64,000 nucleotides of DNA from Rubripirellula sp. Lineage in GTDB: Bacteria; Planctomycetota; Planctomycetia; Pirellulales; Pirellulaceae. Where the stretch lies: assembly GCA_965216875.1 (NCBI GenBank), contig OZ244207.1, positions 5,344,001 to 5,408,000 of the forward strand. The letters run 5' to 3'. Every line of letters starts with the position of its first letter. The stretch's first letter is position 1. The position numbers and the translations under genes are program-made. This document shows, in pieces, positions 1 to 64,000 of this stretch. The notes beneath the pieces were generated by a model. The model did not search any database. It was not told the origin of the DNA and saw only the letters and a program-made list of their open reading frames with translations.

Positions 1-178
1 CAGGTTCATCACAATCGCCCAAGTCGTCGGTAATCCTGGCGAATGCGTAAAGCGCGCACATTGCCTCACGTTTCGGCCGTGGCAACAACCAAAACGATCG
101 ATAGAAGTTACTTCCACTGCGCCGCGCGATCCGCCTGGCGCATCGGTAACTTGTCGAAATCGAGATTTCTTCGGCCAT
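1..178 (-). CDS. hpnD: Squalene/phytoene synthase family protein (HpnD-like), N-terminal part; runs off the window edge
   Basis: Manual translation from ATG at 178: MAEEISISTSYRCARRIARRSGSNFYRSFWLLPRPKREAMCALYAFARITDDLGD. It carries the SNFY...LYAFxRxxDD motif and lies directly downstream of hpnC. Confidence 0.75.
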   Translation of the reverse strand, partial: MAEEISISTSYRCARRIARRSGSNFYRSFWLLPRPKREAMCALYAFARITDDLGDCDEP

Positions 179-270
179 ACTTCATGATGATACCCGCCCG
201 TCCAGGCTCGCGTAGGCCCACCCCGACTCGCACACCAGGCTCGTGCTCTAGGCAAGTGCGATTGGGATCA

Positions 271-1284
271 CTAGTGAACACCGGCAGCCGCCTTCACAAC
301 CATCCATGCCTGGCGCCATTTGCTGACCACCGGGCGCGTCCTCAAAACGTCGTACTCCACTCTGCGAATGGCATTGATTGTCTCGAGACCACCAGCGGCG
401 AAAAGCTGAATGTCTGACGCGATCCAGTTGGGTACCTTACGCACCAACTCGCTCCCTCGATTCAAGTAATCCTCGGCAAGGTCACACTGGTCGGATAGCA
501 ATTCGCGAAGCGATTGTGGCGTGGACGTTTGATCGAGCATCGATTCTTCGACACCGAAATGCTGCATGCGATCGAAAGGAAGATAGACGCGTCCGATGGC
601 AAAATCACGGCGCACATCTTGCCAGAAGTTCGCAAGTTGAAGGCCCGTGCAGAGGTCGTCCGACAGCGCAGCCCGTTTTTCGTCGTAGCATTCCCCCAAC
701 CTCAATACGATGCGGCCGACAGGGTTGGCTGACCGGCGACAATACGCAAGCAATTCATCCATGTTTGCATATCGATTCTTGACTTGGTCCTGGCGAAAAG
801 CATCAAGTAAGTCATCAAAGGGTTCTCGCGGAAGCCGGAATTGGCGCACCGTCTTGGCCAGCGCCAAGAAGACGTTTTCGGCGTCCGCGGTGCCGTTTCC
901 GGGTTTTTCGGTCCGGGATTGGGCGTCGCCATCCCCACTCGCGGAGTAGGCTAGGTCGCTTGATCCGCCATAAAGGGCGTCTAGCCGCGATTGAAAGTCA
1001 GCCAGACCATCCAACGCGATCTGAGGATCGGGGGACTCGTCGGCCAAGTCGTCTGCCATTCGGCAAAAGGCATAAACATTGTAAAATGGTTGCTTCAACC
1101 TTCGAGGAAGAAGGACGGTGGCAACCAGAAAGTTCTCGTAGTGACTGCGTGCCAAGCGTCGCGTAAAACGTTCCGCAGCCACCACGGCATGGCGGTCGGT
1201 GGCAACCTGTCGATCACGTTGGGTATGGCGGTTGACCAATTCACCTTGGTTGCGGTTATCGTCCAATGGACGCGGATCACGCAT
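271..1284 (-). CDS. hpnC: Squalene synthase HpnC (start codon uncertain)
   Basis: Motifs HYENFLV, YAFCRMADDLADE, FRQDQ, YCRRSANPVGR and LQLANFWQDVRRD...GRVYLP. Confidence 0.88.
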   Translation of the reverse strand: MRDPRPLDDNRNQGELVNRHTQRDRQVATDRHAVVAAERFTRRLARSHYENFLVATVLLPRRLKQPFYNVYAFCRMADDLADESPDPQIALDGLADFQSRLDALYGGSSDLAYSASGDGDAQSRTEKPGNGTADAENVFLALAKTVRQFRLPREPFDDLLDAFRQDQVKNRYANMDELLAYCRRSANPVGRIVLRLGECYDEKRAALSDDLCTGLQLANFWQDVRRDFAIGRVYLPFDRMQHFGVEESMLDQTSTPQSLRELLSDQCDLAEDYLNRGSELVRKVPNWIASDIQLFAAGGLETINAIRRVEYDVLRTRPVVSKWRQAWMVVKAAAGVH

Positions 1285-1318
1285 TTATCAAATCTAACGT
1301 CGGTATTTTGGAACTGGA

Positions 1319-2272
1319 ATGAAAATCATCTTGGCCGCACCGCGTGGTTTTTGTGCTGGTGTCAACATGGCGATCGACTCGCTTGACCTGACGCTCCAAA
1401 AATTCGGCCCGCCGGTCTACGTTTACCACGAGATCGTGCACAACCAATATGTGGTCAAACGGTTCAAAGAAAAAGGCGCTGTCTTTGTCGACCATATCGA
1501 AGAGGTCCCCGAAGGCAGCGTGTTGCTGTTCAGTGCCCACGGCGTTTCGCCTGAGATCCGCAATGCCGCACGCGCCCGCAACCTCAACGCGCTCGATGCG
1601 ACTTGTCCACTGGTCACCAAAGTTCACCTCGAGGCCATCAAGTACGCTAAGGCAGGTTACACGATCATCTTGATCGGACACGAAGGCCACGACGAAGTCA
1701 TCGGCACGATGGGCGAAGCCCCCGAAGCGATCGTGCTTGTTGAAGACGAAGAGGGCGTTGACCAACTTGAGATTGCGGACGAATCGAAACTCGCTTACTT
1801 GACCCAAACCACTTTAAGCGTGGATGACGCCAACCGCATCATCAAACGATTGCGTGCTCGATTCCCCAATATCGAAAGCCCGCCTAAAGAAGACATTTGC
1901 TACGCCACCCAAAATCGCCAGGAAGCCGTCCGCGTCCTGAGTGAAAAGGCGGATATCGTTGTTGTGCTTGGCAGCCAAAACAGCAGCAACTCACAACGGC
2001 TACGTGAGCTTGCCGAGATCGAAGGCCGTCGAGCGTTTCTTGCCGACGGCCCGCAAGACTTGAACGTCAATGACTTTGCCGATGCCGACACCGTCCTGAT
2101 CACCGCCGGCGCAAGCGCCCCCGAATCGGTCGTTCAAGAAACGGTCAATTGGCTCGCCGAACAATTCGACGCATCGGTGGAACTGGAACAGATCCGCGAA
2201 GAATCGGTGCAGTTTCCTCTCCCCAAACCGCTTCGCGCCTTTGCGGCCGAAGCCAAGTCGGCTTCGAATTGA
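1319..2272 (+). CDS. ispH: 4-hydroxy-3-methylbut-2-enyl diphosphate reductase
   Basis: PRGFCAGV, HEIVHN, SAHG, DATCPLVTKVH, QTTLS, DICYATQNRQ, SSNS, TAGASAP. Confidence 0.97.
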   Translation: MKIILAAPRGFCAGVNMAIDSLDLTLQKFGPPVYVYHEIVHNQYVVKRFKEKGAVFVDHIEEVPEGSVLLFSAHGVSPEIRNAARARNLNALDATCPLVTKVHLEAIKYAKAGYTIILIGHEGHDEVIGTMGEAPEAIVLVEDEEGVDQLEIADESKLAYLTQTTLSVDDANRIIKRLRARFPNIESPPKEDICYATQNRQEAVRVLSEKADIVVVLGSQNSSNSQRLRELAEIEGRRAFLADGPQDLNVNDFADADTVLITAGASAPESVVQETVNWLAEQFDASVELEQIREESVQFPLPKPLRAFAAEAKSASN

Positions 2273-2316
2273 CGCGGCCCAACACGGCAAACGGCAGATC
2301 CCTTACGCCGGCACGC

Positions 2317-3810
2317 TCACAGCCCAAAGGGTTTTAAGGCGGTTGCAAACTCTTCTGCTGATCGAAAACGTCGCGCTGGAGCGGGATGCAATGCTCGCTG
2401 AATCTCCGCAGCAAGTTCTGCTGTCACGTTCGGATTGAGTTCATCCGCCGACGTCGGTAACTCTCGCATCCGCTTATGAATCGTCTCGGCTGGCGACGCA
2501 GCGTGATGCGGAATCTTTCCCGTCAGGATTCGGTAAAGGCAGACGCCAACAGCGTACACGTCGCAATCCGGTTCGGCATACTTGCTATCCGCCAATTGTT
2601 CTGGCGACATAAAGGCAATGGTCCCACACACCGCATCGCTCGCCGTCATACCGGAAAAGCCAGCCGTTTCAAAAAACTTGGCAAGTCCAAAGTCGGCCAG
2701 TTTGACGAACAATCGACTTTGATGAATGCCCGCCAAAACATTGGCAAGTTTGACGTCGCGATGAATGATCCCCATGTCGTGGGCGTGAGAAAGGGCGGCC
2801 AACATTTTTCCTGCGATGCCAACACACAACCGCACCTGCTTGTGCGCTGGCTGCTGTGCAACCAGTGCATCGATATCTGCCGCTTCGACGTATTCAAGAA
2901 TCAAATAGGGTCGATCCTCGGCAATGCCAAACCCATGATACGAAACAATGTTCGGGTGTTTGAGCTGAGAAACGATCGAGATCTCGCGCATAAAAAGCGA
3001 CTTCACTTTTTCAGCCCGTGCGCCGCCAGGGAGGATCGACTTGATCGCAAACCGCTTATTCGTTCCTTTTTGAATGGCGTCGTAGACCACCCCAAAACTT
3101 CCTTGACCAAGCTTCTGGCGGATCTCGAATCCTTCCACCTCAAGCTCTTCGTCATGCTGGGCACCTCGAGTTGTCGGAAGCGGTCTTTCCGACTGCCGAA
3201 ATCCAAAGGTAACCCCTTCGATTTCAAAGGAGCTCGCGGGGTCAACCTGCGACATTTCAACTGGTTGGCCCGCAACAGAAAGTGACGCAGGCGAACTCAA
3301 ATTCACAACAACGAATCGGTCATGTTCGAGAATCAAACAAACATGACGCTGATCGACTTGCGAAGCTTTGATGGGAACATCGACCTCTTGGGAGCGACCA
3401 ACCACGTATTGGCCTGGAATCGCCAAACAATGGGATTCAACTTGGCCATCATGTTTGACAATCAAATGAACCGAATCGCGATCGACCTGGACAACCGTTT
3501 CGCCTGGGGGCGCCGCAACGATATCGCCGCGCGCAACATCCACCGTTCCTGAAAACCGGTCGATGACCCAGGCGTAGTTTGGACACGACGCAAGCACTCG
3601 ATCGAGCACCGTCGAATCACCATCCAATTCGGCGTGCAGCTTCAAGAGCTCAAACAACAACACCGGCCGCTCCTGTTCCGATACCATGTCCAAAACGCTT
3701 GCAGGATCACATGCATCCGTTGAACGCATCTGAGACTCATAGTCGCGGCACACTCCATCGATGCGCTGCTGGGCGTCAATCGACAGCTGACTGATATCCA
3801 AGTCCATCAT
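2317..3810 (-). CDS. FHA-domain Ser/Thr protein kinase
   Basis: N-terminal 'IDGVCRDYE...LLFELL' segment typical of ECF-linked planctomycete kinases; FHA-like VVGRS...RHVCL; kinase motifs LGQGSFG, AIK, HRDVKLAN, DFG, FMSPE; no clear TM segment. Confidence 0.88.
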   Translation of the reverse strand: MMDLDISQLSIDAQQRIDGVCRDYESQMRSTDACDPASVLDMVSEQERPVLLFELLKLHAELDGDSTVLDRVLASCPNYAWVIDRFSGTVDVARGDIVAAPPGETVVQVDRDSVHLIVKHDGQVESHCLAIPGQYVVGRSQEVDVPIKASQVDQRHVCLILEHDRFVVVNLSSPASLSVAGQPVEMSQVDPASSFEIEGVTFGFRQSERPLPTTRGAQHDEELEVEGFEIRQKLGQGSFGVVYDAIQKGTNKRFAIKSILPGGARAEKVKSLFMREISIVSQLKHPNIVSYHGFGIAEDRPYLILEYVEAADIDALVAQQPAHKQVRLCVGIAGKMLAALSHAHDMGIIHRDVKLANVLAGIHQSRLFVKLADFGLAKFFETAGFSGMTASDAVCGTIAFMSPEQLADSKYAEPDCDVYAVGVCLYRILTGKIPHHAASPAETIHKRMRELPTSADELNPNVTAELAAEIQRALHPAPARRFRSAEEFATALKPFGL

Positions 3811-3875
3811 GTTTCATTCTTTGTTCGCATTTGCTTGAGCTTGATAGCCTCTGTTCCATCCCAACGCAGTTCTCG

Positions 3876-4436
3876 ATGTCCGACGAAACGCAATCGCACT
3901 TTGAACAAAGAGTCTACCGAGAATATTTCGATTCGCTCGTGCGACTGGCCAATGCCCGGATCGGCGACCAGCACCGGCGGGATGCTGACGGCGAGGACAT
4001 TGCGATATCGGCACTGGCAAGCTTTTTTGATCGCTACGGCGACCAGTCGCGTTGGAAACTCGAGGATCCTCAATCGCTTTGGGCGATCGTTGCAACCATC
4101 GCACATCGCAAAGCTCTCAATCATGTTCGAAAAAAAACCCAATTAAAGCGTGGGCTCGGCAAAACACGCGGTGACTCTGTCTTTGGCTCCGAAGCCCAGG
4201 GACTCAACATGACTCCCGCCCCCGAGGCGCCACCAAACGAGCTCGTCGCTTCGATCGAAACGGTGCAGTCCCTGCTCGCAGAGCTGCCAGAAGAACTCGC
4301 CTTCATCGCCGCCCGCAAACTCGAGGGTTTCACCAATGCCGAAATCTCACAACAGCTCGATTGTTCGGTCGCCACGGTGGAACGCCGACTCAAGATGATC
4401 CGCTCACAATGGGAATCGGCGACCGAGCCATCGTGA
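3876..4436 (+). CDS. ECF-type RNA polymerase sigma factor (kinase-associated planctomycete type)
   Basis: Region 2 YFDSLVRLA...DGEDIAISALASFF...LW; region 4 LEGFTNAEISQQLDCSVATVERRL; flanked by two kinase genes. Confidence 0.88.
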   Translation: MSDETQSHFEQRVYREYFDSLVRLANARIGDQHRRDADGEDIAISALASFFDRYGDQSRWKLEDPQSLWAIVATIAHRKALNHVRKKTQLKRGLGKTRGDSVFGSEAQGLNMTPAPEAPPNELVASIETVQSLLAELPEELAFIAARKLEGFTNAEISQQLDCSVATVERRLKMIRSQWESATEPS

Positions 4437-4440
4437 TCAA

Positions 4441-7400
4441 TCAACGTGGTTGTGGAACGGGTACCGGAACGGGCGCTGGTGGCGCTGCAGGGCGGTCGAC
4501 CTTCGCTGGAACTGGTGCAACATGCTGAGGCTCTTCACTCGGCAGAACCGTCTTGGCGTCTTTTTTTGCCCGCCAAGCGTGCTGCTTGCCCCAAAGTTGC
4601 TTGTCGGTCACCAACAAGAAATCCAATGGGTGCTGAACCTTGGTGCTCCAGTTTTTCTTGTCGAACAGCCCGATGTCACCTGGAACTCGAAACACGCCGG
4701 TTGCTTCGGGCATCACTCCGACAAGACGAAATTTGAGTTCTCCTTCACCACCCACGGCCGTGTAGCCTGGTCGAGACTGAGTATCAAAATGCTGCGTCAT
4801 CGAATGGTTGTTGCGGAGCCACTCTTTCGTTTTCTCGGAGTAGAGCGACGTAGAGTTCAGTCGAATGTTCGCGGCGAACTTCGTGGGGACAGACGTTTCG
4901 TGATGAACGGTAAAGTCAATCGCAAAGTTCTCGCCTGGTTCGGCGTAAACGAGCACGGTATCGGGTGAAATCACTTCAAGGTTTCCGCGCAGATTCGTTA
5001 CCGAAACAGAGTTCGTCTCGGAAGCGGGGTCCGATTCGGTGGATGGCGGTGGGCCACAGGCGGAAACGGCAAGTCGTTTCAGCATGCCAGCGTTTCGCAG
5101 TGGCAGCGAGTCGCGGCGTTCGTCGCGTCTTGCGTTGTGATCCCAAACAACGACATGATTGACCGGCAGCGGCCGCCACTCGTTTCCTTGTTGATAGACA
5201 TGTGCATTGGCAATACAAAACACCCGACCTTCACTCACCCGAGGCTGATCACTTGGTTGACCTCGAAGGAATCTGTCCAAGGCCCCATGATTGTGAAGCG
5301 GAAAAACATCGTCGCTGCCTGCGACCGCCGTGGTGATCAATCCGGGCAAGACCCAATTCTGGGACGCCGCCACCTCGACCGGTAACTCGTGCGGCGTTTG
5401 ACCTCCAGATAACATCGCCGCGATCTCCTTTGTCGACCAAGCGACTGCCAAGACCTGCTGGTGATGTTTCCCGCGTTCACTTAGCGGTTCTCCGTCCGCA
5501 TTCTCTTGAATGGCAACAAGCGATTGACCATCGACTGAGAAGTGGGCGTGCGTCCACTCTTTCGGCAAATAGGTTTTGTCCAGCGGGTTGTGAATCGACG
5601 CAATCGCCGTGCGCCCACTTTGATGTCCAAAAACGATCAACTGTCCATCGGGGCTGATGCTCACATCGTTCGGGTCGGCGCTCTTGATACGTGTCGCCTT
5701 GATCGCGTTGTCCGAAGATTGCAGCACATAGCACTGACCCTGATCATCGACAACGATCGTGGCTGAATCTGGTTGTCGGCTCGTCGCGATTCTGACGACC
5801 GGCCCGATTCCGTCGAGCGTCGCAACGCGTTGGCCCGTTCTTGGATCAAAGACCAACAATCGGTCGACTTCGGCTTCGTCCGCCGCGTCAGCGTCTGCCG
5901 GTTGTGCGTCAGGGTTTGCCAGTTGTGACTGAGCGACCGGCACCGGCGCTGGCGGTGCCGCGCCAACCGGCGGCGGGGGAATGACGCCAGGCGCGGGAGC
6001 AGCAGGCATCGGAACGGCCTCGGCAAGTAAGGTTGGTCCTCCCACGCATGCGATCCCGACCATCAAATTTCCCGTCGTTGGATCGAACGCGATGTCACCT
6101 GCCGAAGAATCATCAAGGGGAATGGTGTTGACGAGTTCGCCTGTTGCCGTGTCCCAAATGTCAATTCGATTGCAGCCACATGTCCCGCAACTCAGGTTCT
6201 TGCCGGCTGCGGCAACCAATGCTCCGTCGCTCGATGTGGCAACCATTTGGTAAAGGCATTCACTTCCCACAAGCTCTTTGGGCTCCGAGGGAATCTCGGC
6301 GCTGACCACATACACCCCAACGTCACTGCCGACTGCGACACCCGCCCCGTGAGGCAAGAAAATCGCCGGCATCTTTGCAAATGGAATTTGGCTTGCCGCG
6401 AGTTTATTCACAGTGCGTGTTCTCGTTTCGGCAACCCAATGGGTGCGGCTGATTTGTCGCGTTCGCGTTTCCACCCGCGTCTTGGTCACTGGCACCGTCT
6501 TCGTTTTCCGTACCGTTCTTAGCGCCTCAAACGCGATGGTGAGAACCACGAGGCTTTGCGGCTCGTCGAATGTCTTTAAGGAGACCGGCTCTTTCATGGC
6601 TTTGTCAGAATACAAGCGAATGAGGCCTTGTTGATCGCGGCGCATGTACACGCCCGCATCCATCACATCTTGGGAAATCAGACGAACCCCATCTGCGGTG
6701 TCGATCTTCGTGACCCTGGCCGCCTCTTTACTGTCTAGCTGGTCCGTTCGTAGCGTGTCCCGCTCCTGGGCAAGTTGCCGCGCCGCGATCAGCTCTGTCT
6801 CGATGTATGCAATCTGTTCTTCAACTGTTTGCCGGACCTCCTCGGTGTAGGGAACACAAACGGTGTAGGTCTGTTCTTGCGTCCGCTGGGTAGGAACCGC
6901 AACGGTATACGATTCTTCCCACGGCCCCTGTCGCGCGGCGCTGGCGGGGTACCTGTCATCAAGCCACAAACGCTCGCCGGTTTCTGCATCGTGGATCTGA
7001 TACCCGTCGGCAACAGGCGTGAGAACACGACCGAGCTCCTCATCGATATCGACATAGGAATAAGCGACACCCGTTTCGGCGACGTCGTACAACGTTTCCT
7101 GGTCGTTGAGTGACCAACACCTCAATTGGCTTTGAAAGGGAAGATTCCTCAACCAAGCGTCCTCGACGCAAGGTTCCGCAAGGGCGGCGATCAGCTTCGT
7201 CGAGGTGGCGTCGACATCGATCGCGATCAATCCGTCGGTCTCAAATTCGGCAATGCGATCACCCGTATCGGGCGAATAGAGCCCAACACTTGCGTCGACT
7301 TGGGCGATCACGATTCCGCCAGGAACCTCACATGCGTCGGTCACCCAGGACGAGACTGGAATCTCACGCAAGACCGTACCATCCATTGAATTGACGATCG

Positions 7401-10356
7401 CAACGAAACCTTCGTCATCGGCCGCACTGGTTGGCGCGTCGGTTTTCTCGAATCGCATTCCAGTGACGAGCATGCTTTCACCCCCGCCCAGGAAAGCCGC
7501 ACTGTCGATCATCACATCCTCGATGCGCCACCGCGAGGTCACTTTGGTTCCTTGGTTTTCTTTGGACAGATTCCAGATCCGTACCAGCCCGCTTCCATCA
7601 ACGGTGGCGATTTCTTCGCGAGCAGGATGAAAACTAACACTGGCGGCGCCGAGAACATGCCCCGCAAGCTCGTGCTCAACCTTTCCAGTCAGCGGATTCC
7701 ATAGGGTGACCAACGGATTGCTCGGCGAAGTGCTTGCTGAAACCAGCGTGCCTTCGCCATTGACGACCACACGACCAAACTCTCGCAACCTGCCTTGGGG
7801 TGGACAACGCAGTTCCGCGCCTTCGGGTGTGCGTGATGAAGTCGGCCAAATACGGATATCACCTGACTCGTCTCCGGTCGCAACACAACCACGATCGGAT
7901 CGCATCGAAACGCTTGTCACCGCGGCCATGTGTCCGCTGCGTTTGATCAAATCATTTTCAACGTGGCCGTCCGCAAATCCGACCACCAATCGCCCCATCG
8001 ATGTTTCGATTGCACAACTTGGACCGTCACCGTTCACATTGCCAACAGGTCGATTCCCAATGCACAACACCTTGCCTTCAAAATACTTCTGCTCTGGTAT
8101 CGATTGAGTGAGGTCACTTTCATCGAGGCGGTTCACGACGGTATCGGCTGATCCCCAGCCTTTGGCGGCCGGGTCATCGTGAAAAAAGAATCCCGGGGAT
8201 TCAATTTCTTCGCCATCAGGTGCCATGGGACTCACTGAAAAGAGCTGGCATGGAAGTTTGGGACTGCTGGAGACGAGGCAATCAAGTCGAGAACCATCCG
8301 AGGTGTACGCGAGATCAAGCACATTGGATGTGATCTTGCTTGGTTTCGATCGGCGTGTGATGGCTGCCTCGCCGAGCTCCCAGATCTCGACTCCGTTGTT
8401 GCCACAAACCGCAAACTCATCTCCGTCCGGATGAAACGCGATGACATTGAGCCAAGGCATCTCGCTTGGCGATTGGTTGACCGGAGTCAGCAAGACGCCC
8501 TTTCCTGTCTTCTTCACTGCCCAAATTCGAATCGATGCTTTCTGACGTCGTTGCCCCTTGGGAACCAATCCTTGTTGCAGGGTAACCACTTGCATTTTTT
8601 CCGGATGGAAACGAGCGCACGCAAGTCGTGGCAACTCAAACGTCGTCAACGGCGTGAACGCTTGCCCGTCCCAGAACGCCAATTTCGAATTCGCCGTCAA
8701 CGCCATCAGTAGGGAGCCATCGCCACTCCAACTCAAACTCCGGACCGGCTGCCCCGCGTGAAGTACGAACGGAGCTCCCATCGCGCGGCGACGAAGCAGG
8801 CTATGTTCAATCCCACGTTCGTCCCAGGGCACGCGATCAAGAGTTCGATGAAGCCTCGCGAGGTTGTCATCGCGAAGCGCTTTGACGCCGCCGTCGATCA
8901 GTCGGACTTGCTCGATCACTTTCTCGCGAAGGACAAGTGTCGCCAATTCCTTTTCGCGGATCGTTTTCTCGGTACTCACCAACTGCAATTCAACACGTGT
9001 TTGGCCAAGTCTCGCGGTCTGTTGATCGGCGATGACGCGTGAATCGTTGGCTCGCCTCCAACCGAGCGTCGCTGTCGTTCCGCCTAACAGCATCAAGATT
9101 GCGACGGTTGCTGCAATCCAACCCGCCATGTGCGGTCGCTTCTTTGCCCAATGCAACGAATGATCGACCCAACCAGGATTGCCGGCCAACACCAGTTCGC
9201 CATCGAGCCAACGTTCCAAATCGTCAGCCAACGCATCACAATCGGCATAGCGATCTGCAGGGTCGCGGCTGAGTGATTTCAAGCAAATCTGTTCGAGCGG
9301 CTGCGGCACGCCTGGAGCAATCGCAGAAGGCTTCGGCAAATCATCGTGCAGGACGCTCGACAACAATGCGTGTGAGTCCCCTTCGAACGGCCGGCGCCCC
9401 GCCAACACTTCGAACAGAATCACGCCAACACCATATTGGTCTGCTGCCGAGTTGACTTCGCAAAGGTCGCCACGCACCTGCTCGGGTGACATGTAGGCGG
9501 GCGTTCCGATCAATTGCCGCTGGTCGGTCGCTTTCGTGACGTTGTTGTGTGCCAGACCGAAGTCGGTCAATTGAGCATGTGACTGGTCGTCGATCAAAAC
9601 GTTGTGAGGTTTGACGTCACGATGAATGATGCCCTCGCGGTGCGAATAAGCAAGCGCTCGCGAGAGTTCGACAATCCAAACCACAAATTGCCTGAGGCTC
9701 TGCTGATCCGTGACCGGCCCCGATTGCTCTTTGATTTTTACCGAGAGCGTATCGCCCGCGACATACTGCGAGGCGATAAAGGGGCTTGAATCGATGTCTC
9801 CTACTTCAAATACCGAAACGATATTTGGATGCCGAAGCTTTGCTGACGCTTTGGCCTCGCGCAAAACGCGGTCACTCGAGTCCTCGGCCGATGTGTCGCT
9901 AGGATGCATCACCTTCAATGCAACGAATCGATCGAGAATGGGATCGTGAGCCTTGTAGACGTTCCCAAACCCTCCAACGCCTAACTGATCTCGCACGATG
10001 AAACGACCGATCGTTTTCGGCAGCCCAGTTTTGGGTCGCCCCTTGCCCTTGCTTGGTGAGGAGCGAGTGCCCGAGCGGACGTCTCTTTCAGACCTCTTTG
10101 TTGTTTGAGACCGACTTGCAGTCGTGTCCTCCGCCGCTGCCTTCTTGCTTGGCGGCGGCTGCGACTTGCTTACGGACTGCGTCGACGCTTCTCGCTTGAT
10201 GGGTGCGCCGGTCTTGATGGATTGTTCAGACGGCGTTTGCACTGCCTGAACAGCAAAGATGTGCTCACAAACCGTGCATTTGATTCTCTTGCCGGCAAGC
10301 TCGGATGAAATGATCAGTGAGCTTTGACATTCGGGGCAAAGGACTTTTAGTTTCAT
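4441..10356 (-). CDS. Large membrane Ser/Thr kinase with N-terminal zinc ribbon and C-terminal WD40-like repeats
   Basis: Start MKLKVLCPEC...KCTVC; kinase motifs LGVGGFG, ALK, HRDVKPHN, DFG, GTPAYMSPE; TM IAATVAILMLLGG; WD-type repeats such as GH...VRIWN, IRIWP and IDIWD. Confidence 0.88.
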   Translation of the reverse strand: MKLKVLCPECQSSLIISSELAGKRIKCTVCEHIFAVQAVQTPSEQSIKTGAPIKREASTQSVSKSQPPPSKKAAAEDTTASRSQTTKRSERDVRSGTRSSPSKGKGRPKTGLPKTIGRFIVRDQLGVGGFGNVYKAHDPILDRFVALKVMHPSDTSAEDSSDRVLREAKASAKLRHPNIVSVFEVGDIDSSPFIASQYVAGDTLSVKIKEQSGPVTDQQSLRQFVVWIVELSRALAYSHREGIIHRDVKPHNVLIDDQSHAQLTDFGLAHNNVTKATDQRQLIGTPAYMSPEQVRGDLCEVNSAADQYGVGVILFEVLAGRRPFEGDSHALLSSVLHDDLPKPSAIAPGVPQPLEQICLKSLSRDPADRYADCDALADDLERWLDGELVLAGNPGWVDHSLHWAKKRPHMAGWIAATVAILMLLGGTTATLGWRRANDSRVIADQQTARLGQTRVELQLVSTEKTIREKELATLVLREKVIEQVRLIDGGVKALRDDNLARLHRTLDRVPWDERGIEHSLLRRRAMGAPFVLHAGQPVRSLSWSGDGSLLMALTANSKLAFWDGQAFTPLTTFELPRLACARFHPEKMQVVTLQQGLVPKGQRRQKASIRIWAVKKTGKGVLLTPVNQSPSEMPWLNVIAFHPDGDEFAVCGNNGVEIWELGEAAITRRSKPSKITSNVLDLAYTSDGSRLDCLVSSSPKLPCQLFSVSPMAPDGEEIESPGFFFHDDPAAKGWGSADTVVNRLDESDLTQSIPEQKYFEGKVLCIGNRPVGNVNGDGPSCAIETSMGRLVVGFADGHVENDLIKRSGHMAAVTSVSMRSDRGCVATGDESGDIRIWPTSSRTPEGAELRCPPQGRLREFGRVVVNGEGTLVSASTSPSNPLVTLWNPLTGKVEHELAGHVLGAASVSFHPAREEIATVDGSGLVRIWNLSKENQGTKVTSRWRIEDVMIDSAAFLGGGESMLVTGMRFEKTDAPTSAADDEGFVAIVNSMDGTVLREIPVSSWVTDACEVPGGIVIAQVDASVGLYSPDTGDRIAEFETDGLIAIDVDATSTKLIAALAEPCVEDAWLRNLPFQSQLRCWSLNDQETLYDVAETGVAYSYVDIDEELGRVLTPVADGYQIHDAETGERLWLDDRYPASAARQGPWEESYTVAVPTQRTQEQTYTVCVPYTEEVRQTVEEQIAYIETELIAARQLAQERDTLRTDQLDSKEAARVTKIDTADGVRLISQDVMDAGVYMRRDQQGLIRLYSDKAMKEPVSLKTFDEPQSLVVLTIAFEALRTVRKTKTVPVTKTRVETRTRQISRTHWVAETRTRTVNKLAASQIPFAKMPAIFLPHGAGVAVGSDVGVYVVSAEIPSEPKELVGSECLYQMVATSSDGALVAAAGKNLSCGTCGCNRIDIWDTATGELVNTIPLDDSSAGDIAFDPTTGNLMVGIACVGGPTLLAEAVPMPAAPAPGVIPPPPVGAAPPAPVPVAQSQLANPDAQPADADAADEAEVDRLLVFDPRTGQRVATLDGIGPVVRIATSRQPDSATIVVDDQGQCYVLQSSDNAIKATRIKSADPNDVSISPDGQLIVFGHQSGRTAIASIHNPLDKTYLPKEWTHAHFSVDGQSLVAIQENADGEPLSERGKHHQQVLAVAWSTKEIAAMLSGGQTPHELPVEVAASQNWVLPGLITTAVAGSDDVFPLHNHGALDRFLRGQPSDQPRVSEGRVFCIANAHVYQQGNEWRPLPVNHVVVWDHNARRDERRDSLPLRNAGMLKRLAVSACGPPPSTESDPASETNSVSVTNLRGNLEVISPDTVLVYAEPGENFAIDFTVHHETSVPTKFAANIRLNSTSLYSEKTKEWLRNNHSMTQHFDTQSRPGYTAVGGEGELKFRLVGVMPEATGVFRVPGDIGLFDKKNWSTKVQHPLDFLLVTDKQLWGKQHAWRAKKDAKTVLPSEEPQHVAPVPAKVDRPAAPPAPVPVPVPQPR

Positions 10357-10863
10357 GACGTTGAAAGTGTCTGTGGAACGATGCAAAAGGTCCGGTACTG
10401 TCCCAATCACCGTCCACCGCAGACGCCCCTCACCGCAGATGAAACTTTTTCGAAATCGTGCGAGAAACAACGAATTCGAAATCCAGAAATCGCAAACAGA
10501 TCATCCGCGATGATTATGCTTCAGAACCTTTGCAAACACCAAACCGGGTGTATACATGCGGTCAGTTGGACAGGCGCCTCGGGGGTCTCGGACTTTCACT
10601 GGATTCATGCCTGATTGTCCCAAGGTTTCCCATTCGTCGACTCCTGGTCGATTCCAGAACGCGCCAACCGATTATTGACCGGAATTGGCTGGTTCGCGTT
10701 GCTACTTCATCGAAAAGATCACCTGGACCCTGTCCATCCATCCATTGCGTGGTGAATCCCATTAGATTTGGGGATCTCAAAGCCAAACTCATTGCTCGCA
10801 GAGTTTGCCTTTGGAATTCGCAACAGCTCGACAGAGCTTCCTGAGTTTGCCTCAAGAGCCCCC

Positions 10864-11370
10864 ATGAAAATCGAAGTTCAATGTCAAGGATGTCAGAAGA
10901 GCTACACCGTCAGCGAAACACATGCTGGCAAACAAATTGCATGTCCCGAGTGCAGCTCAACCATCCATATACCCGCAGCGTCGGATGAGACTCCCCGTGC
11001 TGGGCTGGACTGGAATGCGATCGATGAAGAACTCGCCTATCAGCAACCAAACAGCTCGACGTCAGATCGTCCACAGCATCAACAAGTGTCGTCGCCCAAA
11101 GGGTCAACCTCGCTGGCGTTGATACTCTGTGTGATCGCGGGCATGTTTGTCTTGGTTGCGATGATTGGTGTGGGCGTCGTTCTCTTACTCATGCGTGCCG
11201 AAACCTCCACCGCCTCCAATGCGCCCAGTCCAATAATCGATCCGTCGGTCGCCACAAGCATCGATCCTAGCGTCAAAGAAGAGTCGACGCCGAGCCCAGA
11301 AGCTCCTGAGTTGGAACACAAAACTCAACCGAAAGTCGAACCTCCACGTGCCGTCGAACGCGCCGATTGA
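10864..11370 (+). CDS. Zinc-ribbon, single-TM protein; probably the 5' half of a frameshifted DUF1559 gene
   Basis: MKIEVQCQGC...CPEC, a hydrophobic TM segment, then a Pro/Ser linker that ends abruptly while overlapping the next ORF. Confidence 0.65.
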   Translation: MKIEVQCQGCQKSYTVSETHAGKQIACPECSSTIHIPAASDETPRAGLDWNAIDEELAYQQPNSSTSDRPQHQQVSSPKGSTSLALILCVIAGMFVLVAMIGVGVVLLLMRAETSTASNAPSPIIDPSVATSIDPSVKEESTPSPEAPELEHKTQPKVEPPRAVERAD

Positions 11371-12799
11371 TGCAACAAGCCTCTTTGCATTGTCGCGTCA
11401 AACACCACTTGAACTGGTTGTAAATAACGACGGGTTGCTGCCCGAAGTGCCAGCGCCCCTGCAGGCTCCTTCAGACCACCTTGTCGACACCTATTACATT
11501 CGACTCTATCAAGCGGAGACGCTGCTTGCCAAAGTCGCGAAGGCGATCAGTGATCATCACAAGAAGACCAAGAAAGCGTTAGACGTTCGGGACGCGGACC
11601 ATCGATCGGATCTGAAGTTGAGCTGGCGCGTCCACATCTTGCCTGAACTTGGCTACCAAGCGTTGTACGACAGGTTTGACCTGAGCCAGCCATGGGATAG
11701 TGAAGCGAATTTGCCGTTGCTTGATGAAATGCCCAAGGAATACCAAATTCCCGGCGACATCGTTTCGACAAACACGCGGATCAGTTTTTTCACCAACCAA
11801 CGTGCCAACTTTGTTGGAGACGGTTCTGAACCCAGACGCGGATGGCTCGACGATCTGCGCACGATCCTGCTAGGAGGTGTTGTTGGTCACGACAAGGCTG
11901 TGCCGTGGACTCAGCCGGTGGACACCTCGGTCGAACTTGACAACATCGCCGATTCACTCGGCGATGTTGGTCCAGACCTAACGCTGTTTTTTTACTCGGG
12001 AACACTCCTCCGCGTACCGGCATCGATCCCCAACACATTTCTTAGCGCAGCGTTGACGGTTGATGGTGACGAATACTTTGATGTTGCGGCAACGGCGCGA
12101 TGGGCGGCGCAATACTACCAGTTGCCGTACATGTCCGAGCCACTCGGGGTGAACAAGGCGGCGTTCACGATGTCGCATGCAATGTTCACATTGCGTAGCA
12201 ATTGGCGAAGCGACAAAACCTACCCCCAATCCTCAAACGTCTCGCCGCAACCTCGCAGATCCGCGGGTGGGACCGGTGGTGATATCGAGCCGTCAAAACG
12301 CCTTGGCTGGAGAGTGCATTTACTGTCGGACATGGACTACCGATCGCTGCAGCGAAAATTCCGGTTCAACGAACCTTGGGACAGCCCTCATAATTTGAAG
12401 ATGGCAAAGTTCATGCCCGATGTTTATCGAGACCCAAGCGATTCGTTCGACTCAGTCAAGACTCGGATCGCCATAATCCAATCGCCCTATGGGATTGGTG
12501 ATGGTGAAACGGCGAAAATCAATGCGTTCAAGATGAGCGATGACCCCGCCAGCACCATCATGCTCATTCACGCTCCGGTCGATAAAGCGATACTCTGGAC
12601 GCGCCCCGACTTCCTCGAAATCGATCCGGCAGACCCGCTTGCGGCGATCACCCCCATTCCCAAAACCGGATTACTGACCCTATTTGGTGATGGACGCGCC
12701 AGGTTGTTGAAGACAGACATCACCGCCAAGGCATTTCTCGAATTTGCATCGATCGCTGGCGGCGAGTCCATCAACGCCGATGACTGGGCACAGCAATAA
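11348..12799 (+). CDS. DUF1559-like domain protein with two copies of the domain
   Basis: Two copies of LSWRVHILP/LGWRVHLL...F(D/R)xx(Q/E)PWDSxxN...MP...(VP/IL)WTxP; second copy ends LFGDG; no signal peptide of its own. Confidence 0.75.
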   Translation: MPSNAPIDATSLFALSRQTPLELVVNNDGLLPEVPAPLQAPSDHLVDTYYIRLYQAETLLAKVAKAISDHHKKTKKALDVRDADHRSDLKLSWRVHILPELGYQALYDRFDLSQPWDSEANLPLLDEMPKEYQIPGDIVSTNTRISFFTNQRANFVGDGSEPRRGWLDDLRTILLGGVVGHDKAVPWTQPVDTSVELDNIADSLGDVGPDLTLFFYSGTLLRVPASIPNTFLSAALTVDGDEYFDVAATARWAAQYYQLPYMSEPLGVNKAAFTMSHAMFTLRSNWRSDKTYPQSSNVSPQPRRSAGGTGGDIEPSKRLGWRVHLLSDMDYRSLQRKFRFNEPWDSPHNLKMAKFMPDVYRDPSDSFDSVKTRIAIIQSPYGIGDGETAKINAFKMSDDPASTIMLIHAPVDKAILWTRPDFLEIDPADPLAAITPIPKTGLLTLFGDGRARLLKTDITAKAFLEFASIAGGESINADDWAQQ

Positions 12800-12958
12800 C
12801 ATGGGCAGACCCATGGACTGCAAAACTGTTTCAAACGGACATCGCCGTTGCGTTTGACTTGGGAATTCTTCATCGTTGGCTGAACCAGCCAGCGCTCCTT
12901 CGTCTCTCATAGCTAACACAACAGAGAGAAGAGTCCAAAAATAGAAGAGTCGTCCATC

Positions 12959-14443
12959 ATGAATTCTCAAATCGTTGCGACAGGCGACGCCACCGCTATC
13001 CTTCCAGCTGGCGATCGGCATAGCCCGGTAAAAGTGTTCGGCAACGAAGCCATTCGCCAAACGTTCGATGACCTGTGCCTGCAACAGGCCATCAATTCTC
13101 GTTGCGCACCCGGCGTGACCGAAGTGGTTCTCAATCCCGATGCCCACTGCGGATACGGTGCGCCCATCGGTTGTGTCCTTAGCTCGCCAACGCACATCTA
13201 CCCAGGTCCGGTCGGATTCGACATCAAGTGTTCGATGAGTCTGCTGCAAACGGACTTGCCCGAGGACGCCGTCGCAGACAAGAAAGTTCGCCGTGAATTG
13301 ATTCACGCGATCGGTCGCCGCATTCCGACCGGAGCAGGGAAGGGCTCGCGCCATGTTCCCGACGGGCGTCGCGTCGATGAAAAGATTGGCCGTGAAGCGA
13401 TGATCCAGGGTGCCTCGAAGGAAGTGCTCCAATCGCTTGATGTTCCCGCCGAGTGGGCTGATCGTTGCGAAGACGCCTACCACGTCGGGCACGACGATAC
13501 GTCCGATGCGCTTGCCAACCGAATCGATCACCTCCGCGGTACCAAGCAGTTTTCAGGTTTCCGGGCCAAGGCCCAGCAACTTGGCTCCTACGGTGGCGGC
13601 AACCATTTTGGCGAATGTGAAGTCGTTGAAATCGACCAGGACGAAGAGAGTCAGAAGACCGCCGACGTGTTTGGTTTGCTTGATCGCAAGGTCGCATTCC
13701 TGTCGCACTGCGGGTCTCGTGGAGTGGGGCATCGCCTTGCCAGTGGTCAATTCAAAGCACTCGAATCGAAGTTCGATGCTTGGCACCTTCCTTACCCTGG
13801 TGGTGACAAGCAATTGGTCTATGCGCCGCTTGGTTCGTCCGAGGCAAATGACTATCTGGACGACATGGCGCTCGGAGCCAACTTTGCAACCGTCAATCAC
13901 ATGTTGATCAACGCGCTGGTGTTGGAAGCTTTCCAAGAAGTGATTCCGGGGACTTCGGGATCATTGGTCTACTTCATCAGCCACAACATTGCGCGAAAGG
14001 AAATCATCGACAATCGGCCAACGTGGGTGCACCGAAAGGGTGCGACGCGTGCGTTTCCCGCCGGACACCACGGACTGCGCGATACGCCCTTTGCCGACAC
14101 AGGTCATCCGATCTTGTTGCCCGGCAATCCGCAAGCCGGTTCCAGTGTGATGGTCGCGATGCCGGGAGCCAAGGAAAGCTGCTTCAGCGTCAACCACGGC
14201 GCCGGTCGAATGCTCGGTCGCAAGCGTGCGATCCGAGAACTTGATCAAAAGCAGATCGACGATTCGTTTGATGCGGCCGATATTCTGACCAACTGCCGTC
14301 AGTACCCGCGCGACGAAGCCCCCGCGGCGTACAAAGACTTTGACCAAGTCCTGGGTAGCGTCGAAACCGCGGGACTGGCCAAGGAAGTCGCCCGATTGCG
14401 AGCGCGGTTTGTGATCAAGGATGCCGGACCGGCAGACGATTAG
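12959..14443 (+). CDS. rtcB: RtcB family RNA ligase
   Basis: PDAHxGYGAPIG, VGFDIKC, GGGNHF, HCGSRG, HN, HRKGAT, HGAGR, DEAPAAYKD. Confidence 0.93.
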   Translation: MNSQIVATGDATAILPAGDRHSPVKVFGNEAIRQTFDDLCLQQAINSRCAPGVTEVVLNPDAHCGYGAPIGCVLSSPTHIYPGPVGFDIKCSMSLLQTDLPEDAVADKKVRRELIHAIGRRIPTGAGKGSRHVPDGRRVDEKIGREAMIQGASKEVLQSLDVPAEWADRCEDAYHVGHDDTSDALANRIDHLRGTKQFSGFRAKAQQLGSYGGGNHFGECEVVEIDQDEESQKTADVFGLLDRKVAFLSHCGSRGVGHRLASGQFKALESKFDAWHLPYPGGDKQLVYAPLGSSEANDYLDDMALGANFATVNHMLINALVLEAFQEVIPGTSGSLVYFISHNIARKEIIDNRPTWVHRKGATRAFPAGHHGLRDTPFADTGHPILLPGNPQAGSSVMVAMPGAKESCFSVNHGAGRMLGRKRAIRELDQKQIDDSFDAADILTNCRQYPRDEAPAAYKDFDQVLGSVETAGLAKEVARLRARFVIKDAGPADD

Positions 14444-14450
14444 TGTGTGA

Positions 14451-14519
14451 GGGAGGGCGAGGCTCCTGCGGAGTTGGCTGCGCCGGCTCGGCTTAACTCG
14501 GCGGGAGCCTCGCCCTCCC
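14451..14519. repeat. REP-like inverted doublet (family C)
   Basis: GGGAGGGCGAGGCTCCTGCGGAG (14451-14473) and its inverse CTCGGCGGGAGCCTCGCCCTCCC (14497-14519), between convergent genes; another copy at 23417. Confidence 0.8.
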
Positions 14520-14533
14520 GACCACCAGCTGAC

Positions 14534-15388
14534 CTACTGGTCTTGCTCATCGAGCTGGCCGCGTTTCATGAGCGGTTCGTTGCCTTGGCCGCCGTCACTT
14601 CGCAGATTGGGAATCTCAATTCTCACTGACCGCTCGCCATCTTCCACGCTGAGGACGCCGCCGCGGATTTCGACTCTCCCGTCACCTTCGACTTTGATCC
14701 CGCCGGGGCGAATGATGACTTGCCGGTCGCCGTCTTGCACCGTCAACCCGCCGCCATCGCCAATTTCGGTCGGTATGGCTCGTTCGACCATCTCGTCCAG
14801 GACAACGGAACGCTCTTCGCGACCGCGCCGTTGACGTTGATTCTGGAAATCAGCCATGCTGGACGTGATGTCGTCGCCGGTGTGGAACTGGCCATCAGGA
14901 CCGGCACTGCGCAAAACGTAGCGTTCCTTTTCTTCAACCGCGTAAAGGATCGAATTGCCCCAACTGTCATCGATGTCATCGACGATCTCGTTGCCGGTCA
15001 CTGCGTCAGGTATACGTCCATTCTCGGTGCGATATTGATCGATTCGATCCGCCCCCATCGATAGCGATGCTGTTGTTTCGGTGGTTTCAATGACCGTTTC
15101 AATCGTCTCCTTGGCAACGATGATGCCGGTCACCGTTGCATAACCGACAAACGCTATCCACGCCGATCCAATCAGCCCAAGGACGACTCCGAGCACAGCG
15201 GAACCGCGTGGCTCACGTGACAAACCAAACAGGCTGATCAAGAGACCAATCGGACTTAGGATCCCGCAGGTTAGCAGCCCGATGAGGGAGAGAATCATCC
15301 CGACAAAACCGGTCGTGTTGACAGGTGCTGGCCTGGAACCACCGGCGTAAGCGGGTGATTGGTTGAGCTGGTAGAAATCGTTACTCAA
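14534..15388 (-). CDS. Membrane protein with DUF4190-like TM hairpin and GspG-like C-terminal domain
   Basis: GMILSLIG...ILSPIGLLISLFGL TM pair; DSWGNSILY...LRSAGPDGQFHTGDDI motif of type II secretion pseudopilin G C-termini. Confidence 0.65.
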   Translation of the reverse strand: MSNDFYQLNQSPAYAGGSRPAPVNTTGFVGMILSLIGLLTCGILSPIGLLISLFGLSREPRGSAVLGVVLGLIGSAWIAFVGYATVTGIIVAKETIETVIETTETTASLSMGADRIDQYRTENGRIPDAVTGNEIVDDIDDSWGNSILYAVEEKERYVLRSAGPDGQFHTGDDITSSMADFQNQRQRRGREERSVVLDEMVERAIPTEIGDGGGLTVQDGDRQVIIRPGGIKVEGDGRVEIRGGVLSVEDGERSVRIEIPNLRSDGGQGNEPLMKRGQLDEQDQ

Positions 15389-15591
15389 CGGTCACCCCTT
15401 TGAAAACGAGCACGAATGGGATTGGAGATGGACGCCACTTGATTCGTTGCATTGGACAATCCCTTGGCAACCGAATTCTGATTTTACAAGAATATCGACG
15501 GTCAGTCGATTTCGCGCGGCGCTGATGAATCGGGACGCGCTGCCCTAATGCTGGCTTGTTGACGGGACATCACATCCTAGGATCCAACCTC

Positions 15592-16812
15592 ATGACGATC
15601 AGATTCTCGGACTTGTGCGCCACAGAATTCAAGCGTCATCCGCATCCCAATTTGCTGCAGTGGCTCAACGAGGGGCCACTCATCGAGTCCAAGATTCCCC
15701 TGCTTGGCAAATACAAGCTGGCGACAACTTACGCAGCGTGTGATGCCGTGTTGCGTGACCGCCGGCGATTTGTGATGGAGGCAGCGAACGCGGGTCGCAA
15801 AAAGCGACACGACTTTCAGAACTATTTGCCGCCTTCGCTCCGGATCCTGATCCAAAACATGATCCGCAAAGACGAACCGGATCATCGAAGACTGCGCAGC
15901 CTTGCTGATCAAGCTTTCCGAAACAAAAACGTCGCGTCGATGCGTTCGGGAATCGAACGTGTCACAAACCAATTGCTCGATGAATGCGATCCGCGCCAAA
16001 CGTTTGATTTGGTAGGTCAGTTCGCGAGAGAACTGCCGCTGCTGGTCATCTGCGAACTCTTGGGTTTGCCCTTGAAAGACCGCAAACGCTTCTCGACTTG
16101 GGTTTCCGCGTTGACACACGCTTCGTTTCCATGGGGCATGCTCAAAGTCCTTCCCGGAATCAAGAAGTTGATGCGTTATTTGCGTCAGCGAATTGAAATC
16201 GAGCGCGACCAACCGACTGGCGGTTTGATCAGCGAACTGGTTGCGGCCGAATCCGAGGGAGATCGCCTGAGCGAAAACGAACTCCTTAGCATGGTATTTT
16301 TGCTGTTGGTCGCCGGACACGAAACAACAACACACTTGATCTCGCTCTCATCGATCGCGCTGATGCAACGCGAAGACCTTCGGCAAACGTGGCTCGATGA
16401 GGAACAACTGCGTCCCAGTGCCGTGGACGAACTGTTGCGTTACCTCAGTCCTGTCCAAATGTCGAAACCTCGGTATGTTGCCGAAGACACCTCAATCGAA
16501 GGTGTTGTGCTCACACAAGGCGAAATGGTGATCGCATGCTTGGCCTCCGCAAATCTCGATCCCGCCAAATTCGAAAACCCGTTGACGATCGACTTTGCGC
16601 GCTCGCCGAACCCACAACTCGGTTTTGGCAGCGGGATTCACTTTTGCCTCGGTGCACAACTCGCGAGACTCGAAACCGAGGTGGCACTGACAGGACTGTT
16701 CGAGCGGTGGCCTGACCTTCAACTTGCTGAAGAAGAATCGAAGCTAAGGTGGTCCAAGAAGATTGGCATGCGAGTCGTTTCGCCGTTACCCGTTTGTCGA
16801 ACGGAGCTCTAG
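15592..16812 (+). CDS. Cytochrome P450
   Basis: I-helix AGHETT, ExxR (ELLR), heme motif FGSGIHFCLG. Confidence 0.95.
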   Translation: MTIRFSDLCATEFKRHPHPNLLQWLNEGPLIESKIPLLGKYKLATTYAACDAVLRDRRRFVMEAANAGRKKRHDFQNYLPPSLRILIQNMIRKDEPDHRRLRSLADQAFRNKNVASMRSGIERVTNQLLDECDPRQTFDLVGQFARELPLLVICELLGLPLKDRKRFSTWVSALTHASFPWGMLKVLPGIKKLMRYLRQRIEIERDQPTGGLISELVAAESEGDRLSENELLSMVFLLLVAGHETTTHLISLSSIALMQREDLRQTWLDEEQLRPSAVDELLRYLSPVQMSKPRYVAEDTSIEGVVLTQGEMVIACLASANLDPAKFENPLTIDFARSPNPQLGFGSGIHFCLGAQLARLETEVALTGLFERWPDLQLAEEESKLRWSKKIGMRVVSPLPVCRTEL

Positions 16813-16845
16813 CCGGAATGCTCCTACCGAAAGTCGGGGCACTAC
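16792..16845. repeat. Degenerate REP-like doublet (family B) overlapping both convergent stop codons
   Basis: GTTTGTCGAACGGAGCTCTAGCCGGAAT matches GTTCGTAGTACCGAGCTTTAGCCGGAAT (44560) at 23/28 by eye; distal arm ends in CACTAC. Confidence 0.55.
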
Positions 16846-18170
16846 TTGAATTCGGAGATTGCGATTTGCTTTAGCAATGCATCCGTTCCCGGATCGTGGC
16901 CTTGGATCATGATCGTCCCTGGTTCCAACCTCAAACCACGACGTGGGTTTTCGTTGGGTTTGCGATCGTCTGTCCAATCGCTGACCTGCACTCCGTTGAC
17001 CCATGCGGCAATTTGCGGTCCGTGGGCAACCAACACAACGGTCGCCCATTCATTTTCGTCACCAGCAACGAACCTCGCTTCTTGCCGCTTGAAAATCCCA
17101 CCCGTGCCGTGGTCTTTCGGTTGCATTCGATCGCCATCGATCGTTTCGTTGCTCAGCTGACATTCATAGCCCATCATCTCATCGCCTGGGATGCAGCGAA
17201 AGAAAATGCCAGAGTTCATGTCGAGCTTGGGAAGCTTGTACTGGCTCAGCAGAACGAAATCGCCATAGGATTGTTTCGTTTCGATTTGGGCGCGACCCCC
17301 TTTGACGTGCATCCAACCTTCGTCGGTCGCGGTGAACTCGCCAGGCATCTCGGGATACTTGGTCCACTTCGACAGCTCTTCATCCAAGAGCGACTGCAAC
17401 CCGAGGGGCCGCAAACGTATGTCCTTAAATTCGACGCGTCCGCTGTTGTGCTGCAAACCAATCCGCCCCGCTGGCAGGTCGACCGAATCGGTGTAGTCAC
17501 AAACCAATTCGCCATCGACTGACACTTGCAAGTGATTGCCTTCAAGTCGCATCGTCATTTCGCGCCATTGATCAAACGCTTGTGGCTCTGTCGATTCCGC
17601 TTTCTTGCGTTGAACAATACCGGCCGTCGGAAAAGGATTGTCGTCCGGCGCGATGTTGACTTCGTAGCAATCGAGTTTGGGACTCTCCGGTTTCATTGGC
17701 GTCCGCAAGAAGATGCCACTGTTGGTTTTGGGGCCTGCTTTGAACAGAAGCTTTAATTCGTAGTCTTGCCAAGGCATCGACGTACACAGCAGGCACCGTT
17801 GGCCGCCATCAACAACGATCGCCCCTTCTTCGACGCGAAAATTCGCTTCTCCGGCAATTTCCCATCCATACAACGTGTGCCCATCAAACAATCGGATCCA
17901 ACCCTGCGAAGCCTCGGATTCGTCAAGCCGCGCTGCGGTCAGCTCTTCTACTGAAAACTCGTAGGCCTTTGGCTCGATCGGTTCGACTTGCTTGGAATCC
18001 GACGATTTGGCCTCTTGGGTAAGAGCGTCTGTCGCAACCTCTTTAACCTCGCTGTTGCTCGCTTCCGAGTCCGACTCTTTGGAACAACCACCAAGGCAGA
18101 GCAGGGCACTGGCAACACAAACCGCGAGAAACAGACGGAGAGATCGACGCAGAGTCGTGTGCGTTGTCAT
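16842..18170 (-). CDS. Lipoprotein with two DUF1080 (3-keto-disaccharide hydrolase-like) domains
   Basis: Lipobox LGGC; GWIRLFDGHTLYGW; NSGIF twice; IGLQH and IMIQGHD. Confidence 0.85.
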   Translation of the reverse strand: MTTHTTLRRSLRLFLAVCVASALLCLGGCSKESDSEASNSEVKEVATDALTQEAKSSDSKQVEPIEPKAYEFSVEELTAARLDESEASQGWIRLFDGHTLYGWEIAGEANFRVEEGAIVVDGGQRCLLCTSMPWQDYELKLLFKAGPKTNSGIFLRTPMKPESPKLDCYEVNIAPDDNPFPTAGIVQRKKAESTEPQAFDQWREMTMRLEGNHLQVSVDGELVCDYTDSVDLPAGRIGLQHNSGRVEFKDIRLRPLGLQSLLDEELSKWTKYPEMPGEFTATDEGWMHVKGGRAQIETKQSYGDFVLLSQYKLPKLDMNSGIFFRCIPGDEMMGYECQLSNETIDGDRMQPKDHGTGGIFKRQEARFVAGDENEWATVVLVAHGPQIAAWVNGVQVSDWTDDRKPNENPRRGLRLEPGTIMIQGHDPGTDALLKQIAISEFK

Positions 18171-19468
18171 GATTGGTCGTATCCATAACGTTGGAAGTAC
18201 TCGGCCCACGCTTGCCGAATCCTGGCTTCGGTTTCGGGCTCCAAGTGATGTTGGTTGGTTTTGTAACCCTTGTGTTCGGTCTCTGCCCACTTCTGCAACG
18301 TCTCCTCGACCGCTCCGAAATCGCTCAAGTGCAACGTTTCGTAGATCGTCTTCATCGTTTGGACAGGGTCAGCCGTCAGATCCTCGTAGCGCACTTCGAT
18401 AATACGATGCGCCGGAATCTCGTCACGATGCGCGTGAAACGAGCGATACATGCGTTCAAAACAATCGATAACGTAATCTTCGATGTTGTCGCCGCTGGGC
18501 TTCTGTAAAGCTTGGACATCGTCGAGCGAATGCCACAGTCGACACGTCGATGGAAACAGTGAACGTGGATCGCGAGTGATGTGAATGAACTTGGCTTCAG
18601 GGAACTCTTTCGCCAACTGCGCGATGCGTCCGGTATGCGTTGGACTTTTGACAACAAGAGGACGTCCAGTGCGCACGCTGACCGAAATCAAAAAGGCCCG
18701 CAGCGTTTCAAGCCAAGAGGCGATCGCTTCGTCGTCGACACCATCGAAATCCAGATAGTTCGAATCGATCGGCGGCTCGTTAGGAAACGCGATTCGCCGA
18801 TAAGGCGACGGCATGCCAAGGGTAAGCAATGCGAATTCGTCTTCTTGCGGACGATCCCAACCCGCAGCCATGTTGTCCATCGGGCGCTTGCCCGGAAGCA
18901 ACCAGGAGAAGAACTTTCGAAAGAACCACTCCGAAATCAAAAAGTGGTTGGGCGCAAAGCACTGAAACGTCGACGGACTGCTTAGCCGCTCGTCACGAAC
19001 CATCAATTCGTGCAGGAGTGTGGTGCCGCTGCGCCAATGACCAACGATGAAGACCGGAGGCCCTGGAAAGTCCGCCTCGGCAAGTTTGCGGCGAAAGAAC
19101 AGCTTTTGAATCGCCCCCAGGATCGTGTTGACTGGCGTGGCTATCGTCACGCCAATCAAAATCCCAATTCGGGTGGGGTGGATTCGAAACCTTCCCTGCT
19201 GCAGCAGCCGGAACCAGACCATCGCTCGCATCCCGTGCCAAAACCGGGGCGAGTAGAAGGGATAGCGGTGGAAATCCTTTTTCGGCTTGGGGCCCGCAGA
19301 CTCGCCGGTCGTCACTTTTTCCGCAGATTCCTGCGGGGCGGGCGTCGCCCCCTGAGTCGGCTGTCGGGAAGAATCCGAGCCCTTTCCTGCGGCAGCATTG
19401 CCAGGCATCGTCGCATCATCGGCCCGAGCAGAGGCGTCTCCGGTGGGCTGGGCAGGAGAATCGGACAA
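18167..19468 (-). CDS. Sulfotransferase family protein (start codon uncertain)
   Basis: 5'-PSB loop FIVGHWRSGTTLLH; RPMDN, PQEDE, KSPTHT, HITRDP...S, RYEDL. Confidence 0.9.
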   Translation of the reverse strand: MSDSPAQPTGDASARADDATMPGNAAAGKGSDSSRQPTQGATPAPQESAEKVTTGESAGPKPKKDFHRYPFYSPRFWHGMRAMVWFRLLQQGRFRIHPTRIGILIGVTIATPVNTILGAIQKLFFRRKLAEADFPGPPVFIVGHWRSGTTLLHELMVRDERLSSPSTFQCFAPNHFLISEWFFRKFFSWLLPGKRPMDNMAAGWDRPQEDEFALLTLGMPSPYRRIAFPNEPPIDSNYLDFDGVDDEAIASWLETLRAFLISVSVRTGRPLVVKSPTHTGRIAQLAKEFPEAKFIHITRDPRSLFPSTCRLWHSLDDVQALQKPSGDNIEDYVIDCFERMYRSFHAHRDEIPAHRIIEVRYEDLTADPVQTMKTIYETLHLSDFGAVEETLQKWAETEHKGYKTNQHHLEPETEARIRQAWAEYFQRYGYDQS

Positions 19469-19821
19469 CGAATCGCGTCGGAATTGAAAGAAGATCGGAA
19501 CAAAAACGGTCCAAACACTGTAGTTCACATACGCAGCACCCAACAGCCGTGCGCGCAGTGGACCAGCTCAAGAGCGTCAATGATCGTCTCAAAAGCGAAG
19601 AAGGGTTGCTCCACGAGCGGTTGTTGTGAGTGACTTTCGCCCCCTGTCTTACCCCACCTGTCTACCTAGCCTGTGCAAATTGGGCCCACTGGCAGAATAG
19701 GCGATGGACCTCGTCGCGTTGCCAGCCGCTTTGGATACAATTCGTCCCACTCAGATTTCGCCAATTATCGATCGTCCATCGCGCCATTGATCCCGTCGCG
19801 CCATTGCCCCCGCCATTGACC

Positions 19822-20157
19822 ATGTCCGCACCCAACGACCGTTCCCAAATCGAAGAACTATCGTTTTCCGATTTGCAGCGTCACATCCGTCAGATGTACT
19901 ACGAAAAGGATGTCGCTCGTGGCGTGGACGGAACCTTCATGTGGTTGATGGAAGAAGTGGGTGAGTTGGCGGCTGCGTTGCGGGGGGATGACCGCGAAAA
20001 CCTTGCCGAGGAATTCGCCGACGTGATCGCGTGGCTGACCACCATCGCCAATGTGGCAGACATTGACTTGAATGCGGCACTGGTTGCCAAGTACGGACAT
20101 GGATGCCCTGGCTGCAGCCGGCTTGTCTGTGAATGCCCCAATGCCGAAAAACCGTGA
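19822..20157 (+). CDS. MazG-like nucleotide pyrophosphohydrolase
   Basis: WLMEEVGEL...LAEEFADV motif; C-terminal CPGC...CEC. Confidence 0.85.
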   Translation: MSAPNDRSQIEELSFSDLQRHIRQMYYEKDVARGVDGTFMWLMEEVGELAAALRGDDRENLAEEFADVIAWLTTIANVADIDLNAALVAKYGHGCPGCSRLVCECPNAEKP

Positions 20158-20177
20158 TCGAGGCTCGAGAATTCGGA

Positions 20178-22367
20178 ATGACGTTGTTTGACTCTGTATC
20201 GACCAGTCGCCTTGCCACCATCGTCGTTGCCTTGGCGATGTGTCTGACGGCAAACGTGACGGCCGAGATCGCAAACGCCGACGACACGGTCACCGTTGGC
20301 CTGAAAGGCCACTATCGTGTTGGCCGTTGGACCGCCGTTCGCGTTTCGACTTCTGCTGCAAACGGAACCAATGCCTCGACGATCGAAACTCGCGATGGCG
20401 ATGGCCACCGAGTTGCGTTCAACCAACCGAGCGATCTTGGCGACCAGAATTGGGGCTACGTGATCGCCGGTAGCGAAGCGGCTCCCTTGATCATTCGCGG
20501 TGAAGAGGACGTGATGGTTTCAACGCGTTTGCCCGAACTGGGGCCGCCTTCAAAGGGCCCTGCGATGATTCCATTGCACATGCCCTGGATCGTTGCCGTC
20601 GGCGATGCGCTCGGCATCGATCAAATCGGAGCGAACGAATTGCTGAACCGTGACGCGTTGTTAGCGGTCACGAAGTTGACCGACGCGAGCGACTTTCCCA
20701 CGTCACACTTGGGCTACGACGGCGTCGACATGCTGATGATCGGCGGCTCGAGCATCCCCGTCCTCGAATCGCTCAACGAAAACCAGTCGCAAGCAATTTC
20801 GAACTGGGTGCACTACGGTGGCCGCATTCTGCTAACGCTCGGTGAATCAGCCCCAAAGGTGCTCGAGTCCGCGCCGTGGATCAAGCAACACTTGCCGTTC
20901 GATCCCTCGGATACCGTCACGTACGATCCTTCGGCGTTCGAGACTTACACCTCAAGTCAGTCGCCGCTTGATCCCTACGAAGGCCTCAAGATCCCGCGCA
21001 AAGTCGGCCGGGTCCTGATCACGGGCAAGACTACGCGCCGAGTCAACACGCCGGTAGCAGCTGAATACGTCAGCGGACTCGGACGTGTCACGGTGGTCTG
21101 CGGCGACCTGGAACGTCCCATGTTCGCCGAGTGGCCAGAACGGACCGCGCTGCTGACGCGGTTGACCGGCAAAATCCTGATCCCTCGCAAGAACGAGCAA
21201 AACGAAATCTCTCGGGCAACGGCGTACAACGACCTGGCTGGGCAATTGCGTTCAACGATGGATCAGTTCCCGTCCAAACGCTCGTTTAGTTTTTCGGTAG
21301 CGTCGTTGATCTTGATGGGCTTGATCGCGTTGATCGGCCCGCTCGATTTCTTGCTCGTCAACCGGCTTGTTGGGCGACCACTGCTGGGATGGTTCTCGTT
21401 TCCCATCGCGGCAATCGGACTTTCCGCGCTGCTGGTTTCCCAAGCCCGTCCGGCAAACGGTGGCGGCGCAGCGGCCGAAGCCCTCGCACCGGTTCATTGC
21501 AACCGGATCGAGTTTGTCGACATTGATCTGAGCGCTAATACGGCACGCGGCAACACGATGACTTACGTGTACACGCATCCTGCGAACGAGCTTGGCATTC
21601 AAACCGATGCCTCCGACACCCTCGACAGCCTCTCATCAGAGGTGAGCGACTTGTTGACGGCACCCTTCGGCTATCCAGGGGACGCGTTTGGCGGAATTCA
21701 AATCGCAATCGAAGACAGCCGATTGCCTGTGTTTGACGTCGACCTGACGAAGTCCAACGAAGGTCTTCGAGCGTTCGTCAACGAGATTCCGATGGCGCCG
21801 CGCAGCAGCAAGTCGTTTGCGACGACGTTCCGATTCACTCCCGACCTACCGCCACAAACGATTGGTCAACGTCCCGGTAGTCAAATGCTACGCGGTTCGA
21901 TCACCAACCCACTTCCGGTTGACTTACTTGATGGGATGCTCGTTTATCAAAACGGCGTGTACCCGCTTCCGACGGTCTTTCGATCGGGCGACCAAATCGG
22001 TGCGATCGAAGACGAACTGCTGCAAAAGAACTTTCGTTTCCAACTCTCGAAACAAAAGGCTTTGGAAGAAACCGCGACCCAACGCGAAGACTGGAATCCA
22101 GCGCGTCGGGATTCGCTCGATCGCGTCGCCGAGATGCTGATGTTCCACGAAGCGGTCGGCGGCACCCGGTACACATCCCTACATCACGATGCATTGTCAT
22201 TCCTTGACCTGACACCGATTCTGTCGGAACAGCGGTGCATCTTGGTGGGTCGGATCGCCGAGCCCCTCACGGACCTCAATCTTGAAACCTCCGACGGGTC
22301 GACCGTAACCGACGACACCTTAACCTACGTTCGCGTCGTGCTGCCGGTGGAACCTCGCCGCCGCTGA
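20178..22367 (+). CDS. Membrane protein associated with an ABC transporter (glutamine amidotransferase-like fold predicted)
   Basis: Signal peptide, GHYRVGRWTAV, GYDGVD, GGRILL, GLGRV, two TM helices (IGPLDFLLV); directly upstream of an ABC ATPase. Confidence 0.65.
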   Translation: MTLFDSVSTSRLATIVVALAMCLTANVTAEIANADDTVTVGLKGHYRVGRWTAVRVSTSAANGTNASTIETRDGDGHRVAFNQPSDLGDQNWGYVIAGSEAAPLIIRGEEDVMVSTRLPELGPPSKGPAMIPLHMPWIVAVGDALGIDQIGANELLNRDALLAVTKLTDASDFPTSHLGYDGVDMLMIGGSSIPVLESLNENQSQAISNWVHYGGRILLTLGESAPKVLESAPWIKQHLPFDPSDTVTYDPSAFETYTSSQSPLDPYEGLKIPRKVGRVLITGKTTRRVNTPVAAEYVSGLGRVTVVCGDLERPMFAEWPERTALLTRLTGKILIPRKNEQNEISRATAYNDLAGQLRSTMDQFPSKRSFSFSVASLILMGLIALIGPLDFLLVNRLVGRPLLGWFSFPIAAIGLSALLVSQARPANGGGAAAEALAPVHCNRIEFVDIDLSANTARGNTMTYVYTHPANELGIQTDASDTLDSLSSEVSDLLTAPFGYPGDAFGGIQIAIEDSRLPVFDVDLTKSNEGLRAFVNEIPMAPRSSKSFATTFRFTPDLPPQTIGQRPGSQMLRGSITNPLPVDLLDGMLVYQNGVYPLPTVFRSGDQIGAIEDELLQKNFRFQLSKQKALEETATQREDWNPARRDSLDRVAEMLMFHEAVGGTRYTSLHHDALSFLDLTPILSEQRCILVGRIAEPLTDLNLETSDGSTVTDDTLTYVRVVLPVEPRRR

Positions 22368-22429
22368 TCAACGACGACTCACAAGAACACAGACACCTTA
22401 CAGTCAGAAACCTGCCGGACACCAAATTA

Positions 22430-23368
22430 GTGATTAAGACGGTCGACCTAACGAAAAAGTACGGTGACGCTTTCGCCATCAAGAGCATCGACTTGGACTT
22501 GCAAGCCGGTGACCTGTTCGGATTCATCGGTCCCAACGGTGCAGGCAAAACCACAACGATGCGAATCATTGCAACGTTGCTCGAACCCAGTTGGGGTGAA
22601 GCCTACGTGTGTGACCATAGCGTTCACACCGCCCCCAAAGAAATTCGGCGATTGGTCGGCTACATGCCCGACTTCTTCGGCGTCTATGACGACATGACCG
22701 TCGTCGAATACCTCGAATTCTTTGCCGCCTCTTATCGCATTGGTGGCGAAGCGAGACGCAAACGTGTCGACGAAATGCTTGACGTAGTCGACCTGGACTT
22801 CAAACGTGATGCCTTCGCCAACACGCTCTCGCGCGGCCAAACTCAGCGGCTTGGGTTGGCACGCACCCTCCTTCATGACCCGCAAGTCTTGTTGCTCGAC
22901 GAACCTCTTTCGGGACTCGACCCGCGTGCGCGTATCGAGATGCGAAACCTGCTTCGCAAGCTCGGCGAAATGGGCAAGACCATCATTGTGAGCAGCCACA
23001 TTCTTCCCGAACTTGCCGATGTCTGTAACAAGGTTGGCATCATCGACAAAGGCGAGCTGAAACAGAACGCGACCAAAGCCGAAGTCATTCGCATGGTGCG
23101 AGAGCACACCGTGCTGGTCATCCAACCTGGCGACCGCGGGAAACTGGCCGACATCCAGCGTTTGCTCGATGGGCACGACAAGGTCCAAGGTTGCGAAATG
23201 GGCGACGATGCGATGCGGGTTGTCCTAAAAAGCGAAGTCGAAGATTACAGCGACCTGCCGAAACTGTTGATCGAAAACGGTGTCAACCTGAAGCGATTCA
23301 CCGAGGAAGAACTCGACCTCGAAAGCGCCTTCATGGCGCTGACCAAGGGCACGAGCAACCGCATGTAG
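22430..23368 (+). CDS. ABC transporter ATP-binding protein
   Basis: Walker A GPNGAGKTT, signature LSRGQ, Walker B LLLDEP, SSH. Confidence 0.95.
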   Translation: MIKTVDLTKKYGDAFAIKSIDLDLQAGDLFGFIGPNGAGKTTTMRIIATLLEPSWGEAYVCDHSVHTAPKEIRRLVGYMPDFFGVYDDMTVVEYLEFFAASYRIGGEARRKRVDEMLDVVDLDFKRDAFANTLSRGQTQRLGLARTLLHDPQVLLLDEPLSGLDPRARIEMRNLLRKLGEMGKTIIVSSHILPELADVCNKVGIIDKGELKQNATKAEVIRMVREHTVLVIQPGDRGKLADIQRLLDGHDKVQGCEMGDDAMRVVLKSEVEDYSDLPKLLIENGVNLKRFTEEELDLESAFMALTKGTSNRM

Positions 23369-23416
23369 CCCCATTCTCGCCTTTCGCCGAATTCTGGGGG
23401 CAGCTCCCACTTCATC

Positions 23417-23439
23417 GGGAGGGCGAGGCTCCCGCCGAG
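23417..23439 (+). repeat. REP-like element (family C), solo copy
   Basis: GGGAGGGCGAGGCTCCCGCCGAG is the exact reverse complement of the 14497-14519 arm. Confidence 0.7.
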
Positions 23440-23625
23440 CCGCCGCGCAAATCTCCGCGGGAGCGTCGCGCTGCCAATGCGACGGCCATCAAAAGTGTTT
23501 CAATCGTCACCTCCTGACGTTTACCGTCTATTTCTGGCGAGCCCACGTTGGCCAACTATACTGGCGCGGCCGGGGGGCACTTCGAGTGCCTCTGCTTTCC
23601 TTGGTTTTCCCACCGGTCCCACCTG

Positions 23626-24669
23626 ATGCCACGTCATTGGTACGTCAAAACGCAAGACGGCATGTCCGCGCCGGTCAACTGTCGGCAGCTGTTGCTGCTT
23701 GCCGCTGACGCCAAGATCTTTCCCAACACCCACATCAGTTGCGACGGAGAGACGTGGATCAAAGCTCGGGAACTCAAAGAGCTCACCTTCCCGGACCTGG
23801 AATCGGGTGCCTGGTATCTCAAGACCAATCAAGGCAAGGCGGGTCCTTACACCTTGCAAACCTTGCAGGCACTTGTCGACTCAGGCACCATTCAACACAA
23901 CTCGGCCATTCGCAGTAACGGTCGCAAGTGGATCAAGGCAAAGCGGGTCCCCGCATTGAGCTTTCCCGACGTTGATCCTTCATCGCACGACGATGGGCAA
24001 GATCGCGGATCCATCGACGCGACCTGGGCACACCGTCGCGAAAAAGAACTCGCGAGTCGAGTGGGTCCGCTCAGTGCAAAAGATCGTGGCAACCTTCCTG
24101 CAAAGCCACGGATCGACGTTTGCGTTCATGCCCCCAGTCCCGGACGGCCATTCACGACATTGGTCACCAGTGGGATGAGCGACTGGGCGATGGATGTCCC
24201 GGTGGGCCGCCGCTCACCAAGAGCCGAGCTCGTCATGTACGTGGACCAAATGCAACGTGCCTACATCAACCTCATTCGGTCGTTGGCACAAAGCGTGCAT
24301 CAGAACAACACATGGTTTGGTTATGGCTCGACACTGACCAACGGTTCGCCGTCCCAGCCGATCTTTGCCGGTTCGAAACTTGATGCCTACACCTTCCTTG
24401 TCCCCAACGTGGAATCCGACTTCCGAATCCACGAATCGGTTCAAATCGATTCCTCGCCACTGCAATTGCTTTGGGTCGTTCCCATCACCATGGCCGAACG
24501 CGAAGTCATTCTCTCACAAGGCATGTCGGCGTTCTGTCATCTCTGCGACAACGCTGGAATGTCATTGACCCTCGATCCGTTCCGCGCCTGCGTCGTCGAG
24601 ACGGCAGAAACCAAGGCTGCCCAAACCACGACGAGCGATGCACAAACGATGCAAGCAGCTGTGCATTAG
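23626..24669 (+). CDS. Two GYF_2/DUF4339-like domains fused to a suppressor-of-fused (SUFU) domain
   Basis: WYVK...PV...WIKA and WYLK...GPYT...WIKA repeats; SUFU-like TLVTSGMSD...RAELVM...LWVVPITxAE. Confidence 0.75.
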   Translation: MPRHWYVKTQDGMSAPVNCRQLLLLAADAKIFPNTHISCDGETWIKARELKELTFPDLESGAWYLKTNQGKAGPYTLQTLQALVDSGTIQHNSAIRSNGRKWIKAKRVPALSFPDVDPSSHDDGQDRGSIDATWAHRREKELASRVGPLSAKDRGNLPAKPRIDVCVHAPSPGRPFTTLVTSGMSDWAMDVPVGRRSPRAELVMYVDQMQRAYINLIRSLAQSVHQNNTWFGYGSTLTNGSPSQPIFAGSKLDAYTFLVPNVESDFRIHESVQIDSSPLQLLWVVPITMAEREVILSQGMSAFCHLCDNAGMSLTLDPFRACVVETAETKAAQTTTSDAQTMQAAVH

Positions 24670-24727
24670 CGATCGGTTGTGATCCACGTAATCCTCAGTT
24701 CGGATTTCCTCGTGCGGTGTTAGCGAC

Positions 24728-24755
24728 AACCACGAATAACACGAATCGAACGAAT
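24728..24755 (+). repeat. Solo copy of the ACGAAT-period repeat that flanks the GxxExxY gene
   Basis: AACCACGAATAACACGAATCGAACGAAT between convergent genes; matches the arms at 37748 and 38311-38338. Confidence 0.75.
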
Positions 24756-24768
24756 GAGCCCCGCGAGA

Positions 24769-25806
24769 TCACCTGGCGTTTGATTTGGCGAGCCTCAAGA
24801 CGAACATTTCCAGTAGGAAACGATCGCGTCCTTCGGCACTATGGGTTCCCTTGAGTCGCAGGTCGGCGTCGAGCAACCACGGCAGCAATTGGCGACCTCG
24901 TTGTCGCCCAAGCCCCATCAGCTGTGACTTGGATCGGGCAAGGTCGCGGTTGAGACCAACACTGGCGAGCGCTTCATCGAGTTGTGCGCGACGACCCGAC
25001 CGTTCGCGATGCTCGACGACAGCCGTTGCCATTCCAAGCTTTCTCAGAGACCAAGCGATTTGAGGCAGCAGTGCGATCGGACGCTGGCCACCGGTCATCA
25101 ACTTGTCGAGTTGGCGAAGCGCCTCGGCCGCATCACCCGCTGCGATTGCATCGGTGATCTGCCAAACCGTCTTGCCCTGCCATCCAGCCACCACGTCGCG
25201 GACGAGATCTTCTTTGATCTTCTCACCCGGCTCGACGTAGAGAGCAAGCTTTGCGATCTCGGTATCAAGCATCCCGATGTCTTCGCCCAGCATTTCGATC
25301 AACGCGTCGGCAGCACCTGATGCCAACGCGGTTTTGTGTTGTTTCGCCAGGTAGCCCGTAAGAAACTTGCGGCGGCTGGCCGCGGTCACGCCCACTTTCG
25401 AATCAACCGCTGCACCGCAAGCAACCAATAGGTGATCTTTGTTGAGGCTCTTGTAGACGCGCGTGTTTGCCGCAAGCGAATTGAGTTCAAGCACCAACCG
25501 TGCTGCAGTTCCAGGCTTGGCAATGTACTTTTCAAGCTCGCTGCGATGATCGGACAAGAATTTGTCGGCACCGCGAATCACGATCGTTCGCATCGACCCC
25601 ATGTCAAACAACGATGCGGTCGCAAGCTCATCACGCATGTCGGACCAGCGAGCGGTGTCGCCATCAAACTCCGTCGCATCACCTTCGCCGATCAACGCTT
25701 GGATCGCCCACGAACGCAGCGTCGCATCGCTGCCGAAAACGGCAACAACGGCGGGATGGTCGCCTGGCGACTCCTGCAGGAATTCGAATGCGTGAACGAG
25801 ACTCAT
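24769..25806 (-). CDS. holA: DNA polymerase III subunit delta
   Basis: ELATASLF, LDTEIAKLALY, VWQITDAI, LLDADLRLKG; 345 aa. Confidence 0.85.
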   Translation of the reverse strand: MSLVHAFEFLQESPGDHPAVVAVFGSDATLRSWAIQALIGEGDATEFDGDTARWSDMRDELATASLFDMGSMRTIVIRGADKFLSDHRSELEKYIAKPGTAARLVLELNSLAANTRVYKSLNKDHLLVACGAAVDSKVGVTAASRRKFLTGYLAKQHKTALASGAADALIEMLGEDIGMLDTEIAKLALYVEPGEKIKEDLVRDVVAGWQGKTVWQITDAIAAGDAAEALRQLDKLMTGGQRPIALLPQIAWSLRKLGMATAVVEHRERSGRRAQLDEALASVGLNRDLARSKSQLMGLGRQRGRQLLPWLLDADLRLKGTHSAEGRDRFLLEMFVLRLAKSNAR

Positions 25807-25852
25807 GCCGAAATCGTATCAGAGACGATTGGCCGGCTCTAGCGTCCCGATT

Positions 25853-28243
25853 CTACTGGCGATCGAGTGGCTGGAAGCCGCGTATCCTCGCCCGCGGCGC
25901 AAGACCTTGCGTGTCGATCGGCCGGTCCAGAATGTAGGTTCCGACGTTACCCGATCGGTCCGTCGCATCGACCCGCAAGTACATCTGGCGGGGCAAGCCG
26001 GGGTCGGCCGGCCAAACATAAAGGCCATCGTTGGCTAAGCCGGCCGCAATCGTCGTCCACGGTCCGTCAGGTTTGTCGCTAAAGGCCAAAGCGATCGGTC
26101 GCTTTTTTAGATTGGGATCGCTGCATTCATATTGAATCACAAGCGAACCAACACGGTCGCCTTCGCCGTAGCGGGCGCCTGAGATGCGAACGCTTGGACG
26201 CGATTGATCGACCACAACAGTAATGTCAGGGGTCTCTCCCGACAGCGGTCTCGGACTTGTCAAACCGTTCCCGCCTACGACGACAATTCGAAAACCGAAC
26301 GCGCCTTCCTCTTTGGTTTCGATGTCAAACGGACTGACCTTATCTGGATCGGCGCCCCAAAAACGCCACGTCTTGCCGTCGTCAATACTGCCGTAAAGTT
26401 CGATCGCGTCGGCTCCAGCACTTCCGATCGCTTCCACCTCGTATTCGAGACTGAAACGCACCGAATCGCTAAATCGAACCGGTGCCAATGACGAGGCCGT
26501 TGAAACATCGACCGATTTACGCGCCGAATACCGGCCAGTATCGACTTCCGCCTTGGGTGTCGGAATGCTCTCGGCGTCAGCGGCATCAAGCTGTTGGGAC
26601 GAACCTGGATTGTCTTCGGCTGTGATCGGACGCATCGCCTCAGCCGCCGATTTAGGTCGTGGCTTGGCAGGCGGCTGCGCTTCGGGTTCCGGCGTCGGGA
26701 CAGGCAACGTCTCAGGAACGAGCGCGCCCGACGATTGAGATTGTGCCGCGCCCGCTTCGGGGGCAGCTTGCGTTTGCCCGCCCAGTGCTGGCCCACTCAG
26801 TGCAAACCCGTTGGTGATCTGTTCTGGCGATGCCGGCGAAGGGAGTGGATTTTGCGCGAGCCGCTGATTCTGTGCGATCGCCCGGTTCTGTGCAATTGAA
26901 GGAACGCTGAATTGCGACGATGTTGAATGCGTCGCAGGAGGCACGCCGACGATGTGGGGGCGATGGGTGTTGGCTGGAACACCACCGACTGGCAACGTCA
27001 TCCCGCCGGACGACGTGGCACTTGATGGTGCCGGGTGAGCACCCGGACGCACCATGTTGTTGGGCAGCGCCGTTGACGGAGCGGTCGGCGGTGTTTGGGT
27101 CGCGATGGTTGCCGGTGACGGACGCAACGGTGCAGCCCCCGCCTGATGATTCGATGCGTGGGTCGACGAAGGTGCGACTTGCATTGCACCGCGGTAGGCA
27201 CCCAAGGTGGTCGGCGTTCCCGATTGATAAGGGTGCCCCACCAGTTGATCTTTCGATGTTGGCTTCTGTGGCGACGATGGTTCAGCGGCTTCAGCAGGAC
27301 CTGGCTGTTTGCGATCGAGGTGAATCACCGGATCGGTCACGTGATAGGGATCGCTCCCAATCGTGTGGCCGCCCATTCGATACTGAGCCGAGTTCATCAA
27401 AGAGGATCCACCGCGGTTGGAAGCAAATCGCGATGGGACACTTTCAGCCAGCCTTGGGCGTTTGATGAGTTTCGAGACGACGGCGCGGTTCTTTGCCGAA
27501 TCGGTCGCGATCAGTTGAAGCGAAAGCTGCTCCCAACTCTCTGGTGGCGTGAAGCTGATGCGTCCGTCGGGTGGGACTTTTCCAACCGTCACTTCGCGCC
27601 ACTGGTTGACCGCATCGGTGACGTAGCGAAGCCGAAGATTCAGTGGCGTCACATCATCGATCGCCACTTGAACTTCGACGCGGCCTGAGTTGTCGGCGTC
27701 GGCATTCAAATCGACCTGCGGCTTGCCGGTGTCGACGTACACCTTCAACTGAGCCTTGATCGGACCGGCGGGATGTGGGCGTCCTTTCGCATCGATCGTG
27801 CGCGTGGCAAACCAAAACTCGCCGTCGGCGTCGCCCGTGAATCGAAATTCCTTGACCGAGGCTGCTGCGGGTTTCCCATCAAGCCGCTTCCACTCGGTGT
27901 TCGGTCCACGAGCACCAAAGAGCTGCACTTCGGTTGGGCGAGCCCCCGCCGCGTCGACGGTAAAGGGAATCGTAAAGGTGCGGGCGTTGAGAAAGAAACA
28001 ACCAGGACTCGGCGCTGGGCCTAGCTCGCGTCGGGCCGGTGGCTGGGCAGCGACCGTTTGCGGCTCAGGTGCAGGCAGGTTGGGGACGGCTGCCGAAACA
28101 GCTTCGCCTCTCAAACTCCCGCCATTGTGGATCACCCGACCGCCGGCAAGCGTGTCTTGGCCATTAGCGATTGTCGAACCGGCGACCGGCCCGGCAGCCA
28201 TCAAAAGGGCAGTCAGAAGCGACGATTTTCTGGCAGAACGCAT
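25853..28243 (-). CDS. Large secreted protein with two related beta-rich domains separated by a Pro/Ala/Ser/Thr-rich linker
   Basis: Signal peptide after MRSARK; FTIPF...DGEFWF...VYVDT and FSLEY...EGAFGF...VVVDQ repeats; low-complexity middle region. Confidence 0.65.
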   Translation of the reverse strand: MRSARKSSLLTALLMAAGPVAGSTIANGQDTLAGGRVIHNGGSLRGEAVSAAVPNLPAPEPQTVAAQPPARRELGPAPSPGCFFLNARTFTIPFTVDAAGARPTEVQLFGARGPNTEWKRLDGKPAAASVKEFRFTGDADGEFWFATRTIDAKGRPHPAGPIKAQLKVYVDTGKPQVDLNADADNSGRVEVQVAIDDVTPLNLRLRYVTDAVNQWREVTVGKVPPDGRISFTPPESWEQLSLQLIATDSAKNRAVVSKLIKRPRLAESVPSRFASNRGGSSLMNSAQYRMGGHTIGSDPYHVTDPVIHLDRKQPGPAEAAEPSSPQKPTSKDQLVGHPYQSGTPTTLGAYRGAMQVAPSSTHASNHQAGAAPLRPSPATIATQTPPTAPSTALPNNMVRPGAHPAPSSATSSGGMTLPVGGVPANTHRPHIVGVPPATHSTSSQFSVPSIAQNRAIAQNQRLAQNPLPSPASPEQITNGFALSGPALGGQTQAAPEAGAAQSQSSGALVPETLPVPTPEPEAQPPAKPRPKSAAEAMRPITAEDNPGSSQQLDAADAESIPTPKAEVDTGRYSARKSVDVSTASSLAPVRFSDSVRFSLEYEVEAIGSAGADAIELYGSIDDGKTWRFWGADPDKVSPFDIETKEEGAFGFRIVVVGGNGLTSPRPLSGETPDITVVVDQSRPSVRISGARYGEGDRVGSLVIQYECSDPNLKKRPIALAFSDKPDGPWTTIAAGLANDGLYVWPADPGLPRQMYLRVDATDRSGNVGTYILDRPIDTQGLAPRARIRGFQPLDRQ

Positions 28244-28460
28244 GCTGTCGAACCAGCCCTTTGTGTGGAGTCCATTGTCGAACCGCGGCAAACTCGTCAA
28301 GCTGCCACGTTGGGATTGCCTCTGCATGGCGGCCAAACCGGGCCGCGTGCCGACAGTCCCACTTGTTCGGCTTCGGCTCGGATGAGCCGCTTTCTTGAGA
28401 AAAACCATCGCTGAGCCCCCCGCCAGCGTGCCCATTACTACGATTGCCAGCATTCTTGAA

Positions 28461-30281
28461 ATGAGTTCCTGCCAATACCACTACGACGTCATCGTGATCG
28501 GAGCAGGTCACGCAGGCACCGAAGCCGCAGCGGCTGCGGCGCGGCTGGGGGCCAAAACAGCGCTACTGACCACCAACCTCGACACCGTTGGTCAGATGTC
28601 GTGCAACCCAGCGATCGGTGGTGTTGCCAAAGGTCAGATCGTTCGCGAAGTCGACGCGCTCGGAGGTCTGATGGGGAGGGCGATCGATGCGACCGGCATT
28701 CAGTTTCGGTTGCTCAATCGACGCAAAGGGCCTGCCATGCACAGCCCCCGCGCTCAAGCCGACAAGCGCGCTTATCAACAACACATCAAAGAACAAATCG
28801 AAGGCCAAGAGAACCTTGACCTGCGCCAAGAAACGGTCGAGGACTTGATCACCGAAGAGGTCGGCGGGACGACGCGGATTCTTGGAGTCCGTGTTCGTGG
28901 TGACGCCGAGTATTTGAGCAAGGCCGTGATCCTGACCACGGGCACGTTCCTGCAAGCGATCATGCACACCGGCGATGCCAAGGCCGCCGGGGGCAGAGCA
29001 GGGGAGGGCACGACGGCCGGGATCTCGGGTGCGTTGCATCGGCTCGGTTTTGAAATTGATCGCTTCAAGACTGGAACACCGCCACGTTTGAATGCGCGCA
29101 CGATCGACTACGACCAAGTCGAACCGCAACCAGGCGATGACACGCCGCAGCCTTTTTCGTTCATGAACGACACGCTCGCTCTCGAGCAATTGCCGTGTCA
29201 CATCACCTACACCAACGAAGCCGTCCACGATCTGATTCGCGCCAACCTGCATCGCGCGCCGATGTACAGCGGTCAAATCAATTCGCGTGGTCCACGCTAT
29301 TGTCCATCGATCGAAGACAAAGTGGTCCGGTTTGCCGACAAGACGCAGCACCAACTCTTCTTGGAACCAGAAGGACGCACGACCCAAGAGGTTTACGTCA
29401 ACGGGATTTCGACGAGCCTGCCGCGCGATGTTCAAGACCAAATGTTCCGCATGATCAAAGGTCTCGAAAAGGCGGTCATCATGCGTTACGGCTACGCCGT
29501 CGAGTACGACTTCTGTCCACCAACGCAACTCTGGCCTCACCTCGAATCGAAAAAGGTGTCCGGTCTCTTTTTGGCTGGTCAAATCAACGGAACGACCGGC
29601 TACGAAGAAGCTGCTGGTCAAGGTTTGATTGCTGGCCTTTCCGCCGCGTTGATCGTTGCTGGGAAAGAGCCGTGGGTCCCCTCGCGCGATCAAGCCTACA
29701 TCGGTGTGTTGGTCGATGACTTGGTGACTGCGGGGACGGACGAACCCTACCGGATGTTCACCAGCCGCGCCGAATATCGACTCTTGCTGCGTCAGGACAA
29801 CGCCGATCGGCGACTGACGCCCGATGCGGAACGACTTGGGTTGATCGACGCCGAGCGCCGCGATCGGTTTCACAACAAGTTGGCCGACATTGATCGCGGT
29901 TTGAAGATTTTGAAGTCGTCACGAATCGAAACCAACTCGGGTCAGCAATACCTTCGTCGCCCCGAAGTCGATTGGCAACAGATGTGCGACCTTGTTCCTG
30001 AGCTCAACGAGATTGGTCTCCAAGCAGCCGAGCAGTGTTTGTACGACACCAAGTACGAAGGCTATATCGAACGCCAAAAGATGGAAGTCGAAAAGCAGCA
30101 ACGACTCGCATCGAAACGGATTCCACCTACATTCGACTACGACGGGATCGGGCCGCTGCGAAGTGAAGCGCGCGAAAAGTTGAATCGTGTGCGACCGCTC
30201 AACCTTGATCAAGCAAAACGAATCAGTGGCATCACTCCCGCCGACCTCGCACTCGTGCTTGCGCACTTGGAATCCAAGTAA
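28461..30281 (+). CDS. mnmG: tRNA uridine-5-carboxymethylaminomethyl(34) synthesis enzyme MnmG (GidA)
   Basis: [59 protein letters not shown]. Confidence 0.98.
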
Positions 30282-30307
30282 GAGTGCGTGGAGTTCTCCC
30301 TCGCTCC

Positions 30308-30436
30308 GTTCGTAGTCCCGCCTTTCGTTCGTAGTCCCGCCTTTAGGCGGAAGAGCCTGAAGATTCCGGCTAAAGCTCGGTACTACAAACTCCTGGCGTG
30401 AGAGAATGCCCGGCCGCTTACGCGTTCACGGCTCAC
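30308..30436. repeat. REP-like cluster: family B doublet with a partial duplication, plus a family E-like element
   Basis: GTTCGTAGTCCCGCCTTT twice, then AGGCGG...AGATTCCGGCTAAAGCTCGGTACTAC; GGCCGCTTACGCGTTCACGGCTCAC at 30412-30436. Confidence 0.75.
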
Positions 30437-30540
30437 TTGTTGAGCACGCGCCGGTATCAATCTGATCCCACCGTTTGGTGATCGATTGAATGTGAAACAA
30501 AAAAACTTCACGGCTACCCACACTTGGTTTTGCTATCACG

Positions 30541-30556
30541 CAAAGTTGCAACTTTG
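30541..30556. promoter_or_regulatory. Perfect 16-bp palindrome, candidate operator
   Basis: CAAAGTTGCAACTTTG in the long AT-richer spacer upstream of the response regulator. Confidence 0.3.
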
Positions 30557-30982
30557 TTTTTCGAGTTGTCGACGCAAACGCAATAAGTCCAATTGGTTTG
30601 GTAACTTACGGCGATTGAACCGATCTTGACCCAAGCGCACGAAACGATAGAATTCGTTATCGAGGCAAGCTTGGCAAAGCAGAGAGGCTCGGAGTTTCCT
30701 GCCACTTGCGTTCTCCGCGCAACTTAAAGCTGAAATGTGCTAGTGCGGTAGAACGGGGAGTTTGCTAAACGAGGGCTTTCGATGAGTCTGTGAACAATGC
30801 CGCGTAGGGAATTACGCAGTACACAGCAGGGAAAGTGCAAACGGTTTGGATGATGAATTCAAATCGACTGCACGAATCAGAGTCCGCTCGAACCGGCATT
30901 TTTCGCAACGGGTGTTGCGCAGTTGATTCGGGCAACAATTCACTTGGAAACGGCTAGTCATGCAGGGAGGATGGTTTCTGCC

Positions 30983-31570
30983 ATGACCACTAAAACGGTC
31001 TTCACGACAGGCGAAGCGGCCAAGATTTGTAAGGTAAGCCAGCAGACGATCATTCGTTGTTTCGACAACGGGTCGCTCAAGGGCTTCCGCGTGCCCGGGA
31101 GTAAATTCCGACGAATCCCACGTGAACAGTTGTATCTGTTCATGAAGGACAACGGGATTCCAACCGACGCGTTGGAAAGTGGCAAGAAAAAGCTGCTTAT
31201 CGTCGACGACGATCAAGACTTGGTTGATTTGATCCAGGACGGATTCGAGCGCGATGGGCGCTTTGATATCCGTACGGCGAACAACGGATTTGATGCCGGA
31301 ATGGGCGTCAAAGAGTTCCGCCCCGACCTGGTGATTCTCGATGTGATGCTTCCCGATATTAACGGGAAAGAGGTTTGCCAACGCGTACGAAGCGATCCCG
31401 CTTTGGACATGGTCAAAATCCTCTGCATCTCCGGTATGGTCGAACACAACAAAGTCGATGCCTTGAAGGCAGCCGGCGCGAACGATTTCATGCAGAAACC
31501 GTTTGCGATCGAAGACTTGATTGTTCGCTCGTGCGATTTGTTGGAGATTGAACGCAGCGTGGTCGGCTAG
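30983..31570 (+). CDS. Response regulator with N-terminal excisionase/MerR-like HTH
   Basis: VFTTGEAAKICKVSQQTIIRCFD HTH; receiver domain LIVDDD...ILDVMLP...KPF; GGGAGG upstream. Confidence 0.9.
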   Translation: MTTKTVFTTGEAAKICKVSQQTIIRCFDNGSLKGFRVPGSKFRRIPREQLYLFMKDNGIPTDALESGKKKLLIVDDDQDLVDLIQDGFERDGRFDIRTANNGFDAGMGVKEFRPDLVILDVMLPDINGKEVCQRVRSDPALDMVKILCISGMVEHNKVDALKAAGANDFMQKPFAIEDLIVRSCDLLEIERSVVG

Positions 31571-31661
31571 CGTGTCCGGCGAAGCGTCACTCTCGGGACG
31601 CAATCTCGTTCCGAAGTTGGCTCATCCAGTGCAGACCGTTTCGGCCAGGAGGCTCGAATTG

Positions 31662-32996
31662 ATGGGATTGCTACCCTGTCTGCGCCGCGGTGCCGATCGG
31701 TGGTGGCTTCCTGCGTCTTCGACAGCAACCGACGCGATCGGACAAGTGATGCTTGCCGCCGGTCGCTCGGTCGATCGCGGCGATGTTCGCCGGGATGTTG
31801 GATCAGGTCACGCCACGACTGCAAGTCATGATGGGGCGACCGCGCTCGATGATCGAACGCGGGACACGCTCGTTGCTGCACTCGCGGCCGATCCTCCGCT
31901 CTTGATCTACGCTGCGCTCGGTTGGCCGGGTGACCATGCTGACCTCTGCGAACTCGCGGAGTGGTTCGCGGAAAATGCGATCAGTCGCTTTGCCAGTGGC
32001 GACGCATTTCTTCATGCGCCCGAGATCACTCAAGCACAACGACAACGTTTTGCGGAGCTTGACGATCACTTTCGCACACTTCCCGTCCATCGTTGGATCG
32101 AGAACGCCTCGTTGTGGCTCGAGGTGTTGGGGCCAAAGGTGCCGTCAAGCTGGAGCGAGCAGTGGCCGGAACTGTCGCCTGAACTTCCGGCGCAATCGGT
32201 GACGCGCGATGGCAACATGCTTCAACAGCTCGCCCGGACGATGCAGCGATTGCAATCACTCGAGCGATCGTTTGACGGGCGGCTCCACAAAAGCAAACTC
32301 GGCGCGCTCAAACAACTTGCGTATGGATTGAGTCACGAGATCAATAATCCGCTCGCCAACATCTCCACACGTGCTCAGCAATTGCAGCGCACCGAGGAGG
32401 ATGCGACGCGACACGCGATTTTGCAGCGGATTGTCGACCAGGTCTATCGCGCTCACGAGATGATCGCGGACTTGATGTTTTATGCAAACCCGCCCGCTGC
32501 GACACGCCAGCGCTGTGATCTCAATGGCACGCTTGCTGAAGTCGCCGACAAATTCCGTGAGGAATCGGAGCGGCAAGCGATTCGATTGGAAGTCAAAGCA
32601 CCAAGCCAGCCGACCATGGCCGTGATTGACGAAAGCATGATCGCCGAGGCGCTCTCGGCATTGGTGCGAAACTCGATCGACGCGATCGGTTGCGAAGGCA
32701 CCATCGTCGTCTCGTTGGTTCGCCATGAAGCTGAATCCGTTGGCGATACCGATGCCGGCAGCGAGCGTGGTGGCCAAATCATGATCCATGTCGCTGACAG
32801 TGGGCCGGGGTTATCAGATCACGCCCGCGCCCACGCATTTGATCCCTACTTCAGTGGTCGCGAAGCGGGTCGCGGGCTCGGTCTGGGACTGTGTCGCGCC
32901 TACCGCATCGCCAAACTACATTTCGGCGACGTCACGCTCGCGGGCGGCCCCATCGGCTGCGTCGCAACGATCACGCTCAACGATTTCTCTCGGTAG
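31662..32996 (+). CDS. Cytoplasmic sensor histidine kinase
   Basis: H-box SHEINNPL, N-box LVRNSIDA, DSGPG, FDPYFS, GLGLGL; AGGAGG upstream. Confidence 0.88.
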   Translation: MGLLPCLRRGADRWWLPASSTATDAIGQVMLAAGRSVDRGDVRRDVGSGHATTASHDGATALDDRTRDTLVAALAADPPLLIYAALGWPGDHADLCELAEWFAENAISRFASGDAFLHAPEITQAQRQRFAELDDHFRTLPVHRWIENASLWLEVLGPKVPSSWSEQWPELSPELPAQSVTRDGNMLQQLARTMQRLQSLERSFDGRLHKSKLGALKQLAYGLSHEINNPLANISTRAQQLQRTEEDATRHAILQRIVDQVYRAHEMIADLMFYANPPAATRQRCDLNGTLAEVADKFREESERQAIRLEVKAPSQPTMAVIDESMIAEALSALVRNSIDAIGCEGTIVVSLVRHEAESVGDTDAGSERGGQIMIHVADSGPGLSDHARAHAFDPYFSGREAGRGLGLGLCRAYRIAKLHFGDVTLAGGPIGCVATITLNDFSR

Positions 32997-33000
32997 GTCG

Positions 33001-33264
33001 GTAGGCCGGATCAAGGAGCGACAGCGACACAGATCCGGCATGATCCTAGAAAACCACGCGACGCGTGCCAAAGGGGGCCAAACCCTCAGCGGCTTTCTTG
33101 TTGACAACAGATTGCAAGGGCCAAGGTTGCAAGGACCCAGATTGCCAGGGCCCGACGCTAGCGCGTTCGGCTCACTGAATGCGAGAAGATTCCGGCTAAA
33201 GCTCGGTACTACGAACTTGAGACCAGCGCTGTGCGAGGGCCCGACGCTAGCGCGTTCGGCTCAC
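33001..33264. repeat. Composite REP-like cluster (families A, E, B, E) with a 15-bp tandem repeat
   Basis: GTAGGCCGGATCAAGG...AGATCCGGC 33001-33039; three 15-mers 33109-33153; GGGCCCGACGCTAGCGCGTTCGGCTCAC at 33148 and 33237; family B arm 33185-33216. Confidence 0.8.
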
Positions 33265-33386
33265 GACCTCTCTGCGGAAGGCGACTATCGAAAAAGGATG
33301 GAATCCCCGATACTGTTGGGCTTGCTATTTCACCCCCAGCGTGGGGACCTTTTTCGACAACACTCAACCCGACAGACAGCTGCATC

Positions 33387-34892
33387 ATGCTCGATTCCGC
33401 GTCGGAACTGCTGCGACTCCAAGCAGACGGCGAAGCATCGGCGGTCGAAATCGCGACCAAGGCACTCGACGCCATCGAAGCGTCCGAGCCTTCGATCAAC
33501 GCCTTCACTCATATCGATCGCGAGCGTGCGATGGCGATGGCCGAAGCGGTCGACGCAAAACGCAAAGCGGGCCAGAAACTTGGTCCGCTCGCGGGTGTCC
33601 CGATCGCCGTCAAAGATGTCCTTTGTACCAAGGACATGCCAACGACCTGTTCGTCAAACATGCTTCGCAATTTCAACCCACCGTACGACGCGACGGTGAT
33701 CGAGAAGCTTCGTGATGCCGATGCCGTGATCGTTGGTAAAACGAACATGGACGAGTTCGCGATGGGTGCCAGTACCGAAACAAGCGCGTTCGGTGTGACC
33801 CGCAATCCATGGGATACCGACCGCACGCCGGGTGGCAGCAGCGGTGGCGCAGCAGCCTGTGTCGCATCGGGAAACGTCCCACTGAGCCTCGGCACCGACA
33901 CGGGTGGTTCGATTCGACAACCCTCGGCGTTCTGTGGCATCACCGGAATGAAACCAACCTACGGCCGAGTCAGCCGGTTCGGGTTGGTCGCGTTCGCAAG
34001 CAGCCTCGACCAAGTCGGCCCGATGGGATGGTCGGTCGAAGACGTCGCGCTCTTACTCGAGACGATCGCTGGCTTTGAGCCTCGTGATTCAACCTCGCTC
34101 GATGTCGACGTCCCAAGCTACACCTCCGCAATCCAAACCAATGATTTGCGTGGGATTCGAATCGGTGTGCTTCGCGAATCACTCGATACCGAAGGGGTCG
34201 ACGATTCGATCCGTAATGCAGTCCTTGAATCGATCGATGTTTACAAAAGTCTGGGCGCCGAAATCGTCGACGTCGATCTGCCTCATCGCGAGTACTGGGT
34301 GCCAACCTACTACGTGATCGCACCGAGTGAAGCGAGTAGCAACCTTTCACGCTACGACGGCGCTCACTACGGGCATCGCACCGCCGACCTCGATCGCCCC
34401 TGCGTCATCACAAAAAAGGGCGACGAAAACCACGGCCCGCTGGTCACCGCCTACTGCCGCAGCCGCGATGAAGGTTTCGGCGCCGAAGTGAAACGCCGCA
34501 TCATGGTCGGCACCTACGCGCTAAGTGAAGGGTACGCTGACCAATACTACAACCAAGCCTTGAAAGTCCGCCGGTTGATCAAGGGCGACTTCGATGCCGC
34601 CTTCAGTCAAGCCGACTTGTTGCTTGGCCCCGTCACTCCGACCCCAGCCTTCAAACTGGGTGAAAAGATCGACGACCCGATTCAAATGTTCCTTTGCGAC
34701 CTGTTCACTGTCGGCGCGAACCTGAGTGGGATCCCTGCGATCTCGCTGCCCGCTGGCGTGAACGAACAAGGTTTGCCCATCGGCATTCAACTGCAAGCAC
34801 CGGCGCTCGAAGAATCGCGATTGCTTTTTGCCGGCGCCGCCTATCAATCCAGCACTGACCATCACCAACGACGCCCGTCTGACAAGAAATAG
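33387..34892 (+). CDS. gatA: Asp/Glu-tRNA amidotransferase subunit A
   Basis: GVPIAVKD, GKTNMDEFAMG, PGGSSGG, GTDTGGSIRQP, SNLSRYDG, EVKRRIMVG. Confidence 0.96.
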   Translation: MLDSASELLRLQADGEASAVEIATKALDAIEASEPSINAFTHIDRERAMAMAEAVDAKRKAGQKLGPLAGVPIAVKDVLCTKDMPTTCSSNMLRNFNPPYDATVIEKLRDADAVIVGKTNMDEFAMGASTETSAFGVTRNPWDTDRTPGGSSGGAAACVASGNVPLSLGTDTGGSIRQPSAFCGITGMKPTYGRVSRFGLVAFASSLDQVGPMGWSVEDVALLLETIAGFEPRDSTSLDVDVPSYTSAIQTNDLRGIRIGVLRESLDTEGVDDSIRNAVLESIDVYKSLGAEIVDVDLPHREYWVPTYYVIAPSEASSNLSRYDGAHYGHRTADLDRPCVITKKGDENHGPLVTAYCRSRDEGFGAEVKRRIMVGTYALSEGYADQYYNQALKVRRLIKGDFDAAFSQADLLLGPVTPTPAFKLGEKIDDPIQMFLCDLFTVGANLSGIPAISLPAGVNEQGLPIGIQLQAPALEESRLLFAGAAYQSSTDHHQRRPSDKK

Positions 34893-34901
34893 TTTGCTCT
34901 C

Positions 34902-36380
34902 ATGACCACTGCAGCTCCAACTACGGAAACGATCATCGGTCTTGAAGTGCACGTGCAACTGAAGACCGCTACCAAACTCTTTTGCGGATGCAGCACCAAG
35001 TTTGGCGCTCCGCCAAACACTCAGGTGTGCCCCGTCTGTTTGGGCCTCCCCGGTGCGCTTCCTGTGCTAAACGAAGGCGCGATCGACCTTGCCATTCGCA
35101 CCGGATTGGCAATCAACTGCTCGATTCCACCGCTAACCAAGTGGGACCGCAAGCAGTACTTCTATCCCGACCTACCGAAGGGATATCAGATCTCGCAGTT
35201 CGACCTGCCAATCTGCGCGGATGGCTATTTGGACATCGCCGATCCAGAAGACCCCGACCAAACACGTCGCATCGGAATCACTCGAGCACACCTCGAAGAA
35301 GATGCGGGCAAAAGCATGCACGACGAAACCGCAGGCGTTGCCGAATCACGCATCGACCTGAACCGTTGCGGCACACCTCTGCTTGAAATCGTTAGTGAAC
35401 CTGACATGCGTTCGCCTGCCGAAGCGCAAGCCTATTTGACGAAGCTGAAAGCGCTGCTGACTCACATGGATGTTTCCGATTGCGAAATGCAAGAAGGCAG
35501 CTTGCGTGTCGATGCAAACGTGAACCTGCACATTCACAAAGATGGCGCGAAAATTGCCACGCCGATCGCTGAAATCAAAAACATGAACAGCTTCCGTGCT
35601 GTGGAAGCCGCACTCCACCACGAAGTCGACCGTCAATTCGATGAATGGGAAAAGACGGGTCGAACCATCAAGGACGATCCCAAGACGACACGCGGTTGGG
35701 ACGAAGCGAAAGAGGAAACCTTCCTGCAACGCACGAAAGAAGAATCGGCTGACTATCGATACTTTCCCGATCCCGACTTGTTGCCCGTTCGCATCCCGAC
35801 CGAACGTGTCGACAGAATCCGAGCAACTTTGGGCGAGTCTCCCGAAGCAACACGCGAAAGATTTCAGTCGCAATTTGGCATCAAGGCTTACGACGCTGAT
35901 GTGATTGTGACGCAGGGGCGCGCCATGATCGACTACTTCGAAACGGTGGTCGAAGTGTGCGGGGATGGCAAACGAGCCAGTTCGTGGATCCAGCAAGATG
36001 TGATGCGGACGATCAACGATCGCCAAATCGACATCGCCGATTTTCCCGTACCTGCTGACCAATTGGGTGACCTGCTCAAGCGAGTCGCCGGCGGTGATTT
36101 GGACAACGCTCGGGCGCGTGACGTCTTGGCACACATGCTGGACAATCCCACCACCGTCGAAGCAGCGATCAAGACGCTTGGTATCGAATCGGTCGGCGGT
36201 GACGAGTTGGAAACGTTGTGTCAAGAATTGCTCGACGCCAACCCGAAAGTGGTTGAAGACGTCCAGGGTGGCAAAATGCAAGCGGTCGGAGCCCTCATCG
36301 GCCAAGCTCGTAAGAAGAACCCGAACGCAAACCCGCAACAGGTTCGCGAAACGTTGTTGCGACTGATTCAATCCGCATAG
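34902..36380 (+). CDS. gatB: Asp/Glu-tRNA amidotransferase subunit B
   Basis: IGLEVHVQL, CPVCLGLPGALP, YFYPDLPKGYQISQ, HLEEDAGK, DYRYFPDPDL. Confidence 0.97.
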   Translation: MTTAAPTTETIIGLEVHVQLKTATKLFCGCSTKFGAPPNTQVCPVCLGLPGALPVLNEGAIDLAIRTGLAINCSIPPLTKWDRKQYFYPDLPKGYQISQFDLPICADGYLDIADPEDPDQTRRIGITRAHLEEDAGKSMHDETAGVAESRIDLNRCGTPLLEIVSEPDMRSPAEAQAYLTKLKALLTHMDVSDCEMQEGSLRVDANVNLHIHKDGAKIATPIAEIKNMNSFRAVEAALHHEVDRQFDEWEKTGRTIKDDPKTTRGWDEAKEETFLQRTKEESADYRYFPDPDLLPVRIPTERVDRIRATLGESPEATRERFQSQFGIKAYDADVIVTQGRAMIDYFETVVEVCGDGKRASSWIQQDVMRTINDRQIDIADFPVPADQLGDLLKRVAGGDLDNARARDVLAHMLDNPTTVEAAIKTLGIESVGGDELETLCQELLDANPKVVEDVQGGKMQAVGALIGQARKKNPNANPQQVRETLLRLIQSA

Positions 36381-36432
36381 CGTCCCGCTCGGTCGCCGTT
36401 CGGATCAAACATGCAGGAAGTCTGCATCAAGG

Positions 36433-36930
36433 ATGCCTCGGATGGCTGACGCTTCGAACGACCAACCCAAACGCCCCGACTATTTCTTTGGCACGATCTG
36501 CGCGCTCGTGGTCGTCATCGTCGTTTGGTTGCTGCTGATGCCGATCGTGCCTGCGATCGCCAAATCAACGCTGCGGCGTTTTCACCTACGCACTGAGTCC
36601 TTCGGCGTTTGGGCGATTCAACAGCCGATTCCTTCGATGTACAACTTCGCCAATCGCTACGAAGTTCGCCGCGTGCCGCCCGATTTTGAAGCGGCTGGAT
36701 TCTTCCAGCCCATCATCGAAGAAGATCATCGTCGCTACGTGAATCATTTCCCGACGCGGATCTTCACCTTCGCCAACACGCGCGGGTACTACCTCAACTT
36801 CAATGAAGATCGGTGGTTGCACATTGATTCAACGTACCGCGGCCAAACGATCCAGACGGTGATCCATGCCAAGCAGCGCGACGATGGTGGTTTCGACTTG
36901 GTCTTTTCGGACGGGGAAGCATCGAAATGA
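36433..36930 (+). CDS. Hypothetical single-TM protein
   Basis: N-terminal TM segment followed by an aromatic-rich domain; ATGA overlap with the next gene. Confidence 0.6.
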   Translation: MPRMADASNDQPKRPDYFFGTICALVVVIVVWLLLMPIVPAIAKSTLRRFHLRTESFGVWAIQQPIPSMYNFANRYEVRRVPPDFEAAGFFQPIIEEDHRRYVNHFPTRIFTFANTRGYYLNFNEDRWLHIDSTYRGQTIQTVIHAKQRDDGGFDLVFSDGEASK

Positions 36931-37781
36931 GCGCCCCCGAAGAATCGATTGACCAGGAAACGCCGATCTGGCAACGACCGATCAACCGTCTGATGATCGC
37001 TCACCGCGTCGTCCAACTAGGCATCCTGTTGACGCTCGTTTGGAAGTGGGGCTACTTCGTCGACTCGAGTGACATCTACGAAGCGATCCCGCTGCACGAT
37101 ACGTTCTTTCCGACTTGGTTGCAGTCGATTTGGGTGTTGCGAATCAGTTTTTTGGGAACGGTCATCGCCCTGGCGGTCAATCTGTTCGTCGGTGATCGCT
37201 GGTTCCAAAAAGCATGTTGCCTGCTAACACTCATCGGGACATCGATCCTGTGTCTGCACCAATGCAGCTACAACGACATGACCTTTGTCACAGCATGGTG
37301 GGCCAGTCTGTGGGCGTTTTGGTTCGTGTTACGAATCGACATCGATGACGAAGATCATTTGTTGCGACGGAGTGCATTCCTTAGTCGGCTGATCATCTCC
37401 ATGATCCTACTTGGCGGAGGAATGGGTAAATGGACCGCCGAATATTGGTCGGGGGAAGTCTTTTATGACATCTACTTCCTCGACCGTGATTTCTGGGTCT
37501 TCAATTACTTGCGAGAGAACTTCGAGGCCGAGCAGTTGCGGACGATGTCGATGTGGTACAGCCGCAAAGTGGTGGTGCTCGAGACAGTTGCCGGACTCAC
37601 ACTCTGGCTGCTGCCACCAAAGTGGGCCGCCGCCACCGCCGTCACCATCCTGATGGGCATCGCGCTACTCTCCAACTTCCTCCTCTTCTCCGTCCTCAAC
37701 GCCCTCATCGGATTGGCATTGGTCGGGTTCTTGGTGCAGAAGAAGGGAACCACGAATCAAACGAATCGCACGAATAGCTAA
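36927..37781 (+). CDS. Polytopic membrane protein, HTTM-like
   Basis: About 7 TM segments; GGMGKWTAEYWSGE resembles the HTTM 'G..K....W..G' motif. Confidence 0.55.
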   Translation: MSAPEESIDQETPIWQRPINRLMIAHRVVQLGILLTLVWKWGYFVDSSDIYEAIPLHDTFFPTWLQSIWVLRISFLGTVIALAVNLFVGDRWFQKACCLLTLIGTSILCLHQCSYNDMTFVTAWWASLWAFWFVLRIDIDDEDHLLRRSAFLSRLIISMILLGGGMGKWTAEYWSGEVFYDIYFLDRDFWVFNYLRENFEAEQLRTMSMWYSRKVVVLETVAGLTLWLLPPKWAAATAVTILMGIALLSNFLLFSVLNALIGLALVGFLVQKKGTTNQTNRTNS

Positions 37782-38341
37782 TTGCTATCAATCGTTCGAA
37801 TTGGTTTTTCGTGGTTCATATCTACTCATACGGGAACCATCACCCCAAAATTGGTCATGTCATTGACACGAACAAAGGGGCAATCGATGACCAACATTCT
37901 TTACAAAGAAGAAAGCTACGCGATTATCGGCGGCTGTTTCGAAGTCTACAACGAAATGGGCAGCGGCTATCTCGAAGCCGTGTATCACGAGTGCCTTCGG
38001 CTCGAGTTCTTTTCTCGACGAGTCCCGTTTGAGTCAAAGCTACGACTCAACTTGCGTTACAAGTCTCAGGCTCTCGAGTCGTACTACATTCCTGACTTTG
38101 CCTGTTACGATCAGATCATTCTTGAGATCAAGGCGCAATCGGGGCTGACTGATATCGACCGCGCTCAAATCCACAACTACTTGAAAGGAACGGGAGCCCG
38201 GCTAGGGTTACTCGTCAACTTTGGTTCTCACCCGAAGCTGCAATATGAGCGAATCGTACGGTAGGTAGAAGACGCGACGAGTCAAACGAATAACACGAAT
38301 CGATCAACTCATTCGTTCAATTCGTGTGATTCGTGGTTCCC
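37745..38341. mobile_element. Putative GxxExxY nuclease cassette bounded by 31-bp inverted repeats
   Basis: Left arm GGGAACCACGAATCAAACGAATCGCACGAAT (37745-37775); right arm reverse complement GGGAACCACGAATCACACGAATTGAACGAAT (38311-38341); 28/31 identical. Confidence 0.55.
37887..38264 (+). CDS. GxxExxY protein (PD-(D/E)XK nuclease family)
   Basis: GYLEAVY (GxxExxY), PD...EIK, QIHNY, GLLVNFG. Confidence 0.92.
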   Translation: MTNILYKEESYAIIGGCFEVYNEMGSGYLEAVYHECLRLEFFSRRVPFESKLRLNLRYKSQALESYYIPDFACYDQIILEIKAQSGLTDIDRAQIHNYLKGTGARLGLLVNFGSHPKLQYERIVR

Positions 38342-38353
38342 TCGCTCCGCTTT

Positions 38354-38941
38354 CTAAAGCACGCCTTTGGTGCTTGGTACGGCGTCGCTTCGCGGGTCGC
38401 TTTCGGCGGCCATTCGGATTGCTCGGGCGAGTGCCTTGAAGACACATTCCGAGATGTGGTGCGCGTTGCGTCCGTGGTGGAGGACGACGTGCACGTTGGA
38501 CATCGAGTTGGCTGCGAAGGATTGCCAAAAGTGCTCGACAAGTTCGCTATCGAACGTGCCGATCTTTGCGGGACCAATCGGTGCGTGATACTCAAACGCG
38601 TAGCGTCCGCCGAGGTCAACCGCGGCGGTCACGAGGCATTCATCCATCGGCAAGGTAAAGTGCCCGTAGCGACGAATCCCAGCTCGGTCGCCAAGTGCCT
38701 CGAGGACTGCTTGACCGAGCGCAATGCCGATGTCTTCGGTGGTGTGGTGATCATCAACGTGCAAATCGCCGACCGCTTTGACGTCGAGGTCAATCAGTGC
38801 GTGTTTGGCCAACAGATCGAGCATGTGGTCGAGGAACCCGATGCCTGAATCGCGTTTGCCGTTTCCTTGACCATCCAGATTGACGGTCAATTGAATGTCA
38901 GTCTCGCCAGTCTTTCGATTGATCGTTGCAGATCGCGTCAT
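38354..38941 (-). CDS. hisB: Imidazoleglycerol-phosphate dehydratase
   Basis: RKTGETDI, GFLDHML, DDHHTTED, PMDE, NAHHISE, PSTKG. Confidence 0.97.
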   Translation of the reverse strand: MTRSATINRKTGETDIQLTVNLDGQGNGKRDSGIGFLDHMLDLLAKHALIDLDVKAVGDLHVDDHHTTEDIGIALGQAVLEALGDRAGIRRYGHFTLPMDECLVTAAVDLGGRYAFEYHAPIGPAKIGTFDSELVEHFWQSFAANSMSNVHVVLHHGRNAHHISECVFKALARAIRMAAESDPRSDAVPSTKGVL

Positions 38942-38973
38942 GAGGGAATTATCGATTGCGTGAAGTGTGCAGG

Positions 38974-40065
38974 TTACTTGAGCGCTGATTCGATCATCAG
39001 CAGGCAGGCATCGATCTGGTCGTCGGTCCCAACGGAAATCCGCAGACCATCGCCCCAGTCGGGGAATTTCATATATCGAACCAAAATCTGGTTCGCCTTC
39101 AACGATTCGTAGATCGCTTCATGATTGCCATTGGGATGCTGGCACCAAACAAAGTTAGCGTGCGATGGCGTGACGTCAAAACCTAGTTTGCTTAAACCGC
39201 TCGCCAAGCGATCTCGCGTCGCATTCATCTTTTGCCGAACATCGGCAAGCCAAGTCTGGCAGCCCATCGCGGCTGTTGCGGCAGCGATCGAGATCCCATC
39301 GCAGTTGTAGCTGTCCTTGATCTTGGCAAGCTCGGCGACCACATGCGGCTGGGCGACTAAGAAACCAAAACGAATCCCCGCGAGTCCGTACGACTTGCTG
39401 AGCGTTCGCGTCACCATCACCCGCTCGTTCTGCTTGACCAGATCGAGGCAGTTTTCTTCAGCAAAGTCGACGTAGGCTTCGTCCACAACAAGCGGGCAGG
39501 TCAATCGATCGGCGACCTGAGCCACTTCGTCGGGCGGCACGATCGTTCCACTGGGACTGTTTGGATTGGGCAGCAACACCAACCGTACATCCTCGTCCGC
39601 TTCGCCGAATGCCTGCGGTAGTTTCCAGCCAGGTTCAAACTCAACCTGCTCCCAGCCCGCACCCTGAATGTCGGCAAGGGTTCGGTAGAGAATGTAACTG
39701 GGGTAGGGCAGCCTTAGCCGTTTGCCTTCGCCGACAAACCCGCGCACAAGGATCGTCAGGATTTCATCGCTTCCGTTGCCAGCCAAAATCCATTCCGGGC
39801 CTGGCAAACCGAGCGTCTCGGCGGCCTGATGCCGAAAGGCGGTTGCGACAGGATCGGGGTAGCGGTTGAGCGGCCCGGCGGCTGCGTCGCGAATCGCCGC
39901 GACCACTTCGGGCGGCGGCGGGTAAGGGTTTTCGTTCGTATTCAGCTTGATGAACTTGCCCGGCGGCGGTTGTTCACCGGGCGCGTAGGCAAGCATCTTG
40001 GAAAGCGCCGGGCGCATCAATTCACGCATCGAAGGCGCTGCTGGTTTTTCTTCAGACGTGGTCAA
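38974..40065 (-). CDS. hisC: Histidinol-phosphate aminotransferase
   Basis: KLNTNENPY, RYPDP, GNGSDE, NPNSPSG, DEAY, RTLSKSYGLAGIR. Confidence 0.95.
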   Translation of the reverse strand: MTTSEEKPAAPSMRELMRPALSKMLAYAPGEQPPPGKFIKLNTNENPYPPPPEVVAAIRDAAAGPLNRYPDPVATAFRHQAAETLGLPGPEWILAGNGSDEILTILVRGFVGEGKRLRLPYPSYILYRTLADIQGAGWEQVEFEPGWKLPQAFGEADEDVRLVLLPNPNSPSGTIVPPDEVAQVADRLTCPLVVDEAYVDFAEENCLDLVKQNERVMVTRTLSKSYGLAGIRFGFLVAQPHVVAELAKIKDSYNCDGISIAAATAAMGCQTWLADVRQKMNATRDRLASGLSKLGFDVTPSHANFVWCQHPNGNHEAIYESLKANQILVRYMKFPDWGDGLRISVGTDDQIDACLLMIESALK

Positions 40066-40095
40066 CGGAAACTACTCGAAACAAACGTTGTTCGG

Positions 40096-41463
40096 TTACG
40101 AAGTACGGATCGAAACGCTGCGTGCGTGTGCGGTCAGCCCTTCCTTTTCAGCCAGCCGCTCGACATCGACCGCAATCTCATTCAAGGCGGCCTCGTCAAA
40201 CTGCGTCACGCTGCCGCTACGCAAAAAACTGTTGCTCGACAATCCAGCCGCCCAAGTACAGGTGCCGCCGGTCGGCAACACGTGACTCGGTCCCGCCGCG
40301 TAGTCGCCGAGCGCCACCGGAGTGTGATGCCCGAGAAACGCCGCGCCGCTGTTGCGAATCCTTTCGATCTGCGAGTTGGGGTTTTCAGTTTCAATGTGCA
40401 AGTGTTCGGGAGCAAACTGGTCAGTCAACTCGCATGCGTGGGCTTCGTCTCGAACAAGAATCAACGCACCAAACGCTTCCAAACTTTCAACCGTCAAATC
40501 ACTCCTTTCGAGCTGGGCAACTTGCTTGACCAGTTCGTCGTAGACCGCGTCGATGACCGAAGGTTCCCAGGTGATCAGAATCGCTGAACCGGGTGAGTGT
40601 TCGGCTTGGGCCAACAGGTCGGCGGCGATGAAGTCGGCTCGCGATGTCTTGTCGGCGATCACAATCACTTCGCTTGGGCCGGCGAACGAATCGATATCGA
40701 CCGTTCCATAAACAAGCTTCTTTGCCAACGCGACAAACAGGTTGCCTGGTCCGACGATCTTGTCGACCGCAGGAACTGCGTCGCATCCGTAAGCCATCGC
40801 GGCAACCGCTTGGGCGCCACCCATTCGATAGACTTCCGTCACGCCAAGCTCGTGACAGGTGGCCAGCATGTCGGTGTTGTAGGCACCAAAGGGTGTCGGC
40901 GGCGCAACCACGGCGATCTCTTTGACACCGGCTACTTGTGCGGGGACGACCGTCATCAACACAGTCGATGGATAGGCGGCCGCTCCGCCGGGGACACACA
41001 CACCGACGCGGCGCAGTGGCAGGTATCGCTGGGTGAGCGTGACGCCAGGTTTTGGGTTGATCGTGACGTCTTGGTGCAAAATCGCTTTTTGGAATTCCGC
41101 GACATTGTCACGAATGCGACGAATCGATTCGATCAATTGGGGATCAGCCTGCGCGTGCGCCGCTGCGAGGTCTTCGGCGGGGACTCGCAACTGTTCGGCA
41201 GCCAGATCGGCTTTGTCGAGCGCTTTGCTGTAGCGGAGCAGGGCAGGGGTGCCGTCGCGGCGAACGTCATCGCAGATCGTGTCGACCACTTCGACGGGCG
41301 TGAGAGGTTTCCCGAACACTTCTTCGGTCAACGCACGCCCACGCGGGCTAACAACGTCTCCGGCAGGGCTCAGTTTTCGACGCAGCTCGTCAAGGATATC
41401 GGCTGATCCGGAAGTCGCATCGACCCGTTGGATCTGTAAAGCTTGGGAGGGGGTAGAGGACAT
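40096..41463 (-). CDS. hisD: Histidinol dehydrogenase
   Basis: VPGG...YPSTVLM, GGAQAVAA, KIVGPGN, AGPSE, DLLAQAEH, APEHL, GPSHVLPT. Confidence 0.97.
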   Translation of the reverse strand: MSSTPSQALQIQRVDATSGSADILDELRRKLSPAGDVVSPRGRALTEEVFGKPLTPVEVVDTICDDVRRDGTPALLRYSKALDKADLAAEQLRVPAEDLAAAHAQADPQLIESIRRIRDNVAEFQKAILHQDVTINPKPGVTLTQRYLPLRRVGVCVPGGAAAYPSTVLMTVVPAQVAGVKEIAVVAPPTPFGAYNTDMLATCHELGVTEVYRMGGAQAVAAMAYGCDAVPAVDKIVGPGNLFVALAKKLVYGTVDIDSFAGPSEVIVIADKTSRADFIAADLLAQAEHSPGSAILITWEPSVIDAVYDELVKQVAQLERSDLTVESLEAFGALILVRDEAHACELTDQFAPEHLHIETENPNSQIERIRNSGAAFLGHHTPVALGDYAAGPSHVLPTGGTCTWAAGLSSNSFLRSGSVTQFDEAALNEIAVDVERLAEKEGLTAHARSVSIRTS

Positions 41464-41738
41464 CGTTGGTTCGTGTGACGGTTGGTCGATCAAGTCCAAG
41501 ACGCTGGCGGCCTTTCCACGCGGGTGGCCAGCGTCATCTCAGTCAATCGGCGAGGCATGGACGAAGCCGACAACTGGGGCTCCTTATCATAAGCCGATAC
41601 AATATTTTCGTTACCCGGTAAGGGGTAATTCGTTGGCGGATGGCGGACTTTCACCCACCAACCGATCACAGATGCCCCATGCTGGCCCGATTCAGCCGGT
41701 TGTGCCGGAATCACCGGATGCGGGAATGGCCAGCGTCG

Positions 41739-41798
41739 GATGGTTTCGGACCTGATGGTTTGGGGCCTGATGATTGGGCTCCAGGTCGTTGGGGCCAG
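41739..41798. repeat. Degenerate 15-bp tandem repeat (about 4 units)
   Basis: GATGGTTTCGGACCT / GATGGTTTGGGGCCT / GATGATTGGGCTCCA / GGTCGTTGGGGCCAG upstream of ltaE. Confidence 0.5.
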
Positions 41799-41830
41799 AA
41801 TTCGAGAACTGCAAGATCACAGAAGGACCC

Positions 41831-42892
41831 ATGTCCAAACAGACCGATCCAATCGATTTACGCAGCGACACGGTGACGCAGCCGACCGCGGCGATGCGAG
41901 AGGCGATCGCGTCGGCAGTGGTGGGTGACGCGGTGATTGATGTCGACCCGACGGTCGAGCGTTTGGAGAACATCACCGCGGAACTGCTCGGCAAAGAAGC
42001 GGCGGTCTTCATGCCCAGTGGCTCGATGACCAACCAGATCGCGGTGCGTGTGCACTGTGACCGAAGCAGCGAGTTTTTGTGCGAAGCCGATTGCCATATT
42101 TACCATTACGAACAGGGGGCCTTTGCCCAACTCTCTGGGCTCGTTGCCCATACGGTCGCCGGGGACGATGGCGTCCTCACCGTCGATCACCTCCGCGGAA
42201 TGATTAGACCCGAGAACGAACACATGGTTCGCACTCAATTGGTTTGCTTGGAAAACACCCACAACCGCTGGGGTGGTCGCATTCAGCCACAGGACGAGGT
42301 GGAACACATCTGCCAGTGGGCCAAAGAAAACGGACTCGCTTGCCACCTCGACGGCGCGCGACTTTGGAACGCGTCGATTGCAACCGGGATTTCTGAGCGT
42401 GAACTTGCCGAGCCCTTTGATTCGGTCAGTGTCTGTTTCAGCAAAGGCTTGGGCGCCCCGGTCGGCTCGATCCTTGCCGGAACGGCGAAGTTCATTACCG
42501 AAGCGCGGCGAGCGAGAAAGTTGTTTGGGGGCGGAATGCGGCAGGCAGGCGTTTTGGCAGCCGGAGCCGTCCACGCTCTCGATCATCACCGTGAACGCTT
42601 GGCCGATGACCACGCCCATGCCCAACGTCTCGGTGATGCATGCAGTGCTTGCAGCTCGCTCGAAATCCGTGGCGGACGCATCGACACGAACATTGTGATC
42701 TGCGAGGTAGATCCCGATTGGGGCGATGGCGAGTCGTTGGCGTCACAGTTGGAATCTCAAGGCGTGCGTTGTTTTGCGATTGGGAAACAAGCGATTCGTC
42801 TGGTCACCCATCTCGATGTCGACTCAGCGCAAATCGATCGTGCTTGTGAAATCATCAAATCGGTCGCCAGCAAATCGGTCCAAAACGTCTGA
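41831..42892 (+). CDS. ltaE: Low-specificity L-threonine aldolase
   Basis: DLRSDTVT, PSGSMTN, LENTHN, HLDGARLWNA, CFSKGLGAPVGS, GGGMRQAG, RLVTH. Confidence 0.92.
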   Translation: MSKQTDPIDLRSDTVTQPTAAMREAIASAVVGDAVIDVDPTVERLENITAELLGKEAAVFMPSGSMTNQIAVRVHCDRSSEFLCEADCHIYHYEQGAFAQLSGLVAHTVAGDDGVLTVDHLRGMIRPENEHMVRTQLVCLENTHNRWGGRIQPQDEVEHICQWAKENGLACHLDGARLWNASIATGISERELAEPFDSVSVCFSKGLGAPVGSILAGTAKFITEARRARKLFGGGMRQAGVLAAGAVHALDHHRERLADDHAHAQRLGDACSACSSLEIRGGRIDTNIVICEVDPDWGDGESLASQLESQGVRCFAIGKQAIRLVTHLDVDSAQIDRACEIIKSVASKSVQNV

Positions 42893-44457
42893 TGGAATCG
42901 GCCGAATCGTCTTGCCCGGTTCGTGATGAAAACGATCATCGCGTCTGCTGGAAACGCCTGACCGTTTGGTCATGCGCTATCTTCGCCGCCGCCGTTGCGC
43001 TGCGGATGCCGTCCTGTTACGAGAGTTTTTGGGTCGACGAATTGCATTCGGCTTGGACGGTCTGGGGCAGCCTTGGTGATGTCTTTCACCGTTCCGACAT
43101 TGGACATCAATCGCCGATCTATTTCCTTGGGCTTTGGCTTTGGAAAGCCGTGGTTGGCGAAAGCGAATTGGCGCTGCGACTCAGCAGCGTGCTTGCGGTT
43201 TCGGCAGCGTGCGGGTTGCTAACGTTTGGCATCGGGCGATGGACCAACAACCTACTTGCGGGCTTGGCATCGGGCGCCATCCTTGCGATTGAGTCGAACA
43301 GTCTGTTCTTTGGCACAGAACTGCGCCCTTACGCGTTCGTGATTCTCTTTTCGAGCATCGCGTGTTTGTTCTATCTGAGGATCCTTGACACCCGTTCGCG
43401 TGGCGAAGATTCGGTTGGTTGGTGCGGATTGATCGTTGCCGTTGTCCTTGCCGCAATCTGTCAACCAACATCGGCCGGAGTGCTCGCGTGGTTGCCGCTT
43501 ACGTTGATTGCGATCTGGTTCGTTCGAGATCGAAAGCAACTCTTGCGAGTTTCGATGCTCGATGGGGTCGTTCTGATCTCGCTCTCGGCGATCGGGTTTG
43601 CACTTTGGCGAATCACGCTAGGTGAATCGTGGCAGCAACGTGACAATTGGGCGTCCTTTGCGACAGCGCAAAACATCAACCAGCTTTGGCAAGCTTGGAA
43701 TTGGCGGTGGTTGGCGATCATTCCTGCCGGACTGCTGGTCGTGTCGCTCGTCGTGCATCGAGTCCGCCGTCCGGACACCAACAAGCGCCGCCGGCCGATC
43801 TATCTCGCAACATGCTTGATGCTGCTTATCAGCTTCGTCGCAACGCTTCTGTTTTGGGCAGTGTCGGTGATGGAGTGGGTTCCCATTTGGCATCGTCGTT
43901 TCTTCGTCGCAGTCCTGCCGATGTTCGCAATCATTGCTGGCGGTGTTGTGGCGGCATATGGACAACAAGTTGCCAAGCCAAACCGAAGAGGGGCAATCAG
44001 TTTGGCGATTGGCACCTTGCTGGTCGTCGGCTTGGGAGTGAGCCAAAAGACATTCCAGCGTCTCGACCGTTACCCCGTCGCGCTGGTCCGGCGGGGTGAA
44101 GATTGGCGGGGAGCGGTTGAGTGGGTCAATCGAAATATCGAAGGAAACAACCTGGTCTACATCGACAGTGGTTTGATTGAGAGCCAGCAGTTACTCGGCG
44201 GCGTTGTGATCGTTCGGTCGGAGTTGCCTGCCGAGCAGAGGGAGTACCTCTCGTACCCTGTCCTTGGACCTTATCAACTCGCCGATTGCAGAGTCAGTCC
44301 CGTGTTTTATGGCTACCTCAATCATCCAACAAGAAGAGCATTCATGTTGATTCGTCGTCCCGTCGACCGCCGCCAATTGCCCTTGGGTACGGGCATTTAC
44401 GAATTCGGTGGTGTCAAAGTGCTCGCCTTTCCAAGCCGCCTCGACATGGTGCGCTGA
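42892..44457 (+). CDS. Glycosyltransferase family 39 (PMT-like) membrane protein
   Basis: SFWVDE loop, H.P.YF, E..LRL.S, ELRPYA, many TM segments. Confidence 0.75.
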   Translation: MESAESSCPVRDENDHRVCWKRLTVWSCAIFAAAVALRMPSCYESFWVDELHSAWTVWGSLGDVFHRSDIGHQSPIYFLGLWLWKAVVGESELALRLSSVLAVSAACGLLTFGIGRWTNNLLAGLASGAILAIESNSLFFGTELRPYAFVILFSSIACLFYLRILDTRSRGEDSVGWCGLIVAVVLAAICQPTSAGVLAWLPLTLIAIWFVRDRKQLLRVSMLDGVVLISLSAIGFALWRITLGESWQQRDNWASFATAQNINQLWQAWNWRWLAIIPAGLLVVSLVVHRVRRPDTNKRRRPIYLATCLMLLISFVATLLFWAVSVMEWVPIWHRRFFVAVLPMFAIIAGGVVAAYGQQVAKPNRRGAISLAIGTLLVVGLGVSQKTFQRLDRYPVALVRRGEDWRGAVEWVNRNIEGNNLVYIDSGLIESQQLLGGVVIVRSELPAEQREYLSYPVLGPYQLADCRVSPVFYGYLNHPTRRAFMLIRRPVDRRQLPLGTGIYEFGGVKVLAFPSRLDMVR

Positions 44458-44559
44458 GCTTCGGTGCACCAAGTGCGCTGAGCTTTGATGAACCAGTGCG
44501 CTGTATTGCCGCGGTTACGCCCATTGTTTGACCACGGTCTAGAATGAACCGTGTCGACC

Positions 44560-44622
44560 GTTCGTAGTACCGAGCTTTAGCCGGAATCTTTGCTCCTTCC
44601 GCCTGAAGGCGGGACCACAAAC
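44560..44622. repeat. REP-like inverted doublet (family B)
   Basis: GTTCGTAGTACCGAGCTTTAGCCGGAATCTT...TTCCGCCTGAAGGCGGGACCACAAAC; inverted relative to the 30327-30390 copy. Confidence 0.8.
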
Positions 44623-44679
44623 GGTGAGAGTGCCTGGCTTGAGCACCCTCGGCCCAAACATTCGTTCAGGCTTTCAGAG

Positions 44680-46068
44680 TTGCCACGTCTTCCGCATCTA
44701 ACGATCACAATCCTTTTCCTGAGTGCTCTTGCACTCAGGGAGATGGCTGATGATGCGCTAGCAGATGATGCATCCAACGGGGGCAATGCGGATCGGGGCT
44801 ACAAGTTGCTGACCGAAACGCCTGTGTTGCCGAGTGACTTTTCGGACGACGTCTTCAATCAAGTGTGGCGTAGTTGGCCGGAACCGCTGCGAAGCCGCGC
44901 TGAATCGGCCAGTCTTTCAAAGCGGCGAGCGATGGCGTTTACGCGTTACGGTCTCTCGACCCGCCCAGGCGACTCCTCTGGCAAACCGCTGCAGTACGTC
45001 GTCGATGACAAACAGCAATGGACAATGAATTGCTTTTCCTGTCATGGCGGAAGCGTTTATGGAAAAACGACGCCAGGCGCACCAAACAATCGCTTCGACC
45101 TACAAACACTTACCGAAGAAGTCCGGTCGACCAAGTTTCGCGTCGGTCAACCGCTCACTCGGATGGATCTTGGCGCGCTGGTGATCCCACTGGGAACGAC
45201 CCACGGCACCACCAACGCCGTCGTCTTTGGCATGGGACTGATGCACCATCGTGACACCGAGCTCAACATCATTGACCGACCGCCCGTTCGCTTCACGCAT
45301 CACGACATGGACGCGCCGCCTTGGTGGCACTTTCATAAACGGCCACACATTTACATCGATGGTTTCGCCGAGAAAGGGCACCGCGGCTTGATGCAATTCA
45401 TGCTCGTTCCCGAGAACGGACCTGAGTTCTTTCGCAATCACGAAGAGGACTTTCGCGATGTCTTTGCCTACATCAGTTCGCTTCGGCCACCAAAGTACCA
45501 AGGTCCGGTTGATCGCCAGCTTGCGTTGCGTGGTGAAGTGATCTTCAACCGCTCCTGTGCTGATTGCCACGGAACCTACGGCGACAACTCGTCGTATCCC
45601 GATGTCCGTATTCCGATCGAAGAGATCGGGACCGATTCGGTGCGTCTCACCGCACTCTCGGTCGCGGGACGTTCGAAGTATGCCAACAGTTGGTTCGCAC
45701 ACGCTGGTGAAGCGGACGAACAAACGACCGTCGTTGATCCGGACGGCTACGTCGCGCCGCCGCTCGACGGTGTTTGGGCAAGCCCGCCCTATTTCCATAA
45801 CGGAAGCGTGCCAACGCTGTGGCATGTGCTTCACCCCGAAGCTCGACCGACCGTTTGGCGCCGAAGCGAAACCGACATGGATCACGATCGAGTGGGTTTC
45901 AAAATCGAGGTGGCGAAGAAAGTGCCGCTCACCGAACCCGATGTCTCGATTCGGCGCAGCTATTTTGACACCCGCCGATTTGGCAAAGGCAACGGAGGCC
46001 ACGACTATCCAAGCGAGTTAAGCGAACCAGAGAAGCGGGCAGTCTTGGAATATTTGAAGACCCTGTAG
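44680..46068 (+). CDS. Secreted di-heme cytochrome c (RoxA/MauG-like); start codon uncertain
   Basis: Signal-like N-terminus, CFSCH and CADCH heme motifs, PPYFHNGSVPTL motif, terminal LEYLKTL. Confidence 0.8.
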   Translation: MPRLPHLTITILFLSALALREMADDALADDASNGGNADRGYKLLTETPVLPSDFSDDVFNQVWRSWPEPLRSRAESASLSKRRAMAFTRYGLSTRPGDSSGKPLQYVVDDKQQWTMNCFSCHGGSVYGKTTPGAPNNRFDLQTLTEEVRSTKFRVGQPLTRMDLGALVIPLGTTHGTTNAVVFGMGLMHHRDTELNIIDRPPVRFTHHDMDAPPWWHFHKRPHIYIDGFAEKGHRGLMQFMLVPENGPEFFRNHEEDFRDVFAYISSLRPPKYQGPVDRQLALRGEVIFNRSCADCHGTYGDNSSYPDVRIPIEEIGTDSVRLTALSVAGRSKYANSWFAHAGEADEQTTVVDPDGYVAPPLDGVWASPPYFHNGSVPTLWHVLHPEARPTVWRRSETDMDHDRVGFKIEVAKKVPLTEPDVSIRRSYFDTRRFGKGNGGHDYPSELSEPEKRAVLEYLKTL

Positions 46069-46074
46069 GTCATG

Positions 46075-46613
46075 AGCCCGCAGGGCGCTAAATCCCAGCC
46101 GGCTCAGCCCGGAGGGCGATAGATCACTGCCGGCGGCGTCAGCCGCCGGTGTGCTGGTCTGCTGAATGAAAAGCCCGAAGGGCGACAGAGTTGGGATGCA
46201 TGAAGTCGATGTATCGCCCTCCGGGCTTAACGAAGTCGTCTCGCGTCCGGTGGCTGACGCCACCGGCAAGGATATTTCGCCCTCCGGGCTTCAGTTCCAA
46301 AGCCCGGAGGGCGGCAAATCACAGCCGGCGGCGTCAGCCGCCGGTGTGTTTTGGTCTGCTAAATGAAAAGCCCGAAGGGCGACACATTTGCTAAGCAGGA
46401 TTTCGATGTATCGCCCTCCGGGCTTAACTAGGTGAGGCTTCAGGTCCGGTGGCTGACGCCACCGGCAAAGATATTTCGCCCTCCGGGCTAGGTGCGCCGG
46501 CAAGGATGCGTCGCCCTCCGGGCTTCAGTCGCCAAGCCACACTTAGCCCGGAGGGCGGCAAATCACAGCCGCCGGTATGCTGGTCGATTGGGCGCAAAGC
46601 CCGAAGGGCGACA
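46075..46613. repeat. Tandem composite palindromic units upstream of the transposase
   Basis: Units at 46106-46290 and 46301-46489 and a left half-unit at 46545-46613, built from AGCCCGGAGGGCG and GCCGG(C/T)GGCGTCAGCC(G/A)CCGG. Confidence 0.9.
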
Positions 46614-46634
46614 GATTCAAATGGGGCAACTTCG

Positions 46635-47087
46635 ATGGCTTCTCATCAACAACTCTTGTACCACTTGGTATTCAGCACCAAGGGACGACGACCATTACTA
46701 CGCGACGATTCATTCCGCGATGGGGTTTGGCGATACATGGCGGGTATCTGCAGCAACCTCGAAGGACATGCCATTCAAGTGGGTGGCCACTATGAACATG
46801 CGCATTTGCTGGTCCGAATTCCAGCAAAGATCGCCGTCGCCGATTTTGTGCGTCAGCTCAAATCAAGCACCAGCAAGCACATTAATCAAGTGCGAAACGC
46901 GGCGTTGAAGTTTCATTGGCAAGACGGATACGGCGCTTTTACCGTCAGCAAGTCCAAGTCGGATTTGGTGGTTCAGTACATTGATCGCCAAATGGAGCAT
47001 CATGCCAAGCGAACATTCAAAGATGAGTTTCTAAAGATGCTGGCGGATCATGAAGTTGAGTTTGATCCAAATTACATTTGGGCATGA
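46635..47087 (+). CDS. tnpA: IS200/IS605-family (RAYT-like) HUH Y1 transposase
   Basis: YHLVFSTKGR, HUH motif EHAHLLV, LKSSTS, FHWQDGYGAFTVS, catalytic YIDRQ..HH; no tnpB adjacent. Confidence 0.92.
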   Translation: MASHQQLLYHLVFSTKGRRPLLRDDSFRDGVWRYMAGICSNLEGHAIQVGGHYEHAHLLVRIPAKIAVADFVRQLKSSTSKHINQVRNAALKFHWQDGYGAFTVSKSKSDLVVQYIDRQMEHHAKRTFKDEFLKMLADHEVEFDPNYIWA

Positions 47088-47096
47088 TGAATTTGA

Positions 47097-47490
47097 TGTA
47101 TCGCCCTCCGGGCTTAACTAGGTGAGGCCTCGGGTCCGGTGGCTGACGCCACCGGCAAGAATATTGCGCCCTCCGGGCTACGTGCGTCGGCAAGGATGCT
47201 TCACCCTCCGGGCTACAGTCCCAAAGTCGCGCTTAGCCCGCAGGGCGGTAAATCTCTGCCGGCGGCGTCAGCCGCCGGTATGCTGGTCCGCTGAATGAAA
47301 AGCCCGAAGGGCGACACATTTGCTAAGCAGGATTTCGATGTATCGCCCTCCGGGCTTAACAAAGTGGGGCTTCAGGTCCGGTGGCTGACGCCACCGGCAA
47401 GGATATTTCGCCCTCCGGGCTAGGTGTGCCGGCAAGGATGCGTTGGCTCCGGGCTGGGTGTGCCGACAAGGGCGTCGCCTTCCGGGCTCG
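47097..47490. repeat. Composite palindromic units downstream of the transposase
   Basis: Right half-unit 47097-47179, full unit 47235-47421, then degenerate CGCCCTCCGGGCT tails. Confidence 0.9.
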
Positions 47491-47497
47491 GTGCCCG

Positions 47498-48847
47498 TCA
47501 CTCGTCCGAATCCCCTGACAGCTTTGCTTGGGTTTCGGCGGAGCGGCGGCCGAAGATGATCCCGGTGCCGCGGAGCTTCCAGAGGAAGAAGACTGCACCG
47601 ACGCCCATCAACGCCGCACAGATGTAGAACATTTTTTGCGGCGTATCAAAAGCACCTCGCGCGCCCCAGTAAAGGAGGGATGCGACCGACATAAAACTAA
47701 ATGAGACCGCGTTCGCCGTCCCCAAAAACTGACCACGTTCACCATCAGGCGAGAACTTCTGCAACATCGCCTGCAGCGGGATGATGTAGAACCCTGCACA
47801 GATCCCGGCGCCAAAGATAAAGCCACCCGTGTTGCTGAAAACAACACGAAGCTGTTTCGGCATGTCGGGAAGCGTTGGCTCGATCGAAGCAAGTAGCACG
47901 AAGAAGACGGTCAATCCAGCGGCCCCGATTGGCACCAATCGCGGCTCGATATGGTGACCGGAAATCAAGCCAGCAAGCGCGCACCCGAGTCCGACTGAGA
48001 TTCCAAGGACGCCCATCAGCGCGCTCGCTTCGCTGCGATCGATCCCGAGCACTTCGTTGTATTCAGGAATGATCAACAGTGCGATCGCTGCAAGCATGTA
48101 AAAATAACCCCACGCCATCATGACCATCAACAAACGTGTCTTGGACATTTCCTTGATCACGGTGATGTAGGTCGCAAGCGGGTTGAAGTTGTATTTCAAA
48201 CTCTTGTCGCCTGGCTTGACCGGGGTCAAAAAGAACGCGCAAACGAGTCCGACAAGGGCGACTAGGATAAGAGCCACTCCGGGCAGCCACATGATCGGAT
48301 CTGCCGTGACGACGCTGCCATCGGCCAGTTCGACCGGCTTGGGTTGGTAGGCATCGGCGATCTTGCCGCCAAGCCAAGTTCCCAAGATGACCGCTAGGTT
48401 GGTCATCATGTTGATCGTGCCATTGGCGCGACTGAGGTCTGAGTCTTTGACCAGCTCGGGAATCATCCCGTACTTGGCTGGACCAAAGAACGAACTTTGG
48501 CACGCCAGCGCGATCAAGGCGAGCAGGGTGATCCAAGCGTTGTCGGTAAAGAAACCGATCGCCCCGATCGCAGCAATCGGCACTTCGGCAATCTTCACCC
48601 ATTTGGTGACGGTTCGTTTGGAATGACGGTCCGCGACTTGGCCAGCAAACCCCGACAGCAAGACGAACGGGACGGCAAAGCAAACACCGACGAAACCTTG
48701 ACCACCGACACCAAACGCCGTTTCCCACGGACCACCTTCGATCACCATGAACGCCAACACCATCTTCAAGACGTTGTCGTTCATCGCCCCAAAGAACTGG
48801 GTGGCGACCAGCGAAAGGAAGCCAGGTTTGACAAGATTGCTTTTCAC
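47498..48847 (-). CDS. MFS transporter (lysophospholipid transporter LplT-like); start codon uncertain
   Basis: TQFFGAMNDN, AGQVADRHSK, QSSFFGPAKYGMIPE, ANG, IPLQAMLQ; about 12 TM segments. Confidence 0.85.
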   Translation of the reverse strand: MKSNLVKPGFLSLVATQFFGAMNDNVLKMVLAFMVIEGGPWETAFGVGGQGFVGVCFAVPFVLLSGFAGQVADRHSKRTVTKWVKIAEVPIAAIGAIGFFTDNAWITLLALIALACQSSFFGPAKYGMIPELVKDSDLSRANGTINMMTNLAVILGTWLGGKIADAYQPKPVELADGSVVTADPIMWLPGVALILVALVGLVCAFFLTPVKPGDKSLKYNFNPLATYITVIKEMSKTRLLMVMMAWGYFYMLAAIALLIIPEYNEVLGIDRSEASALMGVLGISVGLGCALAGLISGHHIEPRLVPIGAAGLTVFFVLLASIEPTLPDMPKQLRVVFSNTGGFIFGAGICAGFYIIPLQAMLQKFSPDGERGQFLGTANAVSFSFMSVASLLYWGARGAFDTPQKMFYICAALMGVGAVFFLWKLRGTGIIFGRRSAETQAKLSGDSDE

Positions 48848-48937
48848 GAGAGCCGCATCCAAGGAGGTGTCGCACTTGCAGCCAGAGCCCCTCTTGGGCT
48901 TTGGCGCTCGTGATCTTACCGAAATGGCGGGCAATCA

Positions 48938-49303
48938 CTAAGAACGATATTTTTCGACCGCTTCGGGCAGTGGGTAAGCGGTCACGTCACGATCGCCCGT
49001 TTGAGCTGAAATCTCGAGCAATCGCGTGAATCCCCGAGTCACCAGGCTTGTTCGAGCGCCTGCGTATTGCGGGTCAAGAAGCCGCCGATCCATCGCGCCG
49101 TCGACCACAACGGGGTCGAATTTGGGGTGCTCGATAAACTGGGCGAGTACCGGATTGCAACGAATGTGACGCTCGGGGCTGGTGTGAAGCACCTCGGGAT
49201 CGAGCTCGCCTATCACATAGCGAAGGTAAAGATCGCTCTCGAAAATCGCAGCGACATCCTTGCCACAGACTTCGCAAACGTAGCCTTCGTCGCATTTCGC
49301 CAT
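48938..49303 (-). CDS. Hypothetical protein with Cys/His motif
   Basis: MAKCDEGYVCEVCG...ERHIRC; closely follows dapB on the same strand. Confidence 0.7.
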   Translation of the reverse strand: MAKCDEGYVCEVCGKDVAAIFESDLYLRYVIGELDPEVLHTSPERHIRCNPVLAQFIEHPKFDPVVVDGAMDRRLLDPQYAGARTSLVTRGFTRLLEISAQTGDRDVTAYPLPEAVEKYRS

Positions 49304-49331
49304 GGCGGGTCCAAGTTTGTTGGGGCGTCTT

Positions 49332-50138
49332 TTAGGAGAGCCCCAACACGTCGAACATGTTGTAGAGGCCGGGTCCTTTGTCCATCAACCATTTTGCCGC
49401 AGTCAATGCGCCGGACGCATAGCAGTCACGATTGCTTGCCGCCACGTTCAACTCGATCTTTTCGCCCATCATGCCGAACACGATCGTATGCTCACCAGGA
49501 TTGTCGCCAACGCGAATCGCGTGGTATCCGATTTCGTTGCGTGTTCGCTGGCCCGTTTCGCCTTCGCGACCGTGAACATGCTTGGTGTCTTCATCAAGCT
49601 TTTCGGCAATCAGTTCACCGAATCGCAATGCCGTTCCGCTTGGTGCGTCGGCTTTAAAGCGATGGTGCCGCTCTAGAATCTCGATGTCAATTCCGCCGCC
49701 CACATCCTTGAGCGTTTCGGTGATCTGCTGAGTCAACTTCATCGTCAGGTTCACCGCCATCGACATACTTGGTGCCCAAACGATTGGGATTTGATGCGCG
49801 GCGTTGGCAAGGTCCGATTTTTGGTCGTCGGTCAATCCAGTCGTCGCAACCACCAACCGCGTTTGTTTAGCGACGCAGGCTTCCAAGCAAGCGTCGATTG
49901 CATGCGGCAAGGAAAAGTCGACGACGACGTCGACCGCGTCAGGCCACTCGGGCGAAAGAGGCACGCCGACTTCGCCGATCCCAGCAATCGTCCCGGCGTC
50001 CTGGCCAGCAAGATCGTGACCGGCATGGTCGATCGCTGCGACCAATTTCAAGGCTTGATCGTCCGACGCCAAAGCGACCACTCGGCGTCCCATACGTCCG
50101 GCCGCACCGTGCACGGCAATTTGAATTTCGTTGCTCAT
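49332..50138 (-). CDS. dapB: 4-hydroxy-tetrahydrodipicolinate reductase
   Basis: GAAGRMG, DFS, TTG, ERHHRFKADAPSGTA, GEHTI. Confidence 0.96.
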   Translation of the reverse strand: MSNEIQIAVHGAAGRMGRRVVALASDDQALKLVAAIDHAGHDLAGQDAGTIAGIGEVGVPLSPEWPDAVDVVVDFSLPHAIDACLEACVAKQTRLVVATTGLTDDQKSDLANAAHQIPIVWAPSMSMAVNLTMKLTQQITETLKDVGGGIDIEILERHHRFKADAPSGTALRFGELIAEKLDEDTKHVHGREGETGQRTRNEIGYHAIRVGDNPGEHTIVFGMMGEKIELNVAASNRDCYASGALTAAKWLMDKGPGLYNMFDVLGLS

Positions 50139-50241
50139 GCCAGGAATGTACCCGGAATCCCCAGCCTTGTAACGGCGGCGGGTAGAATCACGTCTCGATT
50201 CCGCGGTCGCAAGATCGTCGCACCCCACTCGGAGCAAGCTG

Positions 50242-51042
50242 ATGTTTTCGTGGCTGAAGAAGAAGGAACCGGTCAAACCCGAAACCTACGGACCGGAATT
50301 CTCGGTCACCTTCCACAATGACCAGGGCAGCTGGGAAGAATCGGTCAATTTGCTCGACGTGATGTCTGAAGTGATGGCCCAATCGGGCGTCGAGTTGACT
50401 CGAAAAGGCGACTCGCTGGTCGACCCGAAGACGGGATTCGAGTTTCGCCCCGAGTTCCTATCGCTCGAACCCGGCGAAGGTTCGGTGTCGACGTGCAGCG
50501 TCACAACGGTCATCCATCCAAAGATTTGCCCCGATGGAATCTTCGAATACCAGCACGCCGGGGGCGACGATCTTGCCGGCTCCTTTCGGCAAGGGTTCGA
50601 GATGTGGCAGCAAACCGATTACGCGACGCTCAAAGAAGCAGTACTCCCCAAGCCAGACAACCTCACACACATGGAGATGAAACTGCCCGATGGTCGAGTG
50701 CGCCGCATCCTGCTTGGTCCGGTCGCCCACTACGTCGAAGACGAAGAAGCTCATCTTGCCGGTTCGAAATGCTCGCCCGACGGCGACGAGCATCCATTCT
50801 GTCCGTGTTGTCTTTTCACAAACACACTGATGGCGTTCAAGCCGCTGCTCGATACCGATGACTTTTATGCACTGCGCATGTTTGCATCACGAGACGAGAC
50901 CGGAAGGGCCCAGGCCGATTGCCGCGTTAACGGCCACGACGACCGTAAGGGAATGGCAGAGCTGAAGAAGTACATCAACCAATGGCCGCAAGCTGGTTTT
51001 GAGTTTCGAAAACAATACGTGCTCATCCAATCAGTGAAGTAA
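50242..51042 (+). CDS. DUF6348-like hypothetical protein
   Basis: FEYQH, HPFCPCCLFT, ADCRVNG and EFRKQYV motifs. Confidence 0.6.
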   Translation: MFSWLKKKEPVKPETYGPEFSVTFHNDQGSWEESVNLLDVMSEVMAQSGVELTRKGDSLVDPKTGFEFRPEFLSLEPGEGSVSTCSVTTVIHPKICPDGIFEYQHAGGDDLAGSFRQGFEMWQQTDYATLKEAVLPKPDNLTHMEMKLPDGRVRRILLGPVAHYVEDEEAHLAGSKCSPDGDEHPFCPCCLFTNTLMAFKPLLDTDDFYALRMFASRDETGRAQADCRVNGHDDRKGMAELKKYINQWPQAGFEFRKQYVLIQSVK

Positions 51043-51056
51043 CACGCCGTTGCAAA

Positions 51057-51375
51057 GTCGCCTTTCGCTCCGCGAAAGCAGCGTCCGCAAATGCAACCGT
51101 CGCCAACTCCTGAGCCGTACGCGCTAGCGTCGGGCCTTGCTGCTTACGCGTTCGCATTTTGTCGCCTTTCGCTCCGCGAAAGTAGCGTCCGCAAACGCAA
51201 CTTTTGCGGAGCAAAAGGCGACTCATTCAAAGCTCGACTCAAAAACCACAGCCCTCTGGCGCGCGCAGGAACTGGGCGAGTTGCCGCAGAGCGGCGAAGA
51301 GTGTGTTCCCACGGGGACCGTGGGAACAAGGTAGGTAGTATCCGCAAGCGCAACTATTGCGGAGCAAAAGGCGAC
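51057..51375. repeat. Composite REP-like cluster (four family D arms, family E, and a further hairpin)
   Basis: GTCGCCTTTCGCTCCGCGAAAG at 51057 and 51161; inverse arms at 51201 and 51354; TGAGCCGTACGCGCTAGCGTCGGGCC 51111-51136; GTTCCCACGGGGACCGTGGGAAC 51305-51327. Confidence 0.8.
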
Positions 51376-51388
51376 TATTTCAAAACAC

Positions 51389-52816
51389 TTACGAGTAAAG
51401 CTGGATGGCTTTAATGATGTCGTCGAGTTCGTTTTGAACGGCGACGGCGCGGTTGGCGTAGCTCGCCTTCTTCACACCGCGGCTGCCGAGTGTCTTGTTG
51501 AAGACTTCTTGATCCGTTGTGTGATAAGCAACGGTTGCGTTGGGGTCTTTCAATTCGTGCCCCGTCAGCACACAGACGACGCGGTCGCTCGGTGCAATGA
51601 CGCCTTCGCGACGCAATAGTTTTGCGCCAGCAACGCTCGCCGCGGATGCGGGTTCACATCCGAATCCACCGCCACCCACTTTTGCTTTGGCATCAAGGAT
51701 TTCCTGGTCGCTCACTTGGCGAACGACACCGTCCATGAAATCCAAAGCACGCAAGCACTTTTTCAAATTGACGGGGCGATTGATCTCAATGGCGCTAGCG
51801 ATCGTGTCGGCCTTTTTGCCTTCGCGATCCATTTCATCGTTGTAAGCAACGATCGGGTCCATATCGACGTTGCCGCCGTTCCAGCGAACACCGCGGCGCT
51901 CGTAGAGTTCGTAAAGCGTATCCGCGCCGGCGGCATTGATCACAGCCAATCGCGGAACACGATCGATCAAACCGTGTTGCTTCAGCTCCATAAAGGCTTT
52001 GCCAAACGAACTGCTGTTACCGAGGTTACCGCCGGGAACAACGATCCAATCTGGCACTTCCCAACGAAGCGCCTCGAGGATGCGGAACATGATCGTCTTC
52101 TGGCCTTCAAGGCGATACGGGTTCACGCTGTTGACCAAGTAGATGCCCATCTCTTGTGAGATCTGCTTGACGCGAATCATGGCATCGTCAAAGTCGCCGG
52201 CAATTTGAACGGTCAGTGCGCCGTAGTCGAGCGCTTGGCTGAGTTTGCCATAACTGATTTTGCCGCTACCGATGAAGATGACCGCCTTCATCAAACGCGT
52301 TGCACTGCAGTAGAGCGCGAGCGACGCGCTGGTGTTTCCGGTACTGGCACACGCGGCTCGTTTGGCCCCCATCATGTTGGCGTGGGTGACGGCGGCAACC
52401 ATGCCATTGTCTTTAAAGCTGCCCGAAGGGTTCATGCCCTCGTACTGCAAATGCAAACACCCTGTGTTCATCCCAACGTATTGGCCGACGGGGTCGGTCT
52501 GTTGCAACAGCGTTTGACCTTCGCCGACCGTGATGATCTGGTCTTGAGGCGCGAAGGGAAGCAGCTCGTGAAATCGCCACACGCCACTAAAGCGAGTTGG
52601 ATTGGTCCGCTCGGCCCACATTGACTCAAAGTACTTCAAGCTTTCGGGAACGTTGGCGCGATCCCAGTCGTAGTCGATGTCGAGCAGGTCGCCACATTTG
52701 TCACACGACGTGCGCGCGCTCATTGCATCGTACGTAGCACCGCAACACGGATTGATGCACTTCTGAAAGGCGAGGTCGGTTTGGATGGCGTTACCTTTGG
52801 CGGCTGTCTGCAACAT
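51389..52816 (-). CDS. thrC: Threonine synthase
   Basis: N-terminal Cys cluster, [58 protein letters not shown]. Confidence 0.93.
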
Positions 52817-53097
52817 GACGAAATCAATCAACAGGGTGGTTCAGAGCGTCGTTGGCTTCTGAACGCAACTTTTGTGGGTTTCGGGGCAATCCTGCTCCCC
52901 AACTCTAAATCGGCTCAATCGCGTTTCGGCTGTATCTTCGGGCTAGCCGGAGTGAAAAAATGACAAAGATAGGGATTATGGGTGCAAATACATCTGGGCA
53001 AGTTGGTCGCTAACATTCTACCGTGGACCCTGAAAATCGAAACACAGATCGTAGCACGAAAAACAGCCACCCTCCTTTCGAAGGGAAAAGAGTCTCC

Positions 53098-53745
53098 ATG
53101 GATGGATCCTCCTCAACCCCGACAGCAGTTGTGAACCAATCAAGCGAATCAACGCAGGGAACGTCATCGATCCGGTCGGTACCAATGAGCCGGCTGTACC
53201 TCTTTTCGATGCTCGCAATCTCCGGCGCGATCGCTGATTTGTGGACAAAATCGGCCATTTTCAGCTGGCGCGGTCTGCCCGGCCAAAGTGATATCTGGTG
53301 GATCGTCGAAGGCAACTTTGGCATCGAAACCGCCGTCAATCCAGGTGCCGTCTTTGGAATGGGTGCCGGTATGGGGCTCCTGTTCGCCGCACTCTCAATC
53401 GTGGCGGGAATCGGAATCATTACCTGGCTGTTTTGGTTTCGGGCCGCCGAGTCGCTCTTTCTGACCATCGCGATGGGAATGATTTGCGGCGGCATTATCG
53501 GCAATCTTTACGACCGGTTGGGCATGTGGTGGCAGCCCACATACGACCCGAGCTGGAAAAGTGGGGTTCGCGATTGGATCTTGGTCCGCTTCGAAGGCGT
53601 GCCGTTTTTTGATCCCTGGCCAAACTTTAATATCGCCGACTCGCTGTTGGTGGTTGGCGCAATGATGCTGGTGATCCAATCTTTCATGCCGGTGCACGAA
53701 GAAGTCGAAAACGACAGCGACGGCAAATTGGCTGATGAGCAGTAA
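53098..53745 (+). CDS. lspA: Lipoprotein signal peptidase II
   Basis: DLWTK, NPGAVFG, GNLYDR, VRDWI, WPNFNIAD. Confidence 0.93.
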   Translation: MDGSSSTPTAVVNQSSESTQGTSSIRSVPMSRLYLFSMLAISGAIADLWTKSAIFSWRGLPGQSDIWWIVEGNFGIETAVNPGAVFGMGAGMGLLFAALSIVAGIGIITWLFWFRAAESLFLTIAMGMICGGIIGNLYDRLGMWWQPTYDPSWKSGVRDWILVRFEGVPFFDPWPNFNIADSLLVVGAMMLVIQSFMPVHEEVENDSDGKLADEQ

Positions 53746-54577
53746 CGAAAACGACGGCAAACAAGACCTGGGCGGCCCAGCGACCTGGACACCACTTCAC
53801 GAAGGACGCTTGGCGGCGATGATCGACGTCGCGACGGCGGCCGGCAATCACACGCTGAAGTACTACCGGACGGCCGAATTGGTCGTTGATGCCAAATCCG
53901 ATGACTCGCCGGTGACCATCGCCGACCGGGAAGCCGAGCAGGTCGTCCGCCAACTGATCGCCGAGCTTTTCCCTGAAGACACGGTCCAAGGCGAAGAATT
54001 CGAGGAACAAGCGGGAACCAGCCCCTATCGCTGGGTGGTCGACCCAATCGACGGCACCAAATCGTTCGTCTGCGGCGTCCCGCTCTATTCGACGCTGCTT
54101 GCCCTGGAACTCGATGGCCAACCGCTCGGCGGAGTGATCTTCATTCCCGCGATGGGCGAAATGGTCGTCGCTGCCATCGGCCACGGCTCGTGGTACCGAG
54201 CGGAGGAAACGGGCCAATGGTCCCGAACGGCCGCTTCACAGAAAACCGATCTGAGCCAAGCGGTCTTTGTCACCAGCCAAGTCGACACCTTTGATGAGCG
54301 GGGTGACGCCGAGGCCTACCGCCGGATGGAAAAAGCGGCCTGGATCACGCGCAGCTGGGGCGACGGCTACGGCTACCTGCTGGTGGCCACCGGCCGAGCT
54401 GACGTGATGATCGACCCGATTTGTAACGCCTGGGACGTAGGGGCCATTTTGCCGGTGATCAACGAATCGGGCGGCACATTTACCGATTGGAAAGGCAATT
54501 CGACCGTCCGAGGCGGCGATGGCGTCGGAACCAACGGAAAACTGCACCAGGTAGTGCTGGAGACGCTGCGGGGGTGA
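53735..54577 (+). CDS. hisN: Histidinol-phosphatase (inositol monophosphatase family)
   Basis: DDSPVTIADREAE, GEE, WVVDPIDGTKSF, WGDGYGY, WDVGA; complements the monofunctional HisB. Confidence 0.8.
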   Translation: MSSNENDGKQDLGGPATWTPLHEGRLAAMIDVATAAGNHTLKYYRTAELVVDAKSDDSPVTIADREAEQVVRQLIAELFPEDTVQGEEFEEQAGTSPYRWVVDPIDGTKSFVCGVPLYSTLLALELDGQPLGGVIFIPAMGEMVVAAIGHGSWYRAEETGQWSRTAASQKTDLSQAVFVTSQVDTFDERGDAEAYRRMEKAAWITRSWGDGYGYLLVATGRADVMIDPICNAWDVGAILPVINESGGTFTDWKGNSTVRGGDGVGTNGKLHQVVLETLRG

Positions 54578-54583
54578 CGCTCG

Positions 54584-54711
54584 GTAGGCCGGATCAAGGA
54601 GCGACAGCGACACAGATCCGGCGTCTTCTTGAATCCCTTCGAAAACCGGTATTCGATGCACCCCCACGCTCTGGCGAGCGTAGCTACGCCGACTCTCCCA
54701 GAGGGAGAGTG
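54584..54711. repeat. Composite REP-like cluster (family A, a GTAG hairpin, family F arm)
   Basis: 39 bp identical to 33001-33039; CCACGCTCTGGCGAGCGTAGCTAC 54664-54687; CCGACTCTCCCAGAGGGAGAGTG 54689-54711. Confidence 0.8.
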
Positions 54712-54875
54712 TCAAAGGCTCGACATTGGCGGCCGGACAGACCGTTAGGCCCGACCAAAATCGCCGCAAATTCCCTCTCGGACTCCATTTACAAAACCGG
54801 CCCCGAGAATCTAAACTGCCGGGCTCGCATCTCCGAGAGAAATGCCTCTTTTGACGCCTCGCGGCGGATTTTCCC

Positions 54876-56354
54876 GTGTTTGAATCCCTCTCTGAAGGTC
54901 TGCAGTCAGCCTTTAAGAGCTTGTCCGGCAAAGGCAAGCTCACCGAGGCCAATATGCGCGAGGGGCTCGAGATTGTCCGCAAGGCGATGCTCGAAGCCGA
55001 CGTCAGCTTTCCCGTGGTCCAGTCTTTCATGGATCACGTCACCGAGAAAGCGACCGGAAAGCGGGTTCTGCTGAGTCTTCGCCCGCACGAAGAACTGGTC
55101 AACATCGTCCACCAAGAGCTGGTCGAAATCCTCGGGCCAGTCGATCCGTCGCTGCACCTCAAGAAAGAGGGTCCGACGATCATCATGCTCTGCGGTCTGC
55201 AGGGTAGTGGTAAGACGACGACGTGCGGAAAGCTCTCGCAGCTGCTGATTGAAGAGAACATCAAACCGTTGTTGGTCGCCGCCGACCTTCAGCGTCCTGC
55301 CGCGATCGACCAATTGCATGTGATCGGCGACCAACTTGGCGTCCCGGTCTACAGCGACAAAGGCAACCAGAACCCGGTCAAGGTCTGCCAAGCGGGTGTC
55401 GCCAAGGCAAAGGAAGAAGGCGCCCGGGTCGTCATCCTCGACACCGCGGGCCGTTTGGCAATCGACGAAGAGTTGATGGCCGAACTTCAACGGATCGACA
55501 AAAAGGTCAGCCCCGACCAGGTCTACTTGGTCGTGGACGGGATGACCGGTCAAGACGCCGTCAACAGTGCCGGAGCCTTTAACGAGGCGCTCGAGCTCGA
55601 TGGCGTGATCATGACCAAGCTTGACGGTGACGCACGTGGCGGTGCGTTGCTTTCGGTCAAGCATGTGACCGGTGTTCCGATCAAGTTCATCGGTACTGGC
55701 GAACACTTCGATGCACTCGAGCCGTTTCGTCCTGAAGGGATGGCCGGGCGTATCTTGCAGATGGGCGACATCGTCGCGGCCGCCCGCGAAGCTCATCGAA
55801 TCGTCGACGAGAAAGAACGTGAAGAACTCGAAGCCAAGATGGCTTCGGGCGAATTCACGCTCGACGACTTCAAGAACATGATGCAAAAGGTCGCCAAGCC
55901 CGGATTGATGGGCAAGATGATGGGCCTGATGCCTGGCATGGGCGACTTGAAGGACGTCATCGAAAGCGACGAAGCGGCAAGTGGTATTCGCCAAACCATC
56001 GGTGCGATCAACAGCATGACGATGGAGGAGCGAAAGAACCCCAAACTGATCGACGCACAACGCCGCACGCGAATCGCCAAAGGTGCTGGTGTGCAAACAC
56101 CCGTCGTTTCGCAACTGATCAAGCAGTTCGAAGTGATGAAGCCGCTGATGCAGGGCATGGCAGGCAAGGGTGCTGGCGATCGCATGAAAATGATGCAACA
56201 GCTGCAAGCCAGTGGCGCGATGAACGACCCGACCATGAAGGGTCTCAAGGTCAAAAAGGGCACGGGCAAACGACTCAGCGCCGCCGAACGTGCAAAGCAA
56301 AAGAAGCAGCGTGAAAAGATGAAGCGGCAGCAGAAACGAAGCAAACGAAGCTAA
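54876..56354 (+). CDS. ffh: Signal recognition particle protein
   Basis: LEADV, GLQGSGKTTT, DTAGR, TKLDGDARGG, Met-rich M domain. Confidence 0.97.
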   Translation: MFESLSEGLQSAFKSLSGKGKLTEANMREGLEIVRKAMLEADVSFPVVQSFMDHVTEKATGKRVLLSLRPHEELVNIVHQELVEILGPVDPSLHLKKEGPTIIMLCGLQGSGKTTTCGKLSQLLIEENIKPLLVAADLQRPAAIDQLHVIGDQLGVPVYSDKGNQNPVKVCQAGVAKAKEEGARVVILDTAGRLAIDEELMAELQRIDKKVSPDQVYLVVDGMTGQDAVNSAGAFNEALELDGVIMTKLDGDARGGALLSVKHVTGVPIKFIGTGEHFDALEPFRPEGMAGRILQMGDIVAAAREAHRIVDEKEREELEAKMASGEFTLDDFKNMMQKVAKPGLMGKMMGLMPGMGDLKDVIESDEAASGIRQTIGAINSMTMEERKNPKLIDAQRRTRIAKGAGVQTPVVSQLIKQFEVMKPLMQGMAGKGAGDRMKMMQQLQASGAMNDPTMKGLKVKKGTGKRLSAAERAKQKKQREKMKRQQKRSKRS

Positions 56355-56503
56355 CCAAATACAAACCGAATCATTCAACAAATCAAATGCCGGATGTTCC
56401 GGCACCGACCCGGACGCCAAGGGAATTCAACCAAATCCAACCTTGGCTCCAGGAAGTCTGACTTGAAGTTGACACTTGCAACCCAATAGGGAGCATTTCG
56501 CTA

Positions 56504-56944
56504 ATGGCAGTTCGAATCCGAATGAAAAAGATGGGCCGCACCCATCGCCCTTTTTACCGCGTTTGCGCGATGGACAAGCGAAGTCCTCGTGACGGGCGTG
56601 TGATCGAAGAGCTTGGCACTTACGATCCCAGCGTTCCAGAAACCGATGCTCGTGTCACCTTGAAGGCCGACCGTATCGACTACTGGCTTAGCGTTGGCGC
56701 CCAGCCGAGTGACAAGGTCGCTGTACTGATCAAAAAGTACGGCACCGAAGGCACTCACCTCGATGCTCAAAAAGAAGCTCTCGAGCGTTTGGCAAAGCGC
56801 AAGGAATACAATCCTGCTCCGGAAGCGCCCGCCAAGCAAAAGAAGAAAAAGAAAGAGGAAGCCAAAGCCGAAGAACCTGCTGCGGAAGCCCCCGCAGAAG
56901 AAGCTCCGGCCGAAGCTGCCAGCGAGGAAGCAGCAAGCGAGTGA
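56504..56944 (+). CDS. rpsP: 30S ribosomal protein S16 with Lys/Glu/Ala-rich C-terminal extension
   Basis: MAVRIRM...RPFYR...RDGRVIEELGTYDP...WLSVGAQPS. Confidence 0.96.
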   Translation: MAVRIRMKKMGRTHRPFYRVCAMDKRSPRDGRVIEELGTYDPSVPETDARVTLKADRIDYWLSVGAQPSDKVAVLIKKYGTEGTHLDAQKEALERLAKRKEYNPAPEAPAKQKKKKKEEAKAEEPAAEAPAEEAPAEAASEEAASE

Positions 56945-57007
56945 TCGCCTGTTTGCCCTCCATGGTTTCGCTGAGTTCATCATTCGCTGCGAGGCTAATT
57001 GCACCTC

Positions 57008-57724
57008 ATGCGATTTGACATCGTCACCCTCTTTCCAGCAATCTTTGACGGCTACCTGACGCAAAGCTTGTTGGACAAGGCGATCGTCCGAGAATTGGTC
57101 CACATTCACCGCCACAACCTGCGGGACTGGGCCAAGGACACTCCGCACCGGCAAGTCGACGACAAGCCGTTTGGCGGTGGGCCTGGGATGCTGATTCAAG
57201 TCGAACCGACGGTGAAATGCGTCGAAGCAGTCGAGCAGATGGACACGGTGGCGTCGCGAAAGGTGTTGCTGACGCCGCAAGGAAAGCGATTTGACCAACG
57301 GATGGCCGAAGACTTTGCGACCAGCGAGCGGATCATGCTGCTCTGTGGTCGGTACGAAGGATTCGACCAACGCGTGCTCGACATTGTGGAGCCCGAAGAG
57401 GTCAGCGTGGGTGATTTCGTCTTGAATGGAGGCGAAGTTGCCGCGATGGTGATGATCGACGCGATCGTCCGGCTTTTGCCAGGCGTTCTCGGCGATGAGA
57501 ACAGCAGCATTGATGATTCGTTCAGCCGCGGAAACCGGATGCTCGAATTTCCTCAATACACACGACCAAGAGAGTTTCGTGGACACCAAGTCCCCGATGT
57601 CCTCTTGAGCGGCGATCACCCGGCAATCGCCAAATGGCGAGCCGAGCAGAGCCGAATAAGAACACAACAACGACGCAGCGACCTGCTGCGAGATGAAACA
57701 AACGACGAAAACACCGAAGTCTGA
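57008..57724 (+). CDS. trmD: tRNA (guanine-N1)-methyltransferase
   Basis: TLFP, DDKPFGGGPGM, CGRYEGFDQR, GDFVLNGGE, PQYTRP, LLSGDH. Confidence 0.97.
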   Translation: MRFDIVTLFPAIFDGYLTQSLLDKAIVRELVHIHRHNLRDWAKDTPHRQVDDKPFGGGPGMLIQVEPTVKCVEAVEQMDTVASRKVLLTPQGKRFDQRMAEDFATSERIMLLCGRYEGFDQRVLDIVEPEEVSVGDFVLNGGEVAAMVMIDAIVRLLPGVLGDENSSIDDSFSRGNRMLEFPQYTRPREFRGHQVPDVLLSGDHPAIAKWRAEQSRIRTQQRRSDLLRDETNDENTEV

Positions 57725-57754
57725 ATCAGACCTTCACATTGAAGAGAATTAGCC

Positions 57755-58108
57755 ATGTCACAAGCAATCATGGACTTGGTCGAGCGCAGCTCGCTTAAGG
57801 AAAATCCACCCGAGTTTGAAATCGGCGACACCGTCGACGTTCACTTGAAGATTTTGGAAGGCAACAAAGAACGCATCCAAGTCTTCACCGGCGTCGTGAT
57901 CGGTCGCAGCGGAACGGGCAGCAAAGAGATGTTCGCCGTTCGCCGCATCGTCGCTGGCGAAGGTGTGGAACGTAAGTTCCCCGTTCACAGCCCACGTATC
58001 GAAAAGATCGAAGTCAAACGCAGCGGCGTCGTCCGCCGTGCAAAGCTGTACTTCCTTCGCGACCGCGTCGGTAAGGCTGTGCGTCTGAAAGAACGCCGCC
58101 GCACCTAG
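57755..58108 (+). CDS. rplS: 50S ribosomal protein L19
   Basis: [32 protein letters not shown]. Confidence 0.97.
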
Positions 58109-58145
58109 GACCGGTCGCTCGACGTCTGTGAGCGGCATCCAACAA

Positions 58146-58253
58146 TCACCCTCCCGCTTGCGGGAGGGTCGGACGCAAAGTCCGGGGAGGGAGTAGTTTC
58201 TATAAAACAAACCCTCTCCGGGCCTTAGAGCCCGACTCTCCCAAGGGAGAGTG
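58146..58253. repeat. REP-like inverted doublet (family F)
   Basis: CACCCTCCCGCTTGCGGGAGGGTCGG...CCGGGGAGGG and the inverse CCCTCTCCGG...CCGACTCTCCCAAGGGAGAGTG. Confidence 0.7.
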
Positions 58254-58326
58254 CTAACACGCGCAGTTTCGAAGCCTAGTAAACGCAACTGCAGCGTGGT
58301 CTCACGCACCCATTACGGCAAATGCG

Positions 58327-58776
58327 GTGAATGAAGTGGGCAGGACCTTCACTCGCATACGCAATGCCTATGGCAATTGGCGCTATGGGCGAATCGACCC
58401 GGCGGCATCGATTGGCCGCCGCGGCGAACTGTACGCCGCCAGAATGTTGCGTCAGAAGGGGCTCGTCGTCGTTGCCCACAGCGAGTCGGATCGCGCGGGC
58501 GAAATCGATCTGATCGCAATCGATCGTCGCCATCAAACGATGATCTTTGTCGAGGTCAAAGCGCTCGCGACGCTCAAACCGGGTCACCCGGCCGATCATG
58601 TCGACCATGACAAACAGCGTCGCATCTCTCACGCCGCGCTGCGATACTTGAAACGCAAACGGCTTCTTGGTGTTGCCTGCCGATTTGACGTGATCGCAAT
58701 CTGGTGGCCCGAGGACTGGGACCAACCAGAACACGCCGAACACTACGAAGCCGCCTTCGAAACGGTTGAAAGTTAG
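58327..58776 (+). CDS. YraN (UPF0102) family putative endonuclease
   Basis: GRRGELYA, GEIDLIA, IFVEVK, CRFDVIAI; usual position after rplS. Confidence 0.9.
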   Translation: MNEVGRTFTRIRNAYGNWRYGRIDPAASIGRRGELYAARMLRQKGLVVVAHSESDRAGEIDLIAIDRRHQTMIFVEVKALATLKPGHPADHVDHDKQRRISHAALRYLKRKRLLGVACRFDVIAIWWPEDWDQPEHAEHYEAAFETVES

Positions 58777-59998
58777 TGCGTTGCCAACACCGCCCAATCC
58801 CTACGCTGCGCCAGCGAACATCGATGATGCTCACGATGCTGCGTCGTTGGATTACGAACCGGTCGGTTTTCGAGGGAACGTTCATCCAAGCGATTGTTGG
58901 CGATGCCTAAGTGTCAAAGCGATCAAAGAGCAGTCGAGAGACTCCGTTGGCGGCATCGTTGTTCTTGTGATGGCCACGACCGCGTTTTTCGCGATGCCAG
59001 GCTTCATGACCGACCTCTTCGGCGAAGTGTTGCATCCGTTGGTCTACGTGACATTCGCAGGGCTCGTTTTGTATCCCTGGCATCTCGTTTGGCACTTAAG
59101 TCGCCTCTATCGATCGGCTCGCCAACTTGCCACGTCGCACTTCTACCGCAACGAGTCGGAGATTGCGGGACTGATCACACCGTCAGGGCTCATCGCATTC
59201 TCCGAGCGAGGCTACTCGCGTAGTGGTTGGTCCGAGATTCAGCTTTCGATGGTCGCCGATGATCGAATCGACGTCGCCCTGAATCACACCGATCATCGCT
59301 GGACGTTTCCAACCGAGTTCTTTGAGTCCGACGATGCCTTCAACGAAGCGCGGAAAGCCGTCGTTCATCATCTCGTGCCCAAGGTGAAATACGCCCCCGA
59401 CACATCGGACCTCCAAGGCAAATCATTCCGCAGCTCGCCGCCGCTATCGAAATCCGAAATGGACAATGCGATGGGGTGGAGTGAAGAACAATGGCCTTTT
59501 GCTCCTGGCGCACTCGTGCTGAATCATGAGTGCATGCCGATTGTCGACCGAACACCGTGGCCCTGGATCAAACACTGGCTGTTGTGCGTTTGGCCCCTCC
59601 TCGCCGTTATCCCGATCTGGCTCACCGTCGAGTACTCCAACCACGGCAGCTTCCTGTTTCTGAGCGGGAACCCGATCGGCACGACCGCTTTCTTTGCGTC
59701 GGTCATCTTCATCCTGGTTCGATTCGCATGGCCATTGCCGGCACACATGCGAGAGCACCTCGAATCGGTCACCCGCCCGTTCACCATCACGCTGCGTCAA
59801 AACGGTTACTCACTTCGCTACGGCGATCACCAATACTGGTGCGCCTGGCCCGATCAGTTGCATCTTTTGCTTCAGCCCGATTCGATTGGCTGGAAAGAAA
59901 TCGTTGATGATGCCCCGTTCATCCTTCCGAAAGCGGGACTGAGCGATGAAGAGATTGAACGTGTGGAAACGTTCCTCGCCAAACGCCAAGTCAACTGA
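58766..59998 (+). CDS. Hypothetical membrane protein with two TM-hairpin plus YcxB-like modules
   Basis: N-terminal NPYAAP motif; two TM pairs, each followed by a W...(F/L)P beta-rich segment. Confidence 0.6.
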   Translation: MKVSALPTPPNPYAAPANIDDAHDAASLDYEPVGFRGNVHPSDCWRCLSVKAIKEQSRDSVGGIVVLVMATTAFFAMPGFMTDLFGEVLHPLVYVTFAGLVLYPWHLVWHLSRLYRSARQLATSHFYRNESEIAGLITPSGLIAFSERGYSRSGWSEIQLSMVADDRIDVALNHTDHRWTFPTEFFESDDAFNEARKAVVHHLVPKVKYAPDTSDLQGKSFRSSPPLSKSEMDNAMGWSEEQWPFAPGALVLNHECMPIVDRTPWPWIKHWLLCVWPLLAVIPIWLTVEYSNHGSFLFLSGNPIGTTAFFASVIFILVRFAWPLPAHMREHLESVTRPFTITLRQNGYSLRYGDHQYWCAWPDQLHLLLQPDSIGWKEIVDDAPFILPKAGLSDEEIERVETFLAKRQVN

Positions 59999-60275
59999 GC
60001 AGAAAGACGCGGCACGCGACGACAAGCTGGCAAGCAAACATGACAAAGGCAGTTGTATCCGCCAGAACCACGGCTGCTCGCGAGCCCTCTTTGCGAACAT
60101 GCTCGACTTCGCGGATCCATCTCAGGATCGTCCAAAAGGCGGCAAGGTTACCAATCGCGGCAACGCTTGCGCCGATCGCCACACTCTCTTTGCGGCCAAC
60201 GGGACCAAACTGCCAAAGCGCAATCATGCATGCGCAAAAGAAGGTCACATAGAAAAGTCCGCGCAGCGAAAACAT
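59991..60275 (-). CDS. Small hypothetical membrane protein
   Basis: FSLRGLF-type N-terminus and three hydrophobic segments. Confidence 0.45.
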   Translation of the reverse strand: MFSLRGLFYVTFFCACMIALWQFGPVGRKESVAIGASVAAIGNLAAFWTILRWIREVEHVRKEGSRAAVVLADTTAFVMFACQLVVACRVFLLS

Positions 60276-60305
60276 GCCCCAATTCTAACTCCCACATCGC
60301 CCCAC

Positions 60306-60424
60306 GTAGGTCATGCTCCGCATGACAAGTTCAACAAGATCTCGGTGTCGAGCTTTGATAGAGTAGCCTTCTGCTCCGCAAGAGTTGCATATGCGGACGC
60401 TACTTTCGCGGAGCGAAAGGCGAC
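60306..60424. repeat. REP-like cluster (GTAG hairpin plus family D doublet)
   Basis: GTAGGTCATGCTCCGCATGAC 60306-60326; 60363-60424 is the reverse complement of 51161-51222 (57/62 by eye). Confidence 0.8.
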
Positions 60425-60433
60425 ATTCTCACA

Positions 60434-61189
60434 TCAACCGCGGCCCACAAAGGGCATGTTGGTTGCCATCACGGTCATGAACAACACGTTCGCGTCGAGT
60501 GGCAAGCTAGCCATGTGAACAACTGCGTCGGCTGCATGTTTGACATCCATGATCGGTTCGACTTGCAACGAACCATCCGCCTGCAGCGTTCCGCTGGTCA
60601 CAGGCGCGGCCATGTCGGTATTCGCATTGCCAATGTCGATTTGCCCGCAAGCGATGTTGTACTTTCGGCAATCGAGGGCAACAGCCTTGGTCAATCCTGT
60701 GACACCATGCTTGGTTACCGTGTAGGGAGCCGTATTCAATCGGGGCGTGGTCGCCGAGATGGAACCGTTGTTGATGATTCGACCACCCATTGGCTGTTGC
60801 GACTTCATCACTCGAATCGCGTGTTGGATACACAGGAACACGCCTGTCAAATTCACGTCGACGACCGACTGCCACTGCTCAAAGGTCAAGTCTTCGAGAT
60901 TGATCGCTGGCGCCCCGATGCCCGCGTTGTTAAATAGAACATCCAACCGTCCATAGGCGGCCGTTGTTTGGTCGAACAGGTCCAGCACGGATTCGGGCTT
61001 GGCAACATCCGTCGCCACCGCAAGACAATCATCGGGATCAGCACCGGTGAGCGCCACCGTTTCTTGCAATGCATCGATGCGGCGGCCGGCAAGCACAACG
61101 CGGTATCCAGCCTCGGAAAGGGCGATCGTTGCAGCTCGACCGATTCCCGATCCAGCGCCGGTCACCATTGCAACTTTCTTGTCACTCAC
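60434..61189 (-). CDS. Short-chain dehydrogenase/reductase
   Basis: [17 protein letters not shown] (YxxxK), CGQIDIGNA. Confidence 0.93.
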
Positions 61190-61212
61190 GTGTCGGTCTC
61201 CACTCGAAAGGG

Positions 61213-61917
61213 TTACGTTGCGCTGACGATTGCCGGATCGTTCAAACCGTTTTCGGCAAACCCTTTGGCGCGCAACAGGCAGGCGTCACAGTGACCGCAC
61301 GGTTCTTCGTCCGGACCTGGATCGTAACATGAAATGGTCATGCCATAGTCGACTCCAAGCGCCACGCCTTTGGCGATGATTTGCGCTTTGGTTAGGTCGA
61401 TCAGCGGCGTGTGGATCGTCAGTTGCGTTTCGCCTTCGACTCCCGCTTTCGTTGCCAGGTTGGCCATCGTTTGGAACGAGTCGATAAAATCGGGTCTGCA
61501 GTCGGGATAGCCGCTGTAGTCGAGCGCATTGACGCCGATGTAGATGTCGTTGGCACCGAGTGTTTCGGCCAGCGCGAGAGCGAGAGAAAGAAAGACCGTA
61601 TTGCGAGCGGGAACGTAGGTCACCGGAATCGCATCGCCTATTTCTTCGACCGAGTCCCCCTTGGGAACGTCGATCGCATTGTCAGTCAGAGCCGAACCAC
61701 CGAACTGGGCCAAATCGATATCGACGATACGATGCGACGCCGCGCTCAGGTGCGATGCAAGCTTGGCAGCGCGGTCGAGTTCGTATTGATGACGCTGGCC
61801 ATATCGAAAGCTGATCGCATGCGCGGCGAAACCGGCATCCTTTGCGATCGCAAGGCAGGTTGCGCTATCGAGTCCACCCGAAAGCAACACCACAGCGGGA
61901 GGTGCTTGAGCTGACAT
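61213..61917 (-). CDS. queC: 7-cyano-7-deazaguanine synthase
   Basis: SGGLDS, YGQRH, TYVPARN, YPDCR, CY...CGHCDAC. Confidence 0.95.
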
Positions 61918-62885
61918 TATGACTCTCGTTTCTTCCACAACTTGCGGCCAATCGATGGCGTGTAGTTCGTCCAGTTGCCGTCCGCAGCCACGTCTGCATC
62001 GATGATGCTCGTGTACGAAGCGAGCTTTGCGTCGAGATTGTCGATGTGGTGCAAAGCAACCGCTTCCAACGTCACGGGCAACTTAGGGCTACCGAACTCG
62101 AGCTGGCCGTGATGAGCGACAATCAAGTGCTCAAGATGGAGACGCAATTCTTGCGGGAAAGGCTCGCCGGAATCCGCCTCCACCGCTGCGATCTTTTCAC
62201 CAAGCATTTGAACGCCGATCACGATGTGTCCGACGAGTTGGCCACGATCGGTATAGGTCACTTCGCCGCCACCGGAAAGTTCCTCGATCTTTCCCAGATC
62301 GTGCAGGAACGCTCCCATGACAAGCAAGTCTTGGTCGAGTTGCGGGTAACGCGGCGCGATCACGCGTGACAGCTCGATCAAATCAAGCGTGTGTCGCAGC
62401 AACCCACCGGGGTAGGCATGATGGTTCGAAACGGCGGCAGCAGCCCCCTTCAAACGCCCCATAAAGTCCTCGTCGGCCAAGAAGGCGTCGCCGAGTTGCC
62501 GTAGATGCGAGTTCTGCATCGAGCGAAGCTGGGTCGCAAGTTCATCGGCCAATCGAGCCGATTCGGCTGCGTCAAAACGCTCAAAATCGCTCAACTCGAT
62601 CTCGGACGGATCCATCCGCTCGAAATTTTGCACGATCACCTGCAAGGCGCCATTGTGAATCTGTGCCCGGCCGCGACAAAAGATAAAGTCGCCACGGTCA
62701 AACGATTCGAACATGCGATCGTCGGCATTCCAGACCATTCCGGCGATCACGCCCGTACGATCCGACAATCTCAACAAAATATACTTGCTGCCTTGGCGAT
62801 TGACGCGTAATTGTTTATCAGCAGCTTGAAACGCCTGCTCAAAATGCTGACCATCCGCAAGTTCTTGAATTGGGGTCCGGCTCAC
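61917..62885 (-). CDS. YhaM-like 3'-5' exoribonuclease (OB fold plus HD domain)
   Basis: OB fold LSDRTG...[38 protein letters not shown]. Confidence 0.88.
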
Positions 62886-63034
62886 GTATCGTTTTCTTTT
62901 TTGGTCTGCGTAAAAGGGCAGGGCAGGGGAGCAACGAAAACTTGACAAACCCGGCCCAAACTACAAAGGATGGCCGTTTGCTCAGACAATTGACAAGGCC
63001 CGATCAAAAAGTCGTCTTGAACTGACGCTCCTCC

Positions 63035-64000
63035 ATGACACAGACGCCCCCGCAATTCGATTTCCTCGAACCTCCAGAAAAGGAGGGCGAAATCGGCCGT
63101 TTGGGCCCCTACCGGATCACGGGAATGGTCGGCAAGGGAGGCATGGGCCAAGTCTTCTGTGCCGAAGATGGCCGACTCAAACGCACGGTTGCCCTCAAAG
63201 TGATGAACAATCGCTTTGCGGCGACGCCAAACAGCAAAAAGCGATTCGTCGACGAAGCCCGCTCGATGGCGGCCATCCATCACGACAACGTGGCGACGAT
63301 CTTTGAAGTCGGGATCAAGTCGGGGATGCCCTTCTTGGCAATGGAATTACTCAAAGGCAAGACGCTCGAGGACTGGCGGCTGGTGGGGCGAAAGTTCTCC
63401 AGCGAGGAAATCTTGCGTGTGGCCGGCGAGGTCGCCGATGGGCTTGCGGCGGCCCACGCGTCGGGCATCGTTCATCGAGACATCAAGCCAGCGAATATCT
63501 GGATCGAAGAACCCTCGGGGCGTGCAAAGATTCTCGACTTCGGGCTGGCCCAAGCTCGTAACACCGGCGACGAGCTCTCCAAGCCCGGTGCCGTCGTCGG
63601 AACGCCTGGCTTTCTCGCACCCGAACAGGCGCGCAACGAACCGCTTGATGATCGCACCGATCTCTACTCACTCGGCGCCGTTCTGTATCAGATGTGTTGC
63701 GGAAAGCTGCCGCTGGTTTCCGATTCCATTCCAGGTCAATTGGTTGCGATTCTTTGCCATCGCCCCAAGCGATTGCACGAAGTGGATCCGAACATTCCCG
63801 AACCACTTTCCGACCTGATCGAATCACTGCTCGAAAAAGAACCGCGCAATCGGCCACGATCGGCAACAGATCTTGGCGAACGCGTGCAACGAGTTACCCA
63901 ACAGTGTTCCGATGAAAGCCACGCCGCGCTCCAAATCGTGACCGAACCGGCGGTGCAAACGCCCAAACGCAAGTCCGCTCAAGCCACTCAACCCCAACCG
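63035..64000 (+). CDS. Ser/Thr protein kinase, N-terminal part; runs off the window edge
   Basis: Manual translation MTQTPPQFDFLEPPEKEGEIGRLGPYRITGMVGKGGMGQVF...VALKVM...HRDIKPAN...ILDFG...GTPGFLAPE. Confidence 0.9.
   Translation, partial: MTQTPPQFDFLEPPEKEGEIGRLGPYRITGMVGKGGMGQVFCAEDGRLKRTVALKVMNNRFAATPNSKKRFVDEARSMAAIHHDNVATIFEVGIKSGMPFLAMELLKGKTLEDWRLVGRKFSSEEILRVAGEVADGLAAAHASGIVHRDIKPANIWIEEPSGRAKILDFGLAQARNTGDELSKPGAVVGTPGFLAPEQARNEPLDDRTDLYSLGAVLYQMCCGKLPLVSDSIPGQLVAILCHRPKRLHEVDPNIPEPLSDLIESLLEKEPRNRPRSATDLGERVQRVTQQCSDESHAALQIVTEPAVQTPKRKSAQATQPQP

Follow-up and report, generated by a model that had tools for sequence, protein, structure and literature searches.

A small GxxExxY protein likely recognises, and may spread, the oriented repeat that flanks its gene

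Introduction

Why would a very small gene with the motifs of a nuclease lie between two inverted copies of a short periodic repeat? The question is raised by a locus in a 64,000-nt stretch of an 8.26 Mb Rubripirellula genome (G000:C1:5344001-5408000), which we call the window and in which positions are counted from its first letter. A sequence-only reading of the window had proposed that the locus might be a mobile or regulatory system, in which a GxxExxY nuclease binds, cuts or spreads its cognate repeat. The PDDEXK_3/GxxExxY family is given as of function unknown in the available text of PMC3424549, and a literature search, whose scope ended short of subscription journals and supplements, returned passing mentions of the family only, with the link between gene and repeat undescribed. 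Here we describe a real nuclease-plus-repeat system with a testable recognition code, apparently unpublished. Comparison of its sequences suggests that the protein likely recognises its own repeat and may spread it.

The GxxExxY gene and its arms

The GxxExxY gene (37887..38264, plus strand) encodes a 125-aa protein. It follows a membrane-protein gene (36927-37781), whose 284-aa product had no Pfam or NCBIfam match, and it precedes a hisB-like gene on the minus strand (38354-38941), so labelled from its own sequence and its hisC/hisD-like neighbours rather than from a family search. In profile searches the 125-aa product scored 120.6 bits against TIGR04256 (cut-off 35) and 121.7 bits against PF13366 PDDEXK_3 (cut-off 22). 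These scores, together with the conserved residues E30, D70, E80, K82 and Q94 of the PD-(D/E)XK fold, confirm that an intact gene of this family lies between the membrane-protein gene and the hisB-like gene, as had been read. The same reading called the gene lone, which is right for the locus but not for the genome, where six GxxExxY genes are present. The best named relatives of the protein are mostly from Planctomycetota.

The gene is framed by two outer arms, each composed of three 7-nt units of the CACGAAT type with a 9-bp period. The left outer arm (37745..37775, plus strand) and the right outer arm (38311..38341, minus strand) are identical at 28 of 31 positions, exactly as first noticed, and the left one overlaps the final codons of the membrane-protein gene and provides its stop codon. 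Each flank also contains a degenerate inner arm in the opposite orientation. The left inner arm (37790..37817, minus strand) matches in 24 of 30 columns, with 3 gaps, and can form a hairpin with its outer arm; the right one (38272..38301, plus strand) matches at 20 of 26 positions (38275-38300) and forms a weak hairpin. As ssDNA, the left flank folds with -20.5 kcal/mol (z -6.9), with none of 200 shuffles equally good, while the right flank folds weakly (z -2.0 and -1.6; 6 and 9 of 200 shuffles). Both inner arms that had been proposed are therefore present, but a strong hairpin is found on the left side only. No direct duplication of 2-9 nt was seen at six boundary offsets of this locus, which upholds the earlier remark that a target-site duplication is lacking, and an Rfam search gave three chance-level matches, far under the gathering score.

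The protein has an intact restriction-like fold

The structure of the 125-aa protein is predicted with confidence (pLDDT 94). The PD-(D/E)XK fold and the catalytic residues are intact: D70 is invariant, E30, E80, K82 and Q94 are present in at least 90% of 96 sequences, and the best structural matches are PD-(D/E)XK enzymes. The order E...D...ExK...QxxxY marks RecB/Cas4-type metal-dependent nucleases. The top Foldseek match was Cas4 SSO0001 (4ic1; E 7e-4, TM 0.58), and the best matches were mostly DNases. A wide structural search returned restriction-like folds, the best at Z 7.8 (rmsd 3.5, 97 residues aligned) and none at Z 8 or more, and a search by sequence found no solved relatives. A junction-resolvase reading was also considered and kept as a lead only, as the profile search gave just T7 endonuclease I at E 1.4.

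The likeness to Cas4/RecB-like nucleases is one of core fold and motif order. Unlike Cas4, however, the GxxExxY protein has only 125 aa and no CRISPR context, and the four Fe-S cysteines of the Cas4 type are missing, with no cysteine among the invariant or near-invariant columns. The sole profile matches were PF13366 and TIGR04256. Thus, Pfam and NCBIfam searches gave no GIY-YIG match, and neither the HUH motif and catalytic Tyr of Y1 transposases nor any other recognised transposase chemistry (DDE, HUH, Tyr, Ser) was detected in the profile searches.

The arms form a family of solo, oriented repeats

A weight matrix built on the arm detected 87 copies genome-wide and gave no match when the genome was reversed, while the stricter pattern given by the first reading (AACCACGAATN3ACGAATN3ACGAAT) occurs 19 times. 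The copies that had been postulated elsewhere in the genome therefore exist, and most of them are solo. According to our own simple gene caller, 85 of the 87 are intergenic, and the bias for a replication strand is weak (54/87 on the G-rich strand). Within a distance of 220 nt, 8 of the 87 are accompanied by an ungapped arm in the opposite orientation that exceeds the 99th percentile of the background, a count that misses gapped partners such as the left one in the window; inverted arm doublets are common in the genomes G002 and G059. Since the median folding energy of a solo arm is about -1 kcal/mol, the arm is here an oriented sequence and not a hairpin. One solo arm lies in the window itself, between two convergent genes (24727..24756, plus strand, by weight matrix).

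Solo arms often lie within mosaics of other repeats, including RAYT-type REPs. One REP-like motif follows 13 of the 87 arms, compared with 1.2 expected, and arms that belong to other GxxExxY paralogues recur near arms of the window's family. Note that two arms of the window's family, both facing inward, enclose an unrelated gene of 313 aa at G000:C1:3878553-3879708, a possible cargo.

Five paralogues carry five arm families

Five of the six GxxExxY genes in the genome are short, and each of these is flanked by its own arm family; the strict copies of the five families in the genome number 55, 23, 6, 53 and 4. No strict copy is present of three arm types that belong to gene clades missing from the six, and one arm family, with 6 copies, has no gene there. 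The sixth gene is of a long form and has no arms. None of 12 such long-form genes has arms, and ten of the 12 form one supported clade. The long form has about 270 aa, with the GxxExxY domain followed by a C-terminal extension (L006, G000:C1:1417298; L141-L151). Two further open frames, L117 and L130, contain two tandem GxxExxY domains, and L117 has arms.

The sequence GGGGCA is found just 5' of the start codon in all five short genes (window 37874-37886; L001, L002, L003 and L005). GGGGC precedes 89 of the 5084 crudely called genes of this genome, and a GGGGCA-type sequence was seen in just 12 of 104 loci of the family, using a rough window.

Arms accompany GxxExxY genes across genomes

GxxExxY genes occur in at least 45 of the 71 genomes of the bacterial family. 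The set used for comparison comprised the full-length genes among the 150 matches listed and ten long forms, that is 116 domains. A generic three-unit finder detected arms at 90 of the 101 short GxxExxY genes among the matches listed, compared with 31 of 300 control small genes; with a strict cut-off, the figures were 72/101 and 9/300. Moreover, the type of arm follows the protein. The protein tree requires 26 changes of arm code, compared with a mean of 48.9 and a minimum of 44 in 500 shuffles (72 labelled rows), and the window protein belongs to a supported clade of 16 rows in which the codes are of the G[AG]A[AT] type and the period is 9 bp. The proposal that the repeat is tied to GxxExxY genes and co-varies with the protein clade was thus borne out.

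The gene of the window's clade is present in 39 of 201 genomes (best E at most 2e-35; one copy has a stop). By hand count, 20 of the 39 genomes that have the clade gene contain five or more strict arm copies, compared with 14 of the 162 that lack it (Fisher p 1e-8, which is overstated because related genomes are not independent). An arm lies no more than 400 nt away at each of the best 30 clade loci, and 20 of these have one on either side. Nine of the 39 genomes have no strict copy, and their local arms are often variants outside the pattern. Conversely, the repeats of the 14 genomes lack a clade gene. An example is G059, a complete genome with 20 homogeneous arm copies, in which the clade gene is absent; such orphan repeats imply that the repeats can outlast the gene or that something else can move them. 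Eleven of the 20 arms of G059 (L312-L322, G059:C1:3009290-3045542) are grouped in 36 kb, interspersed with short unrelated genes, with the look of a cassette array.

The linkage is also seen in other phyla. From 52 loci across prokaryote species, 44 near-full-length ones were kept, and 39 of these have an arm, in 9 of 10 named phyla, compared with 18/300 and 3/220 in controls. A control with reversed flanks (13/44) was set aside because the complement of a genuine arm resembles the pattern. The five arm-less loci constitute one well-supported Bacteroidota/Chlorobiota subclade.

Residue 22 of the protein tracks the last base of the unit

Within the window's clade, every protein column was compared with four traits of the arm, and residue 22 (codon 37950..37952, plus strand, in the window) stood out. 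Of 25 proteins with T-ending units, 24 have Asn at this residue, and of 35 with A-ending units none does. The other clades played no part in this discovery, and there Asn22 was present in 16 of 19 proteins with T-ending units and in none of the 49 others. Taken together, 41 of 45 proteins with T-ending units have Asn22, compared with 0 of 88 others (133 of 158 proteins labelled). Residue 22 leaves 4 errors in 133, the next best column 31.

The best tree has 14 changes of the base, 16 of the residue and 17 of the pair taken jointly, so most changes coincide. Starred branches provide only three independent contrasts (on average 1.9 in the same direction and 0 in the opposite one), and a sign test on these is not significant. 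Both Asn codons are used at residue 22 (34 and 16 times), and several Arg and Lys codons occur there too, which indicates a link at the level of the protein and not of its DNA. In the predicted structure, helix 1 spans residues 7-24, and residue 22 would close it, directly ahead of the GxxExxY loop. A weaker link, which holds poorly in the window's clade, was seen for Thr10 in the same helix, present in 35 of 53 proteins with G at position 5 of the unit and in 1 of 80 others. Residues 6, 14 and 18 showed nothing consistent with the arm bases.

The cassette changes position

Next, the extent of shared DNA was compared in 16 pairs of genes. L179 and L184 are 84% identical from -37 to +38 of the gene, and beyond that the arms alone are shared; L167 and L176 (85%) share the gene and arms only; in L290/L294 the homology breaks inside the upstream arm. 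Because the homology of close pairs does not reach beyond the arms, the cassette moves. Synteny is retained in L290/L292 and in L295/L296, a pair without arms. A further pair, L279 (Planctomycetota) and L280 (Gammaproteobacteria), has cassettes 92.6% identical with homology ending at the downstream arm; this pair also shares the upstream gene and is not clean, reflecting either a recent cross-phylum transfer or a binning error. Phyla are mixed on the protein tree, and family members were found on 6 of 72,556 plasmid records and on one viral contig. The GxxExxY genes are under purifying selection: dN/dS was 0.08-0.16 in seven of the eight unsaturated pairs and 0.45 in the other, four pairs being saturated.

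Around hisB, nine genomes were compared, and only the congener G002, which contains 50 arms, has a GxxExxY gene. There, the gene lies between the same two neighbours, in the opposite orientation and with the same arm family. Its product is 61% identical to that of the window, the neighbours 62-85%, and the data fit an inverted orthologue and a second insertion comparably (p-AU 0.46). The congener G001 (84% complete), which has no clade gene and no arm, allowing up to one mismatch, carries a different REP doublet at the site, and G016 has other genes there. An empty site, which the first reading had proposed to look for near hisB, did not appear in a clean form in these relatives, and none of them gives the ends of the cassette at base level. 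The same reading had named two findings that would count against it, a lack of repeats beside GxxExxY homologues and conservation of the gene here in relatives without the repeats; arms are enriched beside the homologues, and G001 lacks both the gene and the repeats.

Solo arms turn over between species: seven of 25 arm sites of G002 could be mapped to syntenic gaps here, and one of the seven gaps holds an arm. In the gap that corresponds to window 24699-24757, G002 has a doublet of another arm family. A second strain, X5 (about 1.4% divergent), has the cassette in the same orientation with no listed change in the gene or arms, and the listed differences in its contigs include no inversion or excision joint at the cassette. 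At the solo arm, the alignment of an X5 contig covers 24000-24698 and continues only from 24758, so that the 59 nt of 24699-24757 are replaced by 1118 other nt. One junction of this difference of about 1.06 kb is the 3' end of the arm; the replacement may be an unrelated insertion. A metagenome scan with the flank of this solo arm gave six stretches, none of which encodes the neighbouring genes.

A model for recognition and spread

We propose a mobile cassette at this locus, made up of the GxxExxY gene and, on either side of it, an arm of its own repeat that faces inward. The protein would recognise the three 7-nt units of the arm by their sequence, with Asn22 of helix 1 as the predicted reader of the last base of the unit, and would nick or cut DNA at or near the arm. 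To our knowledge, PD-(D/E)XK hydrolases have no joining chemistry, so spreading would require host repair, which would copy solo arms, doublets and occasionally the whole cassette into new intergenic sites. The comparisons show the linkage of gene and arm, the clade-specific arm types, the correlation of residue 22 with the last base, a cassette that relocates with breakpoints at the arms, purifying selection on the gene and intact catalytic residues. Direct binding, cutting, and cutting as the cause of the spread are inferred, and we give this reading as a whole a probability of about 0.55.

A likely substrate is thereby named for a family given as of function unknown, and because one residue predicts one base, the function could be tested directly by one specificity swap. 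If true, RAYT/REP and Ssn/NTS would be joined by a third nuclease-plus-repeat system of independent evolutionary origin, a large class of intergenic repeats would be explained, and a set of very small nucleases with differing specificities would become available. A broader version, which we offer only tentatively, is that GxxExxY genes are the autonomous elements of a common kind of mobile DNA that has so far gone undescribed. In it, a restriction-like nuclease of 125 residues would read the three-unit arm through a residue-base code in helix 1, many orthogonal nuclease-repeat pairs would share one genome, and the genes as well as gene-less arms would spread without a transposase.

Relation to known systems and alternative explanations

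The window contains a RAYT/REP-type locus of its own. A Y1 (IS200-like) transposase gene (46737-47087; PF01797, 62.8 bits) lies about 8.4 kb from the GxxExxY locus, inside palindromic-repeat arrays on both sides (46068-47498), in agreement with the first reading, which had placed such a locus some 8 kb away. The claim that the GxxExxY layout mirrors it stands in part: a genome-wide repeat family with a cognate gene is indeed present, but the arms are mostly solo and non-palindromic. In the portions of the sources available (10.1101/2021.07.10.451892; PMC3733652), REPIN-RAYT systems and REPtrons/TIRtrons combine an extragenic repeat family with one cognate gene, with several such families per genome, and they resemble the present system in this, in the inverted doublets of some genomes and in the mosaic clusters. 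By contrast, RAYT is an HUH/Tyr enzyme, described as non-jumping, vertically inherited and absent from plasmids, with palindromic REPs (10.1101/2021.07.10.451892). The GxxExxY protein has no HUH motif, its cassette relocates and crosses phyla, and most copies here are solo arms. Therefore, among the RAYT traits, the extragenic location is shared (85/87), while the short-palindrome unit and the non-jumping gene are not, and the likeness does not extend to inheritance.

As in an insertion sequence or MITE, terminal inverted repeats bound a unit that relocates, but at this locus there is no target-site duplication, and recognised transposase chemistry is absent. Rpn/YhgA-like recombination-promoting nucleases also have the PD-(D/E)XK fold. 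They differ in belonging to another Pfam family (PF04754), and they are a precedent for RecA-independent horizontal transfer in the text available of PMC5350276.

A close parallel is the SsnA nuclease of Neisseria meningitidis, whose small gene lies between oriented copies of a repeat of its own, many further copies of which have no gene (PMC11893778, in the part available). Like Ssn with its NTS/SRM repeats, as that text presents them, GxxExxY is a small single-domain nuclease gene between its own multi-copy oriented repeats, with gene-less copies and clade-specific repeat variants, and is not a recognised transposase (PMC11893778). Ssn is, however, a GIY-YIG enzyme (cd10448) with a hairpin repeat in the portion of that work at hand, whereas here a PD-(D/E)XK protein is paired with three direct units that do not fold alone; and cutting has been shown for Ssn, while for GxxExxY it is a prediction. 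The system thus works like RAYT/REP or Ssn/NTS and belongs to neither, since it differs from both in fold and from RAYT in that its gene jumps.

This parallel suggests an explanation other than ours: GxxExxY could be a host tool that, as a site-specific nuclease, attacks incoming or exposed DNA at the arm and tunes recombination or gene transfer, while the arms spread otherwise, for example by gene conversion or by riding in REP mosaics. The architecture is that of NTS-ssnA-NTS, for which ssDNA cutting and an effect on transformation are reported in the text available (PMC11893778); purifying selection and the location of arms within mosaics of other repeats agree with it, and the residue-base link fits it equally well. 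However, the patchy presence (39/201 genomes), the relocation and the mixing of phyla look selfish rather than domesticated. Nor were arms significantly enriched at synteny breaks (8/12 vs 5/16, p 0.12; unscorable were 13 of the 25 arm sites and 27 of the 43 control gaps), and we judge this explanation unlikely.

A self-spreading cassette must also be weighed against one that is carried. The arms could be the ends of a non-autonomous element that is moved by another enzyme, such as RAYT, with the gene riding along and the solo arms as scars of repeat-driven deletion. Many solo arms lie in RAYT-type REP mosaics, so another enzyme could carry them; orphan repeat families do exist, and different species have different repeat families in the same gap, so that such gaps are general repeat hot spots. 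Linked sequences would, in addition, co-vary by descent alone. Descent alone, however, fails to explain how residue 22 leaves so few errors (4/133, the next column 31) across about 14 changes on the tree, and it leaves five paralogues with five matching arm families unexplained, which makes this a distinctly improbable account. We give even less credit to the idea that the arms act in transcripts, as terminators or as processing or stabilising sites, with the protein binding or cutting the RNA form: arms are enriched between convergent genes (29/87, compared with 663 of 4030 gaps overall), 22 of the 44 arms that come after a gene are within 40 nt of its stop, and the left flank folds strongly, but solo arms do not fold, arms lie on either strand relative to the preceding gene (46 vs 41), only one of seven syntenic gaps is shared between species, and the best Foldseek matches are mostly DNases.

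Other repeats in the window

The window contains further high-copy REP-like clusters in intergenic gaps, at 30281-30440, 32996-33265 and 51042-51389, with very high contig depth. Finally, in strain X5 the 49 nt of window 41726-41774, which belong to an intergenic stretch that contains short tandem repeats, are replaced by 79 others.
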